Below, in pieces: positions 1-33,574 of a DNA stretch of 33,574 nucleotides (position 1 is the stretch's first letter; the number at the start of each line of letters is the position of its first letter). A model generated the notes under the pieces. That model was given only the letters and a program-made list of their open reading frames with translations. It made no database searches and was not told the DNA's origin. The DNA is from an uncultured Bacilli bacterium. Its GTDB lineage: Bacteria; Bacillota_I; Bacilli_A; RF39; UBA660. Location of the stretch: positions 2,855 to 36,428 of the forward strand of contig CAJTSN010000007.1 of NCBI GenBank assembly GCA_910578745.1, read 5' to 3'. The position numbers and the translations under genes were made by a program.

Positions 1-255
1 GATATGGAGTCTTTGAAACAGAAAATAGAAAAAGAAACATTAAAATTTCAAGTAAAAACTGGTGAACAAGAAAAAATGTTTGGAACGATTTCGGCCAAAC
101 AAATCAAAGAAGAATTGAGTAAATTAGGATACAACATTGATAAAACAAAAATAAAAATCGATCATCCAATAATGAGCTTAGGTATGCATACCGTTCAAAT
201 TGAATTACATAAAGAGGTTTTGGCCACTATAAAAATACATGTTCAAGGGAAGTGA
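1..255 (+). CDS. rplI: 50S ribosomal protein L9, C-terminal part (5' end lies left of the window)
   Basis: The frame is open from base 1. The tail GTISAKQIKEELSKLGYNIDKTKIKIDHPI...HKEVLATIKIHV looks like the L9 C-domain. It sits directly upstream of the replicative helicase, as in Bacillota rplI-dnaC operons. Confidence 0.85.
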   Translation, partial: DMESLKQKIEKETLKFQVKTGEQEKMFGTISAKQIKEELSKLGYNIDKTKIKIDHPIMSLGMHTVQIELHKEVLATIKIHVQGK

Positions 256-260
256 GTTCA

Positions 261-1598
261 ATGAATAAAGAGATGCCAAATGATATAGCCGCTGAACAAT
301 CTGTTATTGGGGCAATGTTCATGTCGAAAAGAGCCTGTGAAAAAGTCGTAGAAAGATTACATCCAGAATCTTTTTATCTTGAAAAACATACGAAAATATT
401 TAAAACGATTGCTAATTTAAAAGACCAAGGCACACCTATAGATATTACAATTGTAACGAATGAGTTAGAAAAAAACAAAGAATTAGCAAGTGTAGGTGGT
501 GTAGAATATTTAAGCGATATTATCACATCAGTACCTAGTGCTGCCAATGTTGAAGAATATATTAAAATCGTCGAGGAGAAGTATGTAAAACGAAGACTTA
601 TAGAAGTTGCCTTATCCATTGAAACAGATAGTTATAATTGGAATGACACCTTAGACGAACTTATTGATAAGTCCGAAAAAAATCTGATGAATATTAGCAA
701 AGTTCGTAGTGGATCCGAATTTCAAACGATTGCAGATGTATTATATCGTGCTCAATTGAATCTAGAAAAATTATCGCAAACAAAGGGAGAAATCACAGGA
801 ATACCGACAGGTTTTTATGATATTGATAAACTTACATCTGGTTTACATGAAAATGAACTCATTATTATTGCAGCTCGTCCTTCTATGGGAAAAACAGCTT
901 TTGCCCTTAATATTGCAACCAATATTGCGATTCACACGGATAAAACAGTTGCCTTATTTAACCTAGAAATGGGAGCCGACCAGCTGGCTTTTCGTATGCT
1001 TTCTAGTGTAGGACAAATTGATGGACCAAAACTGTCAGCAGGAAGATTAGAGCACAATGATTGGAAGCGTGTCAATGAAGCAATATCGAGATTAGCCGAT
1101 ACCAAGATATTTATTGATGATACTCCGGGAATTTCAATTGGTGAGATTCGCGCAAAATGTAGAAGATTAGCAAACGAAGAGAATTTGGGAATCGTAATCA
1201 TTGACTACCTACAATTAATCAGTGGTTCAAGTAAGACACAAGGAAATAGACAACTTGAAATATCTGAAATTTCTCGTTCATTAAAAACATTGGCAATGGA
1301 GTTAAAAATCCCAATTATCGCTTTAGCGCAACTTTCACGTAGTGTAGAATCACGTGATGATAAAAGACCGATTTTGAGTGATTTAAGAGAGTCAGGTTCT
1401 ATTGAACAAGATGCCGATATTGTTGCTTTTTTATACAGAGATGATTATTATAACAAAGATGCTGCGATTGATGAAGCGACAAGCAAAAGTGAATTTATTG
1501 TTCGGAAACATCGTAATGGTCCAACAAAAACGGTTGAATTGATATTTAAAAGAAACACGTCTACTTTTTTAAACTTTATTAATAAGGAGGAGCCATAA
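261..1598 (+). CDS. dnaB: Replicative DNA helicase DnaB (DnaC in Bacillus nomenclature)
   Basis: N-terminal AEQSVIGAMF motif, Walker A ARPSMGKTAFALN, Walker B IVIIDYLQL, and ALAQLSR/ESGSIEQDAD motifs. ATG 261 has an SD-like GGGAAG 8 nt upstream. The alternative GTG at 252 overlaps the rplI stop. Confidence 0.95.
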   Translation: MNKEMPNDIAAEQSVIGAMFMSKRACEKVVERLHPESFYLEKHTKIFKTIANLKDQGTPIDITIVTNELEKNKELASVGGVEYLSDIITSVPSAANVEEYIKIVEEKYVKRRLIEVALSIETDSYNWNDTLDELIDKSEKNLMNISKVRSGSEFQTIADVLYRAQLNLEKLSQTKGEITGIPTGFYDIDKLTSGLHENELIIIAARPSMGKTAFALNIATNIAIHTDKTVALFNLEMGADQLAFRMLSSVGQIDGPKLSAGRLEHNDWKRVNEAISRLADTKIFIDDTPGISIGEIRAKCRRLANEENLGIVIIDYLQLISGSSKTQGNRQLEISEISRSLKTLAMELKIPIIALAQLSRSVESRDDKRPILSDLRESGSIEQDADIVAFLYRDDYYNKDAAIDEATSKSEFIVRKHRNGPTKTVELIFKRNTSTFLNFINKEEP

Positions 1599-2362
1599 TG
1601 GAGGTCTGTGTACTTGCTAGTGGGTCTAAGGGAAATGTAACTTTAATTCAATCAGCGAAAGCGAATATTTTCATTGATTTAGGACCAACCTGTTTATATG
1701 TTGAAGAACGTTTAAAAGAGCTAGATATCGATCCAGAAAGTATCAAAGCAATTTTAATTACGCACACGCATTCTGATCATATAAAAGGACTTAAGGTATT
1801 CTTAAAAAAATATCATCCAACTGTATATGTAACGGAAAAGATGTTACTAGACTTGCAAAAGGAAATTCCCTCTTTTTCTTATCAATTAATTGAAGGAGAT
1901 TTTATGCTTGAAGATGTCTTTGTTCATGTGATTAAAACCTCTCATGATGCGAGTGATTCAAACGGATATATTGTCGAAGAAGGAGAAAACTCTGTGGTTT
2001 ATATGACAGATACAGGCTTTATTAATCGAAAATATTTCGATCTTCTAAAAAATAGAAGCGTCTATATTATGGAAAGCAATCATGATGTAGAAAAACTTTT
2101 AAAGGGAAGATATCCTTATCAATTAAGAAGAAGGGTTTTAAGTGATAGAGGTCACTTATCGAATATTGATTCTTCGAATTATTTAGCCCATTTTATTGGA
2201 AAAGATACGAAGAAAATTGTTCTAGCTCATTTAAGTGAAGAAAATAATACAAAAGAGCTAGCTCTCGCTACTTTATATGGTGTCTTTGAAGAACATAATA
2301 TCCATTTTGATCATGTGATTGTATCCGATCAATATGAAAAAACGGAGTTAATTCATTTATGA
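1598..2362 (+). CDS. MBL-fold metallo-hydrolase, YycJ/WalJ-like
   Basis: HTHSDH metal motif, LASGSKGN N-terminus, and a size of 254 aa typical of YycJ. The start overlaps the dnaB stop (TAATG) and AAGGAGG lies 6 nt upstream. Confidence 0.75.
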   Translation: MEVCVLASGSKGNVTLIQSAKANIFIDLGPTCLYVEERLKELDIDPESIKAILITHTHSDHIKGLKVFLKKYHPTVYVTEKMLLDLQKEIPSFSYQLIEGDFMLEDVFVHVIKTSHDASDSNGYIVEEGENSVVYMTDTGFINRKYFDLLKNRSVYIMESNHDVEKLLKGRYPYQLRRRVLSDRGHLSNIDSSNYLAHFIGKDTKKIVLAHLSEENNTKELALATLYGVFEEHNIHFDHVIVSDQYEKTELIHL

Positions 2363-2811
2363 TAAAAATCATTTGTGTTGGAAAAATAAAGGAGAAATTT
2401 TATAAAGATGCCTTATTGGAGTATCAAAAAAGACTTGGAAAATATACAAAATTAGAAATAATTGAAATACCAGATTTTTCTTTAACACCTTCTTATAACA
2501 GAGAAAAAGAAGGAGAACTTATATTAAAGCAAATAAAAGAAAAAGAGTATGTTATTCCTTTAGCAATAGATGGAACTCTACTCGATTCTATTACACTATC
2601 CCAAAAACTACAGACGATTAAAATGAGTGCTGGGACAGTTACCTTTGTTATAGGAGGATCTGATGGACTTAGTGAGGAAGTATTGAAGCGAGGAAACTTT
2701 TCTTTATCTTTTTCTAAGCTCACGTTCCCTCATCAATTGTTTCGAGTTTTGTTATTAGAACAACTCTATCGTTGTTTTAAAATAGAGAATGGAGAAACGT
2801 ATCATAAATAA
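2359..2811 (+). CDS. rlmH: 23S rRNA (pseudouridine1915-N3)-methyltransferase RlmH (SPOUT)
   Basis: 150 aa with C-terminal GGSDGLS...LTFPHQLFRVLLLEQLYRCFKI..GETYHK, characteristic of RlmH. ATGA overlap with the upstream gene. Confidence 0.9.
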   Translation: MIKIICVGKIKEKFYKDALLEYQKRLGKYTKLEIIEIPDFSLTPSYNREKEGELILKQIKEKEYVIPLAIDGTLLDSITLSQKLQTIKMSAGTVTFVIGGSDGLSEEVLKRGNFSLSFSKLTFPHQLFRVLLLEQLYRCFKIENGETYHK

Positions 2812-2845
2812 AAAATTCAAGCGTTAAAACTTGAACTTTTTTTTA
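2811..2845. terminator. Bidirectional intrinsic terminator between convergent rlmH and ldh
   Basis: Stem TTCAAG (2816-2821) pairs with CTTGAA (2830-2835) around an 8-nt loop. It is flanked by an A-run upstream and a T8 run downstream. Confidence 0.6.
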
Positions 2846-3754
2846 TTCATTCTCTAAAGAATCAATGGCTTCTTTCACATATTCAATAGAACTTCTTAAT
2901 TTTCTTTCTTCTTCTTCATTTAAATTGACAAACAATTTATTGGTTACGCCTTCTTTATTAATAATTGTTGGAAGGGAAATGAAAAGATTATTTTCTTTAT
3001 CATAAGATGAAACCGTAATAATGGTATTTTCATCATTTAAAATAGCACTCGTAATGCGAGCTAAACACATTCCGATACCGTAGTAGGTTGCTCCTTTTCG
3101 ATTAATAATCTCATAAGCTGCATTTCTTACCTCTTCTTCTATTTTTGAACAATCTTCTTTATCTAAAAATTCTTGAATATTTTTAAGACCAATGTTGACG
3201 TTACTCCAAGGAATAAACTCAGAATCTCCATGTTCCCCAATTACATATGCATGTACATTTTTAGGATTAATTTTTAGTCGATCTCCAATTAAAAAGCGTA
3301 AGCGAGCGGTATCTAAACTCGTTCCTGTTCCTATTATATGGCTTGTATCCAAACCAGAATATTTCCAAGTTAAATAGGTCATTACATCAAGTGGATTGGT
3401 TGCAATTAGAAAAATACCATTAAATCCAGATTGCATCACTTGACCCACAATATCTTTAAATATAGAACTATTTTTATGAATTAAATCCATTCGTGTTTCC
3501 CCGGGTTTTTGGTTTGCTCCTGCTGCGATACAAACGATAGCCGCATCCTTACAATCAGCATATTCTCCTGCTATAATTTTCATTTTGTTAGGGCCAAAAG
3601 CTAGACAATGGTTTAAATCCATAGCTTCTCCAATGGTTCTTTCTTTATCTAAATCAATTAACACAAGTTCATTCACACTATTTTTTTGATTTAAAAGAGC
3701 ATAGGCATAACTCATTCCAACATTGCCACATCCGACAATTACAACTTTATTCAT
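2843..3754 (-). CDS. ldh: L-lactate dehydrogenase
   Basis: MNKVVIVGCGNVGMSYAYAL Rossmann motif, GEHGDSE catalytic loop, and DTARLRF. I chose the internal ATG at 3754 (SD GGGTGA 6 nt upstream) over the 29-codon hydrophobic extension of the track ORF. Confidence 0.9.
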   Translation of the reverse strand: MNKVVIVGCGNVGMSYAYALLNQKNSVNELVLIDLDKERTIGEAMDLNHCLAFGPNKMKIIAGEYADCKDAAIVCIAAGANQKPGETRMDLIHKNSSIFKDIVGQVMQSGFNGIFLIATNPLDVMTYLTWKYSGLDTSHIIGTGTSLDTARLRFLIGDRLKINPKNVHAYVIGEHGDSEFIPWSNVNIGLKNIQEFLDKEDCSKIEEEVRNAAYEIINRKGATYYGIGMCLARITSAILNDENTIITVSSYDKENNLFISLPTIINKEGVTNKLFVNLNEEEERKLRSSIEYVKEAIDSLENE

Positions 3755-4126
3755 TCTATCACCCATTTTTATTATAACGAAAAAAGAGGAAAAAATTAAG
3801 TCAAAAATAAAAAAAGTGTAAAGTAAGAGATGCGGAAACAAAGAAGTGAGGCAAAGTTCAATAGGAGTGTCTCAAAAGCACATACCGCTATTACAAGTGA
3901 GTACATAGAGAATGCATCGATTTGTAGTATTATGGATATAAGGATTATACTAGTAAATTTATAAAATCAACGATGACTGTTAAAGGTGCAATACTATTAT
4001 GTGTGGTATCAAAAGGAAGATTTTTGACATTTCTCGTAAGCAAGCTTGGTCCTTGAAAGTATTGTTTGTGAATGAAAATTGTACATTATTTCGGATAAAT
4101 ACTTTACAAAATAGAAAAAAATATTA

Positions 4127-4156
4127 TTGACATTTTATAGAAGAATCCTCTATACT
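4127..4156 (+). promoter_or_regulatory. Candidate sigma-A-type promoter upstream of spoIIR
   Basis: TTGACA (4127-4132), an 18-nt spacer, then TATACT (4151-4156). spoIIR is sigma-F dependent in Bacillus, so the function here is uncertain. Confidence 0.3.
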
Positions 4157-4262
4157 TAAATCTAGGATAGAAAATAGGACATTGATACATATTAGAGAAA
4201 ATTAAAAAATTTTTGTATAAAATATTTTTATCGTCTCACTATGAAATAGGAGATGATTTTTT

Positions 4263-4793
4263 ATGAAACAAATTGTAATACTTTCAATACTTATTTTATT
4301 TTTTGTAGGAGGCGTTTATCGGGTAAAATCAGAGGATCTTTTAATTCCAAAAGAAGCAATTCGTTTACGTGTCGTTGCAAATTCAGATAAAGAAATTGAC
4401 CAGAAAACAAAATTTAAAGTAACGGATAGTATTCAAGATAAAATATATGAACTTTTGAAAAATACAACAGGAATTGATGAGGCGAGAAAAATTATCAATG
4501 ATAATATTGACTTACTTGATAAAGATGTGAAACGGGTTTTAACTGAAGAAAAATATCCACTTTCTTATGAATTAAAATATGGACTTAACTATTTTCCTGA
4601 AAAAAAATATAAGGGAGTCACTTATGAAGAAGGCTATTATGAATCCATTCTTGTTACTTTAGGAGAAGGCAAAGGAAAAAATTGGTGGTGTGTTCTTTTC
4701 CCTCCACTTTGTGTCATGGAAGCCGATGAAACAGATACGGATGAGAAAGAATATAAATTTTTTATTCAAGAATTGATTGAAAAATATTTATAA
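4263..4793 (+). CDS. spoIIR: Stage II sporulation protein R (forespore signal for pro-sigma-E processing)
   Basis: N-terminal signal anchor, IRLRVVANSD motif, and GEGKGKNWWCVLFPPLC motif typical of SpoIIR. SD GGAGATGA lies upstream. Confidence 0.8.
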   Translation: MKQIVILSILILFFVGGVYRVKSEDLLIPKEAIRLRVVANSDKEIDQKTKFKVTDSIQDKIYELLKNTTGIDEARKIINDNIDLLDKDVKRVLTEEKYPLSYELKYGLNYFPEKKYKGVTYEEGYYESILVTLGEGKGKNWWCVLFPPLCVMEADETDTDEKEYKFFIQELIEKYL

Positions 4794-4821
4794 ATTTCAT
4801 ATAATGTCCTATGGTGATATT

Positions 4822-5577
4822 ATGAAAAAGAGTGATATATATTTAAATGGCCCTATTTCTAAGGGTAAAGAACAAGGTTTAGAGGACATCGTAAATCAAG
4901 CCGTCAAAAAGGACATTCAAGTTCTTTCAATTCTTGATTGTATTGAAAAGACAGATGGCGTGTTGCGTACAACCTCCTCATGTAGAGATGCTCTAAAACA
5001 TAGAGCTGAAATTATGGAGCTACAAAGAATGAGAAATGAAATAACATTACTAAATGGGATTCAAGTTTCACAACCCTATGAAAGAGGAGAAGAATTCGAG
5101 TTCTATGCAAGCTTTCCTATGGATATGATTGTAGGAATAGTAGATGATTTTGATAAGGGATTGCAAAAAGAAGAAGAAATAAAAAAAGCTTATGATGATT
5201 ACTATTGTAAAAATCTGTATGCTGTTGAAAGTGGAAAAATTGATGTCTTGTCACATCTTGGTTTAATTCATACTTATTATGGCTATAGATACTGTAATGA
5301 TTCATTAATTGATACGTTGTTAAGAGAAATGATTCATCGAAATGTTTTATTGGAAATTACATCAGGTGTTCAAAGAAAAGATAACTTTTCTACATTTCCA
5401 TCTTATGATTTATTAAAACGATATAAAAAATTAGGTGGCGAAATGGTTACGATAGGGACTCATGCAAATGATATTCAAAATATAGGAAAAAATTTAGAAG
5501 AAACTTATCAAATTGCACATGACTTAGAATTGAATCCCGGTTATTTTCAAAAAAGAAAGTTCAAAAAAATACTATAA
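4822..5577 (+). CDS. PHP-domain (histidinol-phosphatase-like) protein with a degenerate N-terminal metal motif
   Basis: DVLSHLGLI and TIGTHAND resemble the central and C-terminal PHP/HisK motifs. The N-terminus reads SDIYLNG where D-x-H-x-H is expected. The start is uncertain (ATGs at 4777, 4804 and 4822). Confidence 0.4.
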   Translation: MKKSDIYLNGPISKGKEQGLEDIVNQAVKKDIQVLSILDCIEKTDGVLRTTSSCRDALKHRAEIMELQRMRNEITLLNGIQVSQPYERGEEFEFYASFPMDMIVGIVDDFDKGLQKEEEIKKAYDDYYCKNLYAVESGKIDVLSHLGLIHTYYGYRYCNDSLIDTLLREMIHRNVLLEITSGVQRKDNFSTFPSYDLLKRYKKLGGEMVTIGTHANDIQNIGKNLEETYQIAHDLELNPGYFQKRKFKKIL

Positions 5578-5580
5578 CTT

Positions 5581-5616
5581 GTCCTCCCATCATATACTAA
5601 GGTGGGAGGTCTTTTT
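5581..5616 (+). terminator. Intrinsic terminator whose 3' arm contains the mntP Shine-Dalgarno sequence
   Basis: CCTCCCA (5583-5589) pairs with TGGGAGG (5603-5609) around a 13-nt loop, followed by T5 (5612-5616). The mntP ATG follows immediately at 5617. Confidence 0.6.
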
Positions 5617-6150
5617 ATGGACTTAATCACGGTTATTTTAATTGCTGTTAGTTTAAGCATGGATGCTTTTAGTTTGTCTTTAGCTTATGGAACCCTTGGA
5701 CTTTCAAAGCGAGATATTTATTTACTATCTATTATAGTAGGGTTGTATCATTTCTTTATGCCTTTGATAGGAATGTATATAGGGTATTGGATACTAAAAG
5801 TAGTTCCTATTTCTCCAGATATCATTGTTTTGCTTGTACTTAGCATTATTGGTGTTCAAATGATCATTTCTTCTTTTAATGAAAATAGAGAGATCAAGAT
5901 AATGAATGTCATTGAACTTTTATTATTTGGTCTTGCCGTTAGCATAGATAGTTTTTCAGTAGGGTTAGGTCTTCGAAGTATTTATGAAATTCCAGTGGTA
6001 TGTTCTTTGATTTTTATGGGTTCTAGTGGTTTATTTACTTACCTAGGATTAAAATTAGGAAAAACAATTAATCATAAATTAGGAAAAACAGCCACCTTAT
6101 TTGGAGGAATGATGTTGATTTTAATTGGTATATTTTACCTATTTAAATGA
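5617..6150 (+). CDS. mntP: Manganese efflux pump MntP family (DUF204)
   Basis: MDLITVILIAVSLSMDAFSLSLAYG and a second AVSIDSFSVGLGL repeat, about six TM helices, 177 aa. Confidence 0.8.
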   Translation: MDLITVILIAVSLSMDAFSLSLAYGTLGLSKRDIYLLSIIVGLYHFFMPLIGMYIGYWILKVVPISPDIIVLLVLSIIGVQMIISSFNENREIKIMNVIELLLFGLAVSIDSFSVGLGLRSIYEIPVVCSLIFMGSSGLFTYLGLKLGKTINHKLGKTATLFGGMMLILIGIFYLFK

Positions 6151-6208
6151 TTTGGTTAACGTTTTTCTTAAGATATGATATAATAATCCTAGGATAGGAG
6201 AGGATAGA

Positions 6209-7060
6209 GTGCTTGTAAATAGTAAAAAAATGTTAGAAGAGGCCAAAGAAGGGCATTATGCCATACCTCATTTTAATATTAATAATTTAGAATGGACAAG
6301 ATTTATTCTAGAAGAATGTGAAAAAGAAAAAAGCCCTGTGATTTTGGGTGTATCTGAGGGAGCAAGCAAATATATGGGAGGGTTTCAAGTTGTATCCAAT
6401 ATGGTAAAAGCTTTAGATGAAGCGCTTTCGATTACAGTTCCTGTATGTTTACATTTAGATCATGGAAGCAGTGTTTCAACATGCAAAGAGGCCATCGATA
6501 GTGGATTTACTTCTGTTATGATTGATGCATCAAAGTATTCTTTAGAAGAAAATATAAAAATAACAAAAGAAGTTGTATCGTATGCCCATGAGAGAAATGT
6601 AACCGTCGAAGCAGAAATTGGGCATATTGGTGGGGAAGAAGATGGCGTCCTCGATGAACTTGCATATGCTAAAGTAGAAGATGCTTGTTTGTTAGCTAGT
6701 GAAACCGGGATTGATACCATTGCTCCCGCTTTAGGAAGTGTGCATGGTCCATATAAAGGGGAACCTAAATTAGATTTTGACAAAATGGCAGAAATTAAAG
6801 AACGTACCAATTTACCTCTTGTGTTACATGGAGGTTCAGGGATTGATGATGAAAAAATAAAAAAGGCAATTGATGTTGGTATTACTAAGTTAAATATTAA
6901 TACAGAATTACAAATGGAATGGACGAGTGCCGTAAGAAAATTTTTAGAGGAGAACAAAACCGTATATGATCCACGGAAAGTAATCAAAGCGGGAGAAGAA
7001 CAAATGAAAAAAGCGATATGTGCGAAAATTCATTTGTTAGCTAGTAATCAAAAAGCATAA
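6209..7060 (+). CDS. fba: Class II fructose-1,6-bisphosphate aldolase
   Basis: HFNINNLEW, LHLDHG, GHIGGEEDG and VLHGGSG motifs. GTG start with GGAGAGGA upstream. An extended -10 (TGATATAAT) lies at 6176-6184. Confidence 0.9.
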   Translation: MLVNSKKMLEEAKEGHYAIPHFNINNLEWTRFILEECEKEKSPVILGVSEGASKYMGGFQVVSNMVKALDEALSITVPVCLHLDHGSSVSTCKEAIDSGFTSVMIDASKYSLEENIKITKEVVSYAHERNVTVEAEIGHIGGEEDGVLDELAYAKVEDACLLASETGIDTIAPALGSVHGPYKGEPKLDFDKMAEIKERTNLPLVLHGGSGIDDEKIKKAIDVGITKLNINTELQMEWTSAVRKFLEENKTVYDPRKVIKAGEEQMKKAICAKIHLLASNQKA

Positions 7061-7071
7061 CAGGAGGTTTT

Positions 7072-8328
7072 ATGAAACAAATGATATTGGAGGGAGGCCA
7101 CAAATTAACAGGGGTAATTGAAATTAGTGGTTCTAAAAATAGTGCTGTTGCCTTAGTACCTGCCTCTCTTCTTACAAATGGAATTATTGAACTTGACAAT
7201 GTTCCAGAAATTTCAGATATAGATGCCCTAATAGAAATACTTGTATTTTTAGGTGCAAAAGTGATTAGAAAAGATAAATCAATGAAAATTGATTGTACCA
7301 ATGTACAAAATAAAGAAATACCAGAACAAATTTCAAAGCGCCTTCGAGCATCTTATTATTTTATGGGTGCATTACTTGGAAAATATAAACATGTAGAAAT
7401 GTATTTTCCGGGAGGTTGTTCGATTGGAAAAAGGCCAATTAATTTTCATTTAGAGGGTTTTGAAAAATTAGGTGCAAAAGTCACAGTAGAAGGAAATAAA
7501 TATATCGTAAAGGCCGATGAATTAATTGGAAATGACATTTATTTTGATATTGCAAGTGTTGGGGCTACCATTAATATTATGCTAGCAGCTACTTATGCAA
7601 AGGGTGTAACAACGATTCATAATGCTGCTAAAGAACCCCATGTGGTTAATGTTGCGGAATTATTAAACAAAATGGGTGCGAAAGTAACAGGTGCTGGAAG
7701 TAACGAAATTCAAATCGAAGGGGTGAGTACCTTAGGAAATGCCCAAATAAAAGTAGTTCCTGATTATATTGAAGCAGGTACTTATGTCATTGCAGGCGCC
7801 TTATGTGCTGATCATTTGAAAGTAAGAAATTTAGTACCAGAGCACATTGTCTCTTTAACAAAAAAATTAGAAGAAATGGGTGCGAAGTTAGAAATAGGAG
7901 AAGATTATATTTGTATTCAAAGTGTTGAACACTACCAACCTACGGATATAAAAACAGATGTATTTCCCGGGTTTCCCACGGATTTACAACAACCGTTTAC
8001 ACCACTTTTGGCTTTAGCGCATGGGACGTCTACTATAAATGAAACGATTTTTGAAAATCGTTATATGCATGTTCCTTATTTACAGGAAATGGGTTGCAAA
8101 ATAAAAGTGCTTGATAAGGTAGCCCAGATAGAAGGACCAACCATTTTTCATGCTAGGCATGTTGTAGCGACCGATTTACGTGCGGGAGCTTCTCTCATTC
8201 TAGCTGGCCTAGTTGCTGAGGGAGTAACAACGATTGAAGGAATTGAGCATGTTTTAAGAGGATATGAAAATATTGTTGAGAAATTGATACATGTAGGTGC
8301 TAAAATAAGTATACAAGAAATAGAATAA
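7072..8328 (+). CDS. murA: UDP-N-acetylglucosamine 1-carboxyvinyltransferase
   Basis: GSKNSAVALV, GGCSIGKRPIN (catalytic Cys), and LRAGASLILAGL. 418 aa. Starts 11 nt after fba, so it is likely an operon. Confidence 0.95.
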   Translation: MKQMILEGGHKLTGVIEISGSKNSAVALVPASLLTNGIIELDNVPEISDIDALIEILVFLGAKVIRKDKSMKIDCTNVQNKEIPEQISKRLRASYYFMGALLGKYKHVEMYFPGGCSIGKRPINFHLEGFEKLGAKVTVEGNKYIVKADELIGNDIYFDIASVGATINIMLAATYAKGVTTIHNAAKEPHVVNVAELLNKMGAKVTGAGSNEIQIEGVSTLGNAQIKVVPDYIEAGTYVIAGALCADHLKVRNLVPEHIVSLTKKLEEMGAKLEIGEDYICIQSVEHYQPTDIKTDVFPGFPTDLQQPFTPLLALAHGTSTINETIFENRYMHVPYLQEMGCKIKVLDKVAQIEGPTIFHARHVVATDLRAGASLILAGLVAEGVTTIEGIEHVLRGYENIVEKLIHVGAKISIQEIE

Positions 8329-8330
8329 AA

Positions 8331-8353
8331 GTAGATAGTAATCTACTTTTTTT
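8331..8353 (+). terminator. Intrinsic terminator after murA
   Basis: GTAGAT (8331-8336), loop AGTA, ATCTAC (8341-8346), then T7. Confidence 0.65.
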
Positions 8354-8365
8354 GTGAGGTGTTTT

Positions 8366-8995
8366 ATGAAAAAGAAAAGTCTAATTGTTCTTCTCTTAGT
8401 TGCTTTCATTATTTTCATGATTTATATAAAACTAAAAGATAAAAGCATCTATTATGTCAATATTCAGGACATTTATGATAGTGTTGAATATTCCTATCCT
8501 ATAAGAAATGAAATTGAGAAAAAGGAAAAATTAGAAAAATTTGTAGAGTTTCGATATGAAGATTTAAGAATAACCGATTTAATACAAATGATCCGTGAAA
8601 ATGATTATATCTATGTAGATCATAAAAAGCAAACCATTCAAAATGCACTGATTAAGGCAGATATTATTACTTTGTTTGTAGGTATGAATGAAGTTTCCTA
8701 TGGCCTTTCTAAAAAGTATCCAGAAGATATTTATAACTATATGGATACTTTACTATTGGATATAGAAACTCTCTTAGAAGAAATAAAAAAATATAGTAAA
8801 GAGAAAGTCTTTTTTATAGGATATTATTATGAACTTGAAAAAGACAAAGGCTATATCACCTATTTAAATGAAAAATTAGAAAAAATATGTAAAAAAGAGG
8901 GCGTTACTTATATTCCAAATGAAACTTATTTAAACAAGAATAAAAATATAGCAAATATCCAATCCAGTGTTTTAAATAAATTTACTTTTTCGTAA
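8366..8995 (+). CDS. Membrane-anchored hypothetical protein (possibly a degenerate SGNH/GDSL-like fold)
   Basis: N-terminal TM anchor. ITLFVGMNEV resembles SGNH block II, but no clear GDS block is visible. ATG 8366 has GTGAGGTG upstream. Confidence 0.45.
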   Translation: MKKKSLIVLLLVAFIIFMIYIKLKDKSIYYVNIQDIYDSVEYSYPIRNEIEKKEKLEKFVEFRYEDLRITDLIQMIRENDYIYVDHKKQTIQNALIKADIITLFVGMNEVSYGLSKKYPEDIYNYMDTLLLDIETLLEEIKKYSKEKVFFIGYYYELEKDKGYITYLNEKLEKICKKEGVTYIPNETYLNKNKNIANIQSSVLNKFTFS

Positions 8996-9027
8996 AAGTG
9001 TGCTATATTAAATAGAGAGGTGAGAAA

Positions 9028-9678
9028 GTGACAGTATCAAATTTTTTATCAAAAGTCTTTTTATGGATGTTTGTAGGACTTATGGTTACATTTGCAACAG
9101 GCGTTTTGGTCTCAAATAGTGTTGATGCATTAGAATTTATATTTTCTGATGGAGGGTATTGGATTTTAATCATTGCTGAGTTTGTAACCGTTATTGTTTT
9201 ATCGGCGAGAATGCAAAAAATGTCCCCTACGGCAGCTAAATTTGGGTTTATCTTTTATTCTTTTTTAACAGGTTTAACCTTCTCCGCTGTCTTTGTAGTC
9301 TATAAGATTACATCTATTATAGCTGTATTTTTAATTACATCTATCATTATGTTTGTCTTTGCTATTATAGGGGCTAAAACAAAAATGGATTTATCTAAAT
9401 TTGGAACCTATTTATTGATGGCTTTACTTGGAATTATCATTGCAGGAATTATTAATATATTTGTTGATAATGGAACCTTTGATATGGTCCTATGTAGTAT
9501 TAGTATTTTGGTTTTTGTAGGTTATATAGCTTATGATGTCCAAAAAGTAAAAACAATATATGAACAAAATCCATCCGCTGATAACTTGGCAATTTATGGA
9601 GCACTGAACTTATACTTAGATTTCATTAATATATTCTTAGATTTATTAAGACTATTTGGTAGTTCAGATAATAATTAG
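9028..9678 (+). CDS. Bax inhibitor-1/YccA family membrane protein
   Basis: Seven predicted TM helices, with C-terminal GALNLYLDFINIFLDLLRLFG typical of BI-1/YccA. GTG start after GAGAGGTGA. Confidence 0.8.
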   Translation: MTVSNFLSKVFLWMFVGLMVTFATGVLVSNSVDALEFIFSDGGYWILIIAEFVTVIVLSARMQKMSPTAAKFGFIFYSFLTGLTFSAVFVVYKITSIIAVFLITSIIMFVFAIIGAKTKMDLSKFGTYLLMALLGIIIAGIINIFVDNGTFDMVLCSISILVFVGYIAYDVQKVKTIYEQNPSADNLAIYGALNLYLDFINIFLDLLRLFGSSDNN

Positions 9679-9704
9679 CGCTACAGTTTGTAGTGCTTTT
9701 CTTT
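9677..9704 (+). terminator. Intrinsic terminator after the BI-1 family gene
   Basis: AGCGCTACA pairs with TGTAGTGCT (9 bp including one G-U pair, 3-nt loop), followed by TTTTCTTT. Confidence 0.7.
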
Positions 9705-9715
9705 CACATAAAAGC

Positions 9716-9744
9716 TTGCATTTTATAAAAAAGCTTGTTATACT
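9716..9744 (+). promoter_or_regulatory. Candidate sigma-A promoter of rpmE
   Basis: TTGCAT (9716-9721), a 17-nt spacer, then TATACT (9739-9744). A leader hairpin ATGACA-gacct-TGTCAT lies at 9765-9781. Confidence 0.5.
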
Positions 9745-9800
9745 ATGTAAGTAATTAAATTTCTATGACAGACCTTGTCATGGCGGAAGGAGATTAGTGT

Positions 9801-10016
9801 ATGAAAAAAGGTATTCATCCAGAATATAAAGATATGCAAGTTACATGTTCTTGTGGAAATACGTTTACAGTAAAGTCGACAAAAGACCAATTACATATTG
9901 AAAGTTGTAATAAATGTCATCCTTTTTATACAGGAAAACAAACAGCTACAACACAAAAAGGACGTATTGAAAAGTTTAACCAAAAATATGGATTTTCACA
10001 AAAAACAGAAAAATAA
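9801..10016 (+). CDS. rpmE: 50S ribosomal protein L31, Zn-ribbon (type A) form
   Basis: MKKGIHPEY..., CSCG...[10 protein letters not shown] with all four cysteines present. Confidence 0.95.
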
Positions 10017-10160
10017 GAAAAAAGTCTTATTTTTTTGTTTGTATGTATAGTTGTAACAGATAAAAAATGATTTGTAGTAACGAATATGTAGTGATAAATG
10101 AAGGAAAGCTCTATTGGCGTTTTCCATTTGTTGTGCTAAAATAAATAGGAAGGTGATAAA

Positions 10161-10598
10161 ATGAAAATTGTAATTGCAAATGACCATAGAGGTGTAGAGT
10201 TAAAAAACAAACTTTTATCTTTCTTAAAAGAAGAGGGGTACTCTGTTTATAATGTAGGAACAGATACATTAGATTCTGTCGATTATCCTATTTATGCAAA
10301 AGAACTTTCAAAACATCTTGAAATGGATGACTTAGGAATTCTTATTTGTGGTACAGGAATTGGTATGTCAATCGCTGCAAACAAAATAAAGGGTATCCGC
10401 TGTGCGAAAGCAAATACTATTGATGAGGCAAAAATGACTAGAATGGATAATGACGCCAATGTACTTGCTTTATCTAGTGAAATGGAAGTAAGTGAAGTCA
10501 AAAAAATTGTGAATGTCTTTTTAAAAACAGAAGTATCTATGGATGAAAGACACATTCGAAGAAGAAAAATGCTAGAGGCACTTGAAGATGAACGTTAA
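10161..10598 (+). CDS. rpiB: Ribose-5-phosphate isomerase B
   Basis: MKIVIANDHRG, ILICGTGIGMSIAANK (catalytic Cys), 145 aa. Confidence 0.9.
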   Translation: MKIVIANDHRGVELKNKLLSFLKEEGYSVYNVGTDTLDSVDYPIYAKELSKHLEMDDLGILICGTGIGMSIAANKIKGIRCAKANTIDEAKMTRMDNDANVLALSSEMEVSEVKKIVNVFLKTEVSMDERHIRRRKMLEALEDER

Positions 10599-10785
10599 GA
10601 CGATTCTTTATATATTCGTTGTTCCTTTGGCGATTTGGGCACTTGATAGCTTAAATATAGAAGGAAAATTTAAAAAAAATAGATATTATCAAGCAAGATT
10701 GCTCTATTTAATGGTAGCAATTTCTATTTCTTATCTTGTTGTCAATTTCTTTTATGATTTTTATATGTATTCTAAATTTGTGTAG
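10582..10785 (+). CDS. Small two-TM membrane protein (DUF1146/YwzB-like by size and shape)
   Basis: 67 aa with two hydrophobic helices separated by a basic loop ([11 protein letters not shown]). Overlaps the rpiB end by 17 nt. The family assignment is tentative. Confidence 0.45.
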
Positions 10786-10793
10786 GAGGAAGT

Positions 10794-11186
10794 ATGTTTA
10801 AAGAATTTAAAACGTTTATTTCACGTGGAAATGTTGTTGATATGGCCGTAGGTGTAATTATTGGTTCTGCTTTTGGGAAAATTGTATCTTCATTAGTTGA
10901 TAACATTTTAATGCCAATAATTGGTGTATTAATTGGAGGTATTGACTTTTCTAATTTAACTTTTAAGGTGAGAGATGCTGTTATTTCTTATGGAATTTTT
11001 ATTCAGTCGATTCTTGACTTTTTAATCATTGCGGCAAGCATTTTCTTTATGATGAAAGTTCTTGCAAAGTTAAGCCATCGAAGAAAAGAGGAAGAGAAGA
11101 AAGAACCACCTAAAAAGCCAGAGGAAGTACTTATTTTAGAAGAAATTTGTGAATTGTTAAAAGAAACAACAAAAAAGGACAAGTAA
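10794..11186 (+). CDS. mscL: Large-conductance mechanosensitive channel
   Basis: [40 protein letters not shown] is near-consensus for MscL. Confidence 0.95.
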
Positions 11187-11200
11187 TTTGTTCTTTTTAT
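11176..11200 (+). terminator. Intrinsic terminator after mscL
   Basis: AGGACAA pairs with TTGTTCT (7 bp including one G-U pair), 5-nt loop containing the stop codon, followed by a T-run. Confidence 0.5.
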
Positions 11201-11225
11201 TTTATGCTAATAAGAGGTGATGACT

Positions 11226-12167
11226 ATGAAAAAAATATTCTTTTTCTTTCTCGTCGTTTTATTAGTACCAACAGGCATTATTTTCTTATTGTTGAGAGAA
11301 AAAGAGCCTAAAAAAAATGGTTCTATTATTCATAATGGTTCTTCCATCGAAGATAAGATAGTTCGTGTGAAACGTGTAAGCAAAGATACAATAGAAGAAG
11401 TTCCACTAGAAGATTATGTTGTTGGGGTTGTATCTGGAGAAATGCCTATTTCCTTTTCAGATGAAGCTTTAAAAGCACAAGCGGTGTGTGCTAGAACGTA
11501 TGTGATTCGAAAAATGGACAATAATAAGGATAAAGAGTATGACGTAGTTGATACGATTGATAATCAAGTCTATCAAGATCTTGAGGAACTTAAAAATAAA
11601 TGGAAAGAAAAATATGATGAAAATATAAAAAAATTAAAAAAAATTGTAAAAGAAACAGAAAGAGAATATTTAACTTATGATGGAAAAGTGATAGAAGTAT
11701 TCTTTTTTTCAACAAGCAATGGTCATACAGAAAATAGCGAAGAAGTATTTACAAAAGCTCTTCCCTATTTGAAAAGTGTGGATTCTTCTTTTGATGAGGA
11801 AGTTTCTCCTGTTTTTAAAAAAGAGGTTGAAATGAGTTTAAGTGACTTTTATACAAAATTATCCCTTCCATACGCAAAACAGTTGGAATATAAGGTTCTA
11901 GAAAGAACACAAGCTGGAAGTGTAAAAAAAATAAGGATTAATGGGGAAGAATATAAAGGAACTGAGGTAAGAAAACTTTTAGGTATTCGTTCTACTTATT
12001 TTGAATTTATAGTAAATGGAACAAATGTTTTAATTAAAACAACGGGATATGGGCATGGCGTTGGCATGAGTCAGTATGGAGCGCTTGCTCTTTCTAATAA
12101 AGGATATACATATGATAAAATTTTAAAATATTATTATCAAGGAGTTGAAATTCAAAAAATAAGTTAA
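11226..12167 (+). CDS. spoIID: Stage II sporulation protein D (SpoIID/LytB lytic transglycosylase family)
   Basis: ALKAQAVCARTY, DNQVYQ, FFSTSNGHTENSEEVF and GHGVGMSQYGA motifs. ATG 11226 follows AAGAGGTGA. Confidence 0.85.
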   Translation: MKKIFFFFLVVLLVPTGIIFLLLREKEPKKNGSIIHNGSSIEDKIVRVKRVSKDTIEEVPLEDYVVGVVSGEMPISFSDEALKAQAVCARTYVIRKMDNNKDKEYDVVDTIDNQVYQDLEELKNKWKEKYDENIKKLKKIVKETEREYLTYDGKVIEVFFFSTSNGHTENSEEVFTKALPYLKSVDSSFDEEVSPVFKKEVEMSLSDFYTKLSLPYAKQLEYKVLERTQAGSVKKIRINGEEYKGTEVRKLLGIRSTYFEFIVNGTNVLIKTTGYGHGVGMSQYGALALSNKGYTYDKILKYYYQGVEIQKIS

Positions 12168-12219
12168 AAAAAAGTATAAAAATTTTTTTCCGGCTCACAC
12201 TTAAAATAGAGGTGAAAAA

Positions 12220-12864
12220 ATGGAAGGAAGAAGATTAAAACGACCAGTTGTGTATGCGATGTATGGAATTGCTTTCGCACTTATTCTAACATCTCTTTAT
12301 GTGATGAGTATGAAGTCAAAACAAACATTTAAAAGTGAAGAAATTCCACCAACTTATGTATCAAAAGTAATCTTTGATGATACCGTAAGCGTTATTCGGG
12401 AAACCAATACAAAGGATAAAGTATTTATAAAACCTTTTGTAGCTGAAAATGTGACAATCAATAAACACTTCTATGATGATACAGAAGAAAATCAGGAAAG
12501 TGCCATCATATATTATGAAAATACATATATGCAAAGTACTGGAATTGAATATGCAAGCAATGAACCATTTGATGTTGTTGCAACCTATGGTGGAACCGTA
12601 ACCGCCGTTACAGAAGATGAGTTGCTTGGAAATATCATTCAAATTACACATGAAAATGGTTTTGTAAGTAATTATGAAAGTGTATCGGATGTACGTGTCA
12701 AAGTGAATGATATAGTAGAAGGGGGAACAGTCATAGCAAAAAGTGGGAATGCCAATCTATTTAAAGATGTAGAAAATGGACTTTATTATGAACTTGTTTT
12801 AGATAGTAAAAATATAAATCCACTTTTAAGTTATGATAAATCAATTGCTGAAATAAAGGGTTAA
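12220..12864 (+). CDS. spoIIQ: SpoIIQ-like forespore protein with a degenerate LytM (M23) domain
   Basis: N-terminal TM anchor plus a LytM-like core in which the metal ligands are replaced (STGIEYA where HxGxDxA is expected, YESV for YAHL, GLYYEL for HLHFE). Located between spoIID and spoIIID. Confidence 0.6.
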   Translation: MEGRRLKRPVVYAMYGIAFALILTSLYVMSMKSKQTFKSEEIPPTYVSKVIFDDTVSVIRETNTKDKVFIKPFVAENVTINKHFYDDTEENQESAIIYYENTYMQSTGIEYASNEPFDVVATYGGTVTAVTEDELLGNIIQITHENGFVSNYESVSDVRVKVNDIVEGGTVIAKSGNANLFKDVENGLYYELVLDSKNINPLLSYDKSIAEIKG

Positions 12865-12876
12865 TCCCTTTTTTTG
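12855..12876 (+). terminator. Intrinsic terminator after spoIIQ-like gene
   Basis: AAAGGG, loop ttaat, CCCTTT, followed by a T-run. The stop codon lies in the loop. Confidence 0.7.
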
Positions 12877-12924
12877 GTATAAAACAAATGGACATTTATA
12901 TAATGAACTAAGGGGGAAATACGT

Positions 12925-13167
12925 TTGAATTATATAAATGCAAGAGTGCTTAAAGAAGCGCAAGTTATTATGGAAACTGGGTATACTATTAGAGAAATCG
13001 CCAAGATGTTTCATGTATCAAAAAGTACAGTACATAAAGATTTACATGAACGTCTTCTTAAAATTGATAAAATAAAATATAAAAAAGTAGATGATATTTT
13101 AAAGTTTCATACAGATATAAGACATATACGTGGAGGCGAATCTACAAGACGAAAATATCAAAAGTAA
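12925..13167 (+). CDS. spoIIID: Stage III sporulation protein D, mother-cell HTH transcription factor
   Basis: TIREIAKMFHVSKSTVHKDL HTH and ...HIRGGESTRRKY tail, 80 aa. TTG start after AAGGGGGA. Confidence 0.9.
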   Translation: MNYINARVLKEAQVIMETGYTIREIAKMFHVSKSTVHKDLHERLLKIDKIKYKKVDDILKFHTDIRHIRGGESTRRKYQK

Positions 13168-13177
13168 TGGAGGAATT

Positions 13178-14167
13178 ATGTTCGCAAAAGATATAGGAAT
13201 TGATTTAGGAACAGCCAATGTATTGATTTATATTAAAGGAGAAGGAATTGTACTCAATGAACCAAGTGTTGTAGCCATTGATATGGATAGTAGAAAACCC
13301 TTAGCAGTTGGAATGAAAGCGAGAGAAATGCTTGGAAGAACACCCGGTAAAGTGGAAGCCATTCGTCCGATGAAAGATGGTGTAATTGCCGACTTTGAAA
13401 CGACGGAGATTATGTTAAATCACTTTATACGTGAAGTGAATGGAAAAGGAATTCTATCGAAACCTCGTATTTTAATTTGTTGTCCTTCTAATATTACACA
13501 AGTGGAGAAAAATGCAATTAAAGAAGCGGCAGAAAGAACAGGCGCTCGAAGGGTCTATATCGAAGAGGAACCCAAAGTGGCCGCTGTAGGCGCTGGTCTT
13601 GATATTTCTCTTCCAAGTGGAAATATGGTGATTGATATTGGAGGTGGAACAACGGACATTGCTATTTTATCGATGGGGGATATAGTAACTTCTTCTTCTA
13701 TTAAAATAGCAGGAAATGTTTTTGACGCTGACATTGAAAAATATATTAAAGAAAAATATAAATTACTCATTGGGGATAGAACGGCAGAAGAGATTAAGTT
13801 ACAAATAGGAACGGTGTATAGTGGTTCTAAAAAAGAGAAAATGATGGTTCGAGGAAGAGATTTAGTAACTGGCTTACCACATACAATTACGATTTGTTCT
13901 GATGAAATTGAAGAGGCCTTAAGGGAAAGTGCCTACATTATTGTGCATACAGCCAAGACCGTTTTGGAAAGTACACCGCCTGAACTGTCTGCAGATATTA
14001 TTGGAAAAGGCGTTGTTTTAACTGGAGGAGGAGCTTTAATTCATGGTATTGATAAGTTATTACAACAAGAATTAAAGGTTCCAGTCATCGTGGCCTCTTC
14101 ACCCCTTACTTGTGTTGCGGAAGGGACAGGAATTTTATTAAATAACTTAAAACTATTAGATCATTAA
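13178..14167 (+). CDS. mbl: Rod-shape-determining actin homologue MreB/Mbl
   Basis: IGIDLGTANV, DIGGGTTDIA, and LTGGGALI. ATG 13178 follows GGAGGA. I prefer the symbol mbl only because of the spoIIID-mbl adjacency known in Bacillus. Confidence 0.9.
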   Translation: MFAKDIGIDLGTANVLIYIKGEGIVLNEPSVVAIDMDSRKPLAVGMKAREMLGRTPGKVEAIRPMKDGVIADFETTEIMLNHFIREVNGKGILSKPRILICCPSNITQVEKNAIKEAAERTGARRVYIEEEPKVAAVGAGLDISLPSGNMVIDIGGGTTDIAILSMGDIVTSSSIKIAGNVFDADIEKYIKEKYKLLIGDRTAEEIKLQIGTVYSGSKKEKMMVRGRDLVTGLPHTITICSDEIEEALRESAYIIVHTAKTVLESTPPELSADIIGKGVVLTGGGALIHGIDKLLQQELKVPVIVASSPLTCVAEGTGILLNNLKLLDH

Positions 14168-14180
14168 AAAGTTGAAATGA

Positions 14181-14203
14181 AAAAGAGAAGGCTCTTTTTT
14201 TTC
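14181..14203 (+). terminator. Weak intrinsic terminator after mbl
   Basis: AAAAGAG, loop aagg, CTCTTTT, followed by a long T-run. Confidence 0.45.
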
Positions 14204-14309
14204 TTTTTTATTCTAAAATTTGACAAATTTCGTACAAATTTTAAGAAACTGATAGATTTTATGTGAACGATTTGATAAAATAAGTTATAGTAGAAAGTAG
14301 CGTGATGAT

Positions 14310-15011
14310 ATGTTTAGAATTGCTATTTTTTCTGATGTCCATGGCAATAAGGAAGCTTTAGAAGCAATTCTCACTAGTATTGAAAAAATCGATTTTGATG
14401 AAGTTATTTGTTTAGGTGATGTGATTGGTCTTGGACCGAATCCAAAAGAATGCCTTGACTTAATTCGAGAGAATCATATCAAATTAGTATTAGGAAATCA
14501 TGAACGATATTACTTAAATGGAACACATAATGAAAAACAAATGACGATTGATGAAAGAGCACATCATGCATGGATTGCTTCTCAACTTGATTTATCACAT
14601 AAAGAGTATTTACAAAAATTAGATATATGCTTAGAGATGACATTAAATGATCAGAAAATTGCTTTTATGCATTACCCTTTTGATAAAGTAGAAAATGATT
14701 TTTACGTTCCAAAAAAACTAACAGAGGAACATGTAAAGAGAGTTTTTCGAAATTATGCTAATGATTTTACGTTTATAGGACATTTTCATCAAGATGATTT
14801 TTATAAGGGCGAAAATGAACGCGTATATGTCAATTTAAGTAGTGTAGGTTGTACAAAAGATAATATTGCAACCTATACCATATTTGAATTTGATGGAGAG
14901 GATTTTAGTATATATAGAAAAAAATGTATCTATGATCGAAAAAAATTTGAAGAAAAATTAGAAAGTATTTCTTATCCTGCGAAGGAGGAAATTCGAAGAA
15001 TCTTCTTTTAG
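14310..15011 (+). CDS. Metallophosphoesterase (YfcE/MJ0936-like)
   Basis: DVHGN, GDVIGLGP, GNHE and IGHFH motifs in the canonical order. Confidence 0.8.
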   Translation: MFRIAIFSDVHGNKEALEAILTSIEKIDFDEVICLGDVIGLGPNPKECLDLIRENHIKLVLGNHERYYLNGTHNEKQMTIDERAHHAWIASQLDLSHKEYLQKLDICLEMTLNDQKIAFMHYPFDKVENDFYVPKKLTEEHVKRVFRNYANDFTFIGHFHQDDFYKGENERVYVNLSSVGCTKDNIATYTIFEFDGEDFSIYRKKCIYDRKKFEEKLESISYPAKEEIRRIFF

Positions 15012-15034
15012 AACATAGTGGAAAGGAAGTCAAA

Positions 15035-16246
15035 ATGATAAAATTTGATTTTGAAACCTATTTAGAAGGGGAAGTAAACACAGAAACCTTTATTGCATAT
15101 AGTAATAGTGTAGATCGTGCACGGAATGATTTTTTAAGAGAAAATAATTTAAATGATTGGTATCAATTTGATGCGCTCCTTTCGGATGAAGAGGTCATTG
15201 ATATTGAAACGACAGCGGCTTATGTACGAAGTAAAGCAGAATTGTTTATTGTTATTGGTGTGGGAGGTTCTTATTTAGGAGCAAAAGGAATAATCGATGC
15301 TTTGACTCCTTATTTTAAGAAAAATGATCCTGAAATTGTTTACGCAGGAAATTCTTTATCAGGTGAGTATTTACAATCTTTAATTGACTATATGCATGAT
15401 AAAGAAGTCGTATTAAATGTCATTTCAAAGTCAGGAAATACTTTAGAGACGATGGTAACTTTTGAAGCTTTATATAAATCTTTAAAAACAAGATATAATG
15501 AAGAAGAAATTCGGGAAAGAATCATTGTTACAACTGATAAAGAGAATGGACATTTATTAGAGATGGCAAAAAGAATTGGTTGTAAAAGATTTGTTTTTCC
15601 ATCAAATGTAGGTGGAAGATTTTCAACGTTAACGACCGTGGGCCTTTTTCCTATTTGTGTGGCAGGGATTGACATTCGAAGTATTTTAGATGGAGCGAGA
15701 AGTGCGAAACAAAATCGAAGAGATTACTATAAGTATTTAGCGGTTCGACAACACATGTATAGTAAGGGAAAATATGTAGAAGTATTTAATGTATATGAAC
15801 CAAAATTAGAGTCATTCACCGAATGGATACAGCAAATTTTTGCTGAAACACAAGGAAAATTTAAAAAAGGTATATTCCCTATTTCTATGGTGAATACTGG
15901 AAAATTGCATTCTTTGGGACAGTATTTGCAAGAAGGAACTCCTATTTCTTTTGAAACAAGTATTGATGTGGAAAGAAATAGTGATTTCTATGTTGAAAAA
16001 TACAATCGTTATATGGATACGATGAATAGTATTGCATTAAAAAGTGTTGCTATGGCCCATCATGCCGCTGGTCGATATACAGGAATTATTACAATCGATG
16101 AAATCAATCCATACAATATGGGATATTTATACGCATTTTTTTCCATTGTGAGCACTCTTGGCGCTTATATGGATGGGAATAATTATGCAAATCAACCGGG
16201 TGTAAATCAATATAAAGAGATCATGAATGCACAATTGAATATCTAG
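15035..16246 (+). CDS. pgi: Glucose-6-phosphate isomerase (short form)
   Basis: GVGGSYLGAKG, ISKSGNTLET, and VGGRFS motifs of the SIS/PGI family, 403 aa. Confidence 0.88.
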   Translation: MIKFDFETYLEGEVNTETFIAYSNSVDRARNDFLRENNLNDWYQFDALLSDEEVIDIETTAAYVRSKAELFIVIGVGGSYLGAKGIIDALTPYFKKNDPEIVYAGNSLSGEYLQSLIDYMHDKEVVLNVISKSGNTLETMVTFEALYKSLKTRYNEEEIRERIIVTTDKENGHLLEMAKRIGCKRFVFPSNVGGRFSTLTTVGLFPICVAGIDIRSILDGARSAKQNRRDYYKYLAVRQHMYSKGKYVEVFNVYEPKLESFTEWIQQIFAETQGKFKKGIFPISMVNTGKLHSLGQYLQEGTPISFETSIDVERNSDFYVEKYNRYMDTMNSIALKSVAMAHHAAGRYTGIITIDEINPYNMGYLYAFFSIVSTLGAYMDGNNYANQPGVNQYKEIMNAQLNI

Positions 16247-16287
16247 GAATAGATATTTTTTCTTCCCCAGAAATTGATTTCTATCTC

Positions 16288-16316
16288 TTGATGATGAGAG
16301 TAAAATTTGGTATACT
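16288..16316 (+). promoter_or_regulatory. Candidate sigma-A promoter with extended -10
   Basis: TTGATG (16288-16293), a 17-nt spacer ending in TGG, then TATACT (16311-16316). Confidence 0.45.
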
Positions 16317-16343
16317 AATTACGAATATGAGGATGTGAGTTGT

Positions 16344-16865
16344 GTGAAAAAAAGAAATATAATTCTAATCATTTTTATTTTTTTAATCGTATGTATAGGA
16401 ATTACTTTTGGTATTTTTAAATTATTTGATGCAATGAAAAGCGAAAATGAGAAAGTAAAAAAAGATATGGAAGAAATTCATTTATTATATGATGAATTGA
16501 ATGAGAATGCTTCTTCCTTCAACAAAAAGAAAGAAGAGTATGATTCTATAATGAGTACTCTTTATTATACAAACGTTCAAGAGAAAAATAAGGCAATTGT
16601 AAACATTTTAAATGAGTATGATTTAATTATTGGAAGAATTATAGAAACAGGAAATCATTTAAAAGAAAAATGTGCTTTTACTTATACCGATAATGAGGTA
16701 ATACAAAAATGTAACTCTTATCAAATTAGTTATGAAAGCGCTGTTCAAGTATTTCAGAAAGATATAAAAAGATTCAATACGTTAGTTGAAAATTATAACG
16801 CTTGGACGAAAGAAAATTCAAAATATAAAACAATTGAAAAATTTACATCAAAGTATGTGGAATAA
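16344..16865 (+). CDS. Membrane-anchored hypothetical protein (single N-terminal TM, helical/charged ectodomain)
   Basis: ORF with N-terminal IILIIFIFLIVCIGITFGIF anchor. I prefer GTG 16344 (10 nt after TGAGGA) over GTG 16335. No recognisable family. Confidence 0.45.
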   Translation: MKKRNIILIIFIFLIVCIGITFGIFKLFDAMKSENEKVKKDMEEIHLLYDELNENASSFNKKKEEYDSIMSTLYYTNVQEKNKAIVNILNEYDLIIGRIIETGNHLKEKCAFTYTDNEVIQKCNSYQISYESAVQVFQKDIKRFNTLVENYNAWTKENSKYKTIEKFTSKYVE

Positions 16866-16877
16866 GAGGTGAGTTTT

Positions 16878-18389
16878 ATGAAAGAGAAAAATCCATTTGA
16901 ACCTTACATTAAAGAAAAAAGTGAGGATAAAATAGAGGATACGAATAGCTTTTTATTAAATGAAGAGATGTTTTTAGATCGTAGTTTTTCTACTTTTTCA
17001 CAAACACAAGAAAAAAAACAGGAAGAAATACTTTCTTATGTGGAAATGCCTATTTTAGATACAGAAGGAAAGACAGAGATTATTGAAATACCGGAGGAAA
17101 AAAAAGAAAAAAGAAAGGGTGCGAACTTAATCATCTTATCTTTACTCTTTCTTCCTTCTCTTTTTGTACTTATTTTGATAGGACTTCATAGTAATACTTT
17201 AATCAGTAAATCTTTTTTATCCATTTTATATGTTCTTTTTTTCTTATTTATGCTCTTATTTATTGGTGGAATCGTCTTACATGCAAAGAAAGAAAATAAA
17301 CTTCCAGCTAAAAGTAAAGTTTTTAAAATTCTTTTTTCGATATTTATGTTTTTCTATATTGTGGGTTGTGGAACTTTTTCCTTTATTATGTATGGTCCAA
17401 ATAAAGGATTTCGAGATTGGTTAATTCCAACAGCAATGACGACTATGACACACCAGTATTTTGCTACATGGTTTTATGATAGTGAAACGATTGAAAGTGT
17501 TTTAGATCAAAATACGATTATTGAAAGTGGTGAAGATACAGATTTAAACTTAATCAGTGTAGGAAATCTAGACTTTGATGCAACTACATATGCCAATGAA
17601 TATGAAAAAGAAATTTTAACGAAAGATAAGGGAAATGATATTTATAAAGTCATTGACATTGAAGGAAGTGGGTATAAGGGACATATGGTTGTTGTATATG
17701 ACCCAGCAAGAATAAAAGTCGCTACGACAAAATACTTAAATGTAAAAGGGCAATATGTAACCGATATGGCTGCGGATAATAAGGCATTACTCGCTATTAA
17801 TGGTGGTGGATTTATTGATCCAAATTATAGTAGTAACGGAGGAACTCCACAAGGAATTGTTATTCAAAATGGAAAAGTTGTCTCTGACAGACCTTATTCA
17901 AAATCTGGAGGATTAATTGGTTTTACAAAAGAGAATAAGTTAATATTAGGAAAAATGACCTCTAAGGAGGCTTTAGCAAAAGGAGTACGAGATTCCGTTA
18001 CATTTGGACCATTCTTAATTGTGAATGGACAAAAATCATTCATAAAAGGAAATGGCGGTTGGGGAACAGCTCCAAGAACTGCGATTGGACAAAGAAAAGA
18101 TGGAATTGTTTTGTTATTAGTAATTGATGGTAGAAAATTAAAATACCCGGGAGCAGATATGGTCGATTTAACAGAGATTATGGAAAAATATGGAGCTTAT
18201 AATGCTGCGAACTTAGATGGAGGAACTTCAAGTGTCATGGTATTCCCTGAAGAAAAAGCAAAGCAATTTTTAACAACAAAAGAACTCCAAAGTCATTGTA
18301 CAAATAAATATTGTTATATCAATGATCCGATAGATGGTGGAGGTTCTCATGAAACAAGATGGGTCGCTTCATCGATTATTGTGAAATAG
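16878..18389 (+). CDS. Phosphodiester glycosidase family protein (DUF2233/NAGPA-like) with a multi-TM N-terminal region
   Basis: LAINGGGF...GTPQGIVIQNGKVV...PRTAIGQRKDG..LLLVIDGR...NLDGGTSS motif series. ATG 16878 follows AGAGGTGA. Confidence 0.7.
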   Translation: MKEKNPFEPYIKEKSEDKIEDTNSFLLNEEMFLDRSFSTFSQTQEKKQEEILSYVEMPILDTEGKTEIIEIPEEKKEKRKGANLIILSLLFLPSLFVLILIGLHSNTLISKSFLSILYVLFFLFMLLFIGGIVLHAKKENKLPAKSKVFKILFSIFMFFYIVGCGTFSFIMYGPNKGFRDWLIPTAMTTMTHQYFATWFYDSETIESVLDQNTIIESGEDTDLNLISVGNLDFDATTYANEYEKEILTKDKGNDIYKVIDIEGSGYKGHMVVVYDPARIKVATTKYLNVKGQYVTDMAADNKALLAINGGGFIDPNYSSNGGTPQGIVIQNGKVVSDRPYSKSGGLIGFTKENKLILGKMTSKEALAKGVRDSVTFGPFLIVNGQKSFIKGNGGWGTAPRTAIGQRKDGIVLLLVIDGRKLKYPGADMVDLTEIMEKYGAYNAANLDGGTSSVMVFPEEKAKQFLTTKELQSHCTNKYCYINDPIDGGGSHETRWVASSIIVK

Positions 18390-18459
18390 CATAAATAATT
18401 TATGAAGATGAAATTGGTTAAAGAGATTTGACATTTTGTATCGCTTTTAGGAGGCACGA

Positions 18460-19206
18460 ATGAAAAGAAAATATATTATAGTAGGAATTGTATTTCTCAC
18501 TTTAGTAGGATTAGCTATGTTTCTGTTCATGAAATTTAGGCAACCCAAAAAAGAATATTTATACAAAATGGTATACCATGATGATGCAATTCCAGGTACA
18601 CAATATGATATATATATTAGCGAAGAATACAATATATATGTAGAAGAACAGCCTCTTTGTAGTACTACGGATTGTATGAATGGAGCCTTGCCTAAGAAGG
18701 AGAAGTATACTCCAAATTTTTCCGCCGAAAATAAGGAAAATGTAAAAAGATTTATTCAAGAGTATTTTTCAAAAATAGAGGAAAAAGAAGTGGAACTTTA
18801 TCCAAGAAACTTATCAGAAAAAGAACAGAGTATGATCATGGCGATTCTTACTGGTAATCAAATCTATTTTGATGCTATAGATGAACGGAAACTATTTGAA
18901 ATTTCTTCTAATCGTCTTGACTGTGAGACAGTCACATTGCTTGTTTATAGTGATAATCGTTATAAATACATTTATGGATATGATAGTACGACAGAAGAAT
19001 GGAAGTTTAAACAAGGAACATATGCGTATTCAATGGATAAGTTCATGCAATCTTTAAAAGAACCAGCTATTCCTGATCATTTAGGCCCATATTATCTATG
19101 GGATAAAGAAGGAAAAAGGTATACCTTATACGATACAAACAAGGAATTTAAATCCTTCTTAGAATCAATCCATCTTGATTTAGATGTCTGTATGGAAAAC
19201 AGATAG
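18460..19206 (+). CDS. Membrane-anchored hypothetical protein
   Basis: Strong SD AGGAGG, N-terminal TM anchor (IIVGIVFLTLVGLAMFLF). No recognisable motifs. Confidence 0.45.
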   Translation: MKRKYIIVGIVFLTLVGLAMFLFMKFRQPKKEYLYKMVYHDDAIPGTQYDIYISEEYNIYVEEQPLCSTTDCMNGALPKKEKYTPNFSAENKENVKRFIQEYFSKIEEKEVELYPRNLSEKEQSMIMAILTGNQIYFDAIDERKLFEISSNRLDCETVTLLVYSDNRYKYIYGYDSTTEEWKFKQGTYAYSMDKFMQSLKEPAIPDHLGPYYLWDKEGKRYTLYDTNKEFKSFLESIHLDLDVCMENR

Positions 19207-19210
19207 GAGT

Positions 19211-19237
19211 AAAAACTGTGTTGTACAGTTTTTTTAT
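19211..19237 (+). terminator. Intrinsic terminator
   Basis: AAAACTGT (19212-19219), loop gttgt, ACAGTTTT (19225-19232), followed by a T-run. Confidence 0.7.
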
Positions 19238-19433
19238 TGCATAAATTTGAATTGTTTTTTTAGAAGTTTTTTTATTTATTGCTACCTTATATGTGTAGAC
19301 ATCAAATTAGAAAAACAAGTATGTGGTTAAAAATAAAAGAATTGATTCTTTCTTTTAATGGTGTTATGAAAGCATTGTTTTTGTCGATAGAATTTATTTC
19401 TACTTATAAACTCCCTTAATATATTTAAAGTAT

Positions 19434-19497
19434 AAGAGAGAAAATCTAGTAAAGGGGAAAATCTATATAAGAACGTAAAAAATACAAATTCTCTCTT
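19434..19497 (+). repeat. 9-bp perfect inverted repeat enclosing a 9-bp direct repeat, in the leader of the P-type ATPase gene
   Basis: AAGAGAGAA (19434-19442) and TTCTCTCTT (19489-19497). GAAAATCTA occurs at 19440-19448 and again at 19457-19465. Confidence 0.4.
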
Positions 19498-19528
19498 GTA
19501 ACAGTTTTTATATAGTGTAAGGAGAAAT

Positions 19529-22147
19529 ATGAATAAAAACACATTACAATTTGGACTAACAGATGAAGAAGTAGAGAAAAGTCGCAAAGAAAACGGAACG
19601 AATGAGATTACGGAAGCAAAAGGGACTACTTTTTTAAGTAAATTTTTAGAAAGTTTAGGAGATCCTATTATTCGTATTTTATTGATTGCTTTAGGCATCA
19701 AAATCCTTTTTCTTATGCAAGATTTTGATTGGTATGAAACGGTTGGAATTGTGATTGCTATTTTTGTTGCTTCTTTTATATCAACGATTTCTGAGTATGG
19801 AAGCGAAAAATCTTTTGTTAAATTGCAAAAAGAAGCCGCTAAAATAAAATGCAGAGTAAAAAGAAATGGAAAAGTAGAAGAAATAAAAGTAGAAGAGGTT
19901 GTCGTTGGAGATATTGTCTTATTATCAGCTGGAGATAAAATACCAGCAGATGGCATTTTGGTAAAAGGGAATCTTAGTGTAGATGAATCTTCTTTAAATG
20001 GGGAAGCACGAGAAATTTATAAAGAACCACAGACAAATCTTTTAGAAGATAAAAATAAACTATATCGTGGAACCGTTGTTTACTCTAAAGAAGGTATGAT
20101 GATTGTAACTAGTGTAGGAAGTAGTACAATGTATGGAAAGCTTGCTTTAGAGCTTTCAGAAAAAACAGGGGATAGTCCATTAAAATTAAGACTGGCTGGG
20201 TTAGCTAAAACGATTAGTAAAATTGGATATGTAGGAGCATTTTTAGTTTCCTTTTCTTATCTTTTTTCAACGATAGTCATTCAAAATCAATTTGAATTTT
20301 CTAAAATCGCTGAATGTGTGACTGATTTTAGATTTATGCTTGGACATATTCTCTATGCATTAACGCTTTGTGTAACGGTTATTGTCGTTGCAGTCCCTGA
20401 AGGACTTCCTATGATGATCACCTTAGTTCTTTCATCAAATATGAAGAGAATGCTTAAAAATAATGTATTGGTGCGAAAACTAGTGGGCATTGAAACTGCA
20501 GGAAGTTTAAACATTCTATATACAGATAAAACAGGTACACTTACCAAAGGAAAATTAGAAGTCGTAGGCTACGTGTCTCCTTCTTTAAAAGAGTTTTACA
20601 CAGAAGTAGAAGTAAAAAAATATTCAAAAATGTATGAAAACTTAAAAAATAGTCTTTTATATAATAATGAATGTGTATTTTCAGATGGAAAATATATTGG
20701 AGGCAATATTACGGATAAAGCATTACTTCAGTTTTTAACGACAGACAAAACACTGAAATATCAAAAAATAAAAGAAACACCTTTTGATAGTAAAAATAAA
20801 TATTCTTATACAGTGGCTGACATTTTAGGAAAAAAGAAGTATATTAAGGGGGCACCTGAGAAAATTATTGATGCTGCAACAGAATGTTATGATGATTTTG
20901 GAATGAAACATATTTTTAAGGATAAAGAGAAAATAAAAAAGCAGGTTGAAAATTATACAAAAAAAGGAATCCGTGTTTTAGCGCTCGCGATCGATGAAAA
21001 CCATACATTATCAAATGGAATTACTGGCTCTTGCTTTCTAGGTCTTATTTTGATTAAGGATGAGGTTCGAAAAGAAGCGATTACAGGGGTTGATTTAGTC
21101 AAAGATGCACATATTCAAGTGGTCATGATTACAGGAGATAATAAAGAGACTGCTGTTTCTATTGCGAGGGAAACCCATATTATAGAATCGGATCATGATT
21201 TAGTTTTAACGAGTGAAGAATTGAATAAAATGACAGATGAAGAGGTAAAGAAATGTATTCCTAATTTAAGGGTCTTAGCTCGAGCTCTTCCTTTAGATAA
21301 AAGTAGACTTGTTAAATTATCAAAGGAAATGGATTTAGTAGTAGGAATGACAGGAGATGGGGTAAACGATGCACCAGCTCTAAAAAAGGCGGATGTTGGG
21401 TTTGCGATGGGAAGTGGAACGGAAGTTTCTAAAGAAGCAAGTGATATTGTTATATTAGATGATAATTTCTTATCGATTGCAAAAGCGATTTTATTTGGAA
21501 GAACTATATTTAAAAGTATTCGTAAATTCATTATTGTCCAATTAAGTATTAACTTTTGTGCTTTAAGTTTATCAATCATAGGACCATTTATTGGAATTGA
21601 TACACCAGTAACTGTAGTACAAATGCTTTGGATTAATATGGTGATGGATACACTCGCTGGACTTGCCTTTGCCTTTGAGCCTCCTATGTTAGAATACATG
21701 AAGGAACATCCTAAGAAGAAGACAGAATCTATTATTAATAAATACATGCTTAGCTCTATTTTATGGACAAGTATTTATAGCGCTATTTTATGTTTCTTCT
21801 TCTTGAAAGCACCAATTTTAAGAACGATTTATCAAAGTGAAGAACGATTGATGACCGCTTTCTTTGGACTATTCATTTTTATTGATGTGTTTAATAGTTT
21901 TAATGCTAGAACAAGTCGAATCAATATAACAGCAGGAATATTAAAAAATAAAGTTTTTTTAGGAATTATTGGTTTTATCGCTTTTGTTCAAATTTTACTT
22001 ATTTATTTTGGAGGTTCTGTATTTAGGACGACTGGACTTACTTTCTTTGAACTTCAATTTATGCTTCTTCTAGCACTTACCGTTATTCCTGCAGATTGGC
22101 TTAGAAAATATGTATATAAAAAATTCTATGGACAAGTAGGTGTTTAA
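19529..22147 (+). CDS. Calcium-type (P2) cation-translocating P-type ATPase
   Basis: N-terminal GLTDEEVEKSRKENGTNE, PADG, PEGLP, DKTGTLT, TGDN and GDGVNDAPALKKADVG motifs, 872 aa. Confidence 0.88.
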   Translation: MNKNTLQFGLTDEEVEKSRKENGTNEITEAKGTTFLSKFLESLGDPIIRILLIALGIKILFLMQDFDWYETVGIVIAIFVASFISTISEYGSEKSFVKLQKEAAKIKCRVKRNGKVEEIKVEEVVVGDIVLLSAGDKIPADGILVKGNLSVDESSLNGEAREIYKEPQTNLLEDKNKLYRGTVVYSKEGMMIVTSVGSSTMYGKLALELSEKTGDSPLKLRLAGLAKTISKIGYVGAFLVSFSYLFSTIVIQNQFEFSKIAECVTDFRFMLGHILYALTLCVTVIVVAVPEGLPMMITLVLSSNMKRMLKNNVLVRKLVGIETAGSLNILYTDKTGTLTKGKLEVVGYVSPSLKEFYTEVEVKKYSKMYENLKNSLLYNNECVFSDGKYIGGNITDKALLQFLTTDKTLKYQKIKETPFDSKNKYSYTVADILGKKKYIKGAPEKIIDAATECYDDFGMKHIFKDKEKIKKQVENYTKKGIRVLALAIDENHTLSNGITGSCFLGLILIKDEVRKEAITGVDLVKDAHIQVVMITGDNKETAVSIARETHIIESDHDLVLTSEELNKMTDEEVKKCIPNLRVLARALPLDKSRLVKLSKEMDLVVGMTGDGVNDAPALKKADVGFAMGSGTEVSKEASDIVILDDNFLSIAKAILFGRTIFKSIRKFIIVQLSINFCALSLSIIGPFIGIDTPVTVVQMLWINMVMDTLAGLAFAFEPPMLEYMKEHPKKKTESIINKYMLSSILWTSIYSAILCFFFLKAPILRTIYQSEERLMTAFFGLFIFIDVFNSFNARTSRINITAGILKNKVFLGIIGFIAFVQILLIYFGGSVFRTTGLTFFELQFMLLLALTVIPADWLRKYVYKKFYGQVGV

Positions 22148-22233
22148 TAGAAAAATATATTGTTTGTCTTTTGTCAATAATCTTTCAAAAAAGATAACCA
22201 GTGAGAACATGACTTACTATGTGTCGGTAGAAC

Positions 22234-22262
22234 TTGCAATTTTCTACTAAAAGAATTATAAT
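22234..22262 (+). promoter_or_regulatory. Candidate sigma-A promoter of the AbiEi-like gene
   Basis: TTGCAA (22234-22239), a 17-nt spacer, then TATAAT (22257-22262). Confidence 0.5.
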
Positions 22263-22279
22263 GATTTAGGGGTGGAATT

Positions 22280-22828
22280 ATGATTTATATGCATAGTGAT
22301 TTTATAAAGCGTGGTTATAAGGATTATCATGTAAAAAGATTGATGAAAGAGGGAAAACTTTATTTCATTGAAAAAGGTGTATATTCCACAAAAAAAGAGA
22401 TTAACTATTTTGAGTATATTGTAAAAAAACATCCCAATGCAATCATTGATTTATGGACAGCGTGTTATTGTTATGGTTTTTTAAAGGAAAATAAAATGCC
22501 CTATGTGATTGCTACAAAACAAAAAGATAGAAAAATAAAAAAAGAAAATTTAAAACAAATATTTATGAGTGATGACTTATATAATCTTGGTATAAATATA
22601 TTAAAGTTTGAAGGAGTCAAAATAAAAACCTTCGATATAGAACGTTTACTTATAGAAGTGGTTCGTAATAAGACAAATATTGATTATGAAGTATATGAAG
22701 AGATTATACAAAGTTATAGAAAATTAAAAAATCTACTCAATAAGAGAAAACTTCAATCTTATCTACCCTTCTTTAAGGACAAGAGAATTGTAAATCGAAT
22801 CGCCACCGAAGTTTTTGATGAAAAATAG
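22280..22828 (+). CDS. AbiEi-family (type IV toxin-antitoxin antitoxin-like) wHTH protein, with no adjacent AbiEii
   Basis: The N-terminal L..EGKLYFIEKGVYS pattern, the central AIIDLWTACYCYGF... segment and FDIERLLIEVVRN resemble the AbiEi pattern (l..G.l.ri.rGvY / sAl..hgl / ERTl.D). Assigned from memory of the family, not from a search. Confidence 0.5.
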   Translation: MIYMHSDFIKRGYKDYHVKRLMKEGKLYFIEKGVYSTKKEINYFEYIVKKHPNAIIDLWTACYCYGFLKENKMPYVIATKQKDRKIKKENLKQIFMSDDLYNLGINILKFEGVKIKTFDIERLLIEVVRNKTNIDYEVYEEIIQSYRKLKNLLNKRKLQSYLPFFKDKRIVNRIATEVFDEK

Positions 22829-22862
22829 TCCTTTGAACAAAAATTTGCTAATAGTAAAATAA

Positions 22863-22888
22863 AAAAGAGCTTTAAATTGCTCTTTTTC
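22863..22888 (+). terminator. Intrinsic terminator after the AbiEi-like gene
   Basis: AAGAGC, loop tttaaatt, GCTCTT, followed by TTTCGTTTT. Confidence 0.65.
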
Positions 22889-22899
22889 GTTTTAATTTA

Positions 22900-22928
22900 T
22901 TGCAAATAATGTCGAATCATGCTATCAT
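22900..22928 (+). promoter_or_regulatory. Candidate sigma-A promoter of the response-regulator/kinase operon
   Basis: TTGCAA (22900-22905), a 17-nt spacer, then TATCAT (22923-22928). Confidence 0.55.
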
Positions 22929-22957
22929 AAAAAAGTAAAATAGGGGAGGATAGAGTG

Positions 22958-23671
22958 ATGTTCATTTTATATGATGATCATGATTTGTTCATGGAAAAAA
23001 GTAAAAGTATTATCGATTCCATTGGTAATATGATGGGAGGAACGAGTATAAAATGTTTCTCTAAATTTGATGAAGATTTTGAACAAGTCATTCAAGACAA
23101 AAGCTGTAAAAAGATTTATGTTTTAGATATTGAAGTTCCGGGAAGTATTTCAGGGATTGAAGTAGCCAAGAAAATAAGAAAATTCGATTGGGATAGCATC
23201 ATTATAATGGTAACTTCTCATACAGAATTAGGGTATGAAGCTTTAAAGGCTCAAATTATGCTATTAGATTTTATTTCTAAACATAGTGATTGGGAAAATA
23301 ATCTGCGTAGTGCTTTAACAAAGGCAGTATCTTTGTTAGATAATAAGAATGTAATTATTTTAGATTCGAATGGGTTAACGTATCGAATACATACAACAGA
23401 TATTGTCTATATACTCAAAGATTCTAAAGAGAGAAAATGTACGATTAGGACACTAAATGATAAAATTATGGTATCTAAAAGTATCACAGATTTAGGAAAA
23501 AGGTTAGATAGGAGGTTTTTTCAATCACATAGAAGTTGTTATGTAAATATAGAGCAAATATCTACAGTAGATTGGAGAAATAGTGTCATACATTTTAGGA
23601 CAGGAGATACAGTAGATTATCTAGCTCGTGATAAGAAGAAGGAGTTAAGGATCCTAACACCAGTATGTTAG
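22958..23671 (+). CDS. LytTR-family response regulator (AgrA-like)
   Basis: Receiver domain (YDDHD acidic pocket, VLDIEVPG phospho-Asp context, MVTSH). C-terminal LytTR domain (IVYILKDSKERKCTIRT...RFFQSHRSCYVNIEQI). GGAGG lies 8 nt upstream of ATG 22958. Confidence 0.85.
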   Translation: MFILYDDHDLFMEKSKSIIDSIGNMMGGTSIKCFSKFDEDFEQVIQDKSCKKIYVLDIEVPGSISGIEVAKKIRKFDWDSIIIMVTSHTELGYEALKAQIMLLDFISKHSDWENNLRSALTKAVSLLDNKNVIILDSNGLTYRIHTTDIVYILKDSKERKCTIRTLNDKIMVSKSITDLGKRLDRRFFQSHRSCYVNIEQISTVDWRNSVIHFRTGDTVDYLARDKKKELRILTPVC

Positions 23672-24972
23672 AAATAAGTAGTACGTTTTTATCATTTATG
23701 ATAACTTATGTGGTAGATTGTGTTTTATTTAAGAAATTGACTGATTCGAAGAGGAAGCTAATCACAATAAAAAATATAGTATTTCTAGTAATAATGAGCA
23801 TGATTTCATGTTTCATTGATGTAAATTATGGAGACTTTCCTAAGTTGATATTTTGTAATATACAGATATGTATATTATATAAATTAGTATTTGATATGTC
23901 TATGTTAAAATCAATACTGTTTACAATAGCAATAGTAATAGTATCAAATATAGCAGAGTATATATTTGTACTGATTTTTATTATAGGTATGAAAATAGAT
24001 ACTTCATATTTCACAAGTAATATAGCTGGATACTGGATTGTTAATTTAAGTGTTACCCTTTTATATTATCTTTTGCTTATAATGAAACCAGTTAGATGGC
24101 TTGTTCAAAAGAGTCTTAATTTTTTTAGTGAAAGTTATAAGATAGAAACAGTAATATTATTATTATTGTCAATGTTTTTAATAGCGGGTCTTACTTATCC
24201 AATAATAATGACATCATCTGTTAGAGAAAAAATCACATATAGTTTAGTTTTTATAGCATTTGTATATTTTATAGGAAATTTCTTTTATCAACGTTCAAAG
24301 AATGGGGAGCTGAAAAAAGCGTATGATTATTTATTAGAATATGTAAAAGAGTATGAAAAAGCATTAGATGAAAAGAGTAAAGCACAACATGAATACAAAA
24401 ATCAATTATCTGTTATAAGAGGAATGGCAAATAAGAATAATAAAAAGTTACACAAATATATAGATGATATGTTAGAAATAGAAGAGAATAAGGAAAGTCG
24501 AATCTTAAACAACTTAAAGCCACTACCAACAGGAGGATTAAAGGGATTAATTTATTATAAGACAGCCAGTATGATAAAGAAGAGTATGGAAGTACATGTG
24601 AATGTAGATAGTACATTAGAAAATGAGGAGTATTGGAATTTATGCGAGAAGAATCTACATAGTATTAGTACAATAGTGGGAGTTTATTTAGATAATGCAA
24701 TAGAAGCCGCAGAAAATGCAGAGAAGAAGTTTGTAATTATAGATATAGATGTAGAGGAAGGAAATATCATATTTAGTTTTTCAAATACATATGAAGGACA
24801 TATAGAAGTAGGGAAGATGGATAAGCAAGGGTATTCAACAAAGGGAAAAAAGAGGGGGTATGGATTATCACTTGTACAGGATATTTTAAACAAGAATACA
24901 TATTTATCGCAGGAGAGAGAAATGAATGGTATATTTTATGTACAAAAACTAATTATCCAAAATAAAAAGTAG
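23665..24972 (+). CDS. AgrC-like (HPK10) GHKL sensor histidine kinase
   Basis: Polytopic N-terminal sensor of about six TM helices, H-box AQHEYKNQLSVIRGM, N-box YLDNAIEAAENA, and G-box KGKKRGYGLSLV. 7-nt overlap with the regulator gene. Confidence 0.8.
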   Translation: MLEISSTFLSFMITYVVDCVLFKKLTDSKRKLITIKNIVFLVIMSMISCFIDVNYGDFPKLIFCNIQICILYKLVFDMSMLKSILFTIAIVIVSNIAEYIFVLIFIIGMKIDTSYFTSNIAGYWIVNLSVTLLYYLLLIMKPVRWLVQKSLNFFSESYKIETVILLLLSMFLIAGLTYPIIMTSSVREKITYSLVFIAFVYFIGNFFYQRSKNGELKKAYDYLLEYVKEYEKALDEKSKAQHEYKNQLSVIRGMANKNNKKLHKYIDDMLEIEENKESRILNNLKPLPTGGLKGLIYYKTASMIKKSMEVHVNVDSTLENEEYWNLCEKNLHSISTIVGVYLDNAIEAAENAEKKFVIIDIDVEEGNIIFSFSNTYEGHIEVGKMDKQGYSTKGKKRGYGLSLVQDILNKNTYLSQEREMNGIFYVQKLIIQNKK

Positions 24973-24989
24973 AGTTTGATCTACTTTTT
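24964..24989. terminator. Shared bidirectional terminator between the kinase gene and agrD
   Basis: AAAAAGTAGA (24964-24973), loop gtttga, TCTACTTTTT (24980-24989). The core stem is GTAGA/TCTAC, flanked by an A5 and a T5 run. The two stop codons (TAG 24970-24972 and CTA 24981-24983) pair with each other. Confidence 0.5.
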
Positions 24990-25103
24990 CTCAATTAAAC
25001 TTGCAGGCATTTCTGGTTCATCTAGCCATCCATGATTACAAGATGAATCCCCGCTTGCTCCAAATGTAGAAATCATAAGTAAAGTTTTTGCGATAAATGA
25101 CAT
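24981..25103 (-). CDS. agrD: AgrD-like cyclic (thio)lactone autoinducing-peptide precursor, 40 aa (not in the ORF track)
   Basis: My translation of the minus strand is MSFIAKTLLMISTFGASGDSSCNHGWLDEPEMPASLIEKK. SD AGGAGGG (25110-25116) lies 6 nt before the ATG. The gene starts 44 nt downstream of agrB. It has a hydrophobic leader, a single Cys and an acidic DEPEMP tail, which is the AgrD layout. Confidence 0.75.
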   Translation of the reverse strand: MSFIAKTLLMISTFGASGDSSCNHGWLDEPEMPASLIEKK

Positions 25104-25147
25104 TTTTTTCCCTCCTATTCTTTTTTACATTATAGATGGTGATTAAA

Positions 25148-25759
25148 TTATAGATTATAACGCATTACATAGTTTTTGTAATTGTTATATGGTAAGTGAA
25201 ATAAACGATATGTAAGTGGCAAAATCATAATTGATTCTACGCATACACTAAACAGTATTAAGTTAGAAATTGTACTATTTGAAATTAGGATGGAACTTAT
25301 TATAAAAACAGTACATAATATTGTAGATATAATTTTTTGTTTTTCTCGTTTCTCCTTATAGATAATTGGTGCCTTTTTTGTATCTGCTGGAGCATATACA
25401 AGAAATAAAATAATAGCAATAATGCCTAATATTATTTTTATTTGTATAGGGATTACGATGTTCTTTGCTAAAAAAGGTAGTGTTAAAAAAATCATAGAAG
25501 AAGAACATAAACAAATCCAACTTTTTGTAGCATGTAATCCACAAGCATATTTCCTTAATAAATTAAAGAAAATAAACAGAATGAGTAGTTCTTTTCCAAT
25601 TCCTAATATGAATGCGATAGGGATTATAATTAATGATTTTGTAACAGTTAAATAAAAACTCTCTAAACCGTAGCGGTATTCATCTAACTCAATGTCCGTT
25701 AGATTTGGATATTCTTTTTTTAAAATACCCAGAGTTTTTTTTAAATAGTATTGTTTCAC
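25148..25759 (-). CDS. agrB: AgrB-family membrane peptidase (AgrD processing and cyclisation)
   Basis: 203 aa, polytopic. LRKYACGLHATKSWICLCSS contains the conserved His and Cys context of AgrB (R.y.GG.HA....C). Confidence 0.85.
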   Translation of the reverse strand: MKQYYLKKTLGILKKEYPNLTDIELDEYRYGLESFYLTVTKSLIIIPIAFILGIGKELLILFIFFNLLRKYACGLHATKSWICLCSSSMIFLTLPFLAKNIVIPIQIKIILGIIAIILFLVYAPADTKKAPIIYKEKREKQKIISTILCTVFIISSILISNSTISNLILFSVCVESIMILPLTYRLFHLPYNNYKNYVMRYNL

Positions 25760-25795
25760 TTTTCTATCACCGCATTTATGATAACAAATAAAAAT

Positions 25796-25816
25796 ATAGA
25801 ATGAGTTAGATTCTAT
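25796..25816. promoter_or_regulatory. 7-7-7 inverted repeat in the agrB leader/promoter region
   Basis: ATAGAAT (25796-25802), spacer gagttag, ATTCTAT (25810-25816), 37 bp upstream of the agrB start. Confidence 0.35.
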
Positions 25817-25871
25817 TTATAGGGGGTAATATTTATTTTAAAGTTTCTATTGGTAAAAATAAAACAAAAAA

Positions 25872-25901
25872 TTACATTTCAAGTATTAAAAATGACATTT
25901 C
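25872..25901. promoter_or_regulatory. LytTR-type direct repeat (9 bp, 12-bp spacer, 9 bp), candidate binding site of the adjacent AgrA-like regulator
   Basis: TTACATTTC (25872-25880), 12-nt spacer aagtattaaaaa, TGACATTTC (25893-25901). Similarity extends upstream, giving 13 of 15 identical positions over AAAAAT[T/G]ACATTTC. Confidence 0.5.
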
Positions 25902-25913
25902 GCAAAACTGTTA

Positions 25914-25942
25914 TTGAGCTTTAATTTAAAAACTGGTAAAAT
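25914..25942 (+). promoter_or_regulatory. Candidate sigma-A promoter (extended -10) reading toward the csp gene
   Basis: TTGAGC (25914-25919), a 17-nt spacer ending in TGG, then TAAAAT (25937-25942). It begins 12 bp after the direct repeat. Confidence 0.5.
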
Positions 25943-25949
25943 TTAACAT

Positions 25950-25972
25950 GTTTCCGCAGACACTACGGAAAC
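25950..25972 (+). other. 5'-proximal stem-loop of the predicted csp leader
   Basis: GTTTCCG (25950-25956), 9-nt loop, CGGAAAC (25966-25972), at the predicted transcript 5' end. Confidence 0.4.
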
Positions 25973-26097
25973 AAAAGGGAGTGGCTTATAGGGATACAAG
26001 ATTTGTCGAAATTTTTGGGTTATATTTTGTTGAATTTATAAGGTTACTAAGGTATATTTAAAGTGTAAGCAATTTTACTAGAAGGGAGATTTATGAA

Positions 26098-26313
26098 ATG
26101 ATAAAGGGTAAGGTAAAATGGTTTAATAATGAGAAAGGATACGGGTTTATAGAGTATAGTGATCGAGAAGATATATTTGTTCACTATTCTTCTATATTGT
26201 CAGAAGGTTATAAGACCTTGGTAGAAGGACAATATGTAGAGTTTGAGCTTGTAAGAACAGATAAAGGTTTGCAGGCAAAGAATGTAATTGAAATTAAAGC
26301 TACTTTGGTATAA
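26098..26313 (+). CDS. Cold-shock protein, CspA family
   Basis: [14 protein letters not shown] (RNP1) and DIFVHYS (RNP2), 71 aa. SD GAAGGGAGA upstream. Confidence 0.95.
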
Positions 26314-26327
26314 GGTAGTTTTTTTCT

Positions 26328-26355
26328 TTGAAAACTTCTCTTTTTATGTTATACT
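26328..26355 (+). promoter_or_regulatory. Candidate sigma-A promoter of hpf (extended -10)
   Basis: TTGAAA (26328-26333), a 16-nt spacer ending in TGT, then TATACT (26350-26355). Confidence 0.5.
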
Positions 26356-26377
26356 AACATTAGAAAGGATGATTTGA

Positions 26378-26908
26378 ATGAGAATAAATGCTCGTGGTAG
26401 CAAATTAGAGGTTACCGATGCGATAAGAGATTATATCAATAAAAAAATCGCAAAGCTTGATAAGTATTTCGAAAATCCTGATGAATATACAGCGAATGTT
26501 TTAATTAAAACGATAGGCAATAGCCAAACAGTGGAGGTCACAATTCCTATTCGAAAGGTGATTTTAAGAGCAGAAGAAAGTAGTGATGATTTATATAAGT
26601 CTATTGACTTAGTTAGTGAAAAGCTAGAAAGACAAATTCGAAAGAATAAGACACGACTTCTTAATAAAAAGGGACAGGAAACAATATTCATGTTTACTTT
26701 ATCCAATGATGAGAAAGAGGAAGAAGAGACTGGTGTAATTAAGAAAAGAAAACAAGTGGATATGAAACCAATGAGTGAAGAAGAAGCGATTCTCCAACTA
26801 AATTTAATAGGACATGATTTTTTCTTATTTGAAGATATGGATACAAATATGCCAGCAGTTGTTTACAAAAGAAAAGATGGAAATTACGGTGTTATAGAAA
26901 TGAAATAA
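26378..26908 (+). CDS. hpf: Ribosome hibernation-promoting factor, long form
   Basis: MRINARGSKLEVTDAIRDYINKKIAKLDKYF N-domain plus the C-terminal dimerisation domain (KPMSEEEAILQLNLIGHDFFLFED...VVYKRKDGNYGVIE). Confidence 0.9.
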   Translation: MRINARGSKLEVTDAIRDYINKKIAKLDKYFENPDEYTANVLIKTIGNSQTVEVTIPIRKVILRAEESSDDLYKSIDLVSEKLERQIRKNKTRLLNKKGQETIFMFTLSNDEKEEEETGVIKKRKQVDMKPMSEEEAILQLNLIGHDFFLFEDMDTNMPAVVYKRKDGNYGVIEMK

Positions 26909-26931
26909 AAAGTGATTTGTTCACTTTTTTT
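26908..26931 (+). terminator. Intrinsic terminator after hpf
   Basis: AAAAGTGA, loop tttgt, TCACTTTT, followed by a T-run. Confidence 0.7.
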
Positions 26932-27003
26932 GCTTATCTATTAGGAATGTCTATGTTTTTTTCACTTTTTTTGATAAAATAGATGTGGGAAAGGTTGATG
27001 TTT

Positions 27004-29490
27004 ATGAAATTTTTGAGAAGAATTTTTGATACAGAATATAAAGAATTAGAAAAGTTTAAAAAAATTGCAGAAGATATTATGGCATTAGATGAAGAATATA
27101 CAAAATTGACGGATGAGGAACTTAAAGAAAAAACAGTTGAATTTAAAGAAAGATTAAAAAATGGAGAAACATTAAATGATATTCGTGTAGAAGCTTTTGC
27201 GACGGTTCGTGAAGCTGCTTATCGTGTGATTGGAGAAAAACCTTACTTTGTTCAAATTTTGGGAGGACTTGCAATTCATGAAGGAAATATTGCTGAAATG
27301 CGTACTGGTGAAGGTAAAACGTTGACTTCTACAATGCCAGCTTATTTGAATGCTTTAACTGGAGAAGGAGTGCATATTATTACAGTCAATGAGTATTTAG
27401 CAGAAAGAGATGCTCAGTGGATGGAAAAAATCTATCAACTCTTAGGATTAACAGTAGGTATTAATTACCGAGAACTTACACCAAGTGAGAAGAAAAAAGT
27501 TTATGACTGTGATATAACTTATACAACCAATAATGAATTGGGTTTTGATTATTTACGTGATAACATGGTTGTAAAAGCACAGGATAGAGTACAAAGACCT
27601 CTTAATTTTGCTATTATTGATGAAATCGATTCTATTTTGATTGATGAGGCAAGAACACCACTTATTATTTCTGGTGGACGAATGGATTCTGCTAATCTAT
27701 ATATGGACACAGATAAGTTCGTAAAAACTTTAAAGGAAAATAATGGTTATATTTATGATGAAAAAACCAAAGCAGTTACTTTGGATAATGAAGGAATGAA
27801 ATTAGGAGAAAAGTATTTTAAGGTTGATAATTTATATGATATTAGCAATACAAATCTCGTTCATTTCATTACACAAGCATTGAAAGCAAATTATGCAATG
27901 AAATGTGATGTGGATTATGTTGTTAAAGAAGGAAGAGTTATTATTGTAGACCCTTTTACAGGTCGTTTAATGGAGGGACGTACTTTTTCTGATGGGCTTC
28001 ATCAAGCAATTGAAGCAAAAGAAGGTGTTGAAATTCAAAGAGAGATGAAGACACTAGCGACAATTACTTTTCAAAATTTGTTTCGAATGTATAAAAAACT
28101 TTCTGGAATGACTGGTACAGCCAAAACAGAAGAAGAGGAATTCCGTGATATTTATAATATGTATGTTATTCAAATTCCTACAAATAGACCTGTTGCTAGG
28201 GTAGATTATGGTGATTTAATTTTTACGACGAAAAAAGGAAAATATAAGGCAATTGTAAATGAAATTAAAGAACGACATGCTAAGGGTCAACCCGTTTTAG
28301 TGGGAACAATTGCGGTAGAGACAAGCGAATTATTAAGCTCTATGTTAAAAAAAGAAGGAATTAAACATGAAGTATTAAATGCGAAAAATCATGCACGTGA
28401 AGCCGAAATTATTGCCCATGCTGGAGAAAAGGGGTCAGTGACCATTGCTACGAATATGGCTGGTCGTGGAACGGATATTAAAATTAGTGATGAAGTGAAA
28501 GAACTTGGAGGTTTATTTGTAATTGGAACAGAAAGACATGAGTCAAGACGTATTGATAACCAATTACGTGGTCGTTCAGGTCGTCAAGGAGATCCGGGTG
28601 CTTCTCAGTTTTGTGTATCATTTGAAGATGAACTTATGGTTCGTTTTGGTGGAGAACGTGCGAAGGCTGCACTTTCCCGTGTAGGTGCAGATGAAGATAT
28701 GTCACTTCGACTTGGCTTTGTTTCCAAATCTGTTGAGTCAGCTCAAAAAAGAATTGAAGGAAATAATTTCGACTCAAGAAAAAATTTATTACAATATGAC
28801 GATGTCATCAATAAGCAAAGGGAATATATTTATGAAAGAAGAAATGAAATTCTAGATTCTGAATCGATTCATGATATTGTCTTAGAAACTTTTAAAAATT
28901 TTATTGCTAGTTTTGTACAAGATCATATTGCTCCTGAGGATAAATTAACAGAGGAAGATTTAAAAGAAATTTTGGAATATACAAATGAGCATTTATTGAA
29001 AAATAAATTGTCTTTGGAACAATTGAGTGACAATATTGATGAATTGATTATTGATATTTATGATAGAACTGTTAAGGAATATGAAGAAAAATTAAGTGCA
29101 CTGCCAGCAGAGATAACCAATGAATTTGAAAAGGCGATTATGCTTCGAGTAATTGATACAAGATGGACGAATCATATTAGCACAATGTCTAATTTAAGAG
29201 AAGGAATTGGCTTACGTGGGTATACTGAAAATCCACTTAGAGCTTATACTGTAGAGGGATATGAGCTTTATGAACAACTATTAGATGCCATTGATAATGA
29301 AGTTACTTTATTTTTACTTAATGCTGAGATAAGACAAAATGTAGAAAGAGAGCAAGTAATTAAAGGAGAAGCCGTAAATGATGCTTCTAAACTAAAGAAA
29401 AGTGGACCAAAAAGGGTAGAAAAAATAGGTCGAAATGACCTGTGTCCATGTGGTTCGGGCAAAAAATACAAGCAATGCTGCGGAAAGTGA
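27004..29490 (+). CDS. secA: Preprotein translocase ATPase SecA
   Basis: MRTGEGKTL Walker A, IIDEIDSILIDEARTPLIISG DEAD-like motif, TNMAGRGTDI, and C-terminal Zn motif CPCGSGKKYKQCCG. ATG 27004 lies 9 nt after GGGAAAGG (alternative ATGs at 26983 and 26998). Confidence 0.95.
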   Translation: MKFLRRIFDTEYKELEKFKKIAEDIMALDEEYTKLTDEELKEKTVEFKERLKNGETLNDIRVEAFATVREAAYRVIGEKPYFVQILGGLAIHEGNIAEMRTGEGKTLTSTMPAYLNALTGEGVHIITVNEYLAERDAQWMEKIYQLLGLTVGINYRELTPSEKKKVYDCDITYTTNNELGFDYLRDNMVVKAQDRVQRPLNFAIIDEIDSILIDEARTPLIISGGRMDSANLYMDTDKFVKTLKENNGYIYDEKTKAVTLDNEGMKLGEKYFKVDNLYDISNTNLVHFITQALKANYAMKCDVDYVVKEGRVIIVDPFTGRLMEGRTFSDGLHQAIEAKEGVEIQREMKTLATITFQNLFRMYKKLSGMTGTAKTEEEEFRDIYNMYVIQIPTNRPVARVDYGDLIFTTKKGKYKAIVNEIKERHAKGQPVLVGTIAVETSELLSSMLKKEGIKHEVLNAKNHAREAEIIAHAGEKGSVTIATNMAGRGTDIKISDEVKELGGLFVIGTERHESRRIDNQLRGRSGRQGDPGASQFCVSFEDELMVRFGGERAKAALSRVGADEDMSLRLGFVSKSVESAQKRIEGNNFDSRKNLLQYDDVINKQREYIYERRNEILDSESIHDIVLETFKNFIASFVQDHIAPEDKLTEEDLKEILEYTNEHLLKNKLSLEQLSDNIDELIIDIYDRTVKEYEEKLSALPAEITNEFEKAIMLRVIDTRWTNHISTMSNLREGIGLRGYTENPLRAYTVEGYELYEQLLDAIDNEVTLFLLNAEIRQNVEREQVIKGEAVNDASKLKKSGPKRVEKIGRNDLCPCGSGKKYKQCCGK

Positions 29491-29593
29491 GTATTTATAA
29501 GGATTTGCGAGGATTTTGCAAATTTAAAAAATGTTAACAAATTCATATTTGTTTACAAATGATTTAAAAAGTATGGCTTAATGCCTTAAAAAT

Positions 29594-29630
29594 AAAGGAT
29601 GTAAACAGAAAAAATATGTGAACATCCTTT
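29594..29630. repeat. 9-bp perfect inverted repeat just upstream of the KilA-N gene
   Basis: AAAGGATGT (29594-29602), 19-nt spacer, ACATCCTTT (29622-29630). Confidence 0.4.
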
Positions 29631-29659
29631 TAAAATTCAAGAAAGTGAGGTAATATCTA

Positions 29660-30544
29660 TTGAAAAAAGATGAAGTAACAGCAGAAATAATTGTAAAAGA
29701 AAATAAAGTAGGAATTTTAAGAGTAGGAAATGTAAATTATATTTCATTAACAGATTTGGCTAAGTATCAAAATTCTAGTGATCCATCTTTTACAGTAAAA
29801 AATTGGTTAAGAAGAATTACAACCATTGACTACATTGGTTTATGGGAAGAAATTCATAATCCTAATTTTAATTTGGTCGAATTCGACCAAATTAAAACGG
29901 AGTATGGTAGAAACTCTTTTGCAATGTCTCCATCACAGTGGATTAAAAGAACTAATGCAGTAGGTATTATCTCTAAAGGTGGAAGGTATAGCATTGGAAC
30001 TTTCGCACATCCAGATATTGCATTTGAATTTGCCAGTTGGTTATCTCCAGAATTTAAGTTATATTTAATAACTGAATTTGAGAGATTAAAAACTAATGAA
30101 GCATATCAAGAAAAAGTAGATTGGCAAGCTAATAGAATACTTTCAAAGTTAAACTATGTAGTTCATACTGATGCAGTAAAGACTTATATAGTTCCAACGC
30201 TTACAGAAGCACAAAAGAAATTCGTATATGCGGAAGAGGCAGATGTTTTAAATGTTGCATTATTTGGTATGACGGCTAAAGAATGGAGAGATAATAATCC
30301 AGAGTTGGCAAAAGAGGGAAATATGAGGGATTATACTGACTTACTACATTTAGTAATATTAAATAATCTTCAAAATACAAATGCGGAATTGATTGAAGAA
30401 AAAGTACCTCAAAATGAAAGACTTGTTAGACTCAATAATTCTGCAAGAAGACAAATGAAAGTATTAAAAAACAATAAGAACATCAAAGAATTAGAATTAT
30501 TACAAAAACAAGTTAATGAAGAAAAAGAATTATTAATTGATTAA
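29660..30544 (+). CDS. KilA-N domain-containing protein
   Basis: ISLTDLAKY..., NWLRRITTIDYIGLWEEIHNPNF, GGRYSIGTFAHPDIAFEFASWLSPEFKLYLITEFERLK fits the KilA-N DNA-binding family pattern. TTG start 9 nt after GTGAGG. Confidence 0.7.
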   Translation: MKKDEVTAEIIVKENKVGILRVGNVNYISLTDLAKYQNSSDPSFTVKNWLRRITTIDYIGLWEEIHNPNFNLVEFDQIKTEYGRNSFAMSPSQWIKRTNAVGIISKGGRYSIGTFAHPDIAFEFASWLSPEFKLYLITEFERLKTNEAYQEKVDWQANRILSKLNYVVHTDAVKTYIVPTLTEAQKKFVYAEEADVLNVALFGMTAKEWRDNNPELAKEGNMRDYTDLLHLVILNNLQNTNAELIEEKVPQNERLVRLNNSARRQMKVLKNNKNIKELELLQKQVNEEKELLID

Positions 30545-30550
30545 AGTAGA

Positions 30551-30586
30551 AGAGTGTTAACAAACAATGTTAATGCTCTTTTGTTT
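30551..30586 (+). terminator. Intrinsic terminator after the KilA-N gene
   Basis: 12-bp stem AGAGTGTTAACA pairs with TGTTAATGCTCT (two G-U pairs), 5-nt loop, followed by TTTTGTTTT. Confidence 0.6.
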
Positions 30587-30612
30587 TATATAGAAAAGGA
30601 AAGGATGATTAT

Positions 30613-31892
30613 ATGAGAAGAGTAAATATAAGAAAAAGAGGAAAGGTTTATCAATATCAATTTGAAATTGGAACTATTAATGGGAAAAGGAAGTTTATTA
30701 ATAAGTCAGGCTTTAAAACTCAGAATGAAGCATATGCTGCTGGACAACTTGCTTATGAAAAATATATAAATGGAGGTGTAACTTTTAAACAATCGCAAAT
30801 GTTATATTCTGATTATTTAGATTATTGGATGAAGGAATATTTTGAAATTAATTATAAATACACAACAGCTAAGAGATATTCTGAAGCATTTGAATCTATT
30901 AAAAAGGAATTAGGTAAATATAGATTAGCATATCTAACTCCTTATGTACTAAATCAAGCATTACTTAGAATTGCTCAAAAAGTAAATTCAAAAGATGCAT
31001 TAAGAAATTATCAAAAGGTGATTAGAAGTTCATTAAGGGATGCTGCCTATTATTTTGGTTTTATTGAGAATAATCCTGCAGCTGATTTACAATTACCTAG
31101 ATTCTATTCTTTTGAGGTAAAAAAAACGATGTAAAACATATCTATACTCAAGAAGAAATTGATATGATATTGTTGAGATTCAAAAATAACTATACTTTTA
31201 CTTGTGCATTCCTGACAGCATGTTATACAGGAATGAGAACAGGAGAAGTGTTAGCTTTGACATGGGATGATATAGACTTAGAAAAACAAATAATAAAAGT
31301 TAATAAAACAGTATATGCAAAGACTAAAGATGAAAATGGTAGATGGTATTTGGGTACAACTAAAACAGAGGGTAGTTGTCGAGATGTTTATATCTGTGAT
31401 ACTTTAAAAATAGCATTGCAAAACTACAAAAAGAATCAAGAAAATAACAAAAAACTATATAGAAAAAGCTATCATAATTATTATTTAAAAGAAGTTAAAA
31501 ATAAATATGGTAAGATTGTAGAATATAAAATAATTGAACTCAAACATAAATCTAAAAATAGATCACAAATCAATTTAGTCTTTACAAAAAATGATGGGAG
31601 CTATTCTGGAACAGATTTACTCAGGTATCCATTTAAAATTATTCATAAAGAACTAAATATTAAGAATTGTAGATTTTATGATTTAAGAGGAAGCTTTGCA
31701 ACTAAGACATTAAGAGGTGGAATTGAAATTAAAGATGTTTCTAGTGTACTTGGACATAGTAGAGTAGAAACCACAGAAAATTATTATATTAGTAGCAATG
31801 AAGAAACAAAAAGAAGTGCAAGTGAGTCGTTTGAACAAATAGTACAATCTAAAGTAATTGATGAGATAATAAATTACGATACAGAAAAATAA
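30613..31892 (+). pseudogene. Tyrosine recombinase (phage/ICE-type integrase) split into two ORFs by a frame break in an A8 run
   Basis: ORF 30613..31134 carries the arm-binding N-terminus (RKRGKVYQYQFEI) and the SAM-like core-binding domain. ORF 31164..31892 carries catalytic TGMRTGEV (Arg), YDLRGSFAT, LGHSRVETTENYY (His-x-x-Arg and Tyr). The downstream frame is open from 31116 and the two frames meet in AAAAAAAA (31119-31126). Confidence 0.75.
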
Positions 31893-31979
31893 TTAATTCT
31901 TAAGTATATTATAATTTGTCAAAATATGGTAAAATAAACAATAATTAAAAATTACTAAAAAAGTGAGGAAAAGTTGATT

Positions 31980-33574
31980 ATGGAAGTGACTATTAAAAAT
32001 TGTAATAATATCAAAGAAGGAATTATTGATATAGTTCTAAATAAACTAAATATTAAATATGGAATAAATGGAACGGGAAAATCAACCATTTCTAAAGCAA
32101 TTATTAAGCAAATAAATGGAGAAACATTAGATAATCTAAAACCTTTTAATAGTGATGAAAGTATAATGCCTGGTATAACAGGATGTGAAACCTTTAAAAG
32201 TGTAAAAATTTATAATGATGATTATGTTTCTCAATACTTATTTCTACCTAATGGAGATGATTTACATAAAAATTCTTTTGAAGTATTTATTAAACCAGAT
32301 AACTATGAAAGCCAGATAGAGGATATTAATAAGATTTTAAGTATAGTAAAGGAATACGTTTCAGAGAATAACATAATTAATAATTTAATAATTCAGAGAA
32401 ATGAACTAAATAAAATATTAAAATTAAATGCAAAAAGGACTTCAATAAATTCTACAGGTCTTGGAAAGGCTCTTGCCACAGGAAATAAAATAATTAATAT
32501 TCCAGAAGAATTATCAGAGTTTTCAAAATTATTGAATTTTAAGGATAAAGTAAAATGGTACAGCTGGCAAAATAGTGGACGAGAATATATTGTAGAAAAT
32601 AAATGCCCATTTTGTGCAAAAAAACTAGATGATAAATTTAAAGCATATATGGAGACATTAGATAATTTATTTGATAAAAAAAACGTTGAGGCATTATCAA
32701 AAATGGAATCTATATTTGAAAATATCTCTAATTTGATAAGTGAAGATACAAATAAATTTATTGATGATATTTTAAAAGATGAAAATCCTATTTCAGATAA
32801 AAATAAAGAAAAGGTCGCAAAATTAATTGTTGAAATAGATGTTATATGCAATAAACTTTTATTTTTTGTACAGTTAGATTACTCAAAATTAAAAGATATT
32901 GATGATTTAGAAAAAACATTATTATCTACAAGATTTAATATTAATGAGTATAAATACATTTGTGGTGATGATTTTCTTAACATTATTGATGAATTAAATC
33001 GTAAAATAGATGAAATGCAATCTAGCATACAACTATTAAGAAAAAATATTAATATTTTAAATTCTAGTATGAAGACGTATGCAAATAGAAATAGGCAGAG
33101 AATTAATGACTTTCTTGATACTGTGGGAATGAATTATGAGGTAAAAGTAGAAAATGAAAAATTACTTTTATTATATAAAGGAACTGAAATTATAGTGGAT
33201 GTTAATACTCATTTAAGTTGGGGAGAAAAAAATGCATTTGCATTATCTTTGTTTCTCTTTGATTGCAAACATGAAAATCCTGATTTAATAATATTAGATG
33301 ATCCTGTTTCTTCATTTGATTTTAATAAGAAATATGCAATTACTCACTATCTATTTAATCAAAAAGATAGTTTACAGGGAAAAACAATATTAATGTTAAC
33401 TCATGATTTAGAACCAATAATCAATATGGTTAAAATAAAAAAATTTGGTTTTGTATCTAGTTTTTATTTAGAAAACACAAATGGAGTTATTACAGAAAAT
33501 ATAATATTAGAAAATGATATTAATTCTATTTTAAATGTTACTAAAACAAATTATGAAAATACAAATATTAACAT
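31980..33574 (+). CDS. ABC-type P-loop ATPase of the AAA_13 (PrrC/RloC-like) family, 3'-truncated by the window edge (at least 531 codons)
   Basis: My translation starts at ATG 31980 (SD GTGAGGAA). Walker A GINGTGKST (32061-32087), CPFC (32604-32615), ABC signature-like LSWGEKNAFALSLFLF (from 33213), Walker B LIILDDPVSSFD (from 33285), and LTHD switch. There is no stop codon before the window end. Confidence 0.7.
   Translation, partial: MEVTIKNCNNIKEGIIDIVLNKLNIKYGINGTGKSTISKAIIKQINGETLDNLKPFNSDESIMPGITGCETFKSVKIYNDDYVSQYLFLPNGDDLHKNSFEVFIKPDNYESQIEDINKILSIVKEYVSENNIINNLIIQRNELNKILKLNAKRTSINSTGLGKALATGNKIINIPEELSEFSKLLNFKDKVKWYSWQNSGREYIVENKCPFCAKKLDDKFKAYMETLDNLFDKKNVEALSKMESIFENISNLISEDTNKFIDDILKDENPISDKNKEKVAKLIVEIDVICNKLLFFVQLDYSKLKDIDDLEKTLLSTRFNINEYKYICGDDFLNIIDELNRKIDEMQSSIQLLRKNINILNSSMKTYANRNRQRINDFLDTVGMNYEVKVENEKLLLLYKGTEIIVDVNTHLSWGEKNAFALSLFLFDCKHENPDLIILDDPVSSFDFNKKYAITHYLFNQKDSLQGKTILMLTHDLEPIINMVKIKKFGFVSSFYLENTNGVITENIILENDINSILNVTKTNYENTNIN

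Follow-up and report, generated by a model that had tools for sequence, protein, structure and literature searches.

Positions 24981-25103 on the minus strand of the window (the whole stretch of DNA analyzed here, 33,574 nucleotides from an uncultured Bacilli bacterium) very probably constitute agrD, which encodes the ribosomally made precursor of a cyclic autoinducing peptide (AIP). The gene belongs to a complete agr-type locus, in which agrBD is convergent with agrA-agrC. This assignment is based on direct observations of the gene and the family to which it belongs, the way it is conserved and selected, the architecture of the locus, the geometry of a pair of repeats, and the co-variation of AgrD alleles with the sensor domain of the adjacent kinase. 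The gene and its parts are as follows.

24981..25103, minus strand: agrD precursor gene, 40 codons, supported by the ORF and its translation, TIGR04223, conservation after agrB, and the codon selection pattern; leader M1-S21, predicted AIP core C22-L27, recognition tail D28-K40, stop codon 24983-24981
25103..25101, minus strand: ATG start codon of agrD
25110..25116, minus strand: Shine-Dalgarno sequence AGGAGGG, with a 6-nt spacer to the agrD ATG, read from the sequence
25023..25040, minus strand: codons of the predicted macrocycle C-N-H-G-W-L (Cys22 at 25040-25038, Leu27 at 25025-25023)
24984..25022, minus strand: codons of the C-terminal AgrB-recognition tail DEPEMPASLIEKK, marked by a near-invariant motif and a synonymous excess

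The translation of this frame is MSFIAKTLLMISTFGASGDSSCNHGWLDEPEMPASLIEKK. Its sole cysteine is residue 22 (codon 25040..25038), which is preceded by a Gly/Ser-rich stretch of small residues, GASGDSS, and separated from DEPEMP by the five residues NHGWL. The gap between agrB and agrD, both on the minus strand, is 44 nt. The first-pass annotation had described a 40-codon agrD frame at this distance after agrB with AGGAGGG 6 nt before the ATG, and all of these elements can be read in the sequence. It had also described the gene as unlisted, which is correct with respect to the first ORF track only, and the precursor as new, which was overstated. Gene calling has already picked up the identical 40-aa peptide in assemblies from NCBI, ENA, JGI, and Logan (70 contigs; 131 index blocks), and its spacing class is known.

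Membership of the AgrD family was examined using two profile models. The NCBIfam model for AgrD, TIGR04223, gave 20.6 bits against a curated cut-off of 19 (E = 3.7e-4), and AgrD residues 2-37 were aligned on model positions 5-37 of 38. Pfam AgrD (PF05931), a mainly staphylococcal model, gave 15 bits against a threshold of 22.7. The profile search that had been suggested as a check was therefore passed with the former model and not with the latter. The general features of an AgrD are present, namely a short ORF (expected length ~40-55 aa) directly 3' of agrB on the same strand and a tripartite layout of hydrophobic leader, single Cys, and acidic Pro-containing tail. This agrD-like layout, proposed previously from the sequence, was borne out.

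A scan for AgrB in one genome per species yielded 80 loci. Their hosts are labelled as uncultured gut "Bacilli", "Tenericutes", or "Firmicutes", or are mis-binned MAGs, the gut sources are human, chicken, rabbit, ruminant, and mouse, and some of the loci sit on closed chromosomes of 1.2-1.3 Mb. A 37-46-aa ORF of like architecture lies 3' of agrB in nearly all of these ~80 species-level loci. The apparent misses are explained by contig ends (L012, L040) and, in L073, by an agrD with a GTG start. Loss of the ORF in relatives that keep agrB had been named as an outcome that would speak against the gene; agrD is kept almost throughout, and one relative, L006, has an in-frame TGA within the agrD core. 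The converse case, an agrB missing from L085-L088, was rejected as a gene-calling gap, as the frame is open there and scores as well as that of L001.

The 108 aligned clade peptides share a near-invariant tail, D-E-P-x-x-P-x-S-L-I. All of them have the Cys, on which the alignment was chosen, and a few relatives outside it have Ser in its place. At the codon level, differences in the tail among six alleles comprise 42 synonymous and 14 non-synonymous changes, versus 11 synonymous and 42 non-synonymous changes in the core. As the ratio reverses between tail and core, the agrD ORF appears to be translated, with the tail constrained and the core diversifying. On this codon comparison, the tail is evidently under purifying selection.

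The surrounding locus comprises the following features.

25148..25759, minus strand: agrB, predicted AgrD-processing membrane peptidase/cyclase, 203 aa, GTG start (Pfam AgrB PF04647, E = 1.1e-34)
23665..24972, plus strand: AgrC-like membrane histidine kinase (GHKL), predicted AIP receptor, 435 aa (HATPase_c_5, E = 2.4e-14)
22955..23671, plus strand: AgrA-like response regulator, receiver plus LytTR (LytTR, E = 6.5e-14; Response_reg, E = 1.7e-8)
24964..24989, no strand: perfect 10-bp inverted repeat with a 6-nt loop, found by repeat search and RNA folding
25867-25880 and 25888-25901, minus strand: two direct repeats GAAATGT(C/A)ATTTTT, 14 nt each, found by repeat search

The AgrB of S. aureus depends on the essential residues R70, G75, H77, and C84. 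In the window protein, R69, G74, H76, and C83, which we take to be their counterparts from position and His-to-Cys spacing, are 100% conserved across 92 aligned homologues. The conserved catalytic His and Cys expected of an AgrB are thus predicted to be present. A PDB sequence search with this AgrB matched no solved structure.

The kinase and the regulator match the staphylococcal AgrC (NF046015) and AgrA (NF046049) models, respectively, from end to end, in each case far below the cut-off. Since the AgrD of the window likewise falls below the staphylococcal Pfam model, the three proteins are best described as divergent homologues and not as orthologues of the staphylococcal proteins. The agrA-like and agrC-like genes overlap by 7 nt, and therefore probably form one operon, which is convergent with agrBD. 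An adjacent and, by its domains, predicted cognate two-component system (a polytopic HPK10-type kinase with a LytTR regulator) is accordingly part of the locus. The stop codons of agrD and the agrC-like gene are 8 nt apart, and the hairpin at 24964-24989 spans both. Its RNA folds have energies of -10.4 kcal/mol (z = -2.2) and -9.5 kcal/mol (z = -3.6), and it is a probable weak bidirectional terminator between the convergent genes.

The first-pass annotation had pointed to a direct repeat at 25872-25901. It exists, and lies within the two 14-nt copies, which have a start-to-start spacing of 21 bp and are located ~110-140 nt upstream of agrB. Expressed as 9-bp units with a 12-bp spacer, the site is GAAATGTCA-N12-GAAATGTAA (25872-25901), and the repeat pair is the sole zero-mismatch match within the window. 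In the -250 to -90 region of relatives, near-perfect 9-mers occur 21 bp apart in 14 loci, versus 0-4 loci at each of the other offsets between 12 and 32. AgrA/LytTR sites have this geometry, from which we infer that the repeats at 25867-25901 may bind the AgrA-like regulator for autoinduction; any downstream regulon would be a matter of inference as well. A consensus promoter scan found no more sites than in shuffled sequence, and was set aside as evidence because of this lack of excess.

At least six core alleles of this peptide occur in public assemblies (CNHGWL, CIHGWI, CNKGWL, CSHAWL, CVRWWL/CLKTWL, and CMKFWL), and the rest of the precursor is conserved. Among the six close alleles, variation occurs mainly at positions +1 to +3 after the Cys. 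Between loci with different AgrD alleles, the sensor half of the AgrC-like protein (residues 1-200) is only 27-66% identical, versus 78-92% for the kinase half. AgrB varies mildly (86-98% identity between alleles). The flanking SecA, HPF, and Csp are 94%, 92%, and 100% identical, respectively, and together with the P-type ATPase reach 92-100% in the closest strains. In assemblies that share the CNHGWL allele, the AgrC sensor is 99.5-100% identical and the kinase half 100% identical, which is a sign of consistency and not an independent test of co-variation, because these strains are near-identical. AgrD core alleles thus appear to track divergent AgrC sensor domains, as in the agr groups of S. 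aureus. Such a pattern speaks for a working ligand-receptor relationship between peptide and kinase, with diversifying selection acting on the pair.

Two other accounts of the ORF were considered. A decayed remnant or a chance ORF beside agrB, at a locus that no longer signals, is conceivable given that S. aureus populations often contain agr-defective variants (PMC12312760) and that the core of L006 carries a TGA. This account is very improbable for the window, where the ORF is intact and has a strong Shine-Dalgarno sequence, the agrB catalytic residues are intact, and the tail is under purifying selection. The recurrence of the identical peptide in many independent assemblies (131 index blocks) also argues against decay, as does the co-diversification of the receptor sensor with the core, which would require ongoing selection on signaling. 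Still less probable is another kind of secreted peptide that merely lies beside agrB, for example a pheromone or bacteriocin with a double-glycine leader, or an unmodified linear signal. The GASGDSS stretch before the Cys and the Pfam AgrD score under threshold could be read in this way, but the sequence lacks a GG-leader cleavage motif with a mature domain behind it, and both a peptidase-C39 ABC transporter and an immunity gene are absent from the window. An invariant Cys, an invariant DEPxxP tail, and an obligate association with agrB (~80 loci) together form the signature of an AgrD, in line with the TIGR04223 result.

If the gene is agrD, the product of AgrB is probably a six-residue ring, CNHGWL. 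The canonical spacing of a five-residue ring, which is Cys plus four residues before the tail motif, is not that of this AgrD; the spacing found, C-NHGWL-DEPEMP, is that of a six-residue ring, with Cys plus five residues before x-E-P-x-x-P. The first-pass annotation was right that there is one residue more than in S. aureus, but "unusual" does not describe the spacing, as Cys-x5-(D/E)-E-P occurs in 74 of the 81 parsed clade loci and C. acetobutylicum is alike. When 1.84 billion representative proteins were searched with a profile, every short match (~31 peptides) had x5, although this search reached the same clade only and therefore provides no global x4:x5 ratio. Three long profile matches (P0052, P0061, and P0073) were rejected as unrelated repeat proteins with chance W-L-D-E-P motifs.

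The distribution of variability points to the same boundary. Across the 108 clade peptides, the five positions that follow the Cys (+1 to +5) have entropies of 2.5-3.6 bits, with an abrupt fall to 0.6 bits or less at +6/+7/+8 (D-E-P), although the values at +6/+7 are partly imposed by the selection pattern, which 108 of 111 peptides passed. As position +5 is variable and conservation starts at +6, +5 appears to act as part of the signal, and the boundary between signal and recognition tail is predicted to lie between Leu27 and Asp28. The precedent is the AgrD of C. acetobutylicum, ...GKCVLVTLYEPKMPEELL, i.e., C-VLVTL-YEPKMP (PMC10301443, suppl. Fig. S1). A 6-membered macrocycle without N-terminal extension, which rearranges to a lactam, was detected as the AIP of this species (PMC8251862), and [CVLVTL] is included among the known AIPs in a 2025 primer (PMC12312760, Table 1). 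Because the spacing of the window AgrD equals that of this peptide, whose signal is a six-membered macrocycle, the CNHGWL ring is the most likely product, a prediction of ring size founded on tail-motif homology and one experimentally characterized precedent. The computed [M+H]+ of the CNHGWL macrocycle is 711.303 (798.3352, 885.3672, 1000.3941, and 1057.4156 with one to four tail residues), and the C-terminal fragment DEPEMPASLIEKK (13 residues) would have M 1485.74 ([M+2H]2+ 743.8765).

The competing possibility for ring size is a cut after Trp26, which would produce the canonical five-residue ring CNHGW and leave Leu27 as the first residue of the tail. Such a cut would give an [M+H]+ of 598.219 for CNHGW and a fragment LDEPEMPASLIEKK of 14 residues with M 1598.82 ([M+2H]2+ 800.4185). 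Five-residue rings are by far the commonest (PMC12312760, Table 1; PMC10301443), and the six close alleles all have W at +4 and either L or I at +5, so that +5 could be read as recognition sequence. In the wider set of 108 clade peptides, however, +5 and +4 vary to the same degree (2.58 and 2.51 bits, respectively), and the sharp conservation boundary falls between +5 and +6. Cleavage in known AgrDs (S. aureus, Listeria, and C. perfringens) occurs directly before a (D/Y/H)-(E/Q) pair, which also speaks against a cut one residue earlier. Moreover, the x-E-P-x-x-P motif aligns with the L-then-YEPKMP of C. acetobutylicum, for which the 6-membered product was detected. The five-residue ring is thus unlikely. 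Both rings had been offered in the earlier reading as alternatives; entropy and the C. acetobutylicum precedent favor CNHGWL, whereas CNHGW with non-standard cleavage has less support. As far as we could find, the core CNHGWL is uncharacterized.

Processing on the N-terminal side can be approached through the residues before the Cys. In the 108 clade peptides these follow a pattern of G-S/T-x-A and then C, with G at -4, S/T at -3, and A/G/S at -1. The AgrD of the window has G-D-S-S in place of the clade-typical G-S-Q-A. Small residues at these positions would suit a cut next to the Cys, which would leave a tail-less, lactam-forming peptide. No MroQ/CAAX-type leader protease is encoded within the window. 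Tail-less AIPs are known to rearrange by an S-to-N acyl shift to homodetic cyclopeptides (PMC8251862), and the CNHGWL product may likewise lack a tail and rearrange to the lactam. The same spontaneous acyl shift to the lactam occurs in clostridial homodetic cAIPs, such as Rc-AIP1 of Ruminiclostridium cellulolyticum (Molloy et al. 2021), and the likeness would hold if the leader is cut directly before Cys22; the G-D-S-S residues are a difference in this comparison.

Taken as a mechanism, AgrB, with His76/Cys83 as catalytic residues, would cut AgrD between Leu27 and Asp28 and free DEPEMPASLIEKK. It would then join Cys22 to the carboxyl of Leu27 as a thiolactone, giving the six-residue ring CNHGWL, as in C. 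acetobutylicum. The leader would be removed by some further protease, and the length of any remaining tail would depend on this cut. If it falls directly before the Cys, an S-to-N acyl shift would convert the thiolactone to the lactam form, the homodetic cyclic hexapeptide cyclo(CNHGWL). The AgrC-like kinase would detect the secreted peptide through its polytopic sensor domain and would phosphorylate the LytTR regulator. Acting on the 21-bp-spaced repeats upstream of agrB, the regulator would then mediate autoinduction of agrBD. Strains of a species with different pairs of AgrD core and AgrC sensor alleles would represent pherotypes. Since the allele structure is the same as that of the S. aureus agr groups, such strains may fail to hear, or may inhibit, one another.

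A broader reading is possible but doubtful. In this reading, a radiation of uncultured gut Bacillota with small genomes, comprising at least 75 species-level lineages from human, chicken, rabbit, and ruminant hosts, would rely almost wholly on six-residue-ring AIPs, and these peptides would be tail-less and rearranged to homodetic cyclic hexapeptides. There would be several pherotypes within species, with unusually polar, His/Lys-containing cores here (CNHGWL, CNKGWL, and CIHGWI), that mediate strain-level interference in the gut. If this is true, synthetic peptides would be the first chemical handles on the behavior, and possibly the cultivation, of the lineage.

The Cys-x5 spacing is not new and represents a known class with an experimental explanation. 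Six-membered rings have been assigned to this AgrD class in ~11 solventogenic or cellulolytic clostridia, and R6T0, a synthetic six-ring tail-less peptide, was used as the active signal (PMC10301443). Compared to the C. acetobutylicum system, the window locus has the same Cys-x5-(D/Y)-E-P-x-M-P spacing with a residue-for-residue alignment of the tail, the same separation of agrBD and the two-component genes into different operons, and a core that likewise ends in a hydrophobic residue. The leader is different, with ~32 residues there versus 21 here and no sequence similarity, and the core is all-hydrophobic there but polar (N-H-G) here. The LanM-like CA_C0082 adjoins the C. acetobutylicum locus, whereas no such gene lies beside the locus here. 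Further differences here are the convergent operons, the order agrA-agrC, and the host, an uncultured small-genome gut lineage.

The S. aureus system, with AIP groups I-IV, shares the tripartite AgrD (amphipathic leader, Cys core, and acidic DE..P tail), the R/G/H/C residues of AgrB, and a polytopic AgrC-type kinase with a LytTR regulator. It also shares paired repeats with 21-bp periodicity upstream of agrB, as well as hypervariability within the species that is limited to the core of AgrD and the sensor of AgrC. In contrast, the S. aureus AIP has a five-residue ring with a tail of 2-4 residues, and its genes form a single agrBDCA operon with a divergent RNAIII, of which no counterpart was identified here. 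The window proteins do not reach the cut-offs of PF05931, NF046015, and NF046049, and AgrB is only mildly variable between alleles (86-98%).

AIPs of the human microbiome have been mined at scale (PMC11953309). A literature search on agr quorum sensing in this lineage, with RF39 as the search name, found no describing paper. The present locus would extend a well-understood signaling system to a lineage known only from metagenomes, and the understanding of agr itself is unchanged. The six-residue-ring AgrD class, discussed so far for ~11 clostridia, appears to be dominant in a large gut clade, and the CNHGWL macrocycle is a concrete prediction of a peptide that can be synthesized. The convergent layout of agrBD and agrA-agrC is a minor variation.

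The convergent genes for the autoinducing-peptide precursor (agrD) and the AgrC-like kinase end in TAG stop codons that are separated by just 8 nt, and both stops lie within a single repeat:

24964-24989, perfect 10-bp inverted repeat with a 6-nt loop, arms AAAAAGTAGA / TCTACTTTTT

With folding energies of -10.4 and -9.5 kcal/mol, one value for each strand, this repeat probably acts as a weak, AT-rich terminator for both strands. It is absent from the output of the terminator scan because its stem contains fewer than three G-C pairs. Two further repeats lie close to agrB:

25949-25973, 11-bp G+C-containing hairpin just upstream of the LytTR repeats, arms TGTTTCCGCAG / CTACGGAAACA
25125-25155, 13-nt direct repeat with 18-bp spacing, extending over the stop codon of agrB and the intergenic region between agrB and agrD, TTACATTATAGAT / TTAAATTATAGAT

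Read on the minus strand, the hairpin resembles a terminator, with a T-rich run after it, although this strand has no gene upstream. In the plus-strand orientation, it precedes the start of a cold-shock gene (csp, 26098-26313) by 125-150 nt, and could therefore be part of the csp 5' UTR. In AT-rich DNA such as this, the direct repeat may have arisen by chance.

Within the clade, agrD has variants of the ring-forming position and of ring length. Usually, a Cys and five residues precede the D-E-P tail (x5 spacing). L011 (CAVLIFF), L038 (CVWFWLA), and L005 (CSPRFIL) have six residues after the Cys; alternatively, the L005 ring is of the x5 type and begins at the Ser of CSPRFIL. The ring-forming Cys is replaced by Ser in the locus L019 (SLVVIF) and the profile-search match P0081 (SWFWFV), which implies that the predicted products of these two variants would be lactones, and by Gly in the match P0072. 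In the locus L006, agrD (about 5270-5390, downstream of agrB) carries an in-frame TGA within the core, …SQACFT*WWDEEETPKSLIK. Translation of this codon as Trp yields CFTWWW with the usual x5 spacing, and the use of genetic code 4 raises the total ORF length of L006 by 45%, compared to 6-21% for the other loci tested (ORFs of at least 150 aa). UGA may be decoded as Trp in this organism; alternatively, this agrD allele may be a nonsense mutant.

In relatives with the CMKFWL and CNKGWL alleles, the AgrC-like kinase gene, together with ~50 codons from the start of the regulator gene, is apparently duplicated in tandem:

L081, copies at 4534-5944 and 6351-7761
L087, copies at 4580-6053 and 6550-8024; likewise in L082

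The copies are exact or near-exact (100% and 99.86% over 1.4 kb); the duplication may be genuine or may have been introduced by assembly. This segment is single-copy in the window.

Further genes lie next to the agrA-like gene and downstream of secA:

22280-22828, 182-aa ORF directly upstream of the agrA-like gene
29660-30544, KilA-N domain gene downstream of secA
30613-31134, tyrosine integrase, N-terminal Arm/SAM-like part, first of two ORFs
31164-31892, tyrosine integrase, catalytic part, second of two ORFs

The 182-aa ORF is conserved, with 84-96% identity in relatives, and every close relative keeps it beside the agr locus. Its Pfam matches are only weak and sub-threshold (DUF2204 nucleotidyltransferase and AbiEi_4). 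Downstream of secA, the KilA-N gene and then the split integrase (29660-31892) are probably what is left of a mobile element that had integrated here.

Database labels of several close relatives read 'Tenericutes' or 'Acholeplasma sp.'. Contrary to these labels, the following genes of the window point to a member of the Bacillota that has a cell wall and possibly sporulates:

4263-4793, SpoIIR
11217-12167, SpoIID
12220-12864, M23 peptidase
13130-14167, MreB

The sole Rfam match at the gathering score within the window is an L31-Firmicutes ribosomal protein leader at 9763-9792 (34.3 bits versus 33.3).

Follow-up and report, generated by a model that had tools for sequence, protein, structure and literature searches.

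The analysed stretch of DNA, referred to as the window (33,574 bp), comes from an uncultured Bacilli bacterium of the mouse gut and encodes all four components of an agr system, i.e., AgrB, AgrD, an AgrC-like kinase and an AgrA-like LytTR regulator. The gene calls made in an earlier note on this DNA, around a direct repeat lying between agrB and a cold-shock gene (csp), were upheld by domain matches. The agr part of the locus contains the following features:

22900-22928, plus strand: sigma-A promoter (TTGCAA-17-TATCAT) driving the regulator-kinase operon; devoid of a repeat pair
22955-23671, plus strand: AgrA-like response regulator with a receiver domain and a LytTR DNA-binding domain (PF04397, 6.5e-14), best NCBIfam match AgrA; probable binder of the repeat
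23665-24972, plus strand: AgrC-like sensor histidine kinase (GHKL), full-length alignment to AgrC
24981-25103, minus strand: agrD, autoinducer precursor MSFIAKTLLMISTFGASGDSSCNHGWLDEPEMPASLIEKK (TIGR04223, 20.6 bits versus a cut-off of 19)
25148-25759, minus strand: agrB, peptide-processing membrane protease (PF04647, 1e-34)
25778-25786, minus strand: agrBD promoter, extended -10 TGtTATCAT, with equivalent boxes in the related loci L001, L002, L004 and L005

The agr genes are arranged in two convergent operons, agrBD and regulator-kinase, and not in a single autoinduced agrBDCA operon. The extended -10 of agrB, common to the window and L001, is located 18 nt before the GTG start codon. The AgrD core reads ...GDSSCNHGW(L) and is followed by DEPEMPASL, with a single Cys for the thiolactone ring; an acidic tail of the DEPEMPASL type is the usual AgrD recognition tail. 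The regulator gene is adjoined by a 182-aa ORF (22280-22828, plus strand), which is 53-56% identical in L002-L005, L034, L039 and L046 and gave only weak Pfam hints (DUF2204, nucleotidyltransferase-like family). A TGTCGAA heptamer was noticed at 22910-22916, within the spacer of the regulator-kinase promoter, and the corresponding promoters of relatives have in common an extended -10 'AAATATGGTAAAAT' and a 'GCAAAC' motif, which precedes the ribosome-binding site by some 10 nt. A same-species contig (L083) seemed to represent a strain devoid of the regulator, but it was rejected as such since the contig simply ends there. The csp-agrB spacer is identical in all same-species contigs.

On the other side of this spacer, csp is oriented divergently to agrB and followed by hpf and secA. 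The features of this part are:

25872-25880, plus strand: direct repeat 1, TTACATTTC (LytTR frame ACATTTCAA, 25874-25882)
25893-25901, plus strand: direct repeat 2, TGACATTTC (LytTR frame ACATTTCGC, 25895-25903)
25914-25919, plus strand: -35 TTGAGC of the distal, repeat-associated csp promoter; TATTGA is conserved in the sub-clade of the window, L001, L002, L004, L005 and L046
25934-25942, plus strand: extended -10 TGgTAAAAT of the distal csp promoter, 17-bp spacer from the -35
25949-25973, plus strand: 8-bp hairpin, located at the predicted 5' end of the distal transcript, TGTTTCCG...CGGAAACA
26004-26020, plus strand: TGTCGAA-ATT-TTTGGGT box of the 7-3-7 direct-repeat type, upstream of the proximal promoter
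26030-26058, plus strand: proximal sigma-A csp promoter TTGAAT-17-TATATT (housekeeping module), conserved, 40 nt before the start codon
26098-26313, plus strand: csp, 71-aa cold-shock-domain protein (CSD match 1e-26), probable regulated product
26296-26325, plus strand: probable intrinsic csp terminator, a 12-bp A/U-rich stem followed by U7 (z -3.1)
26328-26355, plus strand: hpf's own promoter, TTGAAA-16-TGtTATACT
26378-26908, plus strand: hpf
26983-29490, plus strand: secA

The two repeats, TTACATTTC and TGACATTTC, match at 8 of 9 positions and are separated by a 12-bp spacer, so that the 9-12-9 direct repeat with 21-bp phasing proposed in the earlier note was borne out. The extended repeat (AAAAATKACATTTC) matches at 13 of 14 positions, and the window and L001 do not differ in the core of repeat 1. 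When the 338-bp region between csp and agrB was shuffled 5000 times with its dinucleotides preserved, an 8/9 repeat containing two or more G/C at period 21 was obtained in 3.6% of cases and a 13/14 repeat at this period in 0.02%. Scanning of the whole window with a clade-wide half-site matrix built from relatives revealed the pair as the top one (21.2 bits), with the runner-up pairs scoring no more than 15.9 bits and all lying inside coding sequences, in agreement with the view that a single repeat pair is visible here. The pattern T[TG]ACATTTC-N12-T[TG]ACATTTC likewise had one exact match in the 33.5 kb of this genome covered by the search for operators and for other LytTR regulators, namely this pair. 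Outside the csp-agrB spacer, no further operator copies were found in the window, upstream of the regulator gene or in the 5-9 kb of each related locus, with the exception of the second csp of L007.

LytTR operators dissected experimentally consist of 9-bp repeats with 12-bp spacers, precede the -35 by 4-11 bp (in most cases 10 bp) and are frequently combined with an extended -10 (PMC6193735). In the AgrA/ComE/HdrR class of operators, spacers range from 11 to 13 bp. LytTR-type geometry, already attributed to the site in the earlier note, is present in the window, with its 12-bp spacer, a gap of 10 bp on the plus strand between the LytTR-frame repeat 2 and the -35 TTGAGC, and the extended -10. 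At the level of sequence, the family consensus half-site (TA)(AC)(CA)GTTN(AG)(TG) (PMC8826819) has 8 specified positions, of which ACATTTCAA and ACATTTCGC match 6 each; both miss the last position and carry T at the most conserved G of this consensus. Half-sites of the ACCGTTCAG type were found in some relatives. The pair is oriented toward csp and away from agrB.

The promoter reading TTGAGC-17-TGgTAAAAT was present as claimed, and the leader of about 150 nt into csp that had been proposed for it measured approximately 149 nt from the predicted distal transcription start (25948-25950, at the foot of the hairpin) to the csp ATG (26098). No plus-strand terminator was found between this start and csp. 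Having a fair -35 and an extended -10, the distal promoter may fire without an activator and show some constitutive activity. A small ORF (25948-26061, 37 aa) would begin at the predicted 5' end of the transcript, without a ribosome-binding site. The proximal csp promoter is an element absent from the earlier note, and a long csp leader arises only because a second, presumably regulated promoter lies upstream of this housekeeping one. The csp terminator was overlooked by a consensus scan.

A TGTCG box of near-invariant sequence (TGTCGAA-N3-TGTnGnn) was observed immediately 5' of the proximal csp promoter in the window and in L025, L054, L035, L043, L053, L061, L068 and L076. In several relatives it takes the form TGTCGAA-NNN-TGTCGAA, with two or three perfect heptads at a 10-nt register. 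The arrangement recalls CtsR operators, which have a 7-3-7 direct-repeat layout. The TGTCGAA box was not significantly enriched in the window, and the TGTCG box is not general in regulator promoters (6 of 53 relatives).

Public RNA runs provided no more than sparse Logan contigs of low depth, which may derive from RNA or from DNA and in which no 5' end was mapped. One 155-nt contig, from a run guessed to be RNA, spans positions 25972-26126 and thus runs from the leader into csp. A metatranscriptome of a strain of about 90-92% identity contained contigs in agrB, csp, hpf and secA, also with no 5' end.

To compare the site among relatives, an AgrB scan with one genome retained per species was used, which resulted in 80 loci. 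These relatives are metagenome-assembled genomes (MAGs) of uncultured gut Bacilli labelled 'uncultured Bacilli/Tenericutes', 'Candidatus Coprosoma' etc. (1.2-1.34 Mb for complete MAGs), a group that we take to be the GTDB orders RF39 or RFN20. The csp gene was divergent from agrB in 73 of the 80 species-level genomes, and the usual gene order was secA-hpf-csp <> agrB-agrD >< kinase-regulator. Across these loci the identity of AgrB fell to 40%, as compared with 80-90% for Csp. In small genomes, gene order may stay conserved even where genes are not functionally linked. In a more distant lineage (L014, L032 and L050), agrB is not located beside csp and is divergent from a small gene, the product of which is presumably a PTS EIIB domain; the spacers of these three loci contain different repeats, of the (A/G)GTTAAC type.

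A motif-free test was performed on the zone 150-240 nt before the csp ATG in 58 non-redundant loci, with 12-mer self-matches counted for each period from 14 to 29. Period 21 was detected in 25 of the 58 loci and each other period in 0-6; with a stricter threshold, the counts were 19 loci for period 21 versus 0-2 for the others. The same test applied to the agrB-proximal zone gave only a marginal 21-bp peak. A clearly scorable repeat was present in only about 40% of related loci. Among the 24 loci with a scored pair, -10-like hexamers followed repeat 2 at 30 nt in 9 loci and at 32 nt in 10, and the distance from the repeat to the agrB start varied across relatives from 106 to 146 nt. Because of the fixed spacing to the -10, the variable distance to agrB and the period-21 signal in the csp zone, the repeat belongs to the csp-side promoter. 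The order of repeat, -10 and csp is conserved in many relatives, and the assignment of the site to a plus-strand promoter reading into csp was thereby corroborated. The flavour of the half-sites differs between lineages (ACATTTCAAG, GCATTCAGAC, ACCGTTCAGA, GCGTTGGAGC and GCATTCGTGC) and the geometry remains constant. The alignment of the window with L001 showed an identity of 85% for the repeat, 87% for the agrB -10 region, 91% for the leader and 94% for the proximal promoter; the DNA between the repeat and the agrB -10 reached 53% and was essentially unalignable.

In five loci (L043, L053, L061, L068 and L076) two csp genes are present, in the region about 200-800 nt upstream of agrB, and the promoter modules are divided between them. 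The hpf-adjacent csp ortholog (83-87% identical) of this split lineage has only the TGTCG boxes and the proximal promoter, and the agrB-adjacent paralog (60-69% identical) has only the 21-bp repeat together with an extended -10 and a short leader (about 25 nt). A duplicated csp that retains a repeat and a -10 of its own was observed in L007 and L008, at a distance of 640 nt from agrB. A repeat with an extended -10 was also observed in L065 (3513-3880), where it drives a 67-77-aa ORF in place of an intact csp paralog; this ORF resembles csp in its ribosome-binding site and in its C-terminus (...ATLV) and may, judging from these sequence features, be a decayed or diverged csp paralog.

Systems of the agr type are classically autoinduced from a LytTR site before agrB. 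In eight of the related genomes, the csp-directed pair was accompanied by an agrB-directed one, and each of the two had a promoter of its own. The second pair, in the opposite orientation and 85-116 nt from the agrB start, was found in L002, L007, L011, L013, L018, L047 and L057. The agrB-directed pairs have their own -35 or extended -10 at the same spacing, as exemplified by L002 with ACATTTCAT-N12-ACATTTCGC-10-TTGAAT-16-TGaTACCAT. The csp-directed and agrB-directed pairs resembled each other at 15.5 of 24 positions within a genome versus 11.9 between genomes (permutation p = 0.0005). In a version of this comparison free of the matrix, the genome's own pair was among the top 10% for 40% of the genomes, and z values reached up to 10.8. 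Repeats of the same flavour before agrB therefore tie the csp site to the agr regulator. At the agrB site, autoinduction by the local regulator is to be expected; the covariation is thus the strongest evidence at hand for an action of this same regulator at the csp site. L001, the closest relative of the window (AgrB 91%), lacks an agrB-directed pair, as does the window itself, where a weak candidate noticed by eye, ACTTTAAAA-N12-CCTATAAAT, was discarded because of its score. In the genome of the window, agrBD is apparently transcribed from the extended -10 promoter, with no operator dedicated to it.

Taken together, the data point to the repeat pair as a predicted operator that would serve the distal csp promoter and be bound by the AgrA-like LytTR regulator, whose gene (22955-23671) lies 2 kb away; we assign a probability of approximately 0.7 to this reading, which is drawn from sequence comparison. 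According to the proposed mechanism, AgrB would process and export the AgrD-derived peptide, and the AgrC-like kinase would sense the peptide and phosphorylate the regulator. Two regulator molecules, presumably dependent on this phosphorylation, would then bind head-to-tail at ACATTTCAA-N12-ACATTTCGC, 10 bp upstream of the -35, and assist RNA polymerase at TTGAGC-17-TGgTAAAAT. The resulting transcript would start near 25949, pass through the housekeeping promoter and csp and end at the terminator near 26325, and at high cell density the Csp RNA chaperone would be raised above its housekeeping level. In this clade csp would thus occupy the position of the staphylococcal RNAIII. Of the quorum control suggested in the earlier note for csp or its leader, the part concerning csp is retained through this predicted operator; the leader RNA as a target is not.

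The last point concerns the possibility that the distal promoter makes an RNAIII-like regulatory leader RNA, with csp as a passenger. The leader is indeed in the RNAIII position, divergent from agrB, has a length of about 149 nt and is 91% identical in L001, where the hairpin at 25949-25973 shows a G-C to G-U change. However, conservation of this hairpin across the clade was absent, RNAalifold applied to 12 leaders returned a consensus fold with 0 pairs, the leader folded no better than shuffled sequences (z -0.5), and an Rfam cmscan of positions 24900-26500 at E up to 1 gave one spurious snoRNA match, leaving the cspA thermoregulator unmatched. The conserved blocks within the leader are DNA promoter elements, and in the lineage with split csp paralogs the leader is dispensable, as the repeat-driven promoter lies about 25 nt before the csp start codon. 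The split paralogs, the lack of a conserved leader fold and the lack of an Rfam match indicate that the selected product is the Csp protein and not the leader RNA, and the RNAIII-like long leader is considered very improbable. The earlier note had also envisaged that the pair is, or is also, the agrBD autoinduction site, acting through a minus-strand promoter such as the weak -10 TAAAAT at 25840-25835. Such a role would be classical for agr, and several relatives do have an agrB-directed site. The TAAAAT box is present about 29-31 bp from the repeat, a LytTR-like distance, and the half-site AAATGACATTT is nearly palindromic, so that the minus strand resembles the plus strand at 18 of 24 positions. 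The pair is nevertheless directed away from agrB, with its minus-strand reading scoring 0.7 bits versus 21 bits for the plus strand, and the relatives use a separate, opposed pair for agrB. The position of TAAAAT is not conserved even in L001, where it is displaced, the stretch separating the repeat from the agrB -10 is unconserved (53%), and the conserved agrB promoter TGtTATCAT lies about 85 bp off. Autoinduction of agrBD from this site is accordingly regarded as unlikely.

The binder could also be a non-LytTR regulator, e.g., one dimer per near-palindrome AAATGnCATTT, two helical turns apart, or the repeat could be a protein-free A/T-rich upstream element of a constitutive promoter. Both would be compatible with the internal near-palindromy of the half-sites in the window, with the reasonable -35 and -10, and with the bare 8/9 repeat at period 21 occurring in 3.6% of shuffles. 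The palindromic-operator reading was rejected, as relatives with GCATTCAGAC, ACCGTTCAGA or GCGTTGGAGC half-sites conserve period 21 and not the palindromy. Pairs of the same flavour before agrB in the same genomes, and the poor -35 region of the distal csp promoter in most relatives, as expected of activator-dependent promoters, also argue against this group of explanations, which is judged quite improbable. The operator function for the AgrA-like regulator, directed at csp, remains the preferred reading.

The operator type itself is well known. The direct outputs of agr known from pathogens are RNAIII, phenol-soluble modulins (PSMs), proteases and toxins, and the understanding of agr rests almost entirely on such organisms. 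In the searchable literature, no report was found of agr in RF39-type bacteria or of csp as a direct AgrA target, and neither a conserved csp target in the RNAIII position nor a csp site more conserved than agrBD autoinduction was found there. The comparative signal, drawn from about 70 species of uncultured gut bacteria, suggests that agr has a different direct target here, a conserved one, namely an RNA chaperone. A wider proposal, for which we see about even odds, is that across the clade a cold-shock-domain RNA chaperone is the conserved primary direct output of agr, in the functional slot of RNAIII, with the csp site more conserved than agrBD autoinduction and with one copy of a duplicated csp dedicated to quorum control. 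If true, cell density would be coupled to global post-transcriptional control via a protein RNA chaperone, which suggests a route from a density signal to a global change of RNA handling in bacteria with very few regulators. The organisms concerned cannot yet be grown. The naturally co-varying operator/regulator pairs form a set for studying LytTR specificity.

Among known systems, the long 5' UTRs of the cspA family resemble the locus in having a leader of about 150 nt from one csp promoter, with U-rich stretches and a 5' hairpin. The long 5' UTR of E. coli cspA is a thermosensor. The UTR of S. aureus cspA is processed by RNase III and involved in auto-regulation (PMC5815144). Unlike these UTRs, the csp leader described here has no Rfam match and no conserved fold.

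The ComE/BlpR/PlnC-type and other LytTR regulatory systems share with the locus the repeat length, the 12-bp spacer, the 10-bp gap and the extended -10 (PMC6193735), as well as a repeat sequence that is poorly conserved between species and a geometry that is strictly conserved. Those systems regulate their own operons, bacteriocins or competence genes, whereas csp is the conserved target here and the regulator gene shows no evident self-regulation.

A parallel in layout is provided by the agr P2/P3 region of S. aureus, whose AgrA boxes drive agrBDCA and RNAIII. There, a LytTR regulator of an AgrBDCA-type peptide system likewise acts at imperfect direct repeats, which have a 12-bp spacer and immediately precede the -35, and a divergent target promoter lies beside agrB. 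Two opposed pairs, one for each promoter as in P2/P3, are present in the relatives L002, L013, L018 and L057, whereas the window has no agrB-directed pair. The core of the half-site is ACATTTC here and ACAGTTA in S. aureus agr. Unlike in S. aureus, the genes form two convergent operons, with a repeat-free promoter of the regulator-kinase operon, and the divergent target is the gene of a cold-shock protein instead of the structured RNAIII.

Follow-up and report, generated by a model that had tools for sequence, protein, structure and literature searches.

A candidate single-gene defence ATPase of the RloC-like type carried by an integrase island at the 3' end of secA

The sequence analysed here (the window, 33,574 nucleotides from an uncultured Bacilli bacterium) ends in a small island that begins within secA and whose ATPase gene is cut by the window end. 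The features of this region are as follows.

29420-29490, + strand: left island junction, within the last ~70 nt of secA, where identity to a second genome rises
29660-30544, + strand: gene with a KilA-N domain that opens the island (Pfam KilA-N, 1.9e-17)
30613-31892, + strand: tyrosine integrase in two frames (Arm/SAM part 30613-31134, catalytic part 31164-31892)
31916-31945, + strand: promoter-like TTGTCA-18-AATAAT, a consensus match only, in the 87-nt gap after the integrase
31965-31969, + strand: ribosome-binding site GAGGA, 10 nt 5' of ATG 31980, a Shine-Dalgarno read from the sequence
31980-33574, + strand: RloC-like ABC ATPase gene, 5' 76% (531 of ~695 codons), stand-alone AAA_13 / PDC-S06 (PDLC04889), cut by the window end
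32061-32087, + strand: Walker A GINGTGKST, residues 28-36, from the translation
32304-33122, + strand: helical insertion of ~270 residues (~109-381) between the two ABC lobes, from the AlphaFold2 secondary structure of homologue P0001
32556-32615, + strand: hook W193-x2-W196-x3-G200-x8-C209-P-F-C212, with CPFC at 32604-32615
33213-33230, + strand: ABC signature LSWGEK, residues 412-417, from the translation
33285-33320, + strand: Walker B and D-loop LIILDDPVSSFD, residues 436-447 (LIILDD 436-441), from translation and conservation
33396-33407, + strand: H-loop LTHD, residues 473-476, from the translation, with H475 invariant in 102 homologues
33513-33574, + strand: residues 512-531, the first 20 of the family-specific C-terminal domain, which continues past the window end

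Translation bore out the original prediction of an open-ended frame of at least 531 codons: 31980-33574 (+ strand) contains 531 codons from ATG 31980, has zero stops and runs off the window end. The gene had been said to be missed by the ORF track, and this is so because the ORF lister leaves out frames that extend beyond an end of the sequence. At the local composition, the stop probability is 0.105 per codon and the expected open run is ~9.5 codons, such that 531 open codons would occur by chance with a probability of ~2e-26; the remaining five frames of the same interval contain 14-99 stops apiece. The homologue P0001 is 695 aa long and 96% identical to the window protein (20 differences over 531 residues), and thus ~164 residues of the window protein are missing. 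The ORF at the window end is real; it covers the initial three quarters of an RloC-like ABC ATPase that stands alone and has a conserved cysteine hook. Promoter-like sites were not above chance in the region (23 vs 17.7 +/- 4.3 in shuffles).

The placement of the gene directly after an integrase on an AT-rich island, as originally proposed, was also confirmed. The GC content along the window is ~0.30, then 0.26, and then 0.23 in the last 2.5 kb, with 22.9% for 31980-33574 vs the background of ~30%. The catalytic part of the integrase, directly upstream of the ATPase gene, matches Phage_integrase (2.8e-19), and its frame break falls at the A8 run at 31119-31126. The KilA-N gene matches PADLOC PDC-S22 (4.7e-117) and a PHROG annotated as 'transcriptional regulator' (8e-49). 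When compared with the second genome, secA is ~74% identical, whereas the island (KilA-N gene, interrupted integrase and ATPase gene) is 95.5% identical; judging from this difference in identity, the small integrase island at the secA 3' end has moved between species. A search for att-type direct repeats around the island in locus L001 yielded no convincing repeat linking the secA 3' end to the region past the gene. The ATPase gene marks an integration hotspot between secA and prfB, whose cargo varies among related gut Bacilli.

Two neighbouring genes were considered as possible partners and rejected. The phosphoribosyltransferase downstream in L001 is missing in other secA-linked loci and its PADLOC matches are weak, and the KilA-N gene (PDC-S22) co-occurs with the ATPase gene in the closest islands only, being absent from L093 and L096.

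The window fragment matches Pfam AAA_13 (PF13166) with 84.3 bits and full-length P0001 with 78.1 bits, the cut-off being 36. The best PADLOC match is the PDC-S06 model PDLC04889, with an E-value of 2.3e-147 for the window protein over profile positions 1-537 of 693, and of 3.7e-193 for P0001, residues 1-685 of which cover model positions 1-690 of 693; other PADLOC matches of the window protein (mad3, mad8 and LmuB, the latter at 8e-5) are weak. The description of the gene as candidate defence cargo agrees with the listing of PDC-S06 in PADLOC, whereas the suggestion that the system may be novel was an overstatement for the family as a whole, given that PADLOC already has an HMM for this exact subfamily. 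A literature search for PDC-S06 proteins or the PDLC04889 subfamily found no published phenotype or test, and accessions gave one passing mention. The annotations of family members go no further than 'AAA family ATPase' or 'hypothetical'.

All sequence motifs named in the original prediction (GINGTGKST, CPFC, LSWGEK, LIILDD and LTHD) are where it had placed them, with ~376 residues between Walker A and the signature. Across 102 homologues, invariant positions include N30, G31, G33 and K34 of Walker A, L412, S413, G415 and E416 of the signature, and W193, W196, C209, P210 and C212 of the hook, in which G200 is retained in 100 of the 102 sequences and the cysteine motif takes the form C209-P-[FY]-C212. 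The hook residues stay invariant down to 31-34% identity. Their spacing agrees with that of the RloC-like D-W-V-x2-G-x9-CPFCQ and with the Geobacillus kaustophilus RloC sequence printed in PMC2610378. In the AlphaFold2 model of P0001 (pLDDT 89.5), helices 109-146 and 330-381 of the insertion probably form a stalk, with apical helices lying between the two, and the predicted secondary structure around CPFC consists of many short helices, not two long unbroken coiled-coil arms. Thus, the CPFC had correctly been recognized as a conserved CxxC within a helical insertion, but its placement near the midpoint was inexact, as the midpoint of an insertion spanning ~109-381 is at ~245. Foldseek searches with the full P0001 model returned as best matches only the heads of SMC, Rad50, RecN and RecF, which are generic, and the head of Lamassu LmuB was also similar.

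To place the family relative to RloC, we compared with hhalign the window gene's family (102 sequences) and an RloC-like family (30 sequences) comprising Escherichia coli APEC O1 WP_000423308.1, encoded at 925932-928148, as well as proteins named 'wobble nucleotide-excising tRNase' by their sources. Table S1 of PMC2610378 lists WP_000423308.1 as RloC ortholog no. 51. The two families aligned over 457 columns (99.7% probability, E 5.8e-26), a stretch that starts at the N-terminus, ends at the H-loop and has the hooks in register; this bears out the assignment to the AAA_13 ABC ATPases of the PrrC/RloC clade. Judging from this alignment and the conserved motifs, an intact ABC head makes up the N-terminal ~480 residues; it is split by a ~270-residue arm with an invariant hook, and this whole module is homologous to the RloC-like one. 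Some alignments also continue past the H-loop. PHROG 2801, the family of the APEC O1 protein, matches P0001 (8e-37) over a stretch reaching residue 668; the RloC-like HMM places its imRnIlE on HLRRYLE of P0001 with posterior probabilities of 7-9; and in the reciprocal HMM search, the same R-R-x-x-E residues were aligned in P0371 and P0328. In this register, R540-x3-E544 of the homologues corresponds to R646-x3-E650 of the RloC-like proteins. An approximate G. kaustophilus RloC fragment, taken from corrupted text of a supplementary figure of PMC2610378, gave one weak match only when searched against a set of 5.8 billion proteins.

Statements on the C-terminal domain rest on the 96%-identical homologue, the window itself holding 20 of its residues. 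In the model, this domain (~185 aa) is all-alpha, and it is specific to the window gene's family. Beyond the window, P0001 carries R540-R541-x-x-E544, K624, R629 and the motif H653-I-E-N, and S557, K624, R629, H653, E655, N656, Q661 and C678 are invariant in the 102 homologues. The catalytic triad by which RloC is recognized is a C-proximal Arg-X3-Glu-X36-52-His, often with Ser before the His (PMC2610378). The homologues have R540-x3-E544, but their sole invariant histidine, H653, lies 108 residues past the Glu, outside that range. At the position matching R349 of PrrC, the 102 sequences have K (80), E (18) or Q (4), and the window gene's clade has E; the R349K mutant of PrrC is inactive (PMC3025547). 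When the C-domains alone were compared with those of the RloC-like proteins, hhalign was not significant (probability 0.6-3%, E 0.015-0.17), and removing the presumed insertion from the domain gave at best 3% (E 0.015), an exploratory result that we do not count as support. In the local hhalign alignments of the C-domains, the top piece always paired KFINEtfHIEN with RYINRgSHSd. The PADLOC PrrC model had no match to P0001 at E<=10, whereas the APEC O1 RloC-like protein matches it at 1e-12 across the nuclease domain. Foldseek of the C-domain in PDB and BFVD recovered no HEPN or other fold (best E 0.74 and 0.92), and the C-domain profile found only spurious GCN4 coiled-coil matches among PDB sequences. 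Among 1.84 billion proteins, the profile detected 558 representatives, the top 150 of which were all ~700-aa family members or their fragments. These comparisons did not recover a HEPN/anticodon-nuclease homology with a conserved Arg in an Rx4-6H motif. In light of the aligned motifs, the C-domain is most likely a remodelled PrrC/RloC anticodon-nuclease domain. Of the proposed RloC/PrrC likeness, the ATPase and hook module and one aligned catalytic motif hold, but the triad spacing, the PrrC model and the C-domain hhalign comparison do not bear it out.

To assess the genomic setting of the family, we analyzed ~80 loci. Neighbour clustering in 81 loci revealed no conserved partner gene, the commonest neighbour family occurring in 7 loci only, and the 140 immediate neighbours of 80 loci represented 158 Pfam families, none present in more than 3 loci. 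Thus, the putative effector does lie beyond the window, as anticipated, in the form of the C-domain (~164 residues in the 96%-identical homologue), but the partner genes expected alongside it were not found. No permease gene neighbours the gene in the P0001 locus or in the ~80 loci. A type III Mod gene was the neighbour in 7 loci, and Res, ArdA and DUF2130 each occurred in 3; integrases, resolvases and partition genes are also among the neighbours. One copy on an IncF plasmid is surrounded by type I R-M, an S-4TM effector and VapBC, and another plasmid copy adjoins a type II R-M system and an integrase. Species-level genomes that encode a relative number at least 496 and span most bacterial phyla and some archaea, and full-length relatives are present on 883 plasmid records, 611 of them conjugative, mostly from E. 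coli, Salmonella and Klebsiella; WP_000350635.1 and WP_022652236.1 are enterobacterial plasmid copies. No relative was found in 50,697 phage records. The family also occurs on chromosomes as a lone cargo gene, and its patchy spread reflects horizontal transfer.

We consider it somewhat probable that the gene encodes a divergent PrrC/RloC (AAA_13) ATPase of the RloC branch, a stand-alone sensor-plus-effector of the abortive-infection type carried as cargo of the secA 3' integrase island, with a C-domain derived from a nuclease. RloC is a wobble-nucleotide-excising tRNase with zinc-responsive, DNA-dependent ATPase activity (PMC2610378, PMC3458546). By analogy with RloC, two protomers would share zinc through their two-cysteine hooks (PMC2610378, PMC3458546, PMC3874168), ATP binding and hydrolysis by the head would answer a cue linked to DNA, for instance, its ends, its damage or lost restriction, and this response would turn on the C-terminal domain. 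In RloC, mutating the hook gave a hyperactive protein. The C-terminal domain of the window family appears to have kept R-R-x-x-E on its first helix and the invariant His in K-F-I-N-x3-H, while it would have gained an insertion of ~65-70 residues with the invariant K624 and R629 and lost the canonical HEPN arginine. Such a domain may be expected to halt translation by cutting RNA, possibly tRNA.

An alternative that we regard as unlikely is that an RloC-type sensor chassis has been joined to a new or unrelated C-terminal module of 185 residues that does not derive from an anticodon nuclease, for instance, a DNase, a nucleotide-directed enzyme or a membrane- or protein-targeting module. The C-domain profile confined to its own ~700-aa family, the lack of fold and sequence matches in PDB and BFVD, the non-significant C-domain hhalign and the replacement of the HEPN arginine together with a different invariant set (S557, K624, R629, E655, N656, Q661 and C678) are all consistent with this possibility. 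Nevertheless, the two-way HMM alignments pass the H-loop and place R-R-x-x-E on the RloC-like R-N-x-x-E, the invariant His motif [KR][FY]IN-x3-H follows the same pattern as in RloC-like proteins and PrrC (PMC3025547), and both domains consist of alpha-helices and follow a clearly homologous ATPase at the same place. More tentatively than the nuclease-derived reading as a whole, we suggest that the PDLC04889 subfamily may have kept the RloC zinc-hook sensor while its nuclease was rebuilt or replaced, giving a fold outside PDB and BFVD with a new constellation of R540, E544, K624, R629, H653, E655 and N656.

The frequency on conjugative plasmids, the absence from the phage records, the resemblance of the head to Rad50, SMC, RecN and RecF, the integrases, resolvases, ArdA and partition genes nearby, and the mention of conjugative-transfer proteins in the Pfam description of AAA_13 would fit a Rad50/RecN-like DNA-tethering or maintenance ATPase serving a mobile element (plasmid or island stability, recombination or post-transfer establishment), with the C-domain as an interaction module. 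This seems rather improbable, as tra, par and nuclease genes are not conserved partners in the ~80 loci, the family is also chromosomal as lone cargo, and the C-domain has strongly conserved charged residues that resemble an active site. Furthermore, sister RloC-like proteins occupy the P2 prophage defence hotspot, and PADLOC lists PDC-S06 as a candidate defence family, a status that derives from association with defence islands and that we weigh against a maintenance role. A housekeeping ABC protein, that is, a transporter ATPase or a chromosomal SMC-type repair protein, is a very remote prospect. In its favour are local matches of the signature and Walker B regions to the nucleotide-binding domains of transporters (E 1e-4 to 1e-6) and the source names of some relatives (transporter ATPases in IMG/JGI, rather than RloC; elsewhere EcfA2 or Mn/Zn transporter ATPase), but the best NCBIfam transporter score is 27 bits vs cut-offs of 190-810, transporter nucleotide-binding domains lack the ~270-residue insertion and the extra C-domain, no permease adjoins the gene, and the distribution is patchy and transferred, with 23% GC vs the 30% background. 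Thus, architecture and context effectively refute this explanation.

The RloC branch is among the least understood of the single-protein defences that stop translation, and we know of no demonstration that RloC protects against phage in its native setting. The subfamily is common on enterobacterial conjugative plasmids, yet is named just 'AAA family ATPase' or 'hypothetical'. Should it prove active in defence or abortive infection, the known systems would gain a widespread one that needs a single gene and transfers readily, which would matter in practice to plasmid biology and to phage therapy in Enterobacteriaceae; the remodelled C-domain would then illustrate an evolutionary path of the PrrC/RloC nuclease module. 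If the C-domain has been rebuilt or replaced, it could bring a new effector chemistry or target to a stand-alone defence protein. Conversely, if the protein is not defensive, a large PADLOC candidate class would need re-labelling.

The original prediction had pointed to ABC-three-component loci, a reading that the lack of partner genes and of a PADLOC match to such systems does not support; likewise, neither a matching ATPase model in PADLOC nor partners were found for PARIS, Gabija or other multi-gene ABC systems. Rad50/SbcC, SMC and Lamassu LmuB share the ABC head with an inserted helical arm (Foldseek E 1e-7 to 4e-5), and the CxxC hook resembles the two-cysteine, zinc-binding hook between Rad50 protomers. 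However, the arm of the window protein measures ~270 aa compared with many hundreds in the Rad50/SbcC and SMC family, its C-terminal enzyme-like domain is absent from the Rad50, SMC and LmuB heads, and no Mre11/SbcD, kleisin (ScpA) or LmuA partner is conserved among the ~80 loci (Metallophos in 2-3 of 140 neighbours).

PrrC of the E. coli prr locus has an ABC head of the same clade, with Walker A, a D-D Walker B (D215-D216; PMC3025547) and an H-loop, as well as R-[NR]-x-x-E, and the [RK]-x2-N-x3-H of the window family is comparable to its R349, N352 and H356 (PMC3025547). PrrC is, however, ~396 aa long and devoid of the helical or hook insertion, which spans 270 aa in the window gene. Furthermore, PrrC is always located inside, and silenced by, a type Ic hsd locus, whereas the window gene has the integrase and KilA-N genes upstream and, in the 96%-identical locus, a phosphoribosyltransferase gene and prfB downstream.

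The closest counterparts are RloC of G. kaustophilus (PMC2610378) and the RloC-like proteins. As in the window family, these are single polypeptides of ~700-800 aa, with a PrrC-type ABC head split by a helical insertion carrying W-x3-G-x8/9-C-x-F-C, and they are found mostly outside R-M operons and now and then beside type III R-M or anti-restriction genes (Table S1 of PMC2610378). The RloC-like proteins also share the D-D-P-x-S-S Walker B/D-loop, the aligned h-R-[NR]-x-L-E helix at the start of the C-domain and the invariant His in [KR][FY]IN-x3-H. The differences are concentrated in the C-domain: the Glu-to-His distance is 108 residues in the window family compared with the published 36-52 in RloC and, judging from residue numbers, 31 in PrrC; H653 is preceded by F or Y, not by Ser as often in RloC; and the extra segment of ~65-70 aa with the invariant K624 and R629 has no equivalent in RloC. 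Sources do not give the RloC name to the window family. Both the APEC O1 protein and the window gene fall under PADLOC PDC-S06, a phage defence candidate label and database bin from which the window gene differs in nothing structural. Like the PDC-S06 system, the window gene is a single gene without a partner; the bin mixes subfamilies with unlike C-domains. Taken together, these comparisons suggest that the window gene is a divergent single-gene defence candidate of the RloC family with a putatively remodelled effector, RloC-like rather than demonstrably RloC.

The open-ended reading frame that the original prediction placed at 31980-33574 on the forward strand translates into 531 stop-free codons and runs off the end of the window; it was indeed absent from the ORF track, because the lister omits, by design, ORFs that overrun an end. 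At the composition of this stretch (22.9% GC), a stop is expected every ~9.5 codons, and 531 open codons would arise by chance with a probability of ~2e-26. The other five frames contain 14-99 stops. All five motifs listed in the original prediction were found in the translation at the residues named there, and the observation of the ORF is confirmed; its interpretation found support in part.

Elements of the ATPase gene
10 nt upstream of the ATG, forward strand: GAGGA ribosome-binding site
residues 28-36, forward strand: GINGTGKST, Walker A
residues 209-212, forward strand: CPFC, hook
residues 412-417, forward strand: LSWGEK, signature
residues 436-441, forward strand: LIILDD, Walker B
residues 473-476, forward strand: LTHD, H-loop

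The proposed membership in Pfam AAA_13 was borne out by HMM comparison (84 bits, cut-off 36). None of the NCBIfam models came near its cut-off, and the likeness of the fragment to transporter ATPases in NCBIfam was local, covering the signature and Walker B only. The fragment matched the PADLOC candidate defence model PDLC04889 (class PDC-S06; 2.3e-147), covering positions 1-537 of the 693 in the profile, and therefore ~160 residues are missing from the window protein. Protein search returned 2275 relatives, nearly all of 680-720 aa. The closest, P0001 (695 aa, 96% identical, 20 differences over 531 residues), matched PDLC04889 end to end (3.7e-193) and served as the full-length stand-in. The suggested novelty goes too far where the family at large is concerned: the gene belongs to a candidate class that has already been catalogued. 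We found no phenotype for PDC-S06 in the literature, and the papers naming it list only a prediction. The window alone adds little, because the distinctive domain lies past its end.

In an alignment of 102 full-length homologues with identities down to 31-34%, the invariant positions comprised N30, G31, G33 and K34 (Walker A), W193, W196, C209, P210 and C212 (hook), L412, S413, G415 and E416 (signature), D440, P442, S444, S445 and D447 (Walker B and D-loop) and H475 (H-loop); G200 of the hook was kept in 100 of them. Beyond the window, S557, F596, K624, R629, H653 and N656 were invariant, and R540, R541, E544, E655, Q661 and C678 were conserved in at least 90% of the sequences. The homologues share no further invariant Cys or His near the hook, so that two protomers would have to come together, as they do in Rad50, to supply the four ligands of a zinc site. 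AlphaFold2 run on the homologue alignment yielded a confident model (pLDDT 89.5, pTM 0.74) with an ABC head into which a helical segment (about residues 109-381) is inserted. Helices 109-146 and 330-381 of this segment are predicted to be stalk-like, and CPFC would lie within a small hairpin among the shorter helices of an apical region. In the PDB, Foldseek retrieved the heads of SMC, condensin, cohesin, Rad50, RecF, RecN and Lamassu LmuB (E 1e-7 to 4e-5).

The integrase-adjacent, AT-rich setting was also as predicted: an integrase catalytic ORF (31164-31892; Phage_integrase, 2.8e-19) directly precedes the ATPase gene, and GC drops from ~0.30 to 0.23 over the last 2.5 kb of the window. In L001, the locus of the 96%-identical homologue, the order is hpf, secA, KilA-N, split integrase, ATPase gene, a 204-aa phosphoribosyltransferase, prfB, tilS and ftsH. 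Window positions 29420-33574 are 95.5% identical to L001 7453-11595, compared to only 73.7% for the adjoining secA (26983-29490); the island has therefore moved between species, and its position is identical in both. On the left it joins the chromosome within the final ~70 nt of secA (3' end), and no att repeat was found. Relatives at 65-90% identity also directly follow secA, with different companions, and share no conserved partner. The secA-prfB gap is thus an integration hotspot for variable genes.

Companions of secA-linked ATPase genes and neighbouring features in the window
variant 1: KilA-N, integrase, HTH and an 870-aa protein
variant 2: unknown 256-aa protein and integrase
variant 3: NUDIX and HD proteins, without integrase
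29660-30544, forward strand: KilA-N gene, first in the island (PADLOC single-gene candidate PDC-S22, 4.7e-117; PHROG 'transcriptional regulator', 8e-49)
22955-23671: LytTR response regulator, agr-type cluster
23665-24972: GHKL histidine kinase, agr-type cluster
25148-25759, reverse strand: AgrB, agr-type cluster

The KilA-N and ATPase genes occur together only in the closest islands. The integrase (30613-31892) has its frame broken at a poly-A run (31119-31126), which leaves its Arm/SAM N-terminal and catalytic parts as two ORFs in all lineages examined. The window, L001 (~9160) and the 65%-related locus L093 (~5140) have A8 at this point, and another locus, L090 (~4590), has A7. That divergent islands have kept the run hints at phase variation, or at programmed slippage during transcription or translation, and not at simple decay; the catalytic part of L001 is shorter still, at 95 aa. 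The L001 phosphoribosyltransferase-domain gene (12615-13229), located between the ATPase gene and prfB, has only weak PADLOC matches (ShosT, 2e-4; retron PRTase, 3e-3) and is probably not a partner, since it is missing from other secA-linked loci. An agr-type quorum-sensing cluster (22955-25759) lies upstream of hpf and secA, an arrangement also present in locus L096.

Relatives of the ATPase are encoded in no fewer than 496 species-level genomes, which span most bacterial phyla and two lineages of archaea. The partner genes envisaged beyond the window did not materialize as conserved neighbours: across 81 clustered loci no neighbour family recurred in more than 7 (type III Mod 7, resolvase 4, Res 3, DUF2130 3, ArdA 3), and the 140 immediate neighbours fell into 158 Pfam families, each in at most 3 loci. 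Full-length relatives (~30-34% identity) are encoded in 883 plasmid records, including 546 from Escherichia and 141 from Salmonella, and 611 of the 883 are conjugative; none was found in 50,697 phage records. The Citrobacter IncFIB plasmid copy carries the same C-terminal domain (4e-64) and adjoins a type II R-M system and an integrase. The E. coli IncF copy (L099, pM105_mF, NZ_AP018137.1 41774-57864) sits among type I R-M genes, with an S-4TM pore-forming effector, VapBC and DUF3800. The enterobacterial plasmid proteins WP_000350635.1 and WP_022652236.1 are 712 aa each; the plasmid copies at L099 and L087 (pCAV1741-101) are clustered with type I or type II R-M genes, S-4TM, VapBC, DUF3800 and CcdA. 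Such associations are consistent with the gene being defence or addiction cargo on mobile elements, and the abundance of the family, above all on enterobacterial plasmids, makes a direct test worthwhile.

RloC proteins are defined by an Arg-X3-Glu-X36-52-His triad together with ABC motifs and a coiled-coil insert that contains a CXXC, and 72 orthologues of 643-897 aa were tabulated in 2008 (PMC2610378, Table S1). One of these, YP_852004 of E. coli APEC O1, was located as WP_000423308.1 (738 aa). Its gene (L089 25932-28148, reverse strand; NC_008563.1 925932-928148) occupies a P2-like prophage hotspot between replication endonuclease and portal genes. PADLOC v2 assigned this protein to PDC-S06 (PDLC04886, 1e-254), with no RloC-named model in the output; therefore PDC-S06 is in practice the PADLOC bin for RloC-like AAA_13 proteins. 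WP_000423308.1 also matched the PADLOC PrrC model (1e-12) across its C-terminal domain, and its relatives include proteins source-named 'wobble nucleotide-excising tRNase'. PDC-S06 thus seems to combine RloC-like subfamilies whose C-terminal domains differ. In a profile-profile comparison with 30 aligned relatives of WP_000423308.1, the window family matched with 99.7% probability (E 5.8e-26, 457 columns) from residue 1 up to the H-loop. D-W-V-x2-G-x9-CPFCQ of the RloC-like family aligns with W196-x3-G200-x8-CP[FY]C here, a hook spacing equal to that in the G. kaustophilus RloC sequence given in the supplement of PMC2610378. The D-D-P-x-S-S form of Walker B and D-loop is common to both families; PrrC has D215-D216 (PMC3025547). 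Given the profile match, the shared hook and D-D-P-x-S-S, the window-encoded part is a homologue of the RloC sensor module.

What is established is an intact PrrC/RloC-type ATPase head, a helical arm bearing a conserved two-cysteine hook, a conserved enzyme-like C-terminal domain, a stand-alone gene and horizontal mobility. RloC has a zinc-responsive hook, DNA-dependent ATPase and activation by DNA breaks (PMC2610378, PMC3458546, PMC3874168). By analogy, the protein may form hook-linked dimers and monitor a DNA-linked signal via its ATPase cycle; an activity of the C-terminal domain, most likely RNA cleavage halting translation, would then be released, and the infected cell would be arrested or sacrificed. 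We consider this RloC-like picture as a whole to be, on balance, likely. A role in the mobile element itself, rather than in defence, we regard as improbable. A housekeeping ABC function, towards which the local transporter likeness might point, is hardly credible for a gene of such mobility.

It is at the C-terminal domain that the family departs from RloC: this effector domain did not pass the tests applied for membership in RloC and PrrC. The hhalign match to the RloC-like family ended at the H-loop; the C-terminal domains alone gave 0.6% probability (E 0.1) and, in the best case, with a presumed insertion cut out, 3% (E 0.015). P0001 did not match the PADLOC PrrC model even at E<=10, nor did the APEC O1 protein receive a score from an HMM of the window family domain. 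Modelled on its own by AlphaFold (pLDDT 87; all-alpha with one hairpin), the domain had no Foldseek match in the PDB (best E 0.74) or BFVD (best E 0.92), and its profile found nothing among PDB sequences. Among 1.84 billion proteins the profile retrieved only 558 representatives, the best 150 of which all belong to the same ~700-aa family or its fragments. These results could indicate the same RloC-type chassis bearing a truly new effector, which we nevertheless deem rather unlikely given the traces of kinship that follow.

The RloC-like HMM runs beyond the H-loop of P0001, placing imRnIlE on HLRRYLE with posterior probabilities of 7-9, and reciprocal HMM search aligned the same residues in the proteins P0371 and P0328. 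The top local hhalign piece was, every time, KFINEtfHIEN versus RYINRgSHSd, which reproduces the R349-x2-N352-x3-H356 pattern of PrrC (PMC3025547). PHROG 2801, the family of the APEC O1 protein, matches P0001 (8e-37) over a stretch extending to residue 668. Thus, the domain probably descends, in remodelled form, from the RloC/PrrC nuclease, and such descent would entail an insertion of ~65-70 residues carrying the invariant K624 and R629. Two features tell against an anticodon nuclease of the canonical type, the first at the PrrC R349 position and the second in the Glu-to-His spacing. Where PrrC has R349, 80 of the 102 homologues have K, 18 have E and 4 have Q, with E in the window clade; the classic HEPN arginine thus appears to have been lost, and the R349K mutant of PrrC is inactive (PMC3025547). 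Whereas Glu and His are 36-52 residues apart in RloC, the invariant His of the window family lies 108 residues past the Glu. Judged by its sequence, the ATPase gene is a member of the candidate class PDC-S06 and a divergent sister of RloC.
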